This document shows positions 1 through 43,245 of a stretch of 43,245 bases of DNA, piece after piece. Where the stretch lies: the IMG/VR virus record IMGVR_UViG_3300043621_000052, positions 1-43,245 of that record; one strand, given 5' to 3'. Positions within the stretch are counted from its first letter, which is position 1; each line of letters opens with the position of its first letter. The notes beneath the pieces were generated by a model that searched no databases, was not told the origin of the DNA, and saw only the letters and a program-made list of their open reading frames with translations. The position numbers and the translations under genes are program-made. Origin of the DNA: a virus. Its lineage: Duplodnaviria > Caudoviricetes.

Positions 1-127
1 CAACCTGGGACGTGTGCCCTCGGAGATATTCGCCGAGGCACGCAAGGCCGCGCGCATGGAGGGGCGCACCGTCGACTTCGAACCGACGTTCGACAAAGAC
101 GGCTTTATGAACCCGCTGAAGGCCGGG
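1..127. repeat. Terminal direct repeat, copy 1 (identical to 43119-43245); circular assembly overlap
   Basis: Sequence caacctgggacg...gaaggccggg occurs at both ends. The length of 127 matches a common assembler k-mer, and the repeat lies inside a continuous ORF. Confidence 0.93.
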
Positions 128-1117
128 GAGGTGCCGCCGTCACCGGAGGACTATCACCGGGTCAAGGGCTCGCTCACCGATTTCATCAACGACCACACGC
201 AACCGGACGGCACCATGGACTCCCTGGCGCACCACGCGAAGACCGTCAGAGACGCGATCAAGGCACGCCTCAACGAGATCACCACTGACGAGAACGGCGT
301 CAGCCACTATCAGAAGGCGATGGACGCCTGGAGCGAGCCCAGCGCCGAGATGGCCGCGTCGAAGCTGGGCAAGGGCGCGGCGAATATGAACGGCTCCGAG
401 CTTGAGCATCGGATCTCCACCATGAGCGTCCCCGAGCGGCAGGCGTTCGCCGCCGGCTTCTTTGGCGATTTGCGGGAGCGTCTGTCGAAGGTCGATGTAA
501 CCGGCAACGCCAACCCGGTGCGGGCGGTGTTCCGTGACGAGAAGCAGCGCAACGCGGTCAACACCGCGCTGTCGGCTCTGGGCATCAGCGAGGATGAAGC
601 GAACCGCCGCATGGGCCTCCTGACCCAGTTTTTCGGTGACGAGATGGCCGGCTCCCGAGTCGAGGGACAAATTCAGCGCGGATCACAGACGGCGCAGCGG
701 CAGGCCTGGATGAAGGACCTCGCCACCCCCGCCATCACGGGTGGCGCCCTCGGCGGCCTGTCATTGGCGCGCGGCGACGATCCAACGACGGCGCTCCTCG
801 CCGGCCTCGGCGGCGCGGGCATCGGCGCGCTCTCGCGCACGGCGCGCCAGGGCATAGCCAGCCGGGGCACCGAGCACATGAACAACGCCATGCTCCAGAT
901 GCTGGGCCTGACGGACCCAGGCGCGCAGACGGCCGCCCTGGCGGCTCTGAGGGACCGCGCCATGCAGACACGTATGCCGCCGCCCATGGCCGCGCCCGGC
1001 GGCGTGGCGGGGCAGATAGCCGGCCCGCGCATCGGCTCCGCGACGGGGCTGACCGGCGGCCTCGCCGGGCTGATATCGCCGGCTCCCATCGATGACCCGA
1101 GGTTCCAACCGCAATGA
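1..1117 (+). CDS. 3' part of a ~740-aa internal virion/DNA-ejection protein that starts at 42013 and crosses the junction
   Basis: ORF 14..1117 is in frame with the ATG at 42013 through the 127-bp overlap. It is Gly/Ala-rich and last in the ejection-protein cluster. Confidence 0.8.
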   Translation, partial: NLGRVPSEIFAEARKAARMEGRTVDFEPTFDKDGFMNPLKAGEVPPSPEDYHRVKGSLTDFINDHTQPDGTMDSLAHHAKTVRDAIKARLNEITTDENGVSHYQKAMDAWSEPSAEMAASKLGKGAANMNGSELEHRISTMSVPERQAFAAGFFGDLRERLSKVDVTGNANPVRAVFRDEKQRNAVNTALSALGISEDEANRRMGLLTQFFGDEMAGSRVEGQIQRGSQTAQRQAWMKDLATPAITGGALGGLSLARGDDPTTALLAGLGGAGIGALSRTARQGIASRGTEHMNNAMLQMLGLTDPGAQTAALAALRDRAMQTRMPPPMAAPGGVAGQIAGPRIGSATGLTGGLAGLISPAPIDDPRFQPQ

Positions 1118-1722
1118 CACTCATCCTGATCGTGCTTGTGCTGCTCCTCCTCTTCGGCGGCGGCGGCTATTGGGGCCTCCAACAGGGCTACTACGGCCCC
1201 AACATCTTGGTCCTCGTTATTGTTGTCGTTGTCGTCCTCGTGCTCCTCGGCGGGTGGAGGGGCGGGCTCTACTACTAGCCCCAGCTGCCGGCCGCGCCTC
1301 GCGGCGATCTCTTCCAGGGTCGGTCCCACGGGCGGCGCGGCGCGTTCCTCTTCCAGAGCCTCTTTCTTTAATCTTTCTTTAGCATTTGCCGACTGCTTTT
1401 CGGTCTTAGGGAGCGGCGTAAAGATGCCGAGCCGGTATACGTTTTTCCCTCGGACCCGGCAGCAAAAGGCAGGGACTTCGACGGTCGTCTGACGCCACCA
1501 GAGGAGCCCGAGCCGGCGCATGTCGGCGAGGGCATCCCCCACCGTGCTTTTGGCGCACTGCGCCATCCTGGCGAGCGCGGCGTAGCCGATCTGGAACTCA
1601 TCGAAGGCGGCATCCCGCGCGAGCTTCACCATGGCGAGGGCCACGTTTTTGCCGGCATGGGTCAGATCCCCGGTGCGGCGGACCCGGCGGATCTCTCGGT
1701 AGTAGGTGGCTTCGTCAAACAT
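673..1722 (-). CDS. Winged-helix/HTH protein resembling replication-initiator N-termini; the functional part is probably about the first 150 aa (to ~1275)
   Basis: Motif IGYAALARMAQCAKSTVGDALADMRRLGLLWW...KNVYRL. The distal ~200 codons are antisense to two + strand genes. Confidence 0.65.
   Translation of the reverse strand: MFDEATYYREIRRVRRTGDLTHAGKNVALAMVKLARDAAFDEFQIGYAALARMAQCAKSTVGDALADMRRLGLLWWRQTTVEVPAFCCRVRGKNVYRLGIFTPLPKTEKQSANAKERLKKEALEEERAAPPVGPTLEEIAARRGRQLGLVVEPAPPPAEEHEDDNDNNNEDQDVGAVVALLEAPIAAAAEEEEQHKHDQDECHCGWNLGSSMGAGDISPARPPVSPVAEPMRGPAICPATPPGAAMGGGIRVCMARSLRAARAAVCAPGSVRPSIWSMALFMCSVPRLAMPWRAVRESAPMPAPPRPARSAVVGSSPRANDRPPRAPPVMAGVARSFIQACRCAVCDPR
1114..1278 (+). CDS. 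54-aa two-helix membrane protein (DUF3309-like), absent from the ORF track
   Basis: ATGA overlap with the upstream stop. Translates to MTLILIVLVLLLLFGGGGYWGLQQGYYGPNILVLVIVVVVVLVLLGGWRGGLYY, with two hydrophobic segments. Confidence 0.8.
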   Translation: MTLILIVLVLLLLFGGGGYWGLQQGYYGPNILVLVIVVVVVLVLLGGWRGGLYY

Positions 1723-1808
1723 CGGCGGATCTCCGCCGAATAGTCAGGGCTATGGACGCGCTCCACCGACTGCTGCGGAAGGGGCTTGCAGCGGATCGAT
1801 TGCAATGC

Positions 1809-1897
1809 GAAGGTGTCGAACGGTTTGGGTTCGATTACGGCGTTTGCAGCGCCGAACCTTCTGATTGGGGCGGTCCTTTGGGCCGCCCTTTTCTATT
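1809..1897 (+). ncRNA. Candidate structured antisense RNA (three-way junction plus intrinsic terminator)
   Basis: Stems gaaggt/accttc, tcgaac/gttcga and cggcg/cgccg are followed by gggcggtcc-ttt-gggccgccc-TTTTCTATT. G-U pairs favour the + strand. Confidence 0.4.
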
Positions 1898-1924
1898 CGG
1901 ACATCACTCGTTGCTCCAAAACGG

Positions 1925-1937
1925 GGCAACCGTTGCA
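1925..1937. promoter_or_regulatory. Operator-like palindrome copy (GGCAACCGTTGCA)
   Basis: 12/13 match to TGCAACNGTTGCA; intergenic. Confidence 0.55.
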
Positions 1938-1967
1938 TTCCGCGAGCGAGTTGTCCACAGCCCCCCT

Positions 1968-2240
1968 CTACAGCACCCCCATCCGCTCCCGATCGATCAT
2001 ATTTCGCTCGCCGCCACCGGCTTCGATCGCCCAGCGGTCCCCCTGGCGGTCCATCGACTCGGCGGCCTGGGCGCGGGTCATCCGGTAACGCGCGCCGGGG
2101 AGCGCCATTTCAATCGGCGGCCAGCCGGCCTTGGCCTCGGCGCGCATGTCCTCGGCGAGTCGCCGGCAGAGGCGGACCATGCGCACGGGGTCGAGAGCGT
2201 AGCTGCCGCGCATGGCGCCGCGCTCGCGGTTCCTGGGCAT
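1968..2240 (-). CDS. Hypothetical protein (~90 aa)
   Basis: The ATG overlaps the upstream stop (TGATG at 2238-2242); this is the 3' part of ORF 1968..2528. Confidence 0.55.
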   Translation of the reverse strand: MPRNRERGAMRGSYALDPVRMVRLCRRLAEDMRAEAKAGWPPIEMALPGARYRMTRAQAAESMDRQGDRWAIEAGGGERNMIDRERMGVL

Positions 2241-2782
2241 CAGACACGCGGTTGGTATTTCGCGCGGATCGCCGCGAGATCCTCCGCCAGCGTGGGGTCC
2301 GTATTCGGCACCGGGAATAAAGCCCGCAGCGCGAAAGCCGCGAACTCGTTGTAACAGTGCGAGTCGAGGTAGGCGATGATCACTTCGCAATGGCCGGGAT
2401 ACCAGGCCGAGCGCGCCGCCGGCAGTGTCGCCATGCGCACGCCCCAGTGGCGCAGGCAGGCGCCCACGGCGACAGCGGCATCCCTGGCCCGAGCAGGGGT
2501 CAGGTAGGGCTCGACAACGAAGCCCCACGGCTCGCGCGGTGATGCCGAGTGACCGAACGACCAGCCGTGGTCAATAATGTGGCCATCATCAGCGGCGCGC
2601 AGGGCATCGACCACGGGCCACCAGATAGCGTCGCACATCCGGCTGGACCCGTAGCTGTCGAACTCCACCGGCAGGCCGGGCGCGTCGAAGCAGTCCAGCG
2701 GGATCAGATACGGCGATTTGCACAGTTCCTTCCCTATCCACGCGACCAGATCCGCCTGCCGCCCCTCGTATCCCTCATCCAT
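2240..2782 (-). CDS. Hypothetical protein (180 aa)
   Basis: SD gaggagg upstream; protein-like composition; fits the operon. Confidence 0.75.
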   Translation of the reverse strand: MDEGYEGRQADLVAWIGKELCKSPYLIPLDCFDAPGLPVEFDSYGSSRMCDAIWWPVVDALRAADDGHIIDHGWSFGHSASPREPWGFVVEPYLTPARARDAAVAVGACLRHWGVRMATLPAARSAWYPGHCEVIIAYLDSHCYNEFAAFALRALFPVPNTDPTLAEDLAAIRAKYQPRV

Positions 2783-2792
2783 ATCCGCCTCC

Positions 2793-2996
2793 TCAGAACA
2801 GCCAGAACATGAGCTCTTCGGCGCCCATCACGGCCGACTCGCCGCACGACTCGCAAGGGCCGTTCCGCATGTCGGGCTCAACCCCGTCGCTCTCATGACC
2901 GCAGACGATGCAGAAACCAGGGCTGTCCAGGGTCACCATGCCGCGCTTCGCGGCGTCGATGATCGTCTCGCGGGTCAGGTTGGTTGGGAGCTTCAT
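2793..2996 (-). CDS. Small zinc-ribbon protein (67 aa)
   Basis: Two CxxC pairs (CIVC...CESC); ATGA coupling with the upstream gene. Confidence 0.8.
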   Translation of the reverse strand: MKLPTNLTRETIIDAAKRGMVTLDSPGFCIVCGHESDGVEPDMRNGPCESCGESAVMGAEELMFWLF

Positions 2997-3094
2997 CGCG
3001 CGAACGCTTCCAAGAAGGTGACGGTGATCAGCGAGCCGATCCAGACGCAGACAGCGATCGTGACAGCGAGCCGGAGGGCGCGGGACATGCTCAT
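2993..3094 (-). CDS. Small membrane peptide (33 aa)
   Basis: MSMSRALRLAVTIAVCVWIGSLITVTFLEAFAR; start and stop overlap the neighbours on both sides. Confidence 0.55.
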   Translation of the reverse strand: MSMSRALRLAVTIAVCVWIGSLITVTFLEAFAR

Positions 3095-3282
3095 CACCAG
3101 AAGCTCCCCTGGTCCCGCGCCGCGTTCATCGCCTGAACGATCGCCACGGCGTCGGCGTATAGCGCCGATCGCGCGACTATCGTGTCGGCGTAACCCGGCT
3201 CGTGGCGCACGATGTCGTAGAGCCCATGATAGCTGCCGGGCTTGAATACCCGCACGACGCCATAGTGTGTTGCCGGCTCCAT
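3094..3282 (-). CDS. Hypothetical protein (62 aa)
   Basis: ATG at 3282 with SD gagga, just downstream of the polymerase stop. Confidence 0.65.
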   Translation of the reverse strand: MEPATHYGVVRVFKPGSYHGLYDIVRHEPGYADTIVARSALYADAVAIVQAMNAARDQGSFW

Positions 3283-3293
3283 GCAGTCCTCCT

Positions 3294-5387
3294 CTACGTT
3301 TTTTGATAACGCGGCCCGCGCGCTCCCTTCGCCGACAGGGCAAAGCCCTTCGCCCACGCCGGCAACTCCGACATGAGCTCGCACATTTCCTCGATCGACC
3401 CGTGACCGTGTTCCGGCTCCGAGATGATCTCATCGTGAACCAGTGTGATCGGGTTATAGCCTTCGTTCTCAAGGCGCGCCGTGGCGTTTACAAGGAGGTC
3501 ACGGCACAAGCCCTGGACGGCGTTTTCTGTTAATCTTCCACCGTAGGTGTGGGTGCGTTCCCACTTCCTCGTCTTGGCGTTGACGGACATATACGTGATG
3601 GCGTCGTTACCAAACTTACCCTTCTCGACGAGCGGTTTGTTATACCACAGATATCTTCCACTCGGCAGGCGCATCCTCAACCAGTGGCCGTCGCGCCTGA
3701 ACCGGATCTTGCCGCCGGCGGCGAGAGAAACACCCCCCGGCGTCTTCACGGCGTCGATCGCGGCGCGTTGCAGATCGCTCCATAGCCCTGGAATATAAGG
3801 GAACGTTTCGCGATAGGTATTGATGGCGCGCTCCGCCTCTTCGGGTTTGAGGAGCACGCCGGCCTGGATGAGACAGGTTTCCCTGAATTTCCACCAGCCC
3901 ATTTGATATCCCGCGCCGAGCACGAGTGTCTTTCCGACATGGCGATGGACACTGTCGGGCTTAACGTCGGAGGGCCGCATGTTGTAGACGCGGGCGGCCA
4001 TTTCTTCATACATTTTCCGCTTCGCGCGGAACGCCTCCAGCAGATCGTTCTGCCCCGACAACCACGCGACGCCGACAGCCTCGACCGAACTAAAATCCCC
4101 GGTGCAGATGTCATGACCGGGATCTGGTATGATCGCCCCGCGTAACATCTTAGAGATGGTATCGAGGGGCGGGCCGGCGAGCGCATCGACGAGCTCCGCG
4201 CCGCCGTCGAGCAGCTCGCGCGTGCCATCCCAATCTGAAACGACATCGCGCGGAAAGTTCTGAACCTGTAGACCGTGACTGATATATCGCCCGGTCGATG
4301 CGCCATGGTAACCAAGCAAACCGCGCACGCGGCCGTCGGCGCTGGATCGTTCGACGATCGCGTCGAGCTTGCGGGTGCTGATCTTGCCCGCTTCCAATCT
4401 GACGCGGAGGACGCGCCGCTCATGATCCCGCACGCGCGGATCAGCGAGAAGACGCAGAACATCCCTGCGGCGGAGCTCAGGCAGGGCGTCCTCCGCCTCT
4501 TCCTCGTCTTCCGCCTCGACCTCGGCCACGGCGCCGTCGCCGCCTTCAACGATCATGCCAAGCTGCGTCGCGACATTCGCATCCCTGAACCGCACGAGCT
4601 CAGGCGGAGGCGAGAGATCCACGCCTCGGTTGTCGAGCCACCGTTTTAGGTTGCCGACGTTCGATGCTTTGTTGACGAAGCCGCCGGTCAGAGTTGACAT
4701 CTCGGTGTCGAGCAACAGCCGCGTGTCTTCGGCGACGATGCGCGCGGAGCGAACGAACTCGAGGTCGAAACGAACCCCCCTGTCGTTCATGCGCTCCGTC
4801 AGATCCCAGACGGCGGCTTCATCCTCTGGGAGCTTTGCCGTGGTTATATAGAGGGCTCGTTCCACCTTGACATCCATCGAGCAGTAGGTGGACAGGCCAG
4901 ACATGCGTGGCTCGTCCTCCCACCAGATCGGCGTCCCGTCGGCGGCGAACGATCGAGGCCGGCACATGCGCAGCATCAACGCGTAGCCGGTGCCGTCCTT
5001 CTTGACATCCAGGCCCGCCGCGTTGGCGGCGCCGTCCAGAGAGCCCGGCAACGCCTGCGCACGCGCCTGCGCCATGGTGCAGACAAAGCGATCGATCGGC
5101 ACCAACGGCCACCCGTGGCGCGGGTGCAGAACCCCCTCGATCGCGAGCCGTTCGAACGCCGCGTTATGCGCGACGATCGGCACCAGGGGGTCGAGGAACG
5201 CGTCGCGGTATTTATCGAGCAGAGCACGACCCGGCCGCCACTCCCACGGCTGTTCGTTGCCGATCGCCAACCGCGCCACCGTGACCGAGGTGGAAGGGTG
5301 CGCGAAGTAAACATACGCACCCGTCTTCCTCAGATCGACGGTGGAACGAGTCTCGCAGTCCCAGAAGAGCGGCGCGGGTGCTGGCAT
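3294..5387 (-). CDS. polA: Family A DNA polymerase with 3'-5' exonuclease (APSE-like phage type)
   Basis: Exonuclease motifs DCETRS, AHNAAFE and YCSMDV; polymerase motifs GDFSSVEA, RHVGKTLVLGAGY and LVHDE. Confidence 0.96.
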   Translation of the reverse strand: MPAPAPLFWDCETRSTVDLRKTGAYVYFAHPSTSVTVARLAIGNEQPWEWRPGRALLDKYRDAFLDPLVPIVAHNAAFERLAIEGVLHPRHGWPLVPIDRFVCTMAQARAQALPGSLDGAANAAGLDVKKDGTGYALMLRMCRPRSFAADGTPIWWEDEPRMSGLSTYCSMDVKVERALYITTAKLPEDEAAVWDLTERMNDRGVRFDLEFVRSARIVAEDTRLLLDTEMSTLTGGFVNKASNVGNLKRWLDNRGVDLSPPPELVRFRDANVATQLGMIVEGGDGAVAEVEAEDEEEAEDALPELRRRDVLRLLADPRVRDHERRVLRVRLEAGKISTRKLDAIVERSSADGRVRGLLGYHGASTGRYISHGLQVQNFPRDVVSDWDGTRELLDGGAELVDALAGPPLDTISKMLRGAIIPDPGHDICTGDFSSVEAVGVAWLSGQNDLLEAFRAKRKMYEEMAARVYNMRPSDVKPDSVHRHVGKTLVLGAGYQMGWWKFRETCLIQAGVLLKPEEAERAINTYRETFPYIPGLWSDLQRAAIDAVKTPGGVSLAAGGKIRFRRDGHWLRMRLPSGRYLWYNKPLVEKGKFGNDAITYMSVNAKTRKWERTHTYGGRLTENAVQGLCRDLLVNATARLENEGYNPITLVHDEIISEPEHGHGSIEEMCELMSELPAWAKGFALSAKGARGPRYQKT

Positions 5388-5938
5388 CAGAAGCCGTCGG
5401 CCATTTCCTCGACCACGTCATCGAAGTCCTGTTTGGCGGAGGTGCGGCCGAACGCGGTGTCGTGCTTCAACACCTGAACATTATTGAGGCCGAGCGACAC
5501 GCCGACGCCCACATTGTTATAAACGAATGGACGCATGCTGACGTTCGCCCAGCGGCCACCATAAATATCGCTCGCCAACGTCACCGGCTCGCGCATACCA
5601 TTAACGACGGCCGGCTTCTCGTTGCTGGAGCAACTAATAAAATGCCAGCCGGGATCATAGCCGGCGAGGTGCCCTTTCCCCTCACAACTACGCACCACCT
5701 GTTCCGGTTTGCGAGCATTCTCGGGCCATTTCGCGCGCGGCCCCCACGTCGCCACGCACAGATCCTCAAGAGCTTTGAGGATCGGCGCCGTGTTATAATC
5801 CGGCGGCAACAAGATCACTGTTGAGTATTTCTCGACGCCACCCTCGATCGCCGCCTTTTCGAGGAGCGCCGGGAACGCCAACCGGCCGGGGCCGACGCGC
5901 AGCAGGGGGACTTCGGGCTTCGCTTTTCTACCTGACAT
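5387..5938 (-). CDS. Single-stranded DNA-binding protein (DUF2815-like)
   Basis: Motifs GRLAFPAL, KYSTVILLP, DIYGGRWANVS and GVSLGLNNVQ, with an acidic C-tail ending in F. SD aggag precedes the ATG at 5938. Confidence 0.9.
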   Translation of the reverse strand: MSGRKAKPEVPLLRVGPGRLAFPALLEKAAIEGGVEKYSTVILLPPDYNTAPILKALEDLCVATWGPRAKWPENARKPEQVVRSCEGKGHLAGYDPGWHFISCSSNEKPAVVNGMREPVTLASDIYGGRWANVSMRPFVYNNVGVGVSLGLNNVQVLKHDTAFGRTSAKQDFDDVVEEMADGF

Positions 5939-5952
5939 GATGGTTCTCCTGT

Positions 5953-7335
5953 TTAGGTTGTTTCGGTTTCGCAAACCAGATCCGAACACGCTCTCACGAA
6001 CGCGGCGGCCTGCGGGACGCAGAGGGAATTGCCGTAACCCCTTAGCTGGGCTACTCGATTAGACGCGGCATGCGCGTCGAGGGCGGCTTCGCTATACGCC
6101 GCAGCATGCCGTGCCAGAATGAATGACAATTCACGCAAAGCCGTTGAAGGTTCGCTGGACGGTTGTCCATTGGGTCGCCGTTGACGTGGTGTATGCACAA
6201 CTCCACCGTCCCGCCGCAGGCTTCGCACGGCCCTGTCAATAATGGCCTGTTGCGCTTTCTTGCCGCTGCCGCCGTTGGCGGCTCCGTCGCGTGTTGTCTC
6301 AAGACTGAACAGGAAATCGAGCAGAACTTCCGACGCATGAAGTTCGACACGCACTCCAGTTGGTTGTTCTTGCCGATCCTGTGTCTGACGAACGTGGTCC
6401 CGCACCATTCGCAAGATTTTATCGGGGTTTGTTTCGCATATGTCGGCATAAGCAGCTATCTCCGTCCAAGCTCGCTCTTGGATGGAGAACACACTAGCCA
6501 TTGCCGTGGCAATCCCATGAGCCAACGGCTGTGTGCCGGGTTCAACTGCCCTCCACTTTCCATCCCGGCAGAAGATCCAGTCAGCAGCTGCCCAGTGGCC
6601 GTTAACCGGGCCGGGCCGGTGGCCATCCGCGCCATATCGGTCAGGCTGTAGAGGCCTTGCCTCGGCCTGTTGCCGCTGCTCTTCGCGTCCCCGTCGATCG
6701 GCGTCGGCCACCCCGCCAGTGTCGCGACATGGTTCAGGCTCACCGTTGCCTTCGTCCCGTCCTGGCGCCTGCCGGTCGCGGTCGCGTCTTTCGCTATCTG
6801 CGAGCCGTCCGCGTTTCCCTTCGTCGGCGTCGGCCAACCAATAAAGACGTTGTCTGAGGTGCGACGCGCCGAACCCCGCAGCGCAGGTGTCTGTCGCCCC
6901 AACGGCGTAGCCCGCGTTTTCCAAATCAATCGATACAAGGTCGAACCATTCGAGGCCGCCTCGGTTCGCAACCTGTTCGCCAAGGACAGGGACAGTGCGA
7001 TGCTTGCCGTGCGTGAGGAGGTGGAAGAAGACCGGCCAGAGGTGCCGCTCGTCAGCAAACCCAACTCGCGCGCCCGCCGCGCTGAAAGGTTGGCAGGGGA
7101 GGCTGGCAGTCCAGACGGCTCTGCCGTCAGGCCAACCTCCCATTCGTAGAGCACACGACCAGCCACCAATGCCGGCGAAGAAGTGGCACTGGGTGTATCC
7201 GTCGAGATCGGCGGGGCTGACATCCTCGATGCTCCGTTCGTCAACCATGCCGGGGGCGATATGACCGCGCCGGATGAGCTCCCGCAGCCACGCGGCCGCC
7301 TGTCTGTCGTTCTCGTTGTAGTAAGCGACGCTCAC
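5953..7335 (-). CDS. C5-cytosine DNA methyltransferase, alpha subunit
   Basis: Motif I FFAGIGG, IV SLPCQPFS, VI GEQV, VIII RQRLY and X LRGYGNS. Motif IX is absent from this frame. Confidence 0.9.
   Translation of the reverse strand: MSVAYYNENDRQAAAWLRELIRRGHIAPGMVDERSIEDVSPADLDGYTQCHFFAGIGGWSCALRMGGWPDGRAVWTASLPCQPFSAAGARVGFADERHLWPVFFHLLTHGKHRTVPVLGEQVANRGGLEWFDLVSIDLENAGYAVGATDTCAAGFGASHLRQRLYWLADADEGKRGRLADSERRDRDRQAPGRDEGNGEPEPCRDTGGVADADRRGREEQRQQAEARPLQPDRYGADGHRPGPVNGHWAAADWIFCRDGKWRAVEPGTQPLAHGIATAMASVFSIQERAWTEIAAYADICETNPDKILRMVRDHVRQTQDRQEQPTGVRVELHASEVLLDFLFSLETTRDGAANGGSGKKAQQAIIDRAVRSLRRDGGVVHTPRQRRPNGQPSSEPSTALRELSFILARHAAAYSEAALDAHAASNRVAQLRGYGNSLCVPQAAAFVRACSDLVCETETT
6051..6449 (-). 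CDS. HNH endonuclease nested in the methyltransferase gene
   Basis: Motif CEAC...HHVNGDPMDNRPANLQRLCVNCHSFWH, an N-terminal CxxC/FCSISC, and SD ggag upstream. Confidence 0.85.
   Translation of the reverse strand: MPTYAKQTPIKSCEWCGTTFVRHRIGKNNQLECVSNFMRRKFCSISCSVLRQHATEPPTAAAARKRNRPLLTGPCEACGGTVELCIHHVNGDPMDNRPANLQRLCVNCHSFWHGMLRRIAKPPSTRMPRLIE
6456..7244 (-). CDS. Overprinted methyltransferase beta subunit in an alternative frame (start uncertain)
   Basis: Two GWPTP repeats and the motif-IX-like GQLNPAHSRWLMGLPRQW; same arrangement as M.EcoHK31I alpha/beta. Confidence 0.75.
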   Translation of the reverse strand: MTNGASRMSAPPISTDTPSATSSPALVAGRVLYEWEVGLTAEPSGLPASPANLSARRARELGLLTSGTSGRSSSTSSRTASIALSLSLANRLRTEAASNGSTLYRLIWKTRATPLGRQTPALRGSARRTSDNVFIGWPTPTKGNADGSQIAKDATATGRRQDGTKATVSLNHVATLAGWPTPIDGDAKSSGNRPRQGLYSLTDMARMATGPARLTATGQLLTGSSAGMESGGQLNPAHSRWLMGLPRQWLVCSPSKSELGRR

Positions 7336-8498
7336 GGCTCGCCCTCGATCGCTTCGAACTCGTGCGCGATGCGCGGGCCAACCGCCGGCCTCGGGTCAGT
7401 AGCCATCACCAGAGCCGTGCCGGGATCGGACACCGTGACGAGGTCGTTCCATTCCGGCGGCGGTTTGAGCTTCAGGCGTTTGAGGGTCTTCTCCGCCTGC
7501 GCCGGGGAGAGGAGCTCAGTCGTGAACATCTCGCCGCCGGGCGCCATCGGCCCGAGGACGCGCGAGGCATCATGCTCGTCGGCCCACTGGCGCCTGCCGC
7601 GCCGGTTCACGAGCTTCCAACCCGGTATGTTCGTGCCTCGGTCGGCGAGGGCTTTGGTGTGCGCGCGGACGGCGGCGATCCACGCATCGATCACCTCGGC
7701 GCCCTGGAGGATGCGCCCCAGCTGTTCCGGCGCCATGCTCTGGGGCGCCGGCAACAGCTGCGCGTCCACCACGTCGAACTCCAGGCCGGCGCGGGTGAGC
7801 GCCTGCTCCCGTAGCGCCGGGCATTCGCCGGCCGCTCTACAGAAGGCGCAGTGCTCTCCCGCGTGCAGCGGCGCGTCTGGTTTGGTCGCGGCCTCGGCTA
7901 TCTCAACCAGGTCCGCCGCCAGATCCTGTATCTCCGCCAGGGTCATGATTGTTGTCTGAGGTGGCCCGAACCGGGGCTGGACAATGCACAATTCTATCTC
8001 GTCGATCGCGTTGGCGGCGTCGGCCGGCAGGGAGTTCAACGCGCCGAGCCCATACCCGCCGAGTTGAAGATTGACGCGGCCATCCTCGCGTCTGATCGGC
8101 ACGGCGTGGCCGGCGCCGGTCTTGAGGTCGCACACCCATAGCCTTGGAGGCGCGACAACGCAGGCGTCGCATGTCCCCCAGTAGAGCTCGTGAATGCCTT
8201 GCAAGTGGAAGCCCTGCTCGATGAGCAGCTGCCCGCCCATGCGCTGCCCGGTCGAGCGAACCTTGTCCAGATAGGGCTCTATGATCGCGGCGCCGTCGAG
8301 GTCGTCGGACAGATACTCGGCGGCGTCGAGGTGCTCATCCAGGCAGGCGGCGGCGGCGGCGTGCAGGAAGTTGCCGCGCTGGGCATAGACGGAGGTGGTG
8401 TTGGGCTTACCCTCCTCCATGCGCATGCTGCCGGGGCAGCTGGCGCGCCGCTCCAACACGCTCATGCCTAGCGGGGAGTGACCGCGAGGGGCGTTCAT
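7332..8498 (-). CDS. Cas4-like PD-(D/E)xK exonuclease (DUF2800-like)
   Basis: Motifs HSPLGMS...CPGS, GTCDA, VCDLKTGAG, QLGGYGLG, IVQPR and GEHCAFC...CP. The ATG at 8498 is coupled to the upstream stop. Confidence 0.9.
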   Translation of the reverse strand: MNAPRGHSPLGMSVLERRASCPGSMRMEEGKPNTTSVYAQRGNFLHAAAAACLDEHLDAAEYLSDDLDGAAIIEPYLDKVRSTGQRMGGQLLIEQGFHLQGIHELYWGTCDACVVAPPRLWVCDLKTGAGHAVPIRREDGRVNLQLGGYGLGALNSLPADAANAIDEIELCIVQPRFGPPQTTIMTLAEIQDLAADLVEIAEAATKPDAPLHAGEHCAFCRAAGECPALREQALTRAGLEFDVVDAQLLPAPQSMAPEQLGRILQGAEVIDAWIAAVRAHTKALADRGTNIPGWKLVNRRGRRQWADEHDASRVLGPMAPGGEMFTTELLSPAQAEKTLKRLKLKPPPEWNDLVTVSDPGTALVMATDPRPAVGPRIAHEFEAIEGEP

Positions 8499-8602
8499 GC
8501 TTCCCACCTGGGTAAACTCCTCCACAAAACGATGGCGAGGACGGACAGCGGAAACCCGATGATCAGGGCGCCGCAGATCACGCCAAACCAGAAATCGCTC
8601 AT
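8495..8602 (-). CDS. Small membrane peptide (35 aa)
   Basis: MSDFWFGVICGALIIGFPLSVLAIVLWRSLPRWEA; ATGA overlaps at both ends. Confidence 0.65.
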   Translation of the reverse strand: MSDFWFGVICGALIIGFPLSVLAIVLWRSLPRWEA

Positions 8603-9120
8603 TCCTCGACGACGCTCGAGGCGTGCTCCTCCAGATACGCCAGCGCCGCCGCCTCGATCGCAGGCCATGTGTCGGGCGGGCACTCTGTCAGGCGAGGGAA
8701 CCCGCCGTGTTCGCGCAGGAGGTCGACAACGCCGGCCGTGGATTTGGGGTGGATCGCGTTGACCTGTTTCAGGACCGCACGCAAATCCGCCTCCAGGGGA
8801 ATTTGCGGCGCCGCCTTCGCGGGAGCGGCCGGGGGCGCTGCCGCCTTTGTTATTGGCGCCGGCTTCGGCGCGGCCTTCTTCGCCGCCGGGGGTGGCGTTG
8901 GCGGAGGCGCGGGTGGAGGAGCCGGCGGCGGCGGCGGTGGCTCTGGGGCTGGCGCGGGCTCGCCACCGATGCCGATCGACTCGTCGATCGTCTGGACGAT
9001 CGCGGCCGTGGCCTGGCTGGCGGCGACCATCTGGCGCCGCATCAACAGCATGTTGGCGATGTCTTCCTGGGACACCTCGACATCAAATGTCATGTTTACA
9101 TGGATGTTGGTCGTTTTCAT
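8599..9120 (-). CDS. Pro/Ala-rich linker protein typical upstream of DUF2800 genes (173 aa)
   Basis: The ATG overlaps the helicase TAA. A Pro-rich linker precedes a small helical C-domain (LLREHGGFPRLTECPP). Confidence 0.75.
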   Translation of the reverse strand: MKTTNIHVNMTFDVEVSQEDIANMLLMRRQMVAASQATAAIVQTIDESIGIGGEPAPAPEPPPPPPAPPPAPPPTPPPAAKKAAPKPAPITKAAAPPAAPAKAAPQIPLEADLRAVLKQVNAIHPKSTAGVVDLLREHGGFPRLTECPPDTWPAIEAAALAYLEEHASSVVEE

Positions 9121-10457
9121 TAGGCTGCGTCTCCCATGATCTCTTGAACCACTACGCGTTTTCTTCTGAGGACTTCGGCGACACGCGCGTCTATGCTGTT
9201 CGATACCGTGAGTATCGAGGCGTGTACGGATCTGGACTGACCCGCGCGATAGAGCCTCGCCACGGCCTGGTCGTAGGCGGCGGGCGTCCATTCCGTCTCA
9301 AGGAAGATGCAACGCCGCCCCGCCTGCAAGTTCAGCCCGAACCCGGCGAGCTTCACCGAGGCGATGAGCAATCGTGACGTTCCGGCGGTGAAAGCGTCGA
9401 TTTGACTCTGTCTGGTTTGTAACGGAGTGTCGCCAATCATTAAAAGTGGAGTCTGCGACTCGCACTTTCGCGCGACGTATTTAAGGGCGTCGATATGGAG
9501 GCCAAACAGGACGATGCGATCGGCGCCACCGTTAAGCTCTTGCATGACCAGCTGCGCGGCGGCCTCGGCCTTGGCCAGCGCCATCAGCCGGCGGGTGCTG
9601 GCCAACGGCAACAACATGGCGTTCAACCGTTGCCACGCCGCATCGATCCCACCTTCGATTTGTGTCAGGACAACGTGAAGGTCCCGCCGCATCGTGTCGG
9701 GAATTGAGGCCTCAATGGCCCCGCGGTCTTTTTTATCAATGGTGACAGATATCGTGTCGGCTATCAGCGGCGGCAGATCCGTGACATCATCCAGTTTCAC
9801 GCGTGACGAACAGGCGCGCAGGATCTCGCCGAGCTCTCGGAGGTTCCGTCCGCCGACGACCACGTCGCCGAATGTCTTTCGGACAAGGACGCAGAACCTA
9901 CCAAGGAAATCCTGTTTCCGGGTCAGGTCTGGAATGAGATGCGGAAACAACCGGGACAGGTGCGGATGAAGCTCGTCGGGACTATTCATGATAGGAGTCC
10001 CCGTCGCGATCCATACACGATCGCAACGACGGAACAGCGCGCCTCGGCTGTCATCGCGCGCACCGTAGAACGCCTGGGTGCGCATGCTGGTGGAGTGCGC
10101 CAGGGCGTGCCCCTCGTCGCAAACGCAACTATCCCAGTGCGCGGCGTAGAGTTGCCGCCAGACCGGCAGGCGCCGCATGAAGTCGTAAGAGCAGAGGACG
10201 AGGTCCACGTCATCGCGCACACGCTCGCGGCCGTTGCGGATGATCTGGACCGTGGCGCCTGGGCGCCAGCGTTGGATCTCGGCGGCGGCCTGCTCCAGCA
10301 GCACGGCCGGCGAGAGCCACAGACCGCGACCACCGACGGCGGCGCCGGCCAGGATCAACGCGGCCGTCTTGCCGGTGCCCATTTCCCACAGCAACAGGAA
10401 GTGTCCGATCACGAGGTCGGAGAGCACGTCCCGCTGATGACGCCATGGCTTCGGCAT
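9120..10457 (-). CDS. SNF2-family (SF2) helicase
   Basis: Motifs EMGTGKT, CDEGH, ATGTPIMN, GFGLNLQ and QAVARLYRAGQ. Confidence 0.93.
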   Translation of the reverse strand: MPKPWRHQRDVLSDLVIGHFLLLWEMGTGKTAALILAGAAVGGRGLWLSPAVLLEQAAAEIQRWRPGATVQIIRNGRERVRDDVDLVLCSYDFMRRLPVWRQLYAAHWDSCVCDEGHALAHSTSMRTQAFYGARDDSRGALFRRCDRVWIATGTPIMNSPDELHPHLSRLFPHLIPDLTRKQDFLGRFCVLVRKTFGDVVVGGRNLRELGEILRACSSRVKLDDVTDLPPLIADTISVTIDKKDRGAIEASIPDTMRRDLHVVLTQIEGGIDAAWQRLNAMLLPLASTRRLMALAKAEAAAQLVMQELNGGADRIVLFGLHIDALKYVARKCESQTPLLMIGDTPLQTRQSQIDAFTAGTSRLLIASVKLAGFGLNLQAGRRCIFLETEWTPAAYDQAVARLYRAGQSRSVHASILTVSNSIDARVAEVLRRKRVVVQEIMGDAA

Positions 10458-10685
10458 TCACCACGCGTCCTCTTCAAAGGGGACGGGAACCGGCTTGAGG
10501 AACTTGCCCTCTTTCAGCAGTTTCTCGACAGTGGCGCGGAGCACGAGGATGCGGTGCGACACGCGAACGGCGGGGATGATCCCCGAGTGGATGTGCGCGT
10601 AACAGGTCCGAGCCGGCAGGCCCAGGATATGGGCCGCCTGCGCCACCGTGACCGTCCTGGGTGTTGGTTTCTGAGCTCCCGGCAT
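10458..10685 (-). CDS. Excisionase-like/Cro-like HTH protein (75 aa)
   Basis: TVAQAAHILGLPARTCYAHIHSGIIPAVRVSHRILV; first gene of the leftward operon, divergent from the repressor. Confidence 0.85.
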   Translation of the reverse strand: MPGAQKPTPRTVTVAQAAHILGLPARTCYAHIHSGIIPAVRVSHRILVLRATVEKLLKEGKFLKPVPVPFEEDAW

Positions 10686-10908
10686 TCGGGGAGCCTGCGC
10701 GTATTGCAACCGTTGCACCAGCCCAAATCGTCTTCAATCCGCTCGCTTTGTATTGTTTGCAATGGCGAGCGGATTATTCTTGTCCGGCGCGAACCAAATC
10801 AGCTACCGAGCGTTTGCAACGGTTGCGGGCTTTCGTCGGGTAGCGGACGGAACCGGGGCGGGGGTTTTGGCTACGAATGGAATGAAATGGAACAGGAAAG
10901 GTTGGGGC
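10686..10908. promoter_or_regulatory. Divergent control region with operators at 10705-10717 and 10815-10827
   Basis: TGCAACCGTTGCA and TGCAACGGTTGCG lie between divergent HTH genes in lower-GC sequence. Confidence 0.7.
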
Positions 10909-11355
10909 ATGAGTATGAGCGAGGCGATGGTTAAGGAACGAAAAACACAGACGCCGGGGGGTGGATGGGCGCGCACATTGCTGCGGAGGGCGGGGGTCAC
11001 GCAGATCGAGCTCGCGGAAAAGTGGGGCTGCACCGAGAGTTCACTGAGCCGCCACCTGAACTCTCTGATAAGCGCGGACATACCGTTGTTTCGCGCGGCG
11101 GCGTTCTGCGAACTGACGGGGATAAGCCTGGAAGAGCTCGCGGCGCGCGTGGGGATTGATGCCGGGGGGTGGGAGGTGGAGCTCCAGCCGGTCGAAGATC
11201 CCCCCGTGCCGACGATACGCCTGCGGCCGGATGAGAGCCGCCCGAACAGGTGGCTACTGCTGGCGCACGTCAGTGTCAGGACCGACACGCTGGGCCTGAT
11301 CACGCGGGCACTCGACGCCGCCGCCGTTGACACGCGGACCCTCGGAAGGTCGTAG
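10909..11355 (+). CDS. XRE-family HTH repressor-like protein
   Basis: Motif LLRRAGVTQIELAEKWGCTESSLSRHLN. No S24 peptidase domain is apparent. Start uncertain. Confidence 0.85.
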   Translation: MSMSEAMVKERKTQTPGGGWARTLLRRAGVTQIELAEKWGCTESSLSRHLNSLISADIPLFRAAAFCELTGISLEELAARVGIDAGGWEVELQPVEDPPVPTIRLRPDESRPNRWLLLAHVSVRTDTLGLITRALDAAAVDTRTLGRS

Positions 11356-11361
11356 CGACTC

Positions 11362-11374
11362 TGCAAGGGTTGCA
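11362..11374. promoter_or_regulatory. Operator-like palindrome copy (TGCAAGGGTTGCA)
   Basis: 12/13 match, immediately after the repressor stop and upstream of the rightward operon. Confidence 0.6.
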
Positions 11375-11423
11375 AGGTTAGACGAAACCCGCCAGCCTGT
11401 GGGGTGAACCAGGGAGGCGGCGG

Positions 11424-11852
11424 GTGACGCGACCAACCAAGGCCTACACCGACGAGGAGCGTGAGCTCCTCCTCCGCGCCGCGCGCGGCCACTGGGCCGG
11501 CGGCGCCGTCCGGTGGATGCTCACCACCGGCTGCTCCCGCGCCGAGGTCTGCGCCCTGACGTGGGCCGGCATCGCCGGGTTGGCGACAGATCATCCGCTC
11601 CACGACGAGATAAAGGCCAGACGCGGCCGGGCCACGGCCGAGGCCCGCGCGACCGGTCGCGTGCTCGATCGTCAGCCCGTGTTCCCCGGTTTCTACGGCC
11701 AAAGGCTGAAGACCGACGCGTTCAGGAACACGCTGCGCCTGCTGCTCCACAATCAGCGGCGCAAAGAAGAGTCGGCGAGACACAGGCGAGAAGCGGAGGA
11801 CAGACCAGATGGCAAGGTATACGCACGAGAACACGCCAGGGCTGACGGATGA
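11424..11852 (+). CDS. Truncated, catalytically degenerate tyrosine-recombinase-like protein
   Basis: MLTTGCSRAEVCALTWAGI resembles box I (TGxRxxExxxLxW) with Arg replaced by Ser. VFPGFYGQRL patch present; no HxLR or catalytic Tyr region. Confidence 0.6.
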   Translation: MTRPTKAYTDEERELLLRAARGHWAGGAVRWMLTTGCSRAEVCALTWAGIAGLATDHPLHDEIKARRGRATAEARATGRVLDRQPVFPGFYGQRLKTDAFRNTLRLLLHNQRRKEESARHRREAEDRPDGKVYAREHARADG

Positions 11853-12039
11853 CGCCCTGGCGTCGCTGAACGAAAGATACGAAGCGGCGTCGAAGCGGGT
11901 GGACGCCGCCACCCAGGTCGACCCCGGTTTCTGGGACCGGCTGGCGACCGTGATCCTCGACGACTTCACGACGCAGCGGAAAGTGGCCGAGGCGATGACA
12001 ACGTATCAGGCGAAGGGGAACCGCGAGGATCTGGCATGA
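11809..12039 (+). CDS. Small protein (76 aa) ending in a capsid-identical peptide
   Basis: SD ggagga. The C-terminal TTYQAKGNREDLA equals major capsid residues 9-21. Confidence 0.8.
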   Translation: MARYTHENTPGLTDDALASLNERYEAASKRVDAATQVDPGFWDRLATVILDDFTTQRKVAEAMTTYQAKGNREDLA

Positions 12040-12290
12040 GCCCCCCGGAAGGGCAGGAGGCACTGGAGGCGCTGGCCGAGCAGGCTCTGGCGGACCTGTT
12101 CGCGTATATGATCCGCGAGGACCATGACCCAGACCACAGTGCCCCCGAGGACGCGGCGCTGGACTACGCGGCGGAGATCGTTTCCGCCGCCATCGCCCTT
12201 TTCCATCAACGAATATCGCCGTGTGGTCTGCCGCCCAACGTCATATCCGTCGCCCTGCTCCCGACCCCCGCTAACGAGGACCTCGCCTGA
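12036..12290 (+). CDS. Hypothetical protein (84 aa)
   Basis: ATGA and TGATG coupling at both ends. Confidence 0.7.
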   Translation: MSPPEGQEALEALAEQALADLFAYMIREDHDPDHSAPEDAALDYAAEIVSAAIALFHQRISPCGLPPNVISVALLPTPANEDLA

Positions 12291-14728
12291 TGGCGGCGAG
12301 CACGGCGAAGGCCGGTGTGGGTGGCGCCGACGGCCCGCCCAAACCCGTTACCGATGAGCGCGCCCGCGGCACGGCGCTGGCGGACATCCCCGCGCTGGCG
12401 TGGCTGCTGGAGCAGAAGCGTTTCTGTGTGTGGGACTGGCAGCTAAAGGGGCGGAAGGACCAACCAAAGTGGACCAAGCCGCCCAGGATACCCGGTACGC
12501 CGATCGGCCAGAGGGTCAACGATCCATCAACGTGTGTGTCATATGAGGTGGCGCGTGGGGCGGTCCTGGCCGGGGACGGCGAGGGCGTGGGCTGGGTCCT
12601 GCTGGACGAACTCAACGTGGTGTGGCTTGACGCGGACAAGTGTCGCGACCCGGTGACCGGCGAGCTCGCGCCATGGGCTCAGGCGCTGCTTGAAATGGCC
12701 GGGGGCGCCTACCACGAGCTCACGCCCAGTGGGACGGGGCTACGCATCGCCGGGGGCGCCGGCATGTTCCTGGCGTTCCAGGGCAGGCTCGACATGCGGG
12801 CGTTTTTAGGTGGGTTGGACGAGGCGGATCTCGCGCGCTGGGGCGGCAGCCGAGACTGCGCCGAGGGCGCGGCGGTGGAGATATTTTACGGCTGCGCGCG
12901 GTATGTGACGATGACCGGCTGGCAGGCGGCGGGGAGCATCGATGCCGACATCGGCCGCCTCGCGATCGCCCTCTGGGAGGCCGGGGACGCGCAAGGGATC
13001 GTGACCCGGTCAGTGCGCGCCGCCGGGCTGGCGCGGGCGGAGGTGACGGCGGATCGCACCGGGCCGATCGAGGACATCGTGTCGGCTCTGGGAGTGATGG
13101 AGAACGACGAGCTACATTGGGACGATTGGAACACGATCGGCCTGGCCGCGCATGCCGCCAGCGGTGGTGACGCCGACGCGTTCGAAGCGTTCAGGGCATG
13201 GTCGGAGCAGTCGGCGAAGCACGATGATGTCTACTGCGCGGAGCAGTGGGAGAAGTGGGGCCGATCGCCCGCGACGCGATCGGGCATAGGCACGCTGACA
13301 TGGCATGCGCAGCAGGCTGATCCAGGCTGGATCAGACCGTCGAAGCGGGGCGGGCTGGAGTTCGATCTGGTGGAGGTCGAAGAGGGAGAGCCGGGAAAGC
13401 CGTGCAAGGCTGACGCCGCCGGGGGCGCGGCCGCCTTCGCGGATCTGGTCGCGCGGTTTCGTTACGTGAGGTCGCCACGAGGCTGGCTCGACCGGGACGG
13501 TGTGCTGCTCGACGATCAGCAGCTGGCCGCCGAGGCCGGGGGGATGGGTGTGGCCGGCTTCATGGGGCGCGGCGCCAAGGGGCTGACGGCGCGCATGCTG
13601 CACCCGCGAAGCAGGCTCAGGCGCTGCGTGGGCCTGACGATGCGGCCAGGGCAGGGAGAGGTCGTCCACGAGCCATGGGGGCCGTGCGCGAACCTCTGGC
13701 GGCCGTCGGATCTGGCGCCTCGTGCGGGCGCCACCGAGGCCGACGCGGCGCCGTGGCTGGAGCACGCGCGCAGGCTGATACCCAATGACGCCGACAGGGA
13801 GCGTGTGCTCGATCGCTTCGCGTGGATACTTCAGAACCCAGGCCGCAAGATCAACAGCGCCCTTGTGTTGTTGGGGCCGCAAGGCGCCGGCAAGGACACG
13901 CTGCTGCTGCCGGTGCTGGAGGCGATAGGGCAACACAACGTCGGCGAAGTGTCCGGTTCGAACATCGGCGGGTCGTTCAACGGCTACCTCCGCAACCAGA
14001 TGCTGCTGATCAATGAGATGCCGCCGGCACACAAACGGGACAGCTACGAGTCGATCAAGGGGTGGATGACCACGCCGCCGGGGCGTGTGCCCATCAATCT
14101 CAAGGGGGTCGAGGCGTTCTCGGTGCCGAACGTCATCAACGCCGCCATCACATCCAATCACATCGGCGCCATCGCCCTGGCGGAGGACGACCGGCGTTTC
14201 GACATCGTCGCCACGATCATCGCCGCGTTGTCGGGCGATCCATACTGGGCGCGCCTGCACCGGTGGCTGGACGGGGGCGGGCACGCGATCGTCGCCGGCT
14301 ACCTGATGGCGCGCGATGTCTCGGCGTTCAACGCATCGGCCGCGCCACCCATGACGGAGGCCAAGCGGACCATGATGCGCGAGGGCGCGCATCCGGCCGT
14401 GGCGTGGGTCATGTCGCTCTTTGACGAGGGCAGGCCGCTGGCGGAGCGGGACGTGGTCACGGTGGGGGAGATCGTCGGCAAGGGTCAGGCCGGCAAGTGG
14501 GAGGCGAGCGGCGGCGTGTCCCACAGTCTGACGTGGGCGCATGTGCTCCAAGGTCTGCGGCAGCACGGCTGGCGTGTCCTGCCGCAGCAGATCGTCGACG
14601 GCGAAGACAAGCCGAGGCCGTGGGCACGCGCCGGGTCAGTCACGCTGTTGTCCCAACTCACGGCTACGGCTTTGCGTGAGCATTTGCAGAAGGATCGAGG
14701 CAAGAACAGCGGGTTTGACTTCGGGTGA
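12290..14728 (+). CDS. Primase-helicase: AEP prim-pol, PriCT-2, and D5/SF3-like (DUF5906-type) helicase
   Basis: Motifs WLDADKC, ELTPSGTGLR, RYVTMTG, WNTIGLA...WSEQSAKH, Walker A GPQGAGKD, LINE and DDRRF. Confidence 0.92.
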   Translation: MAASTAKAGVGGADGPPKPVTDERARGTALADIPALAWLLEQKRFCVWDWQLKGRKDQPKWTKPPRIPGTPIGQRVNDPSTCVSYEVARGAVLAGDGEGVGWVLLDELNVVWLDADKCRDPVTGELAPWAQALLEMAGGAYHELTPSGTGLRIAGGAGMFLAFQGRLDMRAFLGGLDEADLARWGGSRDCAEGAAVEIFYGCARYVTMTGWQAAGSIDADIGRLAIALWEAGDAQGIVTRSVRAAGLARAEVTADRTGPIEDIVSALGVMENDELHWDDWNTIGLAAHAASGGDADAFEAFRAWSEQSAKHDDVYCAEQWEKWGRSPATRSGIGTLTWHAQQADPGWIRPSKRGGLEFDLVEVEEGEPGKPCKADAAGGAAAFADLVARFRYVRSPRGWLDRDGVLLDDQQLAAEAGGMGVAGFMGRGAKGLTARMLHPRSRLRRCVGLTMRPGQGEVVHEPWGPCANLWRPSDLAPRAGATEADAAPWLEHARRLIPNDADRERVLDRFAWILQNPGRKINSALVLLGPQGAGKDTLLLPVLEAIGQHNVGEVSGSNIGGSFNGYLRNQMLLINEMPPAHKRDSYESIKGWMTTPPGRVPINLKGVEAFSVPNVINAAITSNHIGAIALAEDDRRFDIVATIIAALSGDPYWARLHRWLDGGGHAIVAGYLMARDVSAFNASAAPPMTEAKRTMMREGAHPAVAWVMSLFDEGRPLAERDVVTVGEIVGKGQAGKWEASGGVSHSLTWAHVLQGLRQHGWRVLPQQIVDGEDKPRPWARAGSVTLLSQLTATALREHLQKDRGKNSGFDFG

Positions 14729-14972
14729 TGTGCAATGTGTGCAATGCGTGCAGAGGAGAGCTCCACGGTCCACAGTGGGCTCACAGTGTGGTGTGGAGCG
14801 AAAGATGCTGTGTATATCTATCTCTCTTCTATATCTCCACACTCCACACTTATAAATAAATAAATAGAGAAGAGAAGGGGAGGAGGGGGGAGTGGATAAG
14901 AGGGAGAGAGGTGGATGGGAGATAATGCACTAAGGACTGAAAAGGGAACTGTTACTGTGGACTGTGGAGCTC
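14729..14972. other. Putative replication origin (iterons, inverted repeats, AT-rich core)
   Basis: A 19-bp inverted repeat at 14758-14776/14954-14972 (18/19), multiple TCCACA/TGTGGA units, and TTATAAATAAATAAATA, directly after the primase gene. Confidence 0.6.
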
Positions 14973-15448
14973 GTCTCGTCCTCGGGATCGACCCCGGCAA
15001 GACCGGATCAGCCGCTCTGGTGCGATGCCGCCCCGGCGTTGAGAGGCCCAAGGTCGAGCATGTCTGGGAGGTCAAGGCGTTGCTGGCGATCGGCGACGCG
15101 GCGGCGCGGGCGGATTTGGTCGTGATCGAACAGCAGCAGGCGAGCCCTCAGATGGGACGCACCAGCGCCTTCGAACTGGGGATGATCACGGGATGCATCG
15201 AGGGCCTGGTCCTGGCCAGGACCAGCGCCGATATCGTCAGGCCAATGCCAGCGGCGTGGCGCGGGAGCTTTGGCCTCGGCGGCGGCAAGGCCGGCAAGGC
15301 GCGGGGGGTCGAGATGGCCCGCGTATTGGCCGGCACCGGCATCGAAAGGCACGATCAGGCTGATGCGATCCTCCTCGCGTGGTGGGGGTGGAAACGCATC
15401 CTTGAACCCGCGCTTGTCTCGGCGCATGAGACTCATACCGACTGGTAG
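14915..15448 (+). CDS. RuvC-like Holliday junction resolvase (the start may be GTG 14957)
   Basis: Motifs VLGIDPGKTG, VVIEQ, SAFELG, PAAWR and HDQADAILLA. Confidence 0.9.
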   Translation: MGDNALRTEKGTVTVDCGARLVLGIDPGKTGSAALVRCRPGVERPKVEHVWEVKALLAIGDAAARADLVVIEQQQASPQMGRTSAFELGMITGCIEGLVLARTSADIVRPMPAAWRGSFGLGGGKAGKARGVEMARVLAGTGIERHDQADAILLAWWGWKRILEPALVSAHETHTDW

Positions 15449-15466
15449 TACGGAGGGCGTATCACG

Positions 15467-15997
15467 GTGAGAGGCAAGGTGCCCAGGATGCTTGACGCGC
15501 GGCGAGAGCAGTTCTGCCTGTTCGTCGCCGAGGGGAAGATCCAGACCGAGGCGGCGAGGCTCGCGGGCTTCCCCGCGCCGCACACGGCGGCGAGCAAGCT
15601 CATGGCCCGGCCGATGGTCAGGAGCCGCGTGGAGGAGCTCAGGAACCGGCTCACGCTGCGGAAGATCGACGCGGTCGCGGGCTTCATCGCGCCGACGCGG
15701 GAGTATGTGCTGAAGGGGCTGATCGACAACGTCGAGAGCGCGAGGGAGGCCAATGATCGAGGGTCGGTGAACAAGGGGCTGGAGCTCGTGGGCAAGGAGA
15801 TAGGGATGTTCGTGCAACGCAGCATGCAGATAGACTCTCCTCTCCAGCGCCTGCCCGCCGCTAAGCTCTCCGAGCTCTTGCGTCTCATTGATGAGACGCT
15901 GGAGCCCAAGCCGGTGATGACGATCGAGGCGAAGCTGGAGGCGCCGACAATCGAAGAGACGATTGGTCACGACAGTGCAACGGACGACGGCTGGTGA
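15467..15997 (+). CDS. terS: Terminase small subunit
   Basis: REQFCLFVAEG...TEAARLAGF...ASKLM...VRSRVEEL and KGLELVGKEIGMF; upstream of terL. Confidence 0.85.
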   Translation: MRGKVPRMLDARREQFCLFVAEGKIQTEAARLAGFPAPHTAASKLMARPMVRSRVEELRNRLTLRKIDAVAGFIAPTREYVLKGLIDNVESAREANDRGSVNKGLELVGKEIGMFVQRSMQIDSPLQRLPAAKLSELLRLIDETLEPKPVMTIEAKLEAPTIEETIGHDSATDDGW

Positions 15998-16384
15998 GTG
16001 CTACTTATCCTACTCTCGCAATGGTATTCTGGATTTTACAAAACCATGTGTCATCCGCAAACCTCCATATGGAGAGGTGGCCGGGTCGTGTGGGGTGGGT
16101 GGGTGCATGATCAGGATCGATAGCATCATGCCTCGGTTGCACACGCGCACGTTGCACAACCTATGGTTATCAACCCTAGGTTGTATCTTCATGGGCCGGA
16201 TGGGCTCGGGCTGGCGCCGATCGGGCACGAGCCCCCCGGCCGGGGGGTGCCGGGGGGCGAGCCCTTGGAAAGGGGTCCCACCCATCCCTTCGAACACCCC
16301 CCCCTGGCCTTTTCTATACGAAAGTGGAACGACCCAAAAAACGGCGCGGCTCTCTCGGGTGATGTTACGATAGGAGACTGAACC

Positions 16385-16924
16385 ATGCGCGTGGCGAAAC
16401 CGCCTGTGTATAGCCTGGAACTCGACGAGTGGATCAGCAAGGCGGAGCGTGCCCGCCTGGAGCGGGAGCGTGATGCGACGATCGAGGCGCGTCTCGCGGC
16501 GGCGAAGGACGATCCCGTCGCCGCCGCTCTGCTCGATATTGATCTGTGCGTCGGCGCCATCGCCAGCCGGCTGGAGCGAGCCGTGAAAGCCACGCGCCTG
16601 ATGGTTGACAAATCGTATGATGAGATCAACCGCGTCCTGAAGAAGGTCGCGGGCTTCGAAGCGACGATCGCCGAGCTCACCCACCCCGAGCTCCCGCTCC
16701 GTGTCGTGCAATGGCCCAACGACCCGAGCGATCCGACGCAAGGCGTGTCGCAGTCGTTGCAGCTGTGGGTGGGCGCGGCCTGGCGGGACATTGAGATAGT
16801 GGAGCTCCCTCGCCAGCCACGCGCCCGGTGGCCGACGGCTCCTAAAACGGTGGTCAACCCAAACCTCACCGCTGACCGGCCGGTCCCCGATCATCTTAAA
16901 TCGCCGTTGCTGCCCCGGCGATGA
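16385..16924 (+). CDS. Hypothetical protein (179 aa)
   Basis: SD aggag; coupled to the next gene by ATGA. Confidence 0.75.
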   Translation: MRVAKPPVYSLELDEWISKAERARLERERDATIEARLAAAKDDPVAAALLDIDLCVGAIASRLERAVKATRLMVDKSYDEINRVLKKVAGFEATIAELTHPELPLRVVQWPNDPSDPTQGVSQSLQLWVGAAWRDIEIVELPRQPRARWPTAPKTVVNPNLTADRPVPDHLKSPLLPRR

Positions 16925-17154
16925 GCATAACGATACCACCCGAGGAGCTGGAGCCGACGTGGAGCGACGAGGGACCGATGTGCCCTGGCTGCGGCGCGAA
17001 GTGGCCCACCGATGAGGCCTCGTATTTCAATGAAATCGGCTTCGAACTGGAGTGTGACGAGTGTGACCTCATCTTCGAGGTCCAGCCGGTTTGTTCGTGG
17101 TCGTGGACAAGCCGTGGATTGTATCGGCGTGGCTTTGGAAGGAACGACCCGTGA
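16921..17154 (+). CDS. Small zinc-ribbon protein (77 aa)
   Basis: CPGC...CDEC; overlaps neighbours at both ends. Confidence 0.75.
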   Translation: MSITIPPEELEPTWSDEGPMCPGCGAKWPTDEASYFNEIGFELECDECDLIFEVQPVCSWSWTSRGLYRRGFGRNDP

Positions 17155-18554
17155 GCGCCACCCTCGCCACCAGCGATCCCGATGCCCTCCGCGCGATCCG
17201 TCTGGAGGCGAAACGACTCCTGTCGGAACGCCAGATTGAATTATACGAACCGTATCCGAAACAAGCCGCGTTTCATGCGTTTGGAAAGACCGCGCGCGAA
17301 CGGCTGCTGCTCGCCTCAAACCAGACCGGCAAGACCTTCTCGGCATCAGCCGAAATGTCCTTCCATCTCACCGGGCTCTACCCGCCCTGGTGGCAGGGGC
17401 GCACATTCGCCGATCCCATCGCCGCCTGGGCGATCGGCGTGTCCTCCGAGCTCACCCGCGACTCTTGTCAGCGCCTGCTCTTCGGAAGACCCTCCGCCCC
17501 CGGCACCGGCCTCGTTCCCCGGCGCCTCATAAAGGCCACCACGGCGGCGAGAGGCGTGTCCGAGGCCTATGACACCGTCACCGTCTCCCATGCATCCGGC
17601 GGCAACTCGACCGTCGGTTTTAAGTCTTATCAACAGGACCGCACCAAGCTCCAGGCCGAGACGCTCGATGTCGTATGGCTTGACGAGGAGCCACCGTATG
17701 AAATTTATAGCGAAGCCGTAACGAGAACCAATGCGTCCAATGGGATGATCATGCTCACCTTCACGCCACTTGAAGGCATGAGTGACGTTGTGCGCTTGTT
17801 TTATCCCAAGCCCACATCCCCCGATCGTGTCCTCATACAGATGACGATCGACGACGCGGCGCATTTCAGTCCCGAACAGAGAAAACGGATCGTTGCGTTT
17901 TATAAACCACATGAAAGAGAGGCGAGGACGAGGGGCATCCCTCAACTCGGCAGCGGCAAGGTCTTCGCCGTCCCCGAGGATGCGTTTGTCTGCGAGGCGT
18001 TCGCCATTCCCCGACACTGGCCGCGCCTGATGGGGATCGACCTCGGCTATGATCATCCCTTTGGCGCCGTTCAGATCGCCCACGACCGCGAGGCCGACGC
18101 CGTCTACGTCACCCACGCCCTGAGCGTTACCCAGCACACCGTCGCGCAGCACAGCGCGATCTTGAAAGGCTGGGGCGCGTTTGTCCCGGTCGCGTGGCCG
18201 CACGACGCGGCGTCACACGACCGCACCAGCGGAGAGCCGATCGCCGAGCTCTACCGGAAACAAGGCCTCAAAATGTGTTTCGAGCACGCGACTTTCCCTG
18301 AAGGTGGCTACGGCCTCGAGGCGTCGATCGCCGACATGATCGACCGTCTGGAGTCGGGCCGGCTGCGGATCTTCAGCCACCTGACGGACCTCCTTGAGGA
18401 GCTCAGAAACTACCACAGAAAGGACGGAAAACCCGTCAAAATGCACGACGATGTGATCTCGGCACTTCGTTACGCCTTGATGATGTTGCGCTTCGCGCGG
18501 GTGCCCTCCGGCGTCTCTGGGGGCGCCCTGAAACGCGGTCTGAGGGTCGTATGA
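17151..18554 (+). CDS. terL: Terminase large subunit (P22 gp2-like)
   Basis: Motifs PYPKQ, ASNQTGKT, WLDEEP, TFTPLEG, GIDLGYDHP and DDVISALRYA. GTG start at 17151 with SD. Confidence 0.95.
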   Translation: MSATLATSDPDALRAIRLEAKRLLSERQIELYEPYPKQAAFHAFGKTARERLLLASNQTGKTFSASAEMSFHLTGLYPPWWQGRTFADPIAAWAIGVSSELTRDSCQRLLFGRPSAPGTGLVPRRLIKATTAARGVSEAYDTVTVSHASGGNSTVGFKSYQQDRTKLQAETLDVVWLDEEPPYEIYSEAVTRTNASNGMIMLTFTPLEGMSDVVRLFYPKPTSPDRVLIQMTIDDAAHFSPEQRKRIVAFYKPHEREARTRGIPQLGSGKVFAVPEDAFVCEAFAIPRHWPRLMGIDLGYDHPFGAVQIAHDREADAVYVTHALSVTQHTVAQHSAILKGWGAFVPVAWPHDAASHDRTSGEPIAELYRKQGLKMCFEHATFPEGGYGLEASIADMIDRLESGRLRIFSHLTDLLEELRNYHRKDGKPVKMHDDVISALRYALMMLRFARVPSGVSGGALKRGLRVV

Positions 18555-18560
18555 CCTCCC

Positions 18561-18594
18561 CTTGACACACACCTCACACACACACCTATGTGTG
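18561..18594 (+). promoter_or_regulatory. Probable sigma70-type promoter overlapped by ACACACACCT direct repeats
   Basis: TTGACA at 18562-18567, CTATGT at 18586-18591 (long spacer), and 10-bp repeats at 18565 and 18578. Confidence 0.55.
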
Positions 18595-18599
18595 CTTGA

Positions 18600-18634
18600 C
18601 GGACGGAGCCGATCCCGGCGCCGCCGAAAGAGGA
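18600..18634 (+). repeat. Bulged hairpin + SD leader, copy 1
   Basis: CGG[A]CGGAGCCG-atcc-CGGCGCCGCCG-AAAGAGGA. Confidence 0.55.
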
Positions 18635-18642
18635 CCAAAACG

Positions 18643-18960
18643 ATGGCTAAATCAGGCCCTGCCGCCGTGTCACGCGGCGCACGCATCGAGAAGAAGGTAA
18701 ACGCCGCGCTCATCGCCGCCGGGTGCGCGGGCTACACCGCCCGGTTCATCGAGTCCGATGACGAGATGGACGACAGCGTCTCCATTCTGCTGCACGGGGA
18801 AGAGAGCTCGTGGAACCTGCAACTCGGTCCCGATTACTGCGGCGTCAACGAGTATGGCTACAAGGACGGTTTCATCGACTGGATGCGGGACCACGGTCTT
18901 TATCGTTCGCAGGCAGCCGCCGTCGCCAAATTGTGCGCGCTGCTGCGCCCCTCCGCCTGA
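18643..18960 (+). CDS. Hypothetical protein (105 aa)
   Basis: SD gagga; ATG at 18643. Confidence 0.8.
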   Translation: MAKSGPAAVSRGARIEKKVNAALIAAGCAGYTARFIESDDEMDDSVSILLHGEESSWNLQLGPDYCGVNEYGYKDGFIDWMRDHGLYRSQAAAVAKLCALLRPSA

Positions 18961-19003
18961 CCCAACCCACGAGCGGCCCCGATTGGCGGGGCCGTCGAAG
19001 GAG
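18961..19003 (+). repeat. Bulged hairpin + SD leader, copy 2
   Basis: CCCAACCCA-CGA[G]CGGCCCCG-attgg-CGGGGCCGTCG-AAGGAG. Confidence 0.8.
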
Positions 19004-19011
19004 TAAATCCC

Positions 19012-19251
19012 ATGGCTAAATACTACGCTGACCTGAACCCCCTTTTCCCCTCCAACGGCGCGAAGAAGTGGGCCGTTTTCTTTCGCGGGGAGGAGAAAAA
19101 CTCCGCCGTGCGCATCGGCGGATTTGAGTTCGTAACCCGCCGCGCCGCCGAGAACAACGCCGCTCGCATGAACGCCAACATGCGGCGACAGGCTGCTTTC
19201 GAGCAGCTGCTGAACGACCCGAACTGGGTTGGCTCGCGCCACCACTACTGA
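19012..19251 (+). CDS. Hypothetical protein (79 aa)
   Basis: Strong SD aaggag. Confidence 0.8.
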   Translation: MAKYYADLNPLFPSNGAKKWAVFFRGEEKNSAVRIGGFEFVTRRAAENNAARMNANMRRQAAFEQLLNDPNWVGSRHHY

Positions 19252-19252
19252 T

Positions 19253-19294
19253 CCCAACCACGAGCGGCGCCCCGAGGGGGTGCCGTCGAAGGAG
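19253..19294 (+). repeat. Bulged hairpin + SD leader, copy 3
   Basis: CCCAACCA-CGA[G]CGGCGCCCC-gag-GGGGTGCCGTCG-AAGGAG. Confidence 0.8.
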
Positions 19295-19300
19295 CCCACC

Positions 19301-19444
19301 ATGACCGACGAACAGCGAGACGCTCTGGATTGGATCGCGTGGGTCAACGCCGAGCGTCGGCACGCCGATGCACCGCGCCGCGATCTGTCGCGGCTCTGGG
19401 TGCGGCGGATACTTTGGAACCTGAGAGGAACATCCCATGGCTGA
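19301..19444 (+). CDS. Hypothetical protein (47 aa)
   Basis: SD aaggag before the ATG at 19301. Confidence 0.7.
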   Translation: MTDEQRDALDWIAWVNAERRHADAPRRDLSRLWVRRILWNLRGTSHG

Positions 19445-19883
19445 ACGTTTCAACATCTACGCGGGGCCGCCGATCGTGCGCGCCCTGGAGCAGGCCGGCC
19501 GCGACAACAAATCCGGCCGCATGAACGACATCGCGGCGCGCTATGACGCGATCATCGCGCACGAGCTCGCCGGCCTGTCGTTTTCGTTTCGAGAGTGGGG
19601 CGCGATTGTCTCAGCCAACCGGGAGATGAACGGTCTGACGTGGCGGCAGGCCTGGGCCAATGTTTCCGATCGGCCTGAGATAGCCCCGAGGTGGAAGATC
19701 GACGCCCAGGCGCTCGCCACGCGGATGCGGGCGCTGCCCGTCCCGGCGCAGGCGGCGATCGTGGAGGTTATCGACCGCTTCTGGTCGCTCAACGCCGACG
19801 GCGACGGCGCGTATGACCAGCTACTGGCCGAGGCCGGCGTCACCTTCGCGCAGCCCGAGGAGGCGTCGCATGTGGCTCCCTGA
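19437..19883 (+). CDS. Putative ribbon-helix-helix-like DNA-binding protein (148 aa)
   Basis: N-terminal RFNIY strand followed by two helices (SGRMNDIAARY); SD gagga. The fold call is tentative. Confidence 0.6.
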   Translation: MAERFNIYAGPPIVRALEQAGRDNKSGRMNDIAARYDAIIAHELAGLSFSFREWGAIVSANREMNGLTWRQAWANVSDRPEIAPRWKIDAQALATRMRALPVPAQAAIVEVIDRFWSLNADGDGAYDQLLAEAGVTFAQPEEASHVAP

Positions 19884-20217
19884 CGCCGTCCTCAAAGATG
19901 TCCGCGACCACGGCGCGCGGGTGTTTTATCTCTCATACCCAGCTGCGCGCCGTTGGGCGGAGGACCGGCCGCCGGGGGAGCCGTTGGTTTTCTCGGGCTG
20001 GTATTGGACCCTCGGCGACCGCGAGGCCGGGCCGTTCAAATCCCAGAGCTCCGCGTGGAGAGACGCCTACTACAAGCTGGGGCGCCGCAAGGCGCCCCTT
20101 CTCACGTCTTACAACGACGGTTTCGAGCGTGTCCGCGCCAGGCAGGAGGTGGCGACACGCAACGCCAAGGACGCGGCGGCATCGACACGCCGGGCGCGCC
20201 TCAAGGTGGTCGCCTGA
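19870..20217 (+). CDS. Hypothetical protein (115 aa)
   Basis: SD gaggagg; GWYW...GPF motif seen in small phage proteins. Confidence 0.75.
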   Translation: MWLPDAVLKDVRDHGARVFYLSYPAARRWAEDRPPGEPLVFSGWYWTLGDREAGPFKSQSSAWRDAYYKLGRRKAPLLTSYNDGFERVRARQEVATRNAKDAAASTRRARLKVVA

Positions 20218-20711
20218 TGGCCGCCGTGAGACGCCAGCCGGCCTACGAGCCGACGGCGGCCGTCCTGCGCGAGGCGGCCAAGGCGGCCGGCGTCAAAAAC
20301 GTTGCCCTCGCCGAAGCGATCGGGGTGGGCGCCAACACGATCCACAACATGATGAACGCCAAATCCCCCGTCAGTCTCAAAGAGTCGCGCATCATGGCGG
20401 CGATGCTCGACCTCCACCCGGAGTGCCTTGTCTCGGCGGCGCTCCCGCACGGGAACACCGGCCACGGCGGCCGGCGCCGAGGCAGCGGGAGGAAGTCGGG
20501 GCCGGCGGCACGCGCCGCCGCGCTGCATGCCGCCACCACCTCGGCGGTGAACGGTGAGGCGCTGCCGCCGGCTCCGCGGCCGACGCCGATCCTGGGCATG
20601 GAGATCCTCTCGGACGGTAATGCCCTCGTCACCATGCGCATCACGCTGCCGGCCGATCGCGGCGCGGTCCTGTTCAGGACGCTGCTGGACTTTGGCGTGA
20701 CGGGGACATAA
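20217..20711 (+). CDS. Second XRE-family HTH regulator (164 aa)
   Basis: Motif LREAAKAAGVKNVALAEAIGVGANTIHNMMN; TGATG coupling. Confidence 0.8.
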   Translation: MAAVRRQPAYEPTAAVLREAAKAAGVKNVALAEAIGVGANTIHNMMNAKSPVSLKESRIMAAMLDLHPECLVSAALPHGNTGHGGRRRGSGRKSGPAARAAALHAATTSAVNGEALPPAPRPTPILGMEILSDGNALVTMRITLPADRGAVLFRTLLDFGVTGT

Positions 20712-20743
20712 CCTTTCGGCGTCTATTCGTCACACCCCCTCGC

Positions 20744-20779
20744 GCCCCGGCGGCACCCCCGCTGCCGGGGCTTTTTTTT
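20744..20779 (+). terminator. Intrinsic terminator
   Basis: Stem GCCCCGGCGGC / GCTGCCGGGGC followed by T8. Confidence 0.9.
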
Positions 20780-20857
20780 ATCCACACCTGAGTCTCCAAA
20801 ACCACCCAGAGTCTCATCTCTTGCAATAGTCGCGAAACGGCCTTAACCCTCCCTGTA

Positions 20858-20872
20858 TTGCAACCGTTGCAA
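20858..20872. promoter_or_regulatory. Operator-like palindrome TTGCAACCGTTGCAA upstream of the portal gene
   Basis: Perfect 7-1-7 palindrome; 17 bp (20855-20871) identical to 10701-10717. Confidence 0.7.
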
Positions 20873-20882
20873 GGGAGTCGCT

Positions 20883-23477
20883 TTGGCCCGGCGGGCTCGC
20901 AAACAGGACGCGATGGACGATGAGGAGATCCTCGCGGTTCTGCGCGCCTACCGCGAGGACGCGGCGTCATACGCCGACGACACGCTGGCCCCCGATCGTG
21001 AACGCGCTTTCGTGTATTACGAAGGACTCGTGCTTAACGACGACAATACTCCCGAACAACGCGACCCTGGTCGGTCAGGAACGGTCGTTCGTGAAGTAGC
21101 CGACATCATCCACACCATGCTGCCCGGCATCATCCGGGTTTTCGCTGGTGGAGACAAGGTTGTTGACTACGAACCACGCAATCAGGAGGACGAGGAAGCG
21201 GCCAGACAGGCCACCGACTACGTCCAGTATCTGTTGAACGCGGACGGGAATAACTGGTTCTGTACTTTATACGATAGCGTCCACGATGCCTTGCTGAAGA
21301 AGATAGGCGTCATCAAGTGGTGGTTTGATGAGAGCAATTCTGTCGAGGAGTTCGATTATACTGGTTTGACGCTCCTCCAGTTCTTGCAACTTAGCAACGA
21401 TCCCGAGATCGAGGTGCTGGAGCAATCAACCCAGGCCGACGACACCGAGGCGCCGGCTGCTTCACCCCCGACCCCTTCGCCAGCGCCGGCCGTTCCTTCC
21501 GAGCAGCCAGGCGAAGCAGAGCCCCCGGCGGGTCAGGCCCCACCGATCCCGCCGGGTGGCTCGCCTCAACCACCCACACCACCGATCGCGCCTCCCGAGC
21601 AGCCAGCTGCCGGCATGGGTGCGACGGCGCCGCCGGGCGGAGATGTAGCGTCCACGCAACCGGCGGCGCCGCCCATGCCCCCTCAACTCCCCGGCATGTT
21701 CGACACGGGACCGCAGCCGTTGATCGACTGCACCGTGCGCCGCACCCGCCAGAAACGCGTCCTGCGTGTCGCGGCCGTGCCCCCGGAAGAGTTCCTGATT
21801 GCCCGCGACGCCAGATCCGTCCTGACCAGCCGCTACACCGCGCACCGGACCATGCCCACCGTCTCCGATCTGGTGGAGCGTGGTTACGACCGCGAGATGG
21901 TCGAGGAGCACGCCTCCCCCGACGCGGAAGCCCGCAACACCACGAGCCAGACCGAGGCCCGGCAGCGCAACCCCGGTCTGCGGGAAGGTGATGTCGACGG
22001 TGGCCCCGACATCAGCACCTGGCGCGTGCCACACACCGAGGCCTGGGTGCGTCTCGACGTGGATGGCGACGGCATTGCTGAATTGCATCACATTTGCACG
22101 GTCGGCGAAAGCCAGGAAGAGATCGCCGTCGACGAGATCGACTACGACGCGCCGTTTGCCCTCTTATCCGCTGTCCGCCTGCCGCACGCGGCGATCGGCT
22201 ACTCGATCGCGGACCAGACGATCGACTTGCAGGACATCAAGACCTCAGTCCTCCGCAGCATCCTTGATAGTTTAGCACAATCCATCTTCCCGCGCACGGC
22301 TGTTGTTGAGAACGCGGTCACGATGGACGACGTCCTCAATAACGAGGTCGGCGCGATCATCCGCATGCAGGCACCGGGAATGGTGCAGGCCCTGTCTGAA
22401 CCTTTCATCGGTCAGCAGGCGCTGGGCGTGATGAATTACCTTGATGAGATGCGCGCGCAGCGCACCGGCATTTCGCGTCAGTCACAAGGCCTCGACGCCA
22501 ACGTCCTACAGTCAACCACGAAATCCGCTGTCTCCGCCTCGGTCGAAGCGCAGCAGGACCGCGTCGAGCTGATCGCGCGCACGTTCGCCGAAATTGGCGT
22601 GAAAGACGTTTTCCGGGGCCTGCTGCGGTTCGTGATCCGGCACCAGGACAAGCCGCGCGTCGTTCGCCTCCGCAACCAATGGGTCAACGTCGATCCGCGT
22701 TTCTGGGACGCGGAGATGGACGTGTCGGTGAACGTCGGACTGGGGCGCGGCACCGACGAAACGCGCATGGCGTTCCTGGCCACGATTGGACAAAAGCAAG
22801 AACAGGTCTTGCAGATGCTGGGGCCAGACAACGCCCTCGTGTCGATCGGGCAACTACGCGAAACCTACGCCGAGATGCTCAGGATCGCGGGCTTCAAAAA
22901 CCCAGACAGGTTCTTCAAGGTCGTTACGCCAAACCAAGAGCAAATGCTGAGCCAGCAGATGGCGCAGAACAAACCGCCGGATCCGAACCAGCTCCTGGCC
23001 CAGGTCGAAGGCGAGAAGACCAAGGCGAAATTCCAGACCGACCAGAGCCAGCTTCAATACGATGTGGCAAAGGCCAAATCCGACGATGATTTCCGCCGCG
23101 ACCAGCTCGACGCGGATGTGCTCCTTCGCGCCGCCGAGATCGCCGCCAAGTACGGCACCCAGATCGATATTCAATCGATCCAGGCCGCGCTGGAGCGTGA
23201 CCGGACGGCGATGGCGCAGGCGCATGAGCTGCAAATGTCCCGTGAACAGCAGCAGGCCGCTGAACTGAGCCAGGGCGCGGCGCGGGCCGCCCAGGAGCGC
23301 ATCCAAAACGCGAGCCTCGGCGCGAACCGCGACATCGCGACCCAGCGCGCGAACACGCAGATCCGTACCGGGTTGATCCGCGAGGCGCTGCGCGCGCCGC
23401 CGATCGGCGCGGGCATCAACGGTGCGGCACCCCCCGGCGGCGGTAACGGTGCCGCCGCGCCGGATGGAGGCCTCTGA
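20883..23477 (+). CDS. Portal protein with a Pro-rich insertion
   Basis: Motifs RERAFVYYEG, DEEAARQATDYVQY, VPPEEFLI, DLQDIKTSVLRSILD and ELIARTFAE; position between terL and scaffold; TTG start with SD gggag. Confidence 0.92.
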   Translation: MARRARKQDAMDDEEILAVLRAYREDAASYADDTLAPDRERAFVYYEGLVLNDDNTPEQRDPGRSGTVVREVADIIHTMLPGIIRVFAGGDKVVDYEPRNQEDEEAARQATDYVQYLLNADGNNWFCTLYDSVHDALLKKIGVIKWWFDESNSVEEFDYTGLTLLQFLQLSNDPEIEVLEQSTQADDTEAPAASPPTPSPAPAVPSEQPGEAEPPAGQAPPIPPGGSPQPPTPPIAPPEQPAAGMGATAPPGGDVASTQPAAPPMPPQLPGMFDTGPQPLIDCTVRRTRQKRVLRVAAVPPEEFLIARDARSVLTSRYTAHRTMPTVSDLVERGYDREMVEEHASPDAEARNTTSQTEARQRNPGLREGDVDGGPDISTWRVPHTEAWVRLDVDGDGIAELHHICTVGESQEEIAVDEIDYDAPFALLSAVRLPHAAIGYSIADQTIDLQDIKTSVLRSILDSLAQSIFPRTAVVENAVTMDDVLNNEVGAIIRMQAPGMVQALSEPFIGQQALGVMNYLDEMRAQRTGISRQSQGLDANVLQSTTKSAVSASVEAQQDRVELIARTFAEIGVKDVFRGLLRFVIRHQDKPRVVRLRNQWVNVDPRFWDAEMDVSVNVGLGRGTDETRMAFLATIGQKQEQVLQMLGPDNALVSIGQLRETYAEMLRIAGFKNPDRFFKVVTPNQEQMLSQQMAQNKPPDPNQLLAQVEGEKTKAKFQTDQSQLQYDVAKAKSDDDFRRDQLDADVLLRAAEIAAKYGTQIDIQSIQAALERDRTAMAQAHELQMSREQQQAAELSQGAARAAQERIQNASLGANRDIATQRANTQIRTGLIREALRAPPIGAGINGAAPPGGGNGAAAPDGGL

Positions 23478-24709
23478 TGGCTGACCCCGGCCTCCTCTAT
23501 CCCGACGACGAGCAGCTCCCGCCCTGGCTGCGGCAGGATCCCCGGGCGGCGGCGCTGCTGGCGACGCTCCAGGGCGGCGGCAATCAGCCCGCCGCGCCGA
23601 TCTGGAACCCTAATAACCCCGTCGGCACCGAGACGCTGCAATCGATGGGCATGCCGAAGCCGACGCTCCAGGCGGGCCTCCTCGGTGAATACATCAATCC
23701 GGCGACGGGCCAGATGACGGAGAAGGGCCGCGAGCGGATGAACAACCCGGCGCTGGGTCTCGATACGGGAGGACTGGGCGGCGCGATCAAGGCGTATCAC
23801 GGCTCGCCGCACAGCTTCGACGCGTTCGACGCGAGCAAGATCGGCACGGGCGAGGGCGCGCAGGCTTACGGGCACGGGATGTATTTCGCTGAGAACGAGG
23901 GCGTGGCGCGGGGTTATCGGGACCAACTCTCCCAGGACACCCGGCTGCTCTATCAAGGCAACAAGGTTGGTTACACTCGGAACGAAACGCCCGCCCAGGC
24001 AGCGGTTCGTAACGCGGGCGATTATATGATGACCCGCGACGTGACAGCGGAAGAGGCGCTGAAACGGGTCCAGCGTGATTTTGCTTTGGCCGCGCGCGAT
24101 CCGGGGCGAAAGAACGCCGACCACATGCAGGCCGTCTCCGATGCCGTAAGCGGCATTGATCCGTCTCACCTAAGTATTGAGCGCGGCGGCCACATGTATG
24201 AGGTCAACCTCAAGGCCGACCCGGAGCATTTCCTCGATTGGGACCGGCCGCTGAGTGAGCAGCATCCGAAGGTGCGGGAGGCGGTGCGCTCCACGTTGCG
24301 ACAATTCGCGGATCAACCCGAACCGTTTCCGGGTGTGCGTGCGGTTGAACAGAGATTACTGAGCGCCATCGATACGCCTGAGAACGTCAGTTCCGCGAGT
24401 GCACTGAAGGGGTATGACGCTTACCAGCATCTTGCCCGTCGATTGGCGGGAGCGAGCAATGGTCGATGGAACCCACAAGACGCCGTTGGTTCTGCTGCCG
24501 CTCTCCGCGAAGCAGGCATCCCCGGCATTCGCTACCTCGACCAGGGCAGCCGAGGCGCGGGCGAGGGATCGCGCAACTACGTCGCGTTCGATCCCGCGAC
24601 GATCGAAATCCTCCGCAAATACGGCCTCGCCGGTCTACTCGGCGGTGGTGCGGCGGCAGCTGCCGCGCCGGGCGACGCCCAGGCCGCGCCAGCAGGGCTG
24701 ATCCCATGA
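23477..24709 (+). CDS. Putative ADP-ribosyltransferase-fold protein (ART-PolyVal-like), probable virion cargo
   Basis: AYHGSPHSFDAFD...GEGAQAYGHGMYFAE...ARGY, MYEVNL and GIPGIRYLD...NYVAFD. Confidence 0.7.
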   Translation: MADPGLLYPDDEQLPPWLRQDPRAAALLATLQGGGNQPAAPIWNPNNPVGTETLQSMGMPKPTLQAGLLGEYINPATGQMTEKGRERMNNPALGLDTGGLGGAIKAYHGSPHSFDAFDASKIGTGEGAQAYGHGMYFAENEGVARGYRDQLSQDTRLLYQGNKVGYTRNETPAQAAVRNAGDYMMTRDVTAEEALKRVQRDFALAARDPGRKNADHMQAVSDAVSGIDPSHLSIERGGHMYEVNLKADPEHFLDWDRPLSEQHPKVREAVRSTLRQFADQPEPFPGVRAVEQRLLSAIDTPENVSSASALKGYDAYQHLARRLAGASNGRWNPQDAVGSAAALREAGIPGIRYLDQGSRGAGEGSRNYVAFDPATIEILRKYGLAGLLGGGAAAAAAPGDAQAAPAGLIP

Positions 24710-26412
24710 GCCTGCTTTACCCCGGCGAGGCCGAGCTGGACGACGACTGGATCGCGAAGCGGCTGTTGTCGATGCCGACCGAGGCGACGCCGCAGGCCCC
24801 TTACCCGACCCAGACCATGTCGATGCCGGATCCCTCGTTCCGCCCCGGCGTGCAGACCGGCGGGGGCCTGCTGGGCCTCCCCGGCGGCATGATGTCGGCG
24901 GAGCAGGCCGACACCATGCGCCAGGGGTCGATCGACCTGTTCACGCAGCTGGGGCTGCTTGGCGGCGCACCGTCACCGGCCGCCGCCGAAGCGAAGCAAA
25001 TTGCCTCGGCCCGCGCGCGAACCCCGCGCAACCTCCCGCCAGGGCGGCGCGGCGGGGCGTCTTACGAGACGATCGACCCTGACGCCCCGGTGGTGCCCGA
25101 CGCCCCGGCGGCGTTCGGTGTCGGCCATAACAAGCCGCCGATTGAGCAGGCGATCTGGGCCAACCCGGAGGCGGCGCGCGACGTCGCCCAGGTGCGGGTC
25201 GGCCGGATGGGCAGCAAGGCCGACGATCAACTCGCGAAGCTGGGCTTGCCAACCTACGCGGAGATGACCCCCTCGACCAACACCGGCCCGGTGTCGGAGG
25301 CGCAGATCCGGGGCGACGCGACCGGCTCCCCGGTGCGGCCGGGTCAGGTCTTCGACCTCTCGGACACATGGCGCGTCCCTGACGTGCCGCAGACCCCCCT
25401 GGCGCGGATCGACCCGAACGCCGGTCGGCGCAAAGGGCTACCGGAACATATCGAGCAGGCGACGACCGATCCCGTGCTGCGCGCCAAGCTGCGCGGCGTC
25501 GTCGAGGCGGGACTGAAGCAGGGCGGCGCATACTGGTACAACGCCGAACCGTTGCGACAGGCGTTCGTTTCGGAGCTGGGACAGGACGAAGGCAACGCGG
25601 TCTTCTCGAAATATATGTCCACCGTCGGTGCGGTCAGCGCGGGATCCGATGTCGCCCAGAACATCCGCACTGGCAGCTACTACAACGTGCGCGAGCGGCA
25701 GGGCGACCCGGTGCAGGGGAAACAAAACGCTAAAGGGCGGTGGCAACCGATCGATGTCGAGAAGCCCTACGGCCACAAGATGCAGGACACGCAATACGGC
25801 GGTTACCGCGACATCGCCGACGGCGAACCGCTGGATCCCCAGATGCGCCCCAAGCGGGCGTCTTTCGATACCAATCTGCAAGGGAACCAGTATCCGGTAA
25901 CCGTCGACAAGCACAACTTGCGCCTGATCGGAATGCTGAGCCAGCACCCCGACTTCCTCAACACGAAGATCAAAGCGGACGTAAATTTCCCGTCGATCGG
26001 CGTCGCCAAGGGCGAGAGCATCAACTTTCGCGAGGCGCTCAAGACCGGTCGCGTCACGATGGATCAGCTGCTGCAAATCCCGCAGGCCTGGAAAGACGTG
26101 CCGGATGCGAACCACTACGGCGCGCTGGAGGCGATGCAGCAGTCCCTGGCCCAGGAGATGGGTCTCAGCCCGGCGCAGCTCCAGGCGGCGCTGTGGGTCG
26201 GCGGTGGCCGTGCCACCGGCCTGAAATCGCTGCCGACGAGCTTCATGGGTGCGCTCGAGGGCAAGCTGGTGAACACCGCCCAGAAACGCGGCATCTCGCC
26301 AACCGAGGCGCTGCTGGAGTTCGTTCGGGGACAGAAACCATTGCTGACGCCGCTGCTGGCCGGTGGCGGCGCGGCGTCGCTCCTCTACCCGGAGGAGGAC
26401 CAGCGGCAATGA
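24706..26412 (+). CDS. Putative HhH-GPD/DNA-glycosylase-like protein (568 aa), probable virion cargo
   Basis: ATGA-coupled start at 24706; motifs AYWY, PKRASFDTN...VTVDKHNLR and YGALE...LAQEMGLSPAQLQAALW. Confidence 0.6.
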   Translation: MSLLYPGEAELDDDWIAKRLLSMPTEATPQAPYPTQTMSMPDPSFRPGVQTGGGLLGLPGGMMSAEQADTMRQGSIDLFTQLGLLGGAPSPAAAEAKQIASARARTPRNLPPGRRGGASYETIDPDAPVVPDAPAAFGVGHNKPPIEQAIWANPEAARDVAQVRVGRMGSKADDQLAKLGLPTYAEMTPSTNTGPVSEAQIRGDATGSPVRPGQVFDLSDTWRVPDVPQTPLARIDPNAGRRKGLPEHIEQATTDPVLRAKLRGVVEAGLKQGGAYWYNAEPLRQAFVSELGQDEGNAVFSKYMSTVGAVSAGSDVAQNIRTGSYYNVRERQGDPVQGKQNAKGRWQPIDVEKPYGHKMQDTQYGGYRDIADGEPLDPQMRPKRASFDTNLQGNQYPVTVDKHNLRLIGMLSQHPDFLNTKIKADVNFPSIGVAKGESINFREALKTGRVTMDQLLQIPQAWKDVPDANHYGALEAMQQSLAQEMGLSPAQLQAALWVGGGRATGLKSLPTSFMGALEGKLVNTAQKRGISPTEALLEFVRGQKPLLTPLLAGGGAASLLYPEEDQRQ

Positions 26413-26711
26413 CGCTCCACCCCCGCGACCCCTCCGTCGCCCTGCGTGAGGCCTCCGAGGCCGCCGTCGCGGCCCAGGCCACGCTGGAAGATCCCGGCCT
26501 GCGGGCGGCGTTCTCCCGCCTCCAGGGTCATTACGCGCAGCAAATGAGACGTCTCCCGCCCGAGGACAAAGACGGCCGGGAGGGGGCTTACCTCATGCTC
26601 CGCGCGCTCGATGCGCTGGCGACCGATCTGGCCCAGGCGATCAGCGGCGCGGAGATCGCGAAACATAACCACCGTTCTGTTCTCAGATCGGTCGGGAGTA
26701 ACAACAAATGA
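26409..26711 (+). CDS. Small head-associated protein preceding the scaffold (100 aa)
   Basis: ATGA coupling at both ends; REGAYLMLRALD motif; synteny. Confidence 0.75.
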   Translation: MTLHPRDPSVALREASEAAVAAQATLEDPGLRAAFSRLQGHYAQQMRRLPPEDKDGREGAYLMLRALDALATDLAQAISGAEIAKHNHRSVLRSVGSNNK

Positions 26712-27808
26712 GTGGCACGGCACAACAGGGCACCCCCGCGCCTGCGGATGCGGGATCCTCGTTGCAAAAGGCGGCGGCATCGATCGAGCAAATCCTGGAC
26801 CGTGAAAACGGCAACCCAGAAGCCCCTCGGCAGGCCCCCGTGCCACGGCGCGCACCGTCTCGGACGGAAGCAGACGCGTCGTCGCCTGACGCTGAAACGG
26901 AGCCACGCGAGACGCTGTCCGACGCGGAGACTGACGGAGAGGTCGACGACCTTTACGAGCAGCCCGATGCCGAGGAAGATGGTTCCGAAGAGGCAACTGA
27001 GGCCGAGGAGCAAGAGACCGACGACGAGCCCGTCCCCCGGTCGTTCACCGTCAAAATCGACGGCAAGGACGTGAAGGTTACGGAGCCGGAACTGGTCAAC
27101 GGCTACCTGCGGCAGCAGGATTACACCCGCAAGACGATGGCGCTTGCTGAGAATGACAAACAGTTTCGCGGCTACGTCGCGGCTGTCCAGTCTCACGAGC
27201 AGGAATTGCGGACGGAGCGAGCCCAATACGCTGAACTTCTACCGGTGCTCTCGGAACAATTGGCGGCACTCAAGGGACAAATCGGCGAGCCCGATCCCCA
27301 GCTGCTGAACACCGACCCGGTTGAGTACATGCGGCAACGCGCGGTCTTTGATGACATCCAGAAACGAGAGATGGCGGCGGCGCAGGAGATGCAGCGCCTC
27401 CAGCATGTTTCGTTAGAGGAACAGCAGAAGCAGCGCGCGGCGTTGTTGATCAAGGAGCGGGAGCTGGTCAAACAGCGTGTCCCGGCCTGGGCCGACGACG
27501 CACGGTGGAAACAGGTGACCCAGACAGCCCGCGCCTACGCGGAGGAGCTGGGCTACACCGAGGCGGAAATCCGCGAGGTGCTTGATCACAGGGCCGTGAT
27601 GGTCCTGTGGCAGGCCGCGCGCTACGCCAGCATGGCCAAGCAGGGGATCCCGGTCGCTAACCGCCCCCGGCAGCAGACAGCCACTCCACCGGATCCAGGG
27701 CCAGCTCCAACGCGCCGACGGTTGTCGGTGCATAATCAGAACAAACAGCGTCTCGCGAAATCGCACAGCGTCGCCGATGCGGCGTCTGTCATCCGTGGTC
27801 TCCTGTGA
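26708..27808 (+). CDS. Capsid scaffolding protein
   Basis: Acidic N-terminus, FTVKIDGKDVKVTEPELVNGYLRQQDYTRKT and a coiled coil; directly upstream of the capsid gene. Confidence 0.9.
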   Translation: MSGTAQQGTPAPADAGSSLQKAAASIEQILDRENGNPEAPRQAPVPRRAPSRTEADASSPDAETEPRETLSDAETDGEVDDLYEQPDAEEDGSEEATEAEEQETDDEPVPRSFTVKIDGKDVKVTEPELVNGYLRQQDYTRKTMALAENDKQFRGYVAAVQSHEQELRTERAQYAELLPVLSEQLAALKGQIGEPDPQLLNTDPVEYMRQRAVFDDIQKREMAAAQEMQRLQHVSLEEQQKQRAALLIKERELVKQRVPAWADDARWKQVTQTARAYAEELGYTEAEIREVLDHRAVMVLWQAARYASMAKQGIPVANRPRQQTATPPDPGPAPTRRRLSVHNQNKQRLAKSHSVADAASVIRGLL

Positions 27809-27820
27809 TGGAGCGAGAGA

Positions 27821-29434
27821 ATGCCCAAAGTTACAAACGCCTTCACCACTTATCAGGCGAAAGGCAACCGCGAAGATCTGGCTGATGCCATCTTCAACAT
27901 TGACCCGGTAGACACGATCTTTCTTTCCATGTCTGAAACAAGATCCATTTCGAATGTGATGTTCGATTGGCAGACCGAGAAGTTGCCGACGATCAACGCC
28001 GGGAACGCCCAGGTCGAGGGCTTCACACTGGTGCGTGGTCCGTCGACGCCGACCATTCGCATCGGCAACGTCGCGCAGATCAGTGAGCGCGACGCGACCG
28101 TTTCGGGCACGCAAGAGCACGCCGACGCGGCGGGCAAATCCGGCGAGATGAGCCACCAGATGGCGCTCGCTGGCAAAGCCCTGAAGCGTGACATGGAAAC
28201 CATCCTGCTGGGTGTGCAGCCCTATAACGCGGGTGCTGACGACACCACCGGACGCACCACGCGCGGTCTGGAACATTGGCTGACGACAAACGCCTTCTAT
28301 GGCGCGACCGGGGCAAATCCCGTGTCGGCGACGACAGCTGTCACCGATGGCACGCCGCGCGCGTTCACCGAGGCACTGCTCGGCGACGCGATCCAGGCAA
28401 CCTACGACAAGGGCGGAGAGCCGGATCACCTGTTGATGGGGTCTTACATCAAACGCGTGTTCTCGACCTTCCTCGGCCGCAGCCAGAGCCGTGTCGCGAT
28501 TGACAAGGACGAGATCAACGCGGCGGCGGATTTCTACCTGTCCGACTTCGGCGAGCTGAAGGCCTACCCGTCGCGCTACATCCGGCCGCGCACGGTGATC
28601 GGCTGGGATCCCGATTTCACCAAAGTGGCCTACTACCGGAAGATGGAGAAGGTCGACATCGCCAAGATCGGCGACGCCGACACGAAAATGATCTTGTCCG
28701 AGTATGGGTTACAGGTCAGCAACGAAGCCGCGCATTTCAAAATCGCCGACCTGATCACCAGCGGGGCGATCACCCTGGCGGGGACCACGACGCAGACGAC
28801 CGACCGGGTCATTGGCGGTGTACACGGCACGGCGGTGTCTGGTGAGACGGAAGCCTACAACGCCGACGGCAGTCCGAAGATGCCGCCAGCGAACCGCCAG
28901 CAGCCGTTCGATGCCGGTGGCACGCCGATGTATGCCGGGCCTTACGGCGGGCAGGGCAACATCAACCCGATGATGGGTGGGGCGCTCGACGAGCGTGGCC
29001 GCCTGCGGACCGACGTGCCGGTGCCTTACGACGCGTCCGGTGCGGTCAACCAGGATGGCACGGTCCTCGCCTCGCCGGGTTCCCTGAGCCCGGTGACGTT
29101 CCCAGGCCAGAACCCCGGCGCGGAACGGGATCCGCCACCGCCCCCGGCCAGCCCCAAGCCCGCCACGCCCCCGGCGGCGACGGGGGAACAAGGCTCCAGC
29201 CCTGGCACGCTGTTGGTGACCTCTGCTCAGGGGAACCCGTCAGAGGTGACGGCGAAGACACCGGCCGGGACCAAGGGCTCGATCGTTTGGGGCGACGCGA
29301 CCCCCGATGACCAACCCAAGAATGGCCTCGTCGGGGTGAAACACACCTACGAAACGCCCGGCGACTACACCGTGCGCCTCGTCGATGAGGGCGGCGTCCT
29401 TATCGCCTCGGCGTCGGTTCACGTTCCGGTCTAA
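27821..29434 (+). CDS. Major capsid protein (SU10/DUF5309-like) with a C-terminal linker and PKD-like domain
   Basis: Motifs GNREDLADAIFNIDP, NVAQI, KALKRDME and AKIGDAD...ADL at ~aa 311; then WGD...HTYETPGDYTVRL. Confidence 0.92.
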   Translation: MPKVTNAFTTYQAKGNREDLADAIFNIDPVDTIFLSMSETRSISNVMFDWQTEKLPTINAGNAQVEGFTLVRGPSTPTIRIGNVAQISERDATVSGTQEHADAAGKSGEMSHQMALAGKALKRDMETILLGVQPYNAGADDTTGRTTRGLEHWLTTNAFYGATGANPVSATTAVTDGTPRAFTEALLGDAIQATYDKGGEPDHLLMGSYIKRVFSTFLGRSQSRVAIDKDEINAAADFYLSDFGELKAYPSRYIRPRTVIGWDPDFTKVAYYRKMEKVDIAKIGDADTKMILSEYGLQVSNEAAHFKIADLITSGAITLAGTTTQTTDRVIGGVHGTAVSGETEAYNADGSPKMPPANRQQPFDAGGTPMYAGPYGGQGNINPMMGGALDERGRLRTDVPVPYDASGAVNQDGTVLASPGSLSPVTFPGQNPGAERDPPPPPASPKPATPPAATGEQGSSPGTLLVTSAQGNPSEVTAKTPAGTKGSIVWGDATPDDQPKNGLVGVKHTYETPGDYTVRLVDEGGVLIASASVHVPV

Positions 29435-29443
29435 CAACGGGGA

Positions 29444-29465
29444 GCGGCGGGCGAGAGCCCGCCGC
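29444..29465 (+). terminator. GC-rich hairpin with GAGA tetraloop after the capsid gene (no U-tract)
   Basis: GCGGCGGGC-GAGA-GCCCGCCGC; a possible mRNA stabiliser or attenuator. Confidence 0.45.
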
Positions 29466-29473
29466 GAACGCTC

Positions 29474-29773
29474 ATGTCGTTTCGTATCCTTCATTCCGCC
29501 AGCGGCGGTGTGGTCCGCTGGGTCTCCTCCACCCCCGGCAACGATCAGGTGGTCGTCCATGACGAGCAGGAGGTCGGCGACCTCCTGCGCGCCAACGCCC
29601 GCGACGCTGATGTCGATCAGACCGGCCAGCATTTCCGGCTGGTGGCGCGCGTGCCGATGTCGATCATGAACAAGGCGATCCAGGAGGGCTGGTCGCGCGA
29701 CAAAGAGAAGTGGCGCGAGTGGCTCAACAACTCTGATAATAGAGCCTTCAGAGTTTGGCCAGGAAAAGTGTGA
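29474..29773 (+). CDS. Conserved small head-region protein (99 aa)
   Basis: FRLVARVP...WLNNSDNRAFRVWPGKV; usual position after this capsid type. Confidence 0.8.
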   Translation: MSFRILHSASGGVVRWVSSTPGNDQVVVHDEQEVGDLLRANARDADVDQTGQHFRLVARVPMSIMNKAIQEGWSRDKEKWREWLNNSDNRAFRVWPGKV

Positions 29774-30222
29774 TGCCAGCAAAACAGGACATCGCGCTAC
29801 GCTTCTTCGATAAGGTTTCTCCAGAGCCAAACAGCGGCTGCTGGCTGTGGGACAGCGCCGTAAACAATAAGGGCTACGGTCTGATCTTTAATTCTGACCC
29901 TGATAAAGAGCGTCAGGCGCATCGAGTATCGTGGCGGTTGCATCGCGGTGAAATCCCCACCGGGATGTGCGTGCTGCACCGCTGCGATGTGCCTTTGTGT
30001 GTAAACCAAAATCATCTGTTCCTTGGCACGATGAAAGATAACACACAGGATATGATTAAAAAGGGCCGCGCTAAGGGTGGCCCGATAAAGCATTCAAACG
30101 AGTTGGTGCGCGAGATCAAGCAGAGCGAAGGCACATACACCGAGATCGCCAAACGCGTCGGCATCGATATGTCTTACGTTCGCAAGATTAAACTCGGTCA
30201 GTACCGGGCGGGGGTCACGTAG
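29773..30222 (+). CDS. Free-standing HNH homing endonuclease
   Basis: Motifs GCWLW, AHRVSW and VLHRCDVPLCVNQNHLFLGT; C-terminal HTH; lower GC. Confidence 0.92.
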   Translation: MPAKQDIALRFFDKVSPEPNSGCWLWDSAVNNKGYGLIFNSDPDKERQAHRVSWRLHRGEIPTGMCVLHRCDVPLCVNQNHLFLGTMKDNTQDMIKKGRAKGGPIKHSNELVREIKQSEGTYTEIAKRVGIDMSYVRKIKLGQYRAGVT

Positions 30223-30879
30223 ATGGCGCTTGAGAATTACAACGATCTGTTGCTGGCTGTACCTCGTTGGCTCAACAAAAGATCCCTCGACGGCATGGCG
30301 GCGGATTTTGTCCGCCTCACCGAGACCGATCTCCAGGCGAAACTTCGTAGCCGCGAGATGCAAGTGACGGTTGACGCGCCGGTCTCCTGCGGCGCGGTAA
30401 ATCTGCCACTTGATTGGCTTGACGCAACGAGATTGTGGATGCACGGAGCCACGCGGGCACTGGACTTTTGCACCGTCGACGAGCTGGAGGAGATCCGTCG
30501 TCAGTATGCCTGCCCCGGCGGCATGCCGACACACTTCTCGTGGACCGACAGCACGATCGAGCTGGCACCGGCCCCGACCGGCGAGATGATCCTGCATATG
30601 ACCTACTATCGCCAGATCCCCAGGCTCAGCGTCGCCGCGCCGATCAACTGGCTGACGGCGCGGGACATGGGTGTCTACCTCTACGGCGCGCTGGTGCGTG
30701 CCAGTCCTTATCTTCTCGACGACAGCCGCGTCGCGACGTGGGCGAGTGAGTACACCGGCCGCGTCGCCGCGCTCAATCTGTCGTCTCAGGTCGCGCTGCA
30801 CTCCGGTGCGCCCCTGGTGCGACGGATCCGGGGCTTCGGGCGCGCCACCAAATCCCCCCAGTGGAGTGCGCACCCATGA
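30223..30879 (+). CDS. Head-tail adaptor (tail tubular A-like)
   Basis: MALENYNDLLLAVPRWLN, LPLDWL, IELAPAP and YLYGAL; synteny. Confidence 0.8.
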   Translation: MALENYNDLLLAVPRWLNKRSLDGMAADFVRLTETDLQAKLRSREMQVTVDAPVSCGAVNLPLDWLDATRLWMHGATRALDFCTVDELEEIRRQYACPGGMPTHFSWTDSTIELAPAPTGEMILHMTYYRQIPRLSVAAPINWLTARDMGVYLYGALVRASPYLLDDSRVATWASEYTGRVAALNLSSQVALHSGAPLVRRIRGFGRATKSPQWSAHP

Positions 30880-31313
30880 GTGGTTCCCTGCCTCCCGTCT
30901 ACGTTTACGGGGCGTTTTCCGATTTCCTCGAGACCAAGATCCTCGATCACGTCTTCAGGAACGTGCCCTATACGCCGCCCACGGCGCTCTGGGTGGCGCT
31001 CTACCTGTTGCCGGGTGCCACTGACACGGGCGCGGGGGCGGAGCCCCCTGACGCGGCGGGCTACGTGCGCCTGCCGGTGACGTTTGTCCCCGGCACGGCC
31101 GGGGTCGACGGCTCCTCGACCCTCTGGAACGACGCGGTGCTCCAGTGGCCGGTCGCGACCGGCGCGTGGGGCACGGTGACGTGGGTGGGCATTCACGACG
31201 CGGCGACCCTCGGCAACATGCTGGCGCACGGTCCCCTTGGCGCGATCAAGGTGGTCGACGGCGGCGACGCGGTGCGCTTCGGGGCTAATCAATTCGTCAT
31301 CGGTCTGCAATGA
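30876..31313 (+). CDS. Virion structural/tail protein
   Basis: FSDFLETKILDHVFR...WGTVTWVGIHDAATLGNML. Confidence 0.75.
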   Translation: MSGSLPPVYVYGAFSDFLETKILDHVFRNVPYTPPTALWVALYLLPGATDTGAGAEPPDAAGYVRLPVTFVPGTAGVDGSSTLWNDAVLQWPVATGAWGTVTWVGIHDAATLGNMLAHGPLGAIKVVDGGDAVRFGANQFVIGLQ

Positions 31314-31651
31314 CCTACCGCCCCCGTCCCTACGGCCTCGGTCCATACGGTGACGATATTTATTCGCAGTATCACCAGCCGGATCTCGCGCCCGCCATGG
31401 TGCTTGGCCGGTCGGTCATGATGCAGGAACCGCTGCACCGGGACGTCGGGTTCAGTCCCAGCATGCAGGCGCGATCCGGCATGCGGGTTCGCTTGTTGGA
31501 AGAGGCTCTGCTGCGGACCCTCATCCTGACCGGCCAGAGTTACAGCTACGCCAACGCACGCCTCTACTGGGAAGAGACCCCGGCCTGCTCGACGGTCTGG
31601 ACCGTCAGGCCGCCCCCTCCGTTTGTTTGCTCTGAGCTGGAGGCAGTTTGA
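31310..31651 (+). CDS. Hypothetical structural protein (113 aa)
   Basis: Coupled start and stop; YGLGPYG motif. Confidence 0.65.
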   Translation: MTYRPRPYGLGPYGDDIYSQYHQPDLAPAMVLGRSVMMQEPLHRDVGFSPSMQARSGMRVRLLEEALLRTLILTGQSYSYANARLYWEETPACSTVWTVRPPPPFVCSELEAV

Positions 31652-32379
31652 TGGCTGACACATTCACGCCCGTCTTGAACATGGTCAAACCAGAGATAGA
31701 CGCCTCGGCGGAGACATGGGGTCAGAAGCTGAACGCGGACCTGGATCTGCTCGACGCGTTCGCCGGGGAGATGCGCGCGTTGATCGCCGCTCACCCACCC
31801 GGCGGCGGCAGCGGCGGCGATCCGGTCGCGGCGTTGCCGCGTGGCGTCATCGTGGCGTGGGCGGGAACACCCAACAACGTCCCCACCGGGTGGCTCCTTT
31901 GCAATGGATCGAACGGCACGCCAAATCTGACCGATCGTTTCATCCTGGGAAACACTGGCACGCGCGCGGTCTGGAGCGCTGGCGGGGACTTTGGTCACAC
32001 CGAGACAACGGCCGCCGCCGGAACGCACGCTCATTTTGGTAGCGTGACCAGCACCGCGCTCAACACTGACCAGGTCCCCGCGCATCAACACGCCGGATAT
32101 ACCGACGCGTCTGGCATACATCAGCACGGCTACATGCGGACCAATGAGGCGGCCGCGACAAGTGGCGGTCCAGGGATAGTCGCGAGTGAGGCGTATTTCG
32201 GGGCGCGGCTGGAAGGGACGCAGACCGACGGGAGCCACGCGCACAACATCATCACCGACTTTCGCGGCGGCGGTCAGGGGCACCTGCATTACATCTACGA
32301 TGACGGCAGCCACACGCACACCGCCAACATCACCACCACACCGCCTTACTTCTCCCTTTGCTACATCATGAGGGCGTAA
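31651..32379 (+). CDS. Short tail fibre with collar domain and HxH repeats
   Basis: PRGVIVAWAG...PTGWLLCNGSNGTPNLTDRF, six HxH motifs, and a PPYFSLCYIM end. Confidence 0.85.
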   Translation: MADTFTPVLNMVKPEIDASAETWGQKLNADLDLLDAFAGEMRALIAAHPPGGGSGGDPVAALPRGVIVAWAGTPNNVPTGWLLCNGSNGTPNLTDRFILGNTGTRAVWSAGGDFGHTETTAAAGTHAHFGSVTSTALNTDQVPAHQHAGYTDASGIHQHGYMRTNEAAATSGGPGIVASEAYFGARLEGTQTDGSHAHNIITDFRGGGQGHLHYIYDDGSHTHTANITTTPPYFSLCYIMRA

Positions 32380-32382
32380 CGA

Positions 32383-33861
32383 ATGGCAACGCTCACACCT
32401 GTTCTGCAACTTTACAAGCCGACCGTCGGCGCGGACGACGATTTGTGGGGTGGATTTTGGAACCAGAACGCGGACAAGCTGGATCAGGCCCTCGACCCGG
32501 CGGCGGGTATATTCCTGCCGCTGGCGGGCGGTACGGTCACGACCCCGACCGCGTTTCCGTCGCAGATCATCTTCACGCCGACGCCGCCGCTGGAAGCGAA
32601 CAAGCCTAATGGCGCGCAATTCGGCAGCTACCTGACAACCCAAATGAACGGTGGCGGTTTCTGGGATCCGATTTTCTCAAATACCCTTGTCAATACCAAC
32701 GTCGGCGGCGCGCACGACACTGGCATATGGAACCTTTATGGTGCCCTGACTTACACCGGAACCGGCGGCAAAGGCGGGCATGTGGCGGTCGCCGGGCAGG
32801 CTGTCAGAGCGGTAAAAAACGCGGGCGGGACAGATAATAATCCGCAATTGTGGGGCGCGCTTTTCAACTACATCGACCAGACCAACCCGGCGGACAGTGC
32901 CGGGGAGAACTATGGTAGCGCGGTTGAGATCGGGATCGGCACGGCGGGGACTGATAGTGCTGAGAGCCGCAGAATGTTGGGAATGTATCTCAATCAGATG
33001 CCGAACACGGATGTGCCGCCGGTGGTTCACTTAGGTATTCATCTCGCGGCCAATCAGGGGAGTTTTAATTACGGATTACGTTTCGATACGCCATTTAATA
33101 TCGCGTGCATCGATATGCGAACGGCGGTGAAGAACGGCGGGCATACGGTGTGGCTGCGCGATGGCGGCGATATCGCCTGGGATACGCAGTCAACCGCGAC
33201 CACTTACTGGGATGCCGCTGCTTTCAGTGGGGCGGGCGGCCTTCATTTTAGTAGCAATGTCGAGATCGACGGTCAGATATACACACCGTCATCGCTGAAT
33301 GTCGGCGGTGCCGCCAACATCGCTGGCGCGGTGGGCCTCGCCAGCACTTTCCAGGTCAGCGGCACGTCGCTACTACAAGGGGCGGTCACGGCGCAGGCCG
33401 GGCTAACGTCAAACCAACAGATCACGATCAACACGGGCGCGTCGGTTGATGCTCGCGTGGTCTACACCTCGGCGCGCACTTATTGGGCCGGATCGTGGAG
33501 CGATGGAAGCTTCTATCTGATCGATGCCACGGGCGCGCCGACCGTACGCCTTACGGTATCCCCCGCCGGGGATCTCGCCGTCGCTAACGGACTAAGCGCG
33601 CTGGGGGCGGTTACTTTCATCGCCGGGCTCACTGTTGGCGGAACCAGTCAGCTGCAAGGGGCCGTGACCGCGCTGGCCGGTCTGACCAGTTCGACCCAGT
33701 TACAGATCGGCGTCGGTGGCCCGACGTGGACGGCGGGCACCGCTGCGCCGACCGTCTCCATGCCAGCCGGATCGATGTATTCACGCATCAACGGCGCGGT
33801 TGGCGCGCGGTTCTACATATGCAGTGGCACAGGGACGTGGGCACCCGTGCCGGGTGTTTAA
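32383..33861 (+). CDS. Second tail fibre/spike
   Basis: N-terminus similar to the preceding fibre; Gly/Thr-rich beta character; lower GC. Confidence 0.8.
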   Translation: MATLTPVLQLYKPTVGADDDLWGGFWNQNADKLDQALDPAAGIFLPLAGGTVTTPTAFPSQIIFTPTPPLEANKPNGAQFGSYLTTQMNGGGFWDPIFSNTLVNTNVGGAHDTGIWNLYGALTYTGTGGKGGHVAVAGQAVRAVKNAGGTDNNPQLWGALFNYIDQTNPADSAGENYGSAVEIGIGTAGTDSAESRRMLGMYLNQMPNTDVPPVVHLGIHLAANQGSFNYGLRFDTPFNIACIDMRTAVKNGGHTVWLRDGGDIAWDTQSTATTYWDAAAFSGAGGLHFSSNVEIDGQIYTPSSLNVGGAANIAGAVGLASTFQVSGTSLLQGAVTAQAGLTSNQQITINTGASVDARVVYTSARTYWAGSWSDGSFYLIDATGAPTVRLTVSPAGDLAVANGLSALGAVTFIAGLTVGGTSQLQGAVTALAGLTSSTQLQIGVGGPTWTAGTAAPTVSMPAGSMYSRINGAVGARFYICSGTGTWAPVPGV

Positions 33862-33877
33862 CCAAAGGGAGGACTGA

Positions 33878-34078
33878 ATGTTTCGAGGAAGTTCCATTAG
33901 TAAATTCGATGTGGCTCTGGGTGCCGAGGCCTGGGAGATCGTCATAAGGGCATTGGCGGCGACGCCCGGCGACGATGCCGCGCGTGTCCTGGCCGAGATC
34001 AAACAGCAATACGACGCGCAGCAGGCACCGACATACCTGGTGCCGCCGACATTCGAGACGACGGACCTCGGTGCGTGA
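33878..34078 (+). CDS. Small protein, possible fibre chaperone (66 aa)
   Basis: SD ggagga; similar to 34273..34494. Confidence 0.7.
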   Translation: MFRGSSISKFDVALGAEAWEIVIRALAATPGDDAARVLAEIKQQYDAQQAPTYLVPPTFETTDLGA

Positions 34079-34272
34079 AGACGGAACCGCTCATCTCACG
34101 GGTTACCGATCGAGACAGCAGACGTACCCCCGCCGGGCGCGGGCGTCTCTCACCCGAAAGTAAAGCCACAGCAGGGGCAGGACGCACCCCGGCAGCAACC
34201 AGAGCAGAAGCACCAGGGACCAGTTCAGTTCCATACCCCACGGTAGCCGTGGGCGAAGAGAAAGGTAAATCC

Positions 34273-34494
34273 ATGCTTCAGCCCACCGATAAACTCAATG
34301 TGACGTTCGACGCGCAGGCATGGAACGTGATCATGCAGATCATTGCGGAAGCGCCGTTCAAGATCGCGCAGCCGTTGATCCAGGAGATCCAGCGCCAGTG
34401 TGCCAGCCAGGACACCGGGCCGGATTACCCGTCCGCCGGGAGGCACGTCCGCCCCAACGGCGCGGCGGGCCACGATACGACGACGGCGGAATAG
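34273..34494 (+). CDS. Small protein, paralogue of 33878..34078 (73 aa)
   Basis: SD aaggt; LNVTFDAQAWNVIMQIIAEAP...IQEIQRQ. Confidence 0.7.
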   Translation: MLQPTDKLNVTFDAQAWNVIMQIIAEAPFKIAQPLIQEIQRQCASQDTGPDYPSAGRHVRPNGAAGHDTTTAE

Positions 34495-34521
34495 TTCCGC
34501 CGTCATAACAAGGAGAGCGTT

Positions 34522-35079
34522 ATGCCTTTTGTCTCAGGTTTCTTAAAGGTTCGCCATCCCGGCGACCGCGTCGACAACAGCCTCCCCGGAGGCGAGAACC
34601 CCGTTGATCCCGGTTACGGGATCGGCGAAGGTCGTCCAGACAATAGCTTGCCGGGCGGCGGCTACATCGACAATACTTTGCCGCCGCCTCCGGGGATCTG
34701 GCCGCCGCCGGTCGGCATCTGGCCGCCGACGCCGCTGCCGCCAAACTACCCGATGCCCCCCGGCAGCATCTGGCCGTCACCGGGTGTTCCGACGCATCCG
34801 ATCGCGCCGGGCGGCTCGCCGGGGACGCCAGACAACTCGCTGCCACGGCCTCCCGGACGGCCCGATAACTCGTTGCCTCGCCCGCCGGGGACACCAGACA
34901 ACACGTTGCCGGGAGGTGGCGAACGCCCCGACAACTCGTTGCCATCTCAGAAGTATCTGGTGGCGATTGTCGGTGTATCTTCGAGCGGCGGCCTCAAGGT
35001 GGTTGGCTATACGGTTGTCGATCCGTCGCTTTCGCCGGGTCAGTTGCCGGTGATGCCGCCGACCGCACAGCCAAAGTAA
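34522..35079 (+). CDS. Proline-rich repeat protein (7 x DN[S/T]LP)
   Basis: SD aaggag; repeats visible in the translation. Confidence 0.8.
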   Translation: MPFVSGFLKVRHPGDRVDNSLPGGENPVDPGYGIGEGRPDNSLPGGGYIDNTLPPPPGIWPPPVGIWPPTPLPPNYPMPPGSIWPSPGVPTHPIAPGGSPGTPDNSLPRPPGRPDNSLPRPPGTPDNTLPGGGERPDNSLPSQKYLVAIVGVSSSGGLKVVGYTVVDPSLSPGQLPVMPPTAQPK

Positions 35080-35134
35080 CGACGAACAACGGACGGGGCC
35101 TGGATGACCTCCAGGCCCCAGAAGGATCAACGCC

Positions 35135-35515
35135 ATGCGCTGGGTCGGTGAAGCTCTGGAACGATACGACGGCAAGGTGGTCGACAATGGCCAGTGCGTT
35201 CGATACCTCCAGGTCGCGGCGGGTGTCCCGCACACGTCGACGTGGCGGCGCGGTTTGCGTGCGCGCGACGCGGCCGACATCGAACCCGGCACGGCGATCG
35301 CGACGTTCAGCTCTGGCGGGAAATACACCAACTCGACAGACGGATCGTCGCACGCGGCTTTCTTCCTTTCCAAACAGGCAGACGGGCTCTTGGTTTCTGA
35401 TCAGTGGAAAGGTCAGCCGGTGCATGATCGCGTGCTCCGCTACAAGGACGGCGGCGGCACCGCCAACAACGACGGGTCGAGATTTTATATTATAGAGACG
35501 GACGATGTCGCATGA
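35135..35515 (+). CDS. Peptidoglycan amidase/endopeptidase, Tae2/BPSL0067-like; probable endolysin
   Basis: Motifs GQCV, TSTWRRG, PGTAIATF, SHAAFFL, DQW and FYIIE (Cys-His NlpC/P60 pattern). Confidence 0.82.
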   Translation: MRWVGEALERYDGKVVDNGQCVRYLQVAAGVPHTSTWRRGLRARDAADIEPGTAIATFSSGGKYTNSTDGSSHAAFFLSKQADGLLVSDQWKGQPVHDRVLRYKDGGGTANNDGSRFYIIETDDVA

Positions 35516-35726
35516 ACCTTTTGATCCGGTCAAAGGCGCGTTCATCGTGCTCATCCTGTTGGTCGCGGGCGTGCTGTCTTCCAGCGCGTTTATCTTCGTG
35601 GGGTGCTTTTACTCCATCGCCGCGCTGTGTGATCGTGGCGCGGGGATCAAGGACGTGACGCTGGAAATCATAACGGTCCTGGCGATCATTCTGGGCGCGC
35701 GTAAATCGCCGGGGGACCGCCCGTGA
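35505..35726 (+). CDS. Two-TM membrane protein, candidate holin
   Basis: Two hydrophobic segments and a basic C-tail; adjacent to the lysin. Confidence 0.6.
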   Translation: MSHEPFDPVKGAFIVLILLVAGVLSSSAFIFVGCFYSIAALCDRGAGIKDVTLEIITVLAIILGARKSPGDRP

Positions 35727-37270
35727 CCCTTCAGGCCCTTAAATTCCCACCCGGCGTGGTCCGCACAGGCACCGACGGCATGTCGCGCGGACGCTGGTGG
35801 AACGCCAATTTGATCCGCTGGCGTTCCGGTGCGCTCGTGCCTGTTGGCGGCTGGGATCGGCTGACGACGACGCCACTGTCCTCTCCCGCGCGAAAGCTGC
35901 TGACGTGGCGGTCGAACCTCGACGTTCGCTACGTCGCGATCGGGACTGACAGCAAGCTGGAGCTGCTCGACGGAGACACATTCTACGATAAGACGCCGCC
36001 CGGTTTCGTTCCGTTCCCGGCGATTTCTCAGACCGTGCGGGGCGGCTACGGAACCGGTGATTACGATGAGGGCACCTACGACACGCCGCGCGAGAGCACG
36101 GTCTTCGGCCCCGGCGGCAATCCGTACGCGAAGGGCGCGATCTGGACGCTGGGCACGTTCGGCGAGGACGTCATGGCGGTGGCATCGTCAGACGGCCGCC
36201 TGCTGCACATGAGCCCGAACTCCACCACCACGGCGTCATTCGATGCCCAGGCGCTGCCGATCGCGGACGCGCCCCTCAACAACCGTGGCGTTATCGTAAC
36301 AGAGGAGCGCCATGTGATGCTGTTCGGCGCGAACGGCAATCCGCGCCGGGTCGCGTGGTGCTCGCGCGAGGACTTCAACGACTGGGATTTCGCCGACCCA
36401 AACAACACCGCCGGGTTCATCGATCTCGATTGCGATGGCACCCTGGTCAACGCCTGCCGGGTGCGCGGCGGCGTTTTGTTCTGGTCTGAAAACGAGGCCT
36501 GGATCGCGCGCTACAAGGGCCTGCCCGCTATCTACGGTTTCGAGAAGGTGGGCGAGGCGTGCGGACTGATTGGTGGCAACGCCTTCGCTGGTGCTGGCGG
36601 CGGTGTCATCTGGGTGGGGTATTCGACGTTCTGGAGTTACGACAACGGAACGGTCGCGCCAGTGCAGTGTGACGTCGCGGATTATTTCTTTCGCCGCATC
36701 GATGTGAAAGTGGTTTCCGACCGCATCGCGGGCGGTGCCAACGGGCGCTTCACGGAGGCATGGTTCTTCTTTCCCGAGATCGGTCAGGGAGAGAACAACG
36801 CTTATGTCGCCTTCAACTACCCCGAGAAGTGGTGGACGATCGGCAAGCTGGACCGCTCCGCGATACAGCCCGCCGGGGTCTGGCCTTATCCGCTCATGGG
36901 CGGCCTTGACGGTCACCTCTACCAACACGAGCGGGGCTGGACCGCCGCTGGCGTCACGCGTGCCAACACCGTTTTCATCGAGAGCGGCGCGCAGCAATTC
37001 CCGCCCGGCGGGGACAAGTGTCTGAATGTCCTCGGTGCTCAGCTGGACAGCGGCACCAGCTACGACAGCGTTGAGCTGCGGGCGTTCACCAGGGAGGCGC
37101 ACGACGATCCGGTCGAGTATGAAGAGGGGCCGTTCCAACCATACTCAGACGGCCTCGTCGAGTGCCGTTTCTCTGGCCGCGACATCCGTCTCCGCATTGA
37201 ACAGGTGCAAGACCAGCAGTGGAGCGTCGGCGAGATGCGGTTTGATGTCGTGCCGGGGCGCGGCAGATGA
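35723..37270 (+). CDS. Tail nozzle/packaged-DNA stabilisation protein (tail tubular B-like)
   Basis: LKFPPGV, VAWCSRED...W...NTAG and RFSGRDIRLR...GEMRFD; beta-rich; synteny. Confidence 0.8.
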   Translation: MTLQALKFPPGVVRTGTDGMSRGRWWNANLIRWRSGALVPVGGWDRLTTTPLSSPARKLLTWRSNLDVRYVAIGTDSKLELLDGDTFYDKTPPGFVPFPAISQTVRGGYGTGDYDEGTYDTPRESTVFGPGGNPYAKGAIWTLGTFGEDVMAVASSDGRLLHMSPNSTTTASFDAQALPIADAPLNNRGVIVTEERHVMLFGANGNPRRVAWCSREDFNDWDFADPNNTAGFIDLDCDGTLVNACRVRGGVLFWSENEAWIARYKGLPAIYGFEKVGEACGLIGGNAFAGAGGGVIWVGYSTFWSYDNGTVAPVQCDVADYFFRRIDVKVVSDRIAGGANGRFTEAWFFFPEIGQGENNAYVAFNYPEKWWTIGKLDRSAIQPAGVWPYPLMGGLDGHLYQHERGWTAAGVTRANTVFIESGAQQFPPGGDKCLNVLGAQLDSGTSYDSVELRAFTREAHDDPVEYEEGPFQPYSDGLVECRFSGRDIRLRIEQVQDQQWSVGEMRFDVVPGRGR

Positions 37271-37488
37271 ATGTGTCTCTCCCGTATCCAACTGAACGAT
37301 ACAACGAGGAGCGTTCGCGCCAGCTGGTCGATCAGCTGACCGCCATGTTCTCTCGCGTTCTGTCCACCGAAACAGCGTCGCCTTACGCGCTGCTGACATC
37401 ACCGGACGGATCGGTGTGGAAGATCACCGTGGACAATCTCGGCGCGCTGAAAACCGCGAAGCTGCCTCTGGGAGTGTCGATCGCATGA
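37267..37488 (+). CDS. Small tail-associated protein (73 aa)
   Basis: ATGA coupling; LTSPDGSVWKITVDNLGAL. Confidence 0.7.
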   Translation: MNVSLPYPTERYNEERSRQLVDQLTAMFSRVLSTETASPYALLTSPDGSVWKITVDNLGALKTAKLPLGVSIA

Positions 37489-37847
37489 TGGACGCGAACC
37501 GCCTGAAGATGGTCGACCAGCTCGCCGCCGCCCTGGCGCTGATGGACACGCACACGATCTCCGACGTGATCGCACTCGCCCAGGACCGGCGCGCGCAGAT
37601 CTGGGACAGCGACAATACGTTGGTGGTGACTGAGTTGATGGATTTCCCCCTGCGGAAAGTAATCCGCTGGTGGGTCGTCGCCGGTACGGTCGAGGGCGCA
37701 CGATCGATGCAGCCTCGCATCGACAAGTGGGCGCTGGAGCAAGGCGCGACCCGCGCCGACATGATCGGACGCAGAGGATGGCGCGGCGTTGTTAACCAAG
37801 AACAATGGAAACACGTCGGCGACTACTGGCGCAAGGAGTTGATCTAA
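37485..37847 (+). CDS. GNAT-like virion assembly protein
   Basis: WALEQGATRADMIGRRGW; lies just before the ejection proteins. Confidence 0.65.
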   Translation: MMDANRLKMVDQLAAALALMDTHTISDVIALAQDRRAQIWDSDNTLVVTELMDFPLRKVIRWWVVAGTVEGARSMQPRIDKWALEQGATRADMIGRRGWRGVVNQEQWKHVGDYWRKELI

Positions 37848-38866
37848 TGGCGGGCGGCAGCACCCCATCGAACACCACGCAGACCAGCAAGACCGAACTC
37901 CCGGCGTGGATGAGCGGTGCCTCGGAAAACCAGTTCGGATGGGCAAAAGAGGTCGCTGACAGGCCTTATCAGGCCTACGACGGCCAGCGCATCGCCGGGC
38001 AGAGCAACGATCAGCTTCAGGCCGCGCAGTCTATCAGGGACAATTACGGAGAGACCGGCGCGGCGCTGGGTTCCCTCGGCGACGCGGTCGCCGGTCAGGT
38101 CGGCGGCTATCAGGCTCAGACGGTCACGCCGAAGACATTGGCCGGAACGGATTTGCAACCATACATGAACCCGTTTACCGGTGAGGTCGAAACGAATGCG
38201 TTACGAGCCCTCGAGGGCACGCGGCAGAACTCGCAGAACCAAATCGGCGACGCGTTCCTCTCCTCTAAAGCTTTCGGCGGATCCCGGCAGGCGCTGCAAT
38301 CAGCCGTGACAGACGCGCAATTCGGACAGCAAGCGGGCGACCTGTCGGCTAAACTTCGTCAGGCTAATTTCGCCCAGGCGCAACAAGCCGCGACCGGCGA
38401 CATCGGCCGAGACCTCACCGCGCAGCAGCTCAACCAACGCGCGGGCCTCGATGCCGGGCAGCTAAATCTGGCGGGATATAAAACGGCGGGCGATCTTTAC
38501 GGTCAGCGACAGAAATCGGACATCGCCGACATCGGTCTTTTGGATAACGCGGGCGGCCAGCAGCAGCAGATGCAGCAAACCGGGCTCGACCAGAAATATG
38601 CCGACTGGCTGGAAGCGCAGGGCTACGACAAGAGCCAAATTGAGTGGCTACACCAGCTGCTCGTCTCAAGCCCCGGCTCGCAAACCACAAGCATCAACGC
38701 CACGGGCATGGCTGGCGGCAGCAGGGGGAGCCCGGCCATGGGCGCGCTGGGAGGAGCACTCAGCGGAGCCAGTGCCGGTGCGATGATCGGTGGCCCGGCC
38801 GCGCCCTACACCGCCGCCGGGGGTGCCGTGATCGGCGGCATCCTCGGGGGTCTCGGGTCGAGATAG
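37847..38866 (+). CDS. DNA ejection/pilot protein
   Basis: SD aaggag; YMNPF and AFGGSRQ; Gln-rich with a Gly-rich hydrophobic C-terminus. Confidence 0.75.
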   Translation: MAGGSTPSNTTQTSKTELPAWMSGASENQFGWAKEVADRPYQAYDGQRIAGQSNDQLQAAQSIRDNYGETGAALGSLGDAVAGQVGGYQAQTVTPKTLAGTDLQPYMNPFTGEVETNALRALEGTRQNSQNQIGDAFLSSKAFGGSRQALQSAVTDAQFGQQAGDLSAKLRQANFAQAQQAATGDIGRDLTAQQLNQRAGLDAGQLNLAGYKTAGDLYGQRQKSDIADIGLLDNAGGQQQQMQQTGLDQKYADWLEAQGYDKSQIEWLHQLLVSSPGSQTTSINATGMAGGSRGSPAMGALGGALSGASAGAMIGGPAAPYTAAGGAVIGGILGGLGSR

Positions 38867-38876
38867 GAGCGAAACG

Positions 38877-39668
38877 ATGCAAGACGACTGGCTGCAATAC
38901 ATGCGTCTGTTCGGACAGGCCGCCGGGGCCATGAACGGCGCGGGCGCGTTCGGCGGTGGCGGCCTGACGATGGATCCGGCGATCGGGGCCCCGGTGATGC
39001 CGCCGCCCCAGATCGACCCGAGCGGCCTCGCGCTGCCGGGGGCGGGGCCGATGGCATCGCCGATCCCGGCCATGCCCAACGCGGGCCTGCCGTCGACGCC
39101 AGGGGCCGTGCCACCTGTGCCGATGAGCATCGGCCCGTCACCGGACCCGGCCAACCCCTACAGCAGACCCGGCTTCACCGGCCTCGCGCCCGCCACGGGC
39201 CCCGTCGGCGGCGCGCCGCTGGCACCCGCCGTGCCGACCAACACCATCCCGGATCCAAGCAAGCCCGCTGGCTACGCCGGGCCACCTAATTGGTTCGACC
39301 GCAACATCGGGCAACCTCTTTCCGAGCTGTGGAACGGCAAGCCGAAACTCGACGCCAGCGGCAAGCCGATCATCGGTCCCGACGGCAAGCCGGTGATGGA
39401 GGAGACGGCCAAATTGACCGACCGGCAGAAGGCCCTCGTGGGCGGTGCCAGCTCGATCGGATCCGCACTCGCCAAAGGAGCCACCCCGGCGGCGGCCCCG
39501 ACGATCGCCGCCGGGGGCGGCGGCGCGGGAGCTTACAAGCCCGCCGCGTTCGACGCGGCGCGGTTGGCCGCGTCTCGCGTCGCCGAGCTTCAGGCCTTGA
39601 AACAGAAGGCGGCGCTCAACGCACCGTGGCTGAGGCGATATCAGCAGCCCGGTTTGATGGGAGGGTAA
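38877..39668 (+). CDS. Pro/Gly-rich internal virion protein (263 aa)
   Basis: SD aggag; position in the ejection cluster. Confidence 0.7.
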   Translation: MQDDWLQYMRLFGQAAGAMNGAGAFGGGGLTMDPAIGAPVMPPPQIDPSGLALPGAGPMASPIPAMPNAGLPSTPGAVPPVPMSIGPSPDPANPYSRPGFTGLAPATGPVGGAPLAPAVPTNTIPDPSKPAGYAGPPNWFDRNIGQPLSELWNGKPKLDASGKPIIGPDGKPVMEETAKLTDRQKALVGGASSIGSALAKGATPAAAPTIAAGGGGAGAYKPAAFDAARLAASRVAELQALKQKAALNAPWLRRYQQPGLMGG

Positions 39669-39669
39669 G

Positions 39670-42003
39670 ATGCCAGAGGGTGATCCCGGCCTGCTCGACC
39701 AGGCGTGGACCGGCTGGGGCAACTGGTGGAACCCGAAGGAGGTGCCAGCCGGGTCGTCATATGACGCCGACACCCTCGGCCTCGCCCGGCAATCCGCGAT
39801 CGGCTCCCTCGGCGGCAAGATCCTGGCCCTCGCCCAGGCCGGGCTCCAGCCCGCGCAGCGGGCGCAGATCATGGCCGGGCTGGCCCCCGGCGATGAGTTC
39901 CAGAAGGCGCTGAGCGAGGGCGCGACGATGCGCCTGCACGCCGCCACCGCGAAGCGGACTGAGCAAGAGATGGCGTCGGAGGCCGCCAGCAACCTGATGA
40001 TCGACCGGCTCATCGCGGGCAAGACCGGCGCGGGCGGCGGCGTCCCCGCCGCCAACCCCGGCACGATGCCGCGCCTGGGTGACGTGGCGGGAGATCCCAT
40101 AAAGACCGCGCTGGCGGCGCTCATGCCAGCCGAAAGCGGCGGCAACGCCGGGGCCCAGAACGCGCAAGGCTACTCGGGCCGGTATCAGATCGGCTCCGCC
40201 CTCGCCGCCGACAGTGGGGTCTACCGGCCCGCGCCCGGCGAGAGCGTCGCCGACGATCGCGGACGGGCAACGAACACCTGGCGCGGGCAGTGGGTGATCC
40301 CCGGTTTTGAACCGATGACCCACGAGCAATGGAGATCCAACCCGCAGGCGCAGCAGGCGGCGGCCGAGGCCGCCATGCGGCTGAACTGGGGGAAGATCCA
40401 GAGCGCCGGCCTCGACAAATACATCGGGCAAAACATCGGCGGCGTTCAGGTCACCGCCCCCGGCCTGCTCCAGGGCATGTGGCTTGGCGGGCTGAAGGGC
40501 TTGCAGACCTGGGTGACCGGAGGCGGAGATCCCGCCGACTCCAACAGGACCACCGTGTCGAAATGGGCGGCTCTGAAACCCCCCGGCGGCGCCACGATGA
40601 CGGACGCCTCGGGCTCGACCTACCCAGGAGATCCCAGCGTCTCCTCCGGCGGCGGCGCACCGTTCCAACCGCCGACGAAGCCCAAGAGCCTCGCGGACCT
40701 GTCCCCTGACCAGTTGACGCTCCTGCGGGCGATGCCGGCCACGCAGCGCGCCGCCAAAATCCTCGAGCTCACCAGCAAGGCCGACTCGCCGACGCTCCTG
40801 ACGCCGGGGCAGTCCGCGCACCTGGGACCAGGGACGTGGCAGTGGAGCCCGACGACCGGCTACAGCCGCATCGCCGAGGCCGCCGCGACGGACCTGAACG
40901 CGACCGAGAAGGCCGCCCTCGGTCTGGCGCCGGATGCGATCGTGCAGCGCAAGGGGGACCGCTCACTCAGCATCGTGGACCCCGGCAAGACGACGTGGGC
41001 CGCCCCGGATTTTTTGAAGGCGCACGGCTTCAACCCGGACGCGAAGGTGATCGTCGGACCAGACGGCAAGCCGACGGTGATCAGCGAAGGCCAACACCGT
41101 TGGGCGAGCCCGACGGAGATCGCCGCCACCGGCCTGCCGCCAGACGCGCGGGTGAGCATCGGACCCAACGGCCAGCCGACGGTTATCGACAAGGGCACCG
41201 CGCCGGGCGCGCCGATGAACGCCGACTCGGCGCGCGGCATCCTGACGCAATACGCGCCGATGGTCCGCGCCGGCACGCTCGACCCCAACAGCCCAGAGGG
41301 GCAGCGGTATCAGGCGGCGCACCGGCTGCTCTCGCAAGGCGAAGCGGTGGAAGTCGAGCTACCCGACGGCCGCACGGTGCGGCGTGTGGTGCCGAAAGAC
41401 ACCGGCTACCCAACGCTGGGCGCGCCGGTCACTCCCCCCGATGAGGTCGTGACCAAGCAGGCCAAACCGTTGACCGAGGGGCAGGCCAAGGCGTCGGTCT
41501 ATCTCGGCAACATGGAAGACGCCGAGAAGCGCATCCAGGCTGTCACCGGCAAGGGTTACAACCCCGGCAACGCCAGAGACAACTACGGACAGATCCTCCC
41601 CGGAAAGGGCCTGACGATCAGCAAAGAGGGGCAACTCTACCGGCAGGCGCAGATCACCTGGTATCGCAACAAGCTGCGGTGGGAGAGCGGCGCGTCGATC
41701 GGCGAGCCAGAAGCTTTCGAGGAGGCTTCGAACTACTTCCCGCGTCCGAACGACACGCCTGAGACGATCGCGCAGAAGGATGCCGCGAGGCAGTCCGCGA
41801 TGCGAAACATGGGGCTCGCCGCCGGCCGAGGACAGGCCGGGCAACCAGCACCAGAGCAGCCGGCGGCGACATCTCAGATCACGCCGTCGGTGCTCAAGGA
41901 TCTTAAAGCAAGGATCAAGGCGGGCACGGTGTCGCGCGGCGCCGCCGAGATCATCCTGCGGAAGAACGGCGGCCTCGGCCCCGAGTGGCTCGACGCGGAC
42001 TAG
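39670..42003 (+). CDS. Internal virion protein with a lysozyme/lytic-transglycosylase-like domain and internal repeats
   Basis: AESGGNAGAQN...GRYQ motif; three ~33-aa repeats (PDA.V..GPDGKPTVI). Confidence 0.78.
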   Translation: MPEGDPGLLDQAWTGWGNWWNPKEVPAGSSYDADTLGLARQSAIGSLGGKILALAQAGLQPAQRAQIMAGLAPGDEFQKALSEGATMRLHAATAKRTEQEMASEAASNLMIDRLIAGKTGAGGGVPAANPGTMPRLGDVAGDPIKTALAALMPAESGGNAGAQNAQGYSGRYQIGSALAADSGVYRPAPGESVADDRGRATNTWRGQWVIPGFEPMTHEQWRSNPQAQQAAAEAAMRLNWGKIQSAGLDKYIGQNIGGVQVTAPGLLQGMWLGGLKGLQTWVTGGGDPADSNRTTVSKWAALKPPGGATMTDASGSTYPGDPSVSSGGGAPFQPPTKPKSLADLSPDQLTLLRAMPATQRAAKILELTSKADSPTLLTPGQSAHLGPGTWQWSPTTGYSRIAEAAATDLNATEKAALGLAPDAIVQRKGDRSLSIVDPGKTTWAAPDFLKAHGFNPDAKVIVGPDGKPTVISEGQHRWASPTEIAATGLPPDARVSIGPNGQPTVIDKGTAPGAPMNADSARGILTQYAPMVRAGTLDPNSPEGQRYQAAHRLLSQGEAVEVELPDGRTVRRVVPKDTGYPTLGAPVTPPDEVVTKQAKPLTEGQAKASVYLGNMEDAEKRIQAVTGKGYNPGNARDNYGQILPGKGLTISKEGQLYRQAQITWYRNKLRWESGASIGEPEAFEEASNYFPRPNDTPETIAQKDAARQSAMRNMGLAAGRGQAGQPAPEQPAATSQITPSVLKDLKARIKAGTVSRGAAEIILRKNGGLGPEWLDAD

Positions 42004-42012
42004 GAGCGCACC

Positions 42013-43245
42013 ATGGCGTTACAATCGTTCAACCTCGATGAGGCGGCGGCCGCCGCCGAGAAGGAGCTCAGGGAGCAGCAGGAGCTCGCGCTGCGCGATC
42101 GGCGCGCGGGTGAGGCGACGGTCAACCCTGTTGTCGGCTCCGCCCTCCAGGGCGCGACGTTTGGCTTCGGCGACGAGGCGACGGCCGGCGTGCGCTCGCT
42201 CTTCGGCTCCACGGACTACGACACGGCTCTGGCGCAGGAACGCGCGGGGGTCGCCAAATTCCGCGATGAGAACCCCGTCTCGGATTTCGCGCTGAATGTT
42301 GGCGGGTCGCTCGTGCCGTCGCTGGTCGGCGGACGCGTCCTGCGTGGCCTGCGTGGCGAGCCGACGACGGCGCCACCCCCAGGCGCCCCCGGCGGCGGCT
42401 TTAATCCGTTCGCCGGGCCGCGCACGGTCAGCCCGAACATGCCGCCGCCGATGCCGCCGGCCGTGCCGGCGCTGGCCGGCCTTGGCCCGACGGTCAAGAG
42501 CGCCGCCATGGTCGGCGCCGGGCAGGGCGCTCTCCAGGGCTTCGGCGAAGGCGAGGGACTCGGGGGTCGTCTGGCCGGCGGCGCGATCGGCGGCGCCTTC
42601 GGTCACGTCCTCGGCGGCGTCGGGGGTGGTATCGCGCACGGCCTCTCCGAGGGCGCGCAATACCTCACGAAGCCCATGCTGTGGGCGCGCGGCGGCAACG
42701 CGGCGGCGGAGGGCGCGCGGGACAAGATCATCCAAAACGCGACGCGAAGCGGGACCGACATAGACGGCATGGCGGCGGATCTCGCGCGCCAGCAGAGCGG
42801 CCGGGCGGATCTCCTCGGCCAGGGCTTCCCCGACTCGGGGCTGACCCTCGGCGAGCGTATGGGGCCGTCGGTCACGCCGGCCATGGACGCGGCCGCGCAG
42901 ATGCCGGGCGTGGGGTCAACCCAGATCCGCACGCAGCTGACGACGCGCCAGGAAGGGCGGCAGGACCGGGTCGGGCAGGGGCTGCGGGCGGTCTTCGGGG
43001 ATCTGGAGGACGATTATGTCCAGCGGCAGCGTCTGCGGACAGAGCGCAGCGCCGACGCGGACCCTCTCTTCAAGAACGCCTGGGATAATTCACGGCCGTT
43101 GGAGCCGATCGACATGCGCAACCTGGGACGTGTGCCCTCGGAGATATTCGCCGAGGCACGCAAGGCCGCGCGCATGGAGGGGCGCACCGTCGACTTCGAA
43201 CCGACGTTCGACAAAGACGGCTTTATGAACCCGCTGAAGGCCGGG
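42013..43245 (+). CDS. 5' part of the ~740-aa internal virion/ejection protein (continues at 128..1117)
   Basis: SD aggag; GATFGFGDEATAG motif; open to the window end, so it is absent from the ORF track. Confidence 0.82.
   Translation, partial: MALQSFNLDEAAAAAEKELREQQELALRDRRAGEATVNPVVGSALQGATFGFGDEATAGVRSLFGSTDYDTALAQERAGVAKFRDENPVSDFALNVGGSLVPSLVGGRVLRGLRGEPTTAPPPGAPGGGFNPFAGPRTVSPNMPPPMPPAVPALAGLGPTVKSAAMVGAGQGALQGFGEGEGLGGRLAGGAIGGAFGHVLGGVGGGIAHGLSEGAQYLTKPMLWARGGNAAAEGARDKIIQNATRSGTDIDGMAADLARQQSGRADLLGQGFPDSGLTLGERMGPSVTPAMDAAAQMPGVGSTQIRTQLTTRQEGRQDRVGQGLRAVFGDLEDDYVQRQRLRTERSADADPLFKNAWDNSRPLEPIDMRNLGRVPSEIFAEARKAARMEGRTVDFEPTFDKDGFMNPLKAG
43119..43245. repeat. Terminal direct repeat, copy 2
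   Basis: Identical to 1-127. Confidence 0.93.

Follow-up and report, generated by a model that had tools for sequence, protein, structure and literature searches.

The capsid targeting sequence (CTS) of bacteriophage T4 is an N-terminal tag that is removed by the prohead protease, and we take it to be the first ten residues of the T4 internal proteins. It is a conserved sequence with which these proteins are carried into the scaffolding core (PMC3012670). Another small T4 protein, gp61.1 (54 aa, annotated as hypothetical), matches residues 57-93 of the T4 capsid protein gp23 in our comparison (17 of 37 residues identical, E 6e-9), and its gene lies directly upstream of the primase gene (loci L115:1167-1331, L116:446-2011 and L117:3417-4416). 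No description of gp61.1 function was found in the full-text literature searched. By eye, its first ten residues resemble the starts of IPII and IPIII as well as gp23 residues 56-65; perhaps the targeting tag of T4 is a capsid self-copy as well. In the procapsid of P22, the N-terminal arm (N-arm) of the capsid protein is an alpha-helix, residues D14, E15 and E18 of which bind R293 and K296 in the C-terminal helix-loop-helix of the scaffold (PMC9965877). Likewise the scaffold tip of 80alpha contacts an N-arm helix, and CpmB of SaPI1 is a small protein that competes at this scaffold-capsid interface (PMC5644958). Hosts also sense capsid proteins, which trigger the CapRel SJ46 and staphylococcal Thoeris defences, and in one screen oligomerisation was the common need of capsid triggers (PMC13728456); the capsid treated in PMC13730344 is unrelated to the one described below. 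For self-copies of capsid arms on early phage proteins we found no description in the full-text literature, with subscription papers mostly outside its scope.

The DNA stretch analysed here (the window, 43,245 nt) is the record of a complete phage of 43 kb that has direct terminal repeats and 65% G+C, and it encodes portal, terminase, scaffold and capsid. A leftward replication arm carries helicase, exonuclease, methylase, SSB and family A polymerase genes, and a rightward run consists of an HTH regulator, an integrase-like fragment, a 76-aa gene, an 84-aa gene and the primase gene, after which comes an SU10-type head module with portal, scaffold and major capsid protein (MCP). The 76-aa gene (11809-12039, plus strand), which lies among these replication genes, has GGAGG upstream and a gene-like GC3 of 0.83, and its product is composed of a predicted two-helix carrier domain (residues 1 to ~57) and a tail (residues 58-76; 11980-12036, plus strand) that copies MCP residues 3-21 with 16 of 19 residues identical (E 5.7e-9, BLASTP-short within the genome). 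The last 13 residues, TTYQAKGNREDLA, are exact and are encoded both at 11998-12036 and at 27845-27883, the latter being MCP residues 9-21. In a six-frame self-comparison this match was the longest exact peptide repeat, the 127-base terminal repeat aside, with a runner-up of 10 aa. The original prediction had reported an exact 13-aa match with six synonymous DNA changes, and retranslation bore this out with the bases exactly as first listed: 6 of 39 bases differ, all at synonymous third positions, and the neutral probability that six of six changes in the tail are synonymous is 1.9e-4. The ribosome-binding site (GAGGA) and the ATGA stop/start overlap of the next gene (12024-12039, plus strand) lie inside the last codons of the tail, and the caveat had been raised that two of the six changes also create this SD and ATGA. 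This does not account for the match, because in the eight tail codons upstream of the ribosome-binding site all four changes are synonymous as well (p 0.002). The orthologues in L001 and G004 have a GTGA overlap and use other codons at the tail end, with the peptide unchanged. Judged from these sequences, the 76-aa protein is a real, selected, accessory capsid-arm mimic on a small-protein family that has not been described.

The 76-aa protein matched no PHROGs family, and its Pfam matches were only weak and far under their cut-offs; searches with seven family members gave no PHROGs family at E below 0.03. It is not a member of the SU10 MCP family: it has no PF17236 match, its model consists of two helices, and no more than 19 of its residues come from the capsid. 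The AlphaFold2 model has helices at residues 14-29 and 41-75 with a mean pLDDT of 90.6, dropping to 61 over residues 71-76, and the tail and the body are thus predicted to form one helix. Foldseek comparison of this model with viral structures returned nothing at E up to 0.001, the ESM Atlas held no usable match for P0001 or P0014, and the promoter scan gave nothing above chance (1 site against 0.5 expected).

To distinguish selection on the peptide from a property of the DNA, codons can be compared for the four tails with available DNA (the window, L001, L002 and G004). Over 19 codons of tail and own MCP gene, the window phage (G000) has 8 identical, 8 synonymous and 3 non-synonymous codons and G004 has 6, 11 and 2, and for both tails the own capsid gene is no better a match than the capsid genes of other phages. 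The window tail has 12-13 identical codons in common with L001 and L002. Between the window and G004, the 13 tail codons comprise 3 identical, 9 synonymous and 1 non-synonymous, and the 51 body codons 12, 9 and 30, respectively. With no preference of the tail codons for the own MCP gene, selection acts on the peptide, and these comparisons make gene conversion, recent duplication and RNA pairing unlikely. The earlier claim of peptide selection rather than recent duplication is further upheld by in-frame tails with the same end residue in the orthologues. A chimeric assembly, which had been named as a possible flaw, left no sign: the gene order around the 76-aa gene is kept in L001, L002 and G004, which excludes it, and tail-bearing orthologues are present in unrelated assemblies. 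At least half of the words in this region were present in two sequencing runs, both of soil metagenomes, and one of the two may be the source; a contig from run X1, possibly the window's own source, covers the tail region without differences, and a 151-base contig from run X4 spans the tail and stop with zero differences from the window. The identity of 33 of 39 bases is the one point in favour of a DNA- or RNA-level feature (recent duplication, gene conversion or antisense pairing) or an assembly artefact; the first is largely refuted by the codon matches and the second is countered by the independent assemblies, and we give this explanation almost no probability. Phage contigs in X1 (record 6) and X2 (record 14) align with the window over the tail end only (11962-12040) and have F in place of M; they are further tail-bearing relatives, one in the possible source sample.

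The 76-aa protein has a family of orthologues. A single-sequence search yielded one orthologue, an exhaustive search against representatives yielded seven matches with five true members, and a profile search yielded 51 proteins, 49 of which (the two weakest omitted) were aligned with four cluster members to give 53 rows. Thirteen of these, from nine clusters at 90% identity, close with A[KR]GNREDLA and a stop, so that the tag is C-terminal and has the same final residue in every carrier, corresponding to MCP residue 21. The other 40 members have AFxxY followed by a variable charged end, referred to here as a decayed tail, and are merely 40% identical over positions 70-76. In a set of ten orthologues, 535 of 585 pairwise positions agree over the last 13 residues (91.5%) and 972 of 2194 over the body (44.3%); the best 13-column window of the body reaches 54%, and residues 58-63 reach 66%. 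T4 CTS proteins are characterised by a short tag that is conserved while the rest of the protein varies, and the same is seen here, with 91.5% in the tail versus 44.3% in the body. Shorter relatives stop at about residue 58 or run into unrelated sequence, which marks the carrier as a ~57-residue domain to which an extension was added. The domain also occurs as the front part of a fusion with a ~180-aa protein, on a viral contig of 59 kb (L105:1501-2043).

The first motif scan gave 14 stretches, of which one held a true tail (G004), six had the motif in unrelated frames and seven were free of the motif on translation; in all, two DNA pattern scans of viral contigs, an insensitive method, gave this one true tail. 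A word-based search of residues 37-76 against proteins of 41-133 aa, also insensitive, gave four matches, namely three family members and one capsid fragment. A 101-aa capsid fragment, P0058, has an arm that matches the window tail at 18 of 19 positions, including the M at which the window's own capsid differs. Cultured phage records contained no orthologue of the 76-aa protein, and plasmids contained no match for P0053. In GTDB genomes the scan met a single locus, the capsid gene of a Luteibacter contig; it met no carrier and therefore points to no host. In a Luteibacter contig an SU10-type capsid gene has an in-frame TAG within its arm codons (L085:10001-10075).

In a tree built without the tail, the 13 tail carriers lie on one side of a 100/99 branch. 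The two clades have AFxxY, the first half of the extension, in common, and the earliest-branching members with decayed tails retain a trace of KG..ED, which suggests one old capture and later decay in phages with a changed capsid. When the tree was rooted with four short outgroups, it gave supports of 81/43 for the tail clade and 93.5/94 for the decayed-tail clade, and the question of gain or loss, that is, old capture and decay or completion of a chance half-match, is not settled by the rooted tree. The latter bears on the proposal that the tail is a relic, in which recombination at a chance half-match joined a piece of the capsid gene to the C-terminal helix of the family, where it was kept for no other reason than to complete this helix and to provide the next gene's ribosome-binding site. 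The overlap of the last tail codons with the SD and start of the next gene, the TGATG at the corresponding place of the capsid gene and the conservation of AFxxY in both clades fit with such an origin. On the other hand, G-N-R and L-A are invariant in 13 of 13 tails with varying codons, the 40 other members do without these residues and vary freely there, and the synonymous excess extends upstream of the SD; a relic is accordingly an improbable account of the tail.

The tail was compared with the capsids of the phages that carry it. A matching arm is present in both tail carriers whose capsid is visible (the window phage G000 and G004) and in none of the seven decayed-tail carriers of which this is true. 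One of the seven, G007, has a phrog_334 capsid; the others (G008, G009 and G011-G014) have SU10-type capsids with a different arm. A search of five records with phrog_334 gave no match, with the controls also silent. When the decayed tails of G007, G008 and G009 were compared with proteins of their own phage, nothing beyond chance was found among the top matches listed. At residue level the G004 tail has L where its own capsid has Q, and the window tail has M where its own capsid has F, and both of these tail residues, L and M, occur in capsids of other phages. The invariant residues of the tail are the invariant capsid residues A13, G15, E18, D19 and L20, and the tail variants V/I, T/S and Q/L are variants seen among capsids. 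Hence the proposed co-variation of the tail with the cognate capsid stands for modules (2/2 versus 0/7) but not for single residues (L/Q and M/F mismatches), and the link between modules may represent one or two events because the seven decayed-tail carriers are related. Among the five complete genomes with the arm (G000, G001, G004, G005 and G010), two have the tail; G001 keeps a deletion remnant, and G005 and G010 are without a copy. With three of five complete genomes tail-less, the tail is optional and dispensable. In G001 (L044:18400-19300, minus strand) the start and a middle piece of the 76-aa gene survive, fused to the cysteine-rich next gene, and the tail is gone.

The original of the copy is the N-arm (residues 1-21; 27821-27883, plus strand) of the SU10-type MCP (537 aa; 27821-29434, plus strand), which passes PF17236 with 273.5 bits against a cut-off of 24.1 (E 3e-81) and has the PDB relatives 9NY2 and SU10 7Z45. 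Residues A13, G15, E18, D19 and L20 are invariant among 25 related capsids. The C-terminal extension of this MCP has ~220 residues with a PKD-like domain at its end (residues 470-536), and the extension length varies among relatives. The head scaffolding gene (26708-27808; phrog_3927, E 9e-55) lies upstream and encodes a conserved basic C-terminal tip (27680-27808, plus strand), in which D41 and A42 are invariant and R22, R32 and L33 nearly so among 20 aligned tips of 50 residues. By analogy with P22 and 80alpha, the arm would be helical in the procapsid and bind the scaffold, and the tip would be its partner. We consider the tail to be a selected copy of the capsid N-arm that most likely binds this basic tip, with a probability of roughly 40%, and rank such docking above the decoy reading that the original prediction placed first. 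The conserved basic tip of the scaffold and the helical tail in the AlphaFold2 model support docking, as do the conservation of the tail as a peptide, its sharing of the invariant capsid residues, the module-level link to the capsid and the T4 precedent of gp61.1. Several observations count against it: the tails of G004 and the window do not track their own capsid exactly, the tail is dispensable, the module-level link may come from one or two events, the copy ends at A21, short of the rest of the likely arm helix (DAIFN), and the pLDDT is low over the last six residues. AFxxY (matching MCP A7, F8 and Y11) is kept in nearly all 53 members, including phages whose capsid lacks AFxxY, and this points to a possible partner other than the own scaffold, or to a structural role. 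In P22 the P-domain residue R101 also contacts the scaffold (PMC9965877), and the peptide alone may for this reason bind the scaffold weakly. An AlphaFold2 model of the MCP, built on 25 sequences, had a mean pLDDT of 43.8, too low to locate the arm. Prediction of the complex of capsid residues 1-318, scaffold tip and 76-aa protein scored 0.00 in two runs against a mark of 0.32, where the controls did not fold either, and so speaks neither for nor against docking.

If docking on the scaffold is the function of the tail, the 76-aa protein would be made ahead of the head genes, wait for scaffold and then dock on it. The docked protein would ride into the procapsid as a passenger, like the T4 internal proteins, and at a high level it would divert scaffold from capsid subunits, whether these belong to the phage itself or to a co-infecting relative whose arm is the same. 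Since the two-helix body is conserved where the tail has decayed, it probably serves a purpose of its own. The arm has a second contact in the mature shell: in P22 it becomes a loop that projects into the adjacent subunit (PMC9965877). The tail could thus be imagined as a cap that fills the capsid-subunit groove for the neighbour's arm and stalls shells of co-infecting relatives or premature subunits, and a motif common to many related phages would suit this purpose. But the contact of arm and groove forms at maturation, once the shell is closed, and an inhibitor that binds stably would act on the phage's own capsid too, given its identical arm, making such a cap quite unlikely.

Sensing of the capsid by the host offers a different partner. 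A small early protein could block a sensor of this kind: DSAD1 is a competitor of structural triggers, and Lit is activated by the Gol peptide of the T4 capsid. To our knowledge, such inhibitors are not sequence copies of the trigger, and we know of no sensor of the SU10-type arm. In the decoy reading, an early monomeric copy would occupy a host capsid sensor without triggering it, before real capsid accumulates. The 76-aa gene is a small accessory gene in the early/replication region with a patchy distribution, as looked for in an anti-defence decoy, the copied stretch has the conservation across many related capsids that would be expected of a sensed pattern, and the tails match the family-wide motif rather than their own capsid exactly. 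These early, patchy and family-wide features fit a decoy equally well as scaffold docking. Against it, no sensor for the SU10-type capsid arm was found in the literature searched, and an exact copy of the trigger could equally activate the sensor. We hold a decoy to be doubtful, though less so than the cap or the relic, and see in it the main rival of docking.

Docking on the scaffold, the preferred reading, can be compared with the described systems. As in P22 gp5/gp8 and the 80alpha capsid and scaffolding proteins, the copied segment is an N-arm with invariant acidic E18-D19 and the scaffold tip is basic, whereas the arms of P22 and 80alpha belong to the capsid protein itself and the scaffold contact for SU10-type capsids is drawn by analogy, the available part of PMC9509320 being without mention of scaffold. 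Similar to the internal proteins IPI-III of T4, a short conserved tag is present on non-structural, diverse proteins, but the CTS is N-terminal and cleaved, while the 76-aa tag is C-terminal in 13 of 13 carriers and was seen on one carrier family in the insensitive searches made; a prohead protease was not found among the 54 window ORFs scanned. The likeness to gp61.1 lies in a small gene just upstream of primase that copies the front part of the phage's own MCP; in L001 and L002 the 76-aa gene is the direct primase neighbour, with one gene in between in the window phage and G004. The gp61.1 copy, however, sits at the N-terminus, has diverged and extends across the region of protease cleavage, whereas the 76-aa copy is C-terminal, near-exact and on a separate two-helix carrier. 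Nor is the 76-aa protein a gp61.1 orthologue: tblastn against 50,697 phage records returned no T4-like record at E up to 10. It is not a member of the CTS or gp61.1 families and would at most work like them. CpmB is encoded by a satellite, imitates the scaffold side and targets the helper phage, in contrast to the 76-aa protein, which is encoded by a phage and copies the capsid side; with a window that is a complete phage, this is not a redirector of the CpmB type. The 76-aa protein may be seen as a variant of mimicry at the capsid-scaffold interface.

A selected capsid-arm copy on a protein of the replication region reveals an interaction with a use beyond the shell itself. Binding to the scaffold would make the tail a packaging tag or an assembly brake in podophages that seemingly lack a prohead protease, and cargo could then be brought into heads with a short C-terminal tag. 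With a host sensor as the partner, a new logic of counter-defence would emerge with the sensed epitope named: phages might disarm capsid-sensing immunity through an early harmless copy of the sensed peptide on a small carrier helix, a tentative idea that we rate as unlikely. In this event the copied segment would indicate the epitope that some undiscovered sensor reads on SU10-type capsids, and a survey of self-copies, including T4 gp61.1, would map the parts of capsids that bacteria recognise. The question is directly testable even though the window phage is uncultured, because gp61.1 has a comparable design in a model phage.

Directly upstream of the 76-aa gene is the integrase-like fragment (142 aa; 11424-11852, plus strand; phrog_1, E 5e-5 over residues 5-50), which belongs to the conserved gene order and has the same position in G001, G004, L001 and L002; a full integrase was not found among the window ORFs scanned. 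An excisionase-like HTH (10458-10718) and a repressor-like HTH gene adjoin this fragment. Downstream, the 84-aa accessory gene (12036-12290, plus strand) separates the 76-aa gene from the primase-helicase gene (12290-14728, plus strand); it has no family match and ends in NEDLA and a stop with a duplicate ribosome-binding region. It is missing from L001 and L002, where primase directly follows the 76-aa orthologue, and of its last 18 bases 15 agree with the end of that orthologue in L001, as though insertion of the 84-aa gene had duplicated the ribosome-binding region. A capsid-like match on the plus strand inside 8669-9139 (E 0.007) was rejected as an antisense shadow of a real minus-strand gene. 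Elsewhere in the window, a polyvalent-protein ADP-ribosyltransferase domain (PF18760, just over the cut-off) is encoded by a gene at 23477-24709, behind the portal gene, an HNH endonuclease gene lies in the head module (29755-30222), and a short tandem repeat (34814-34943) lies within the ORF at 34522-35079. After the terminase gene there are two 47-base elements (18957-19003 and 19248-19294) that are 82% identical and have small ORFs behind them, each consisting of a G+C-rich inverted repeat followed by AAGGAG and ATG.
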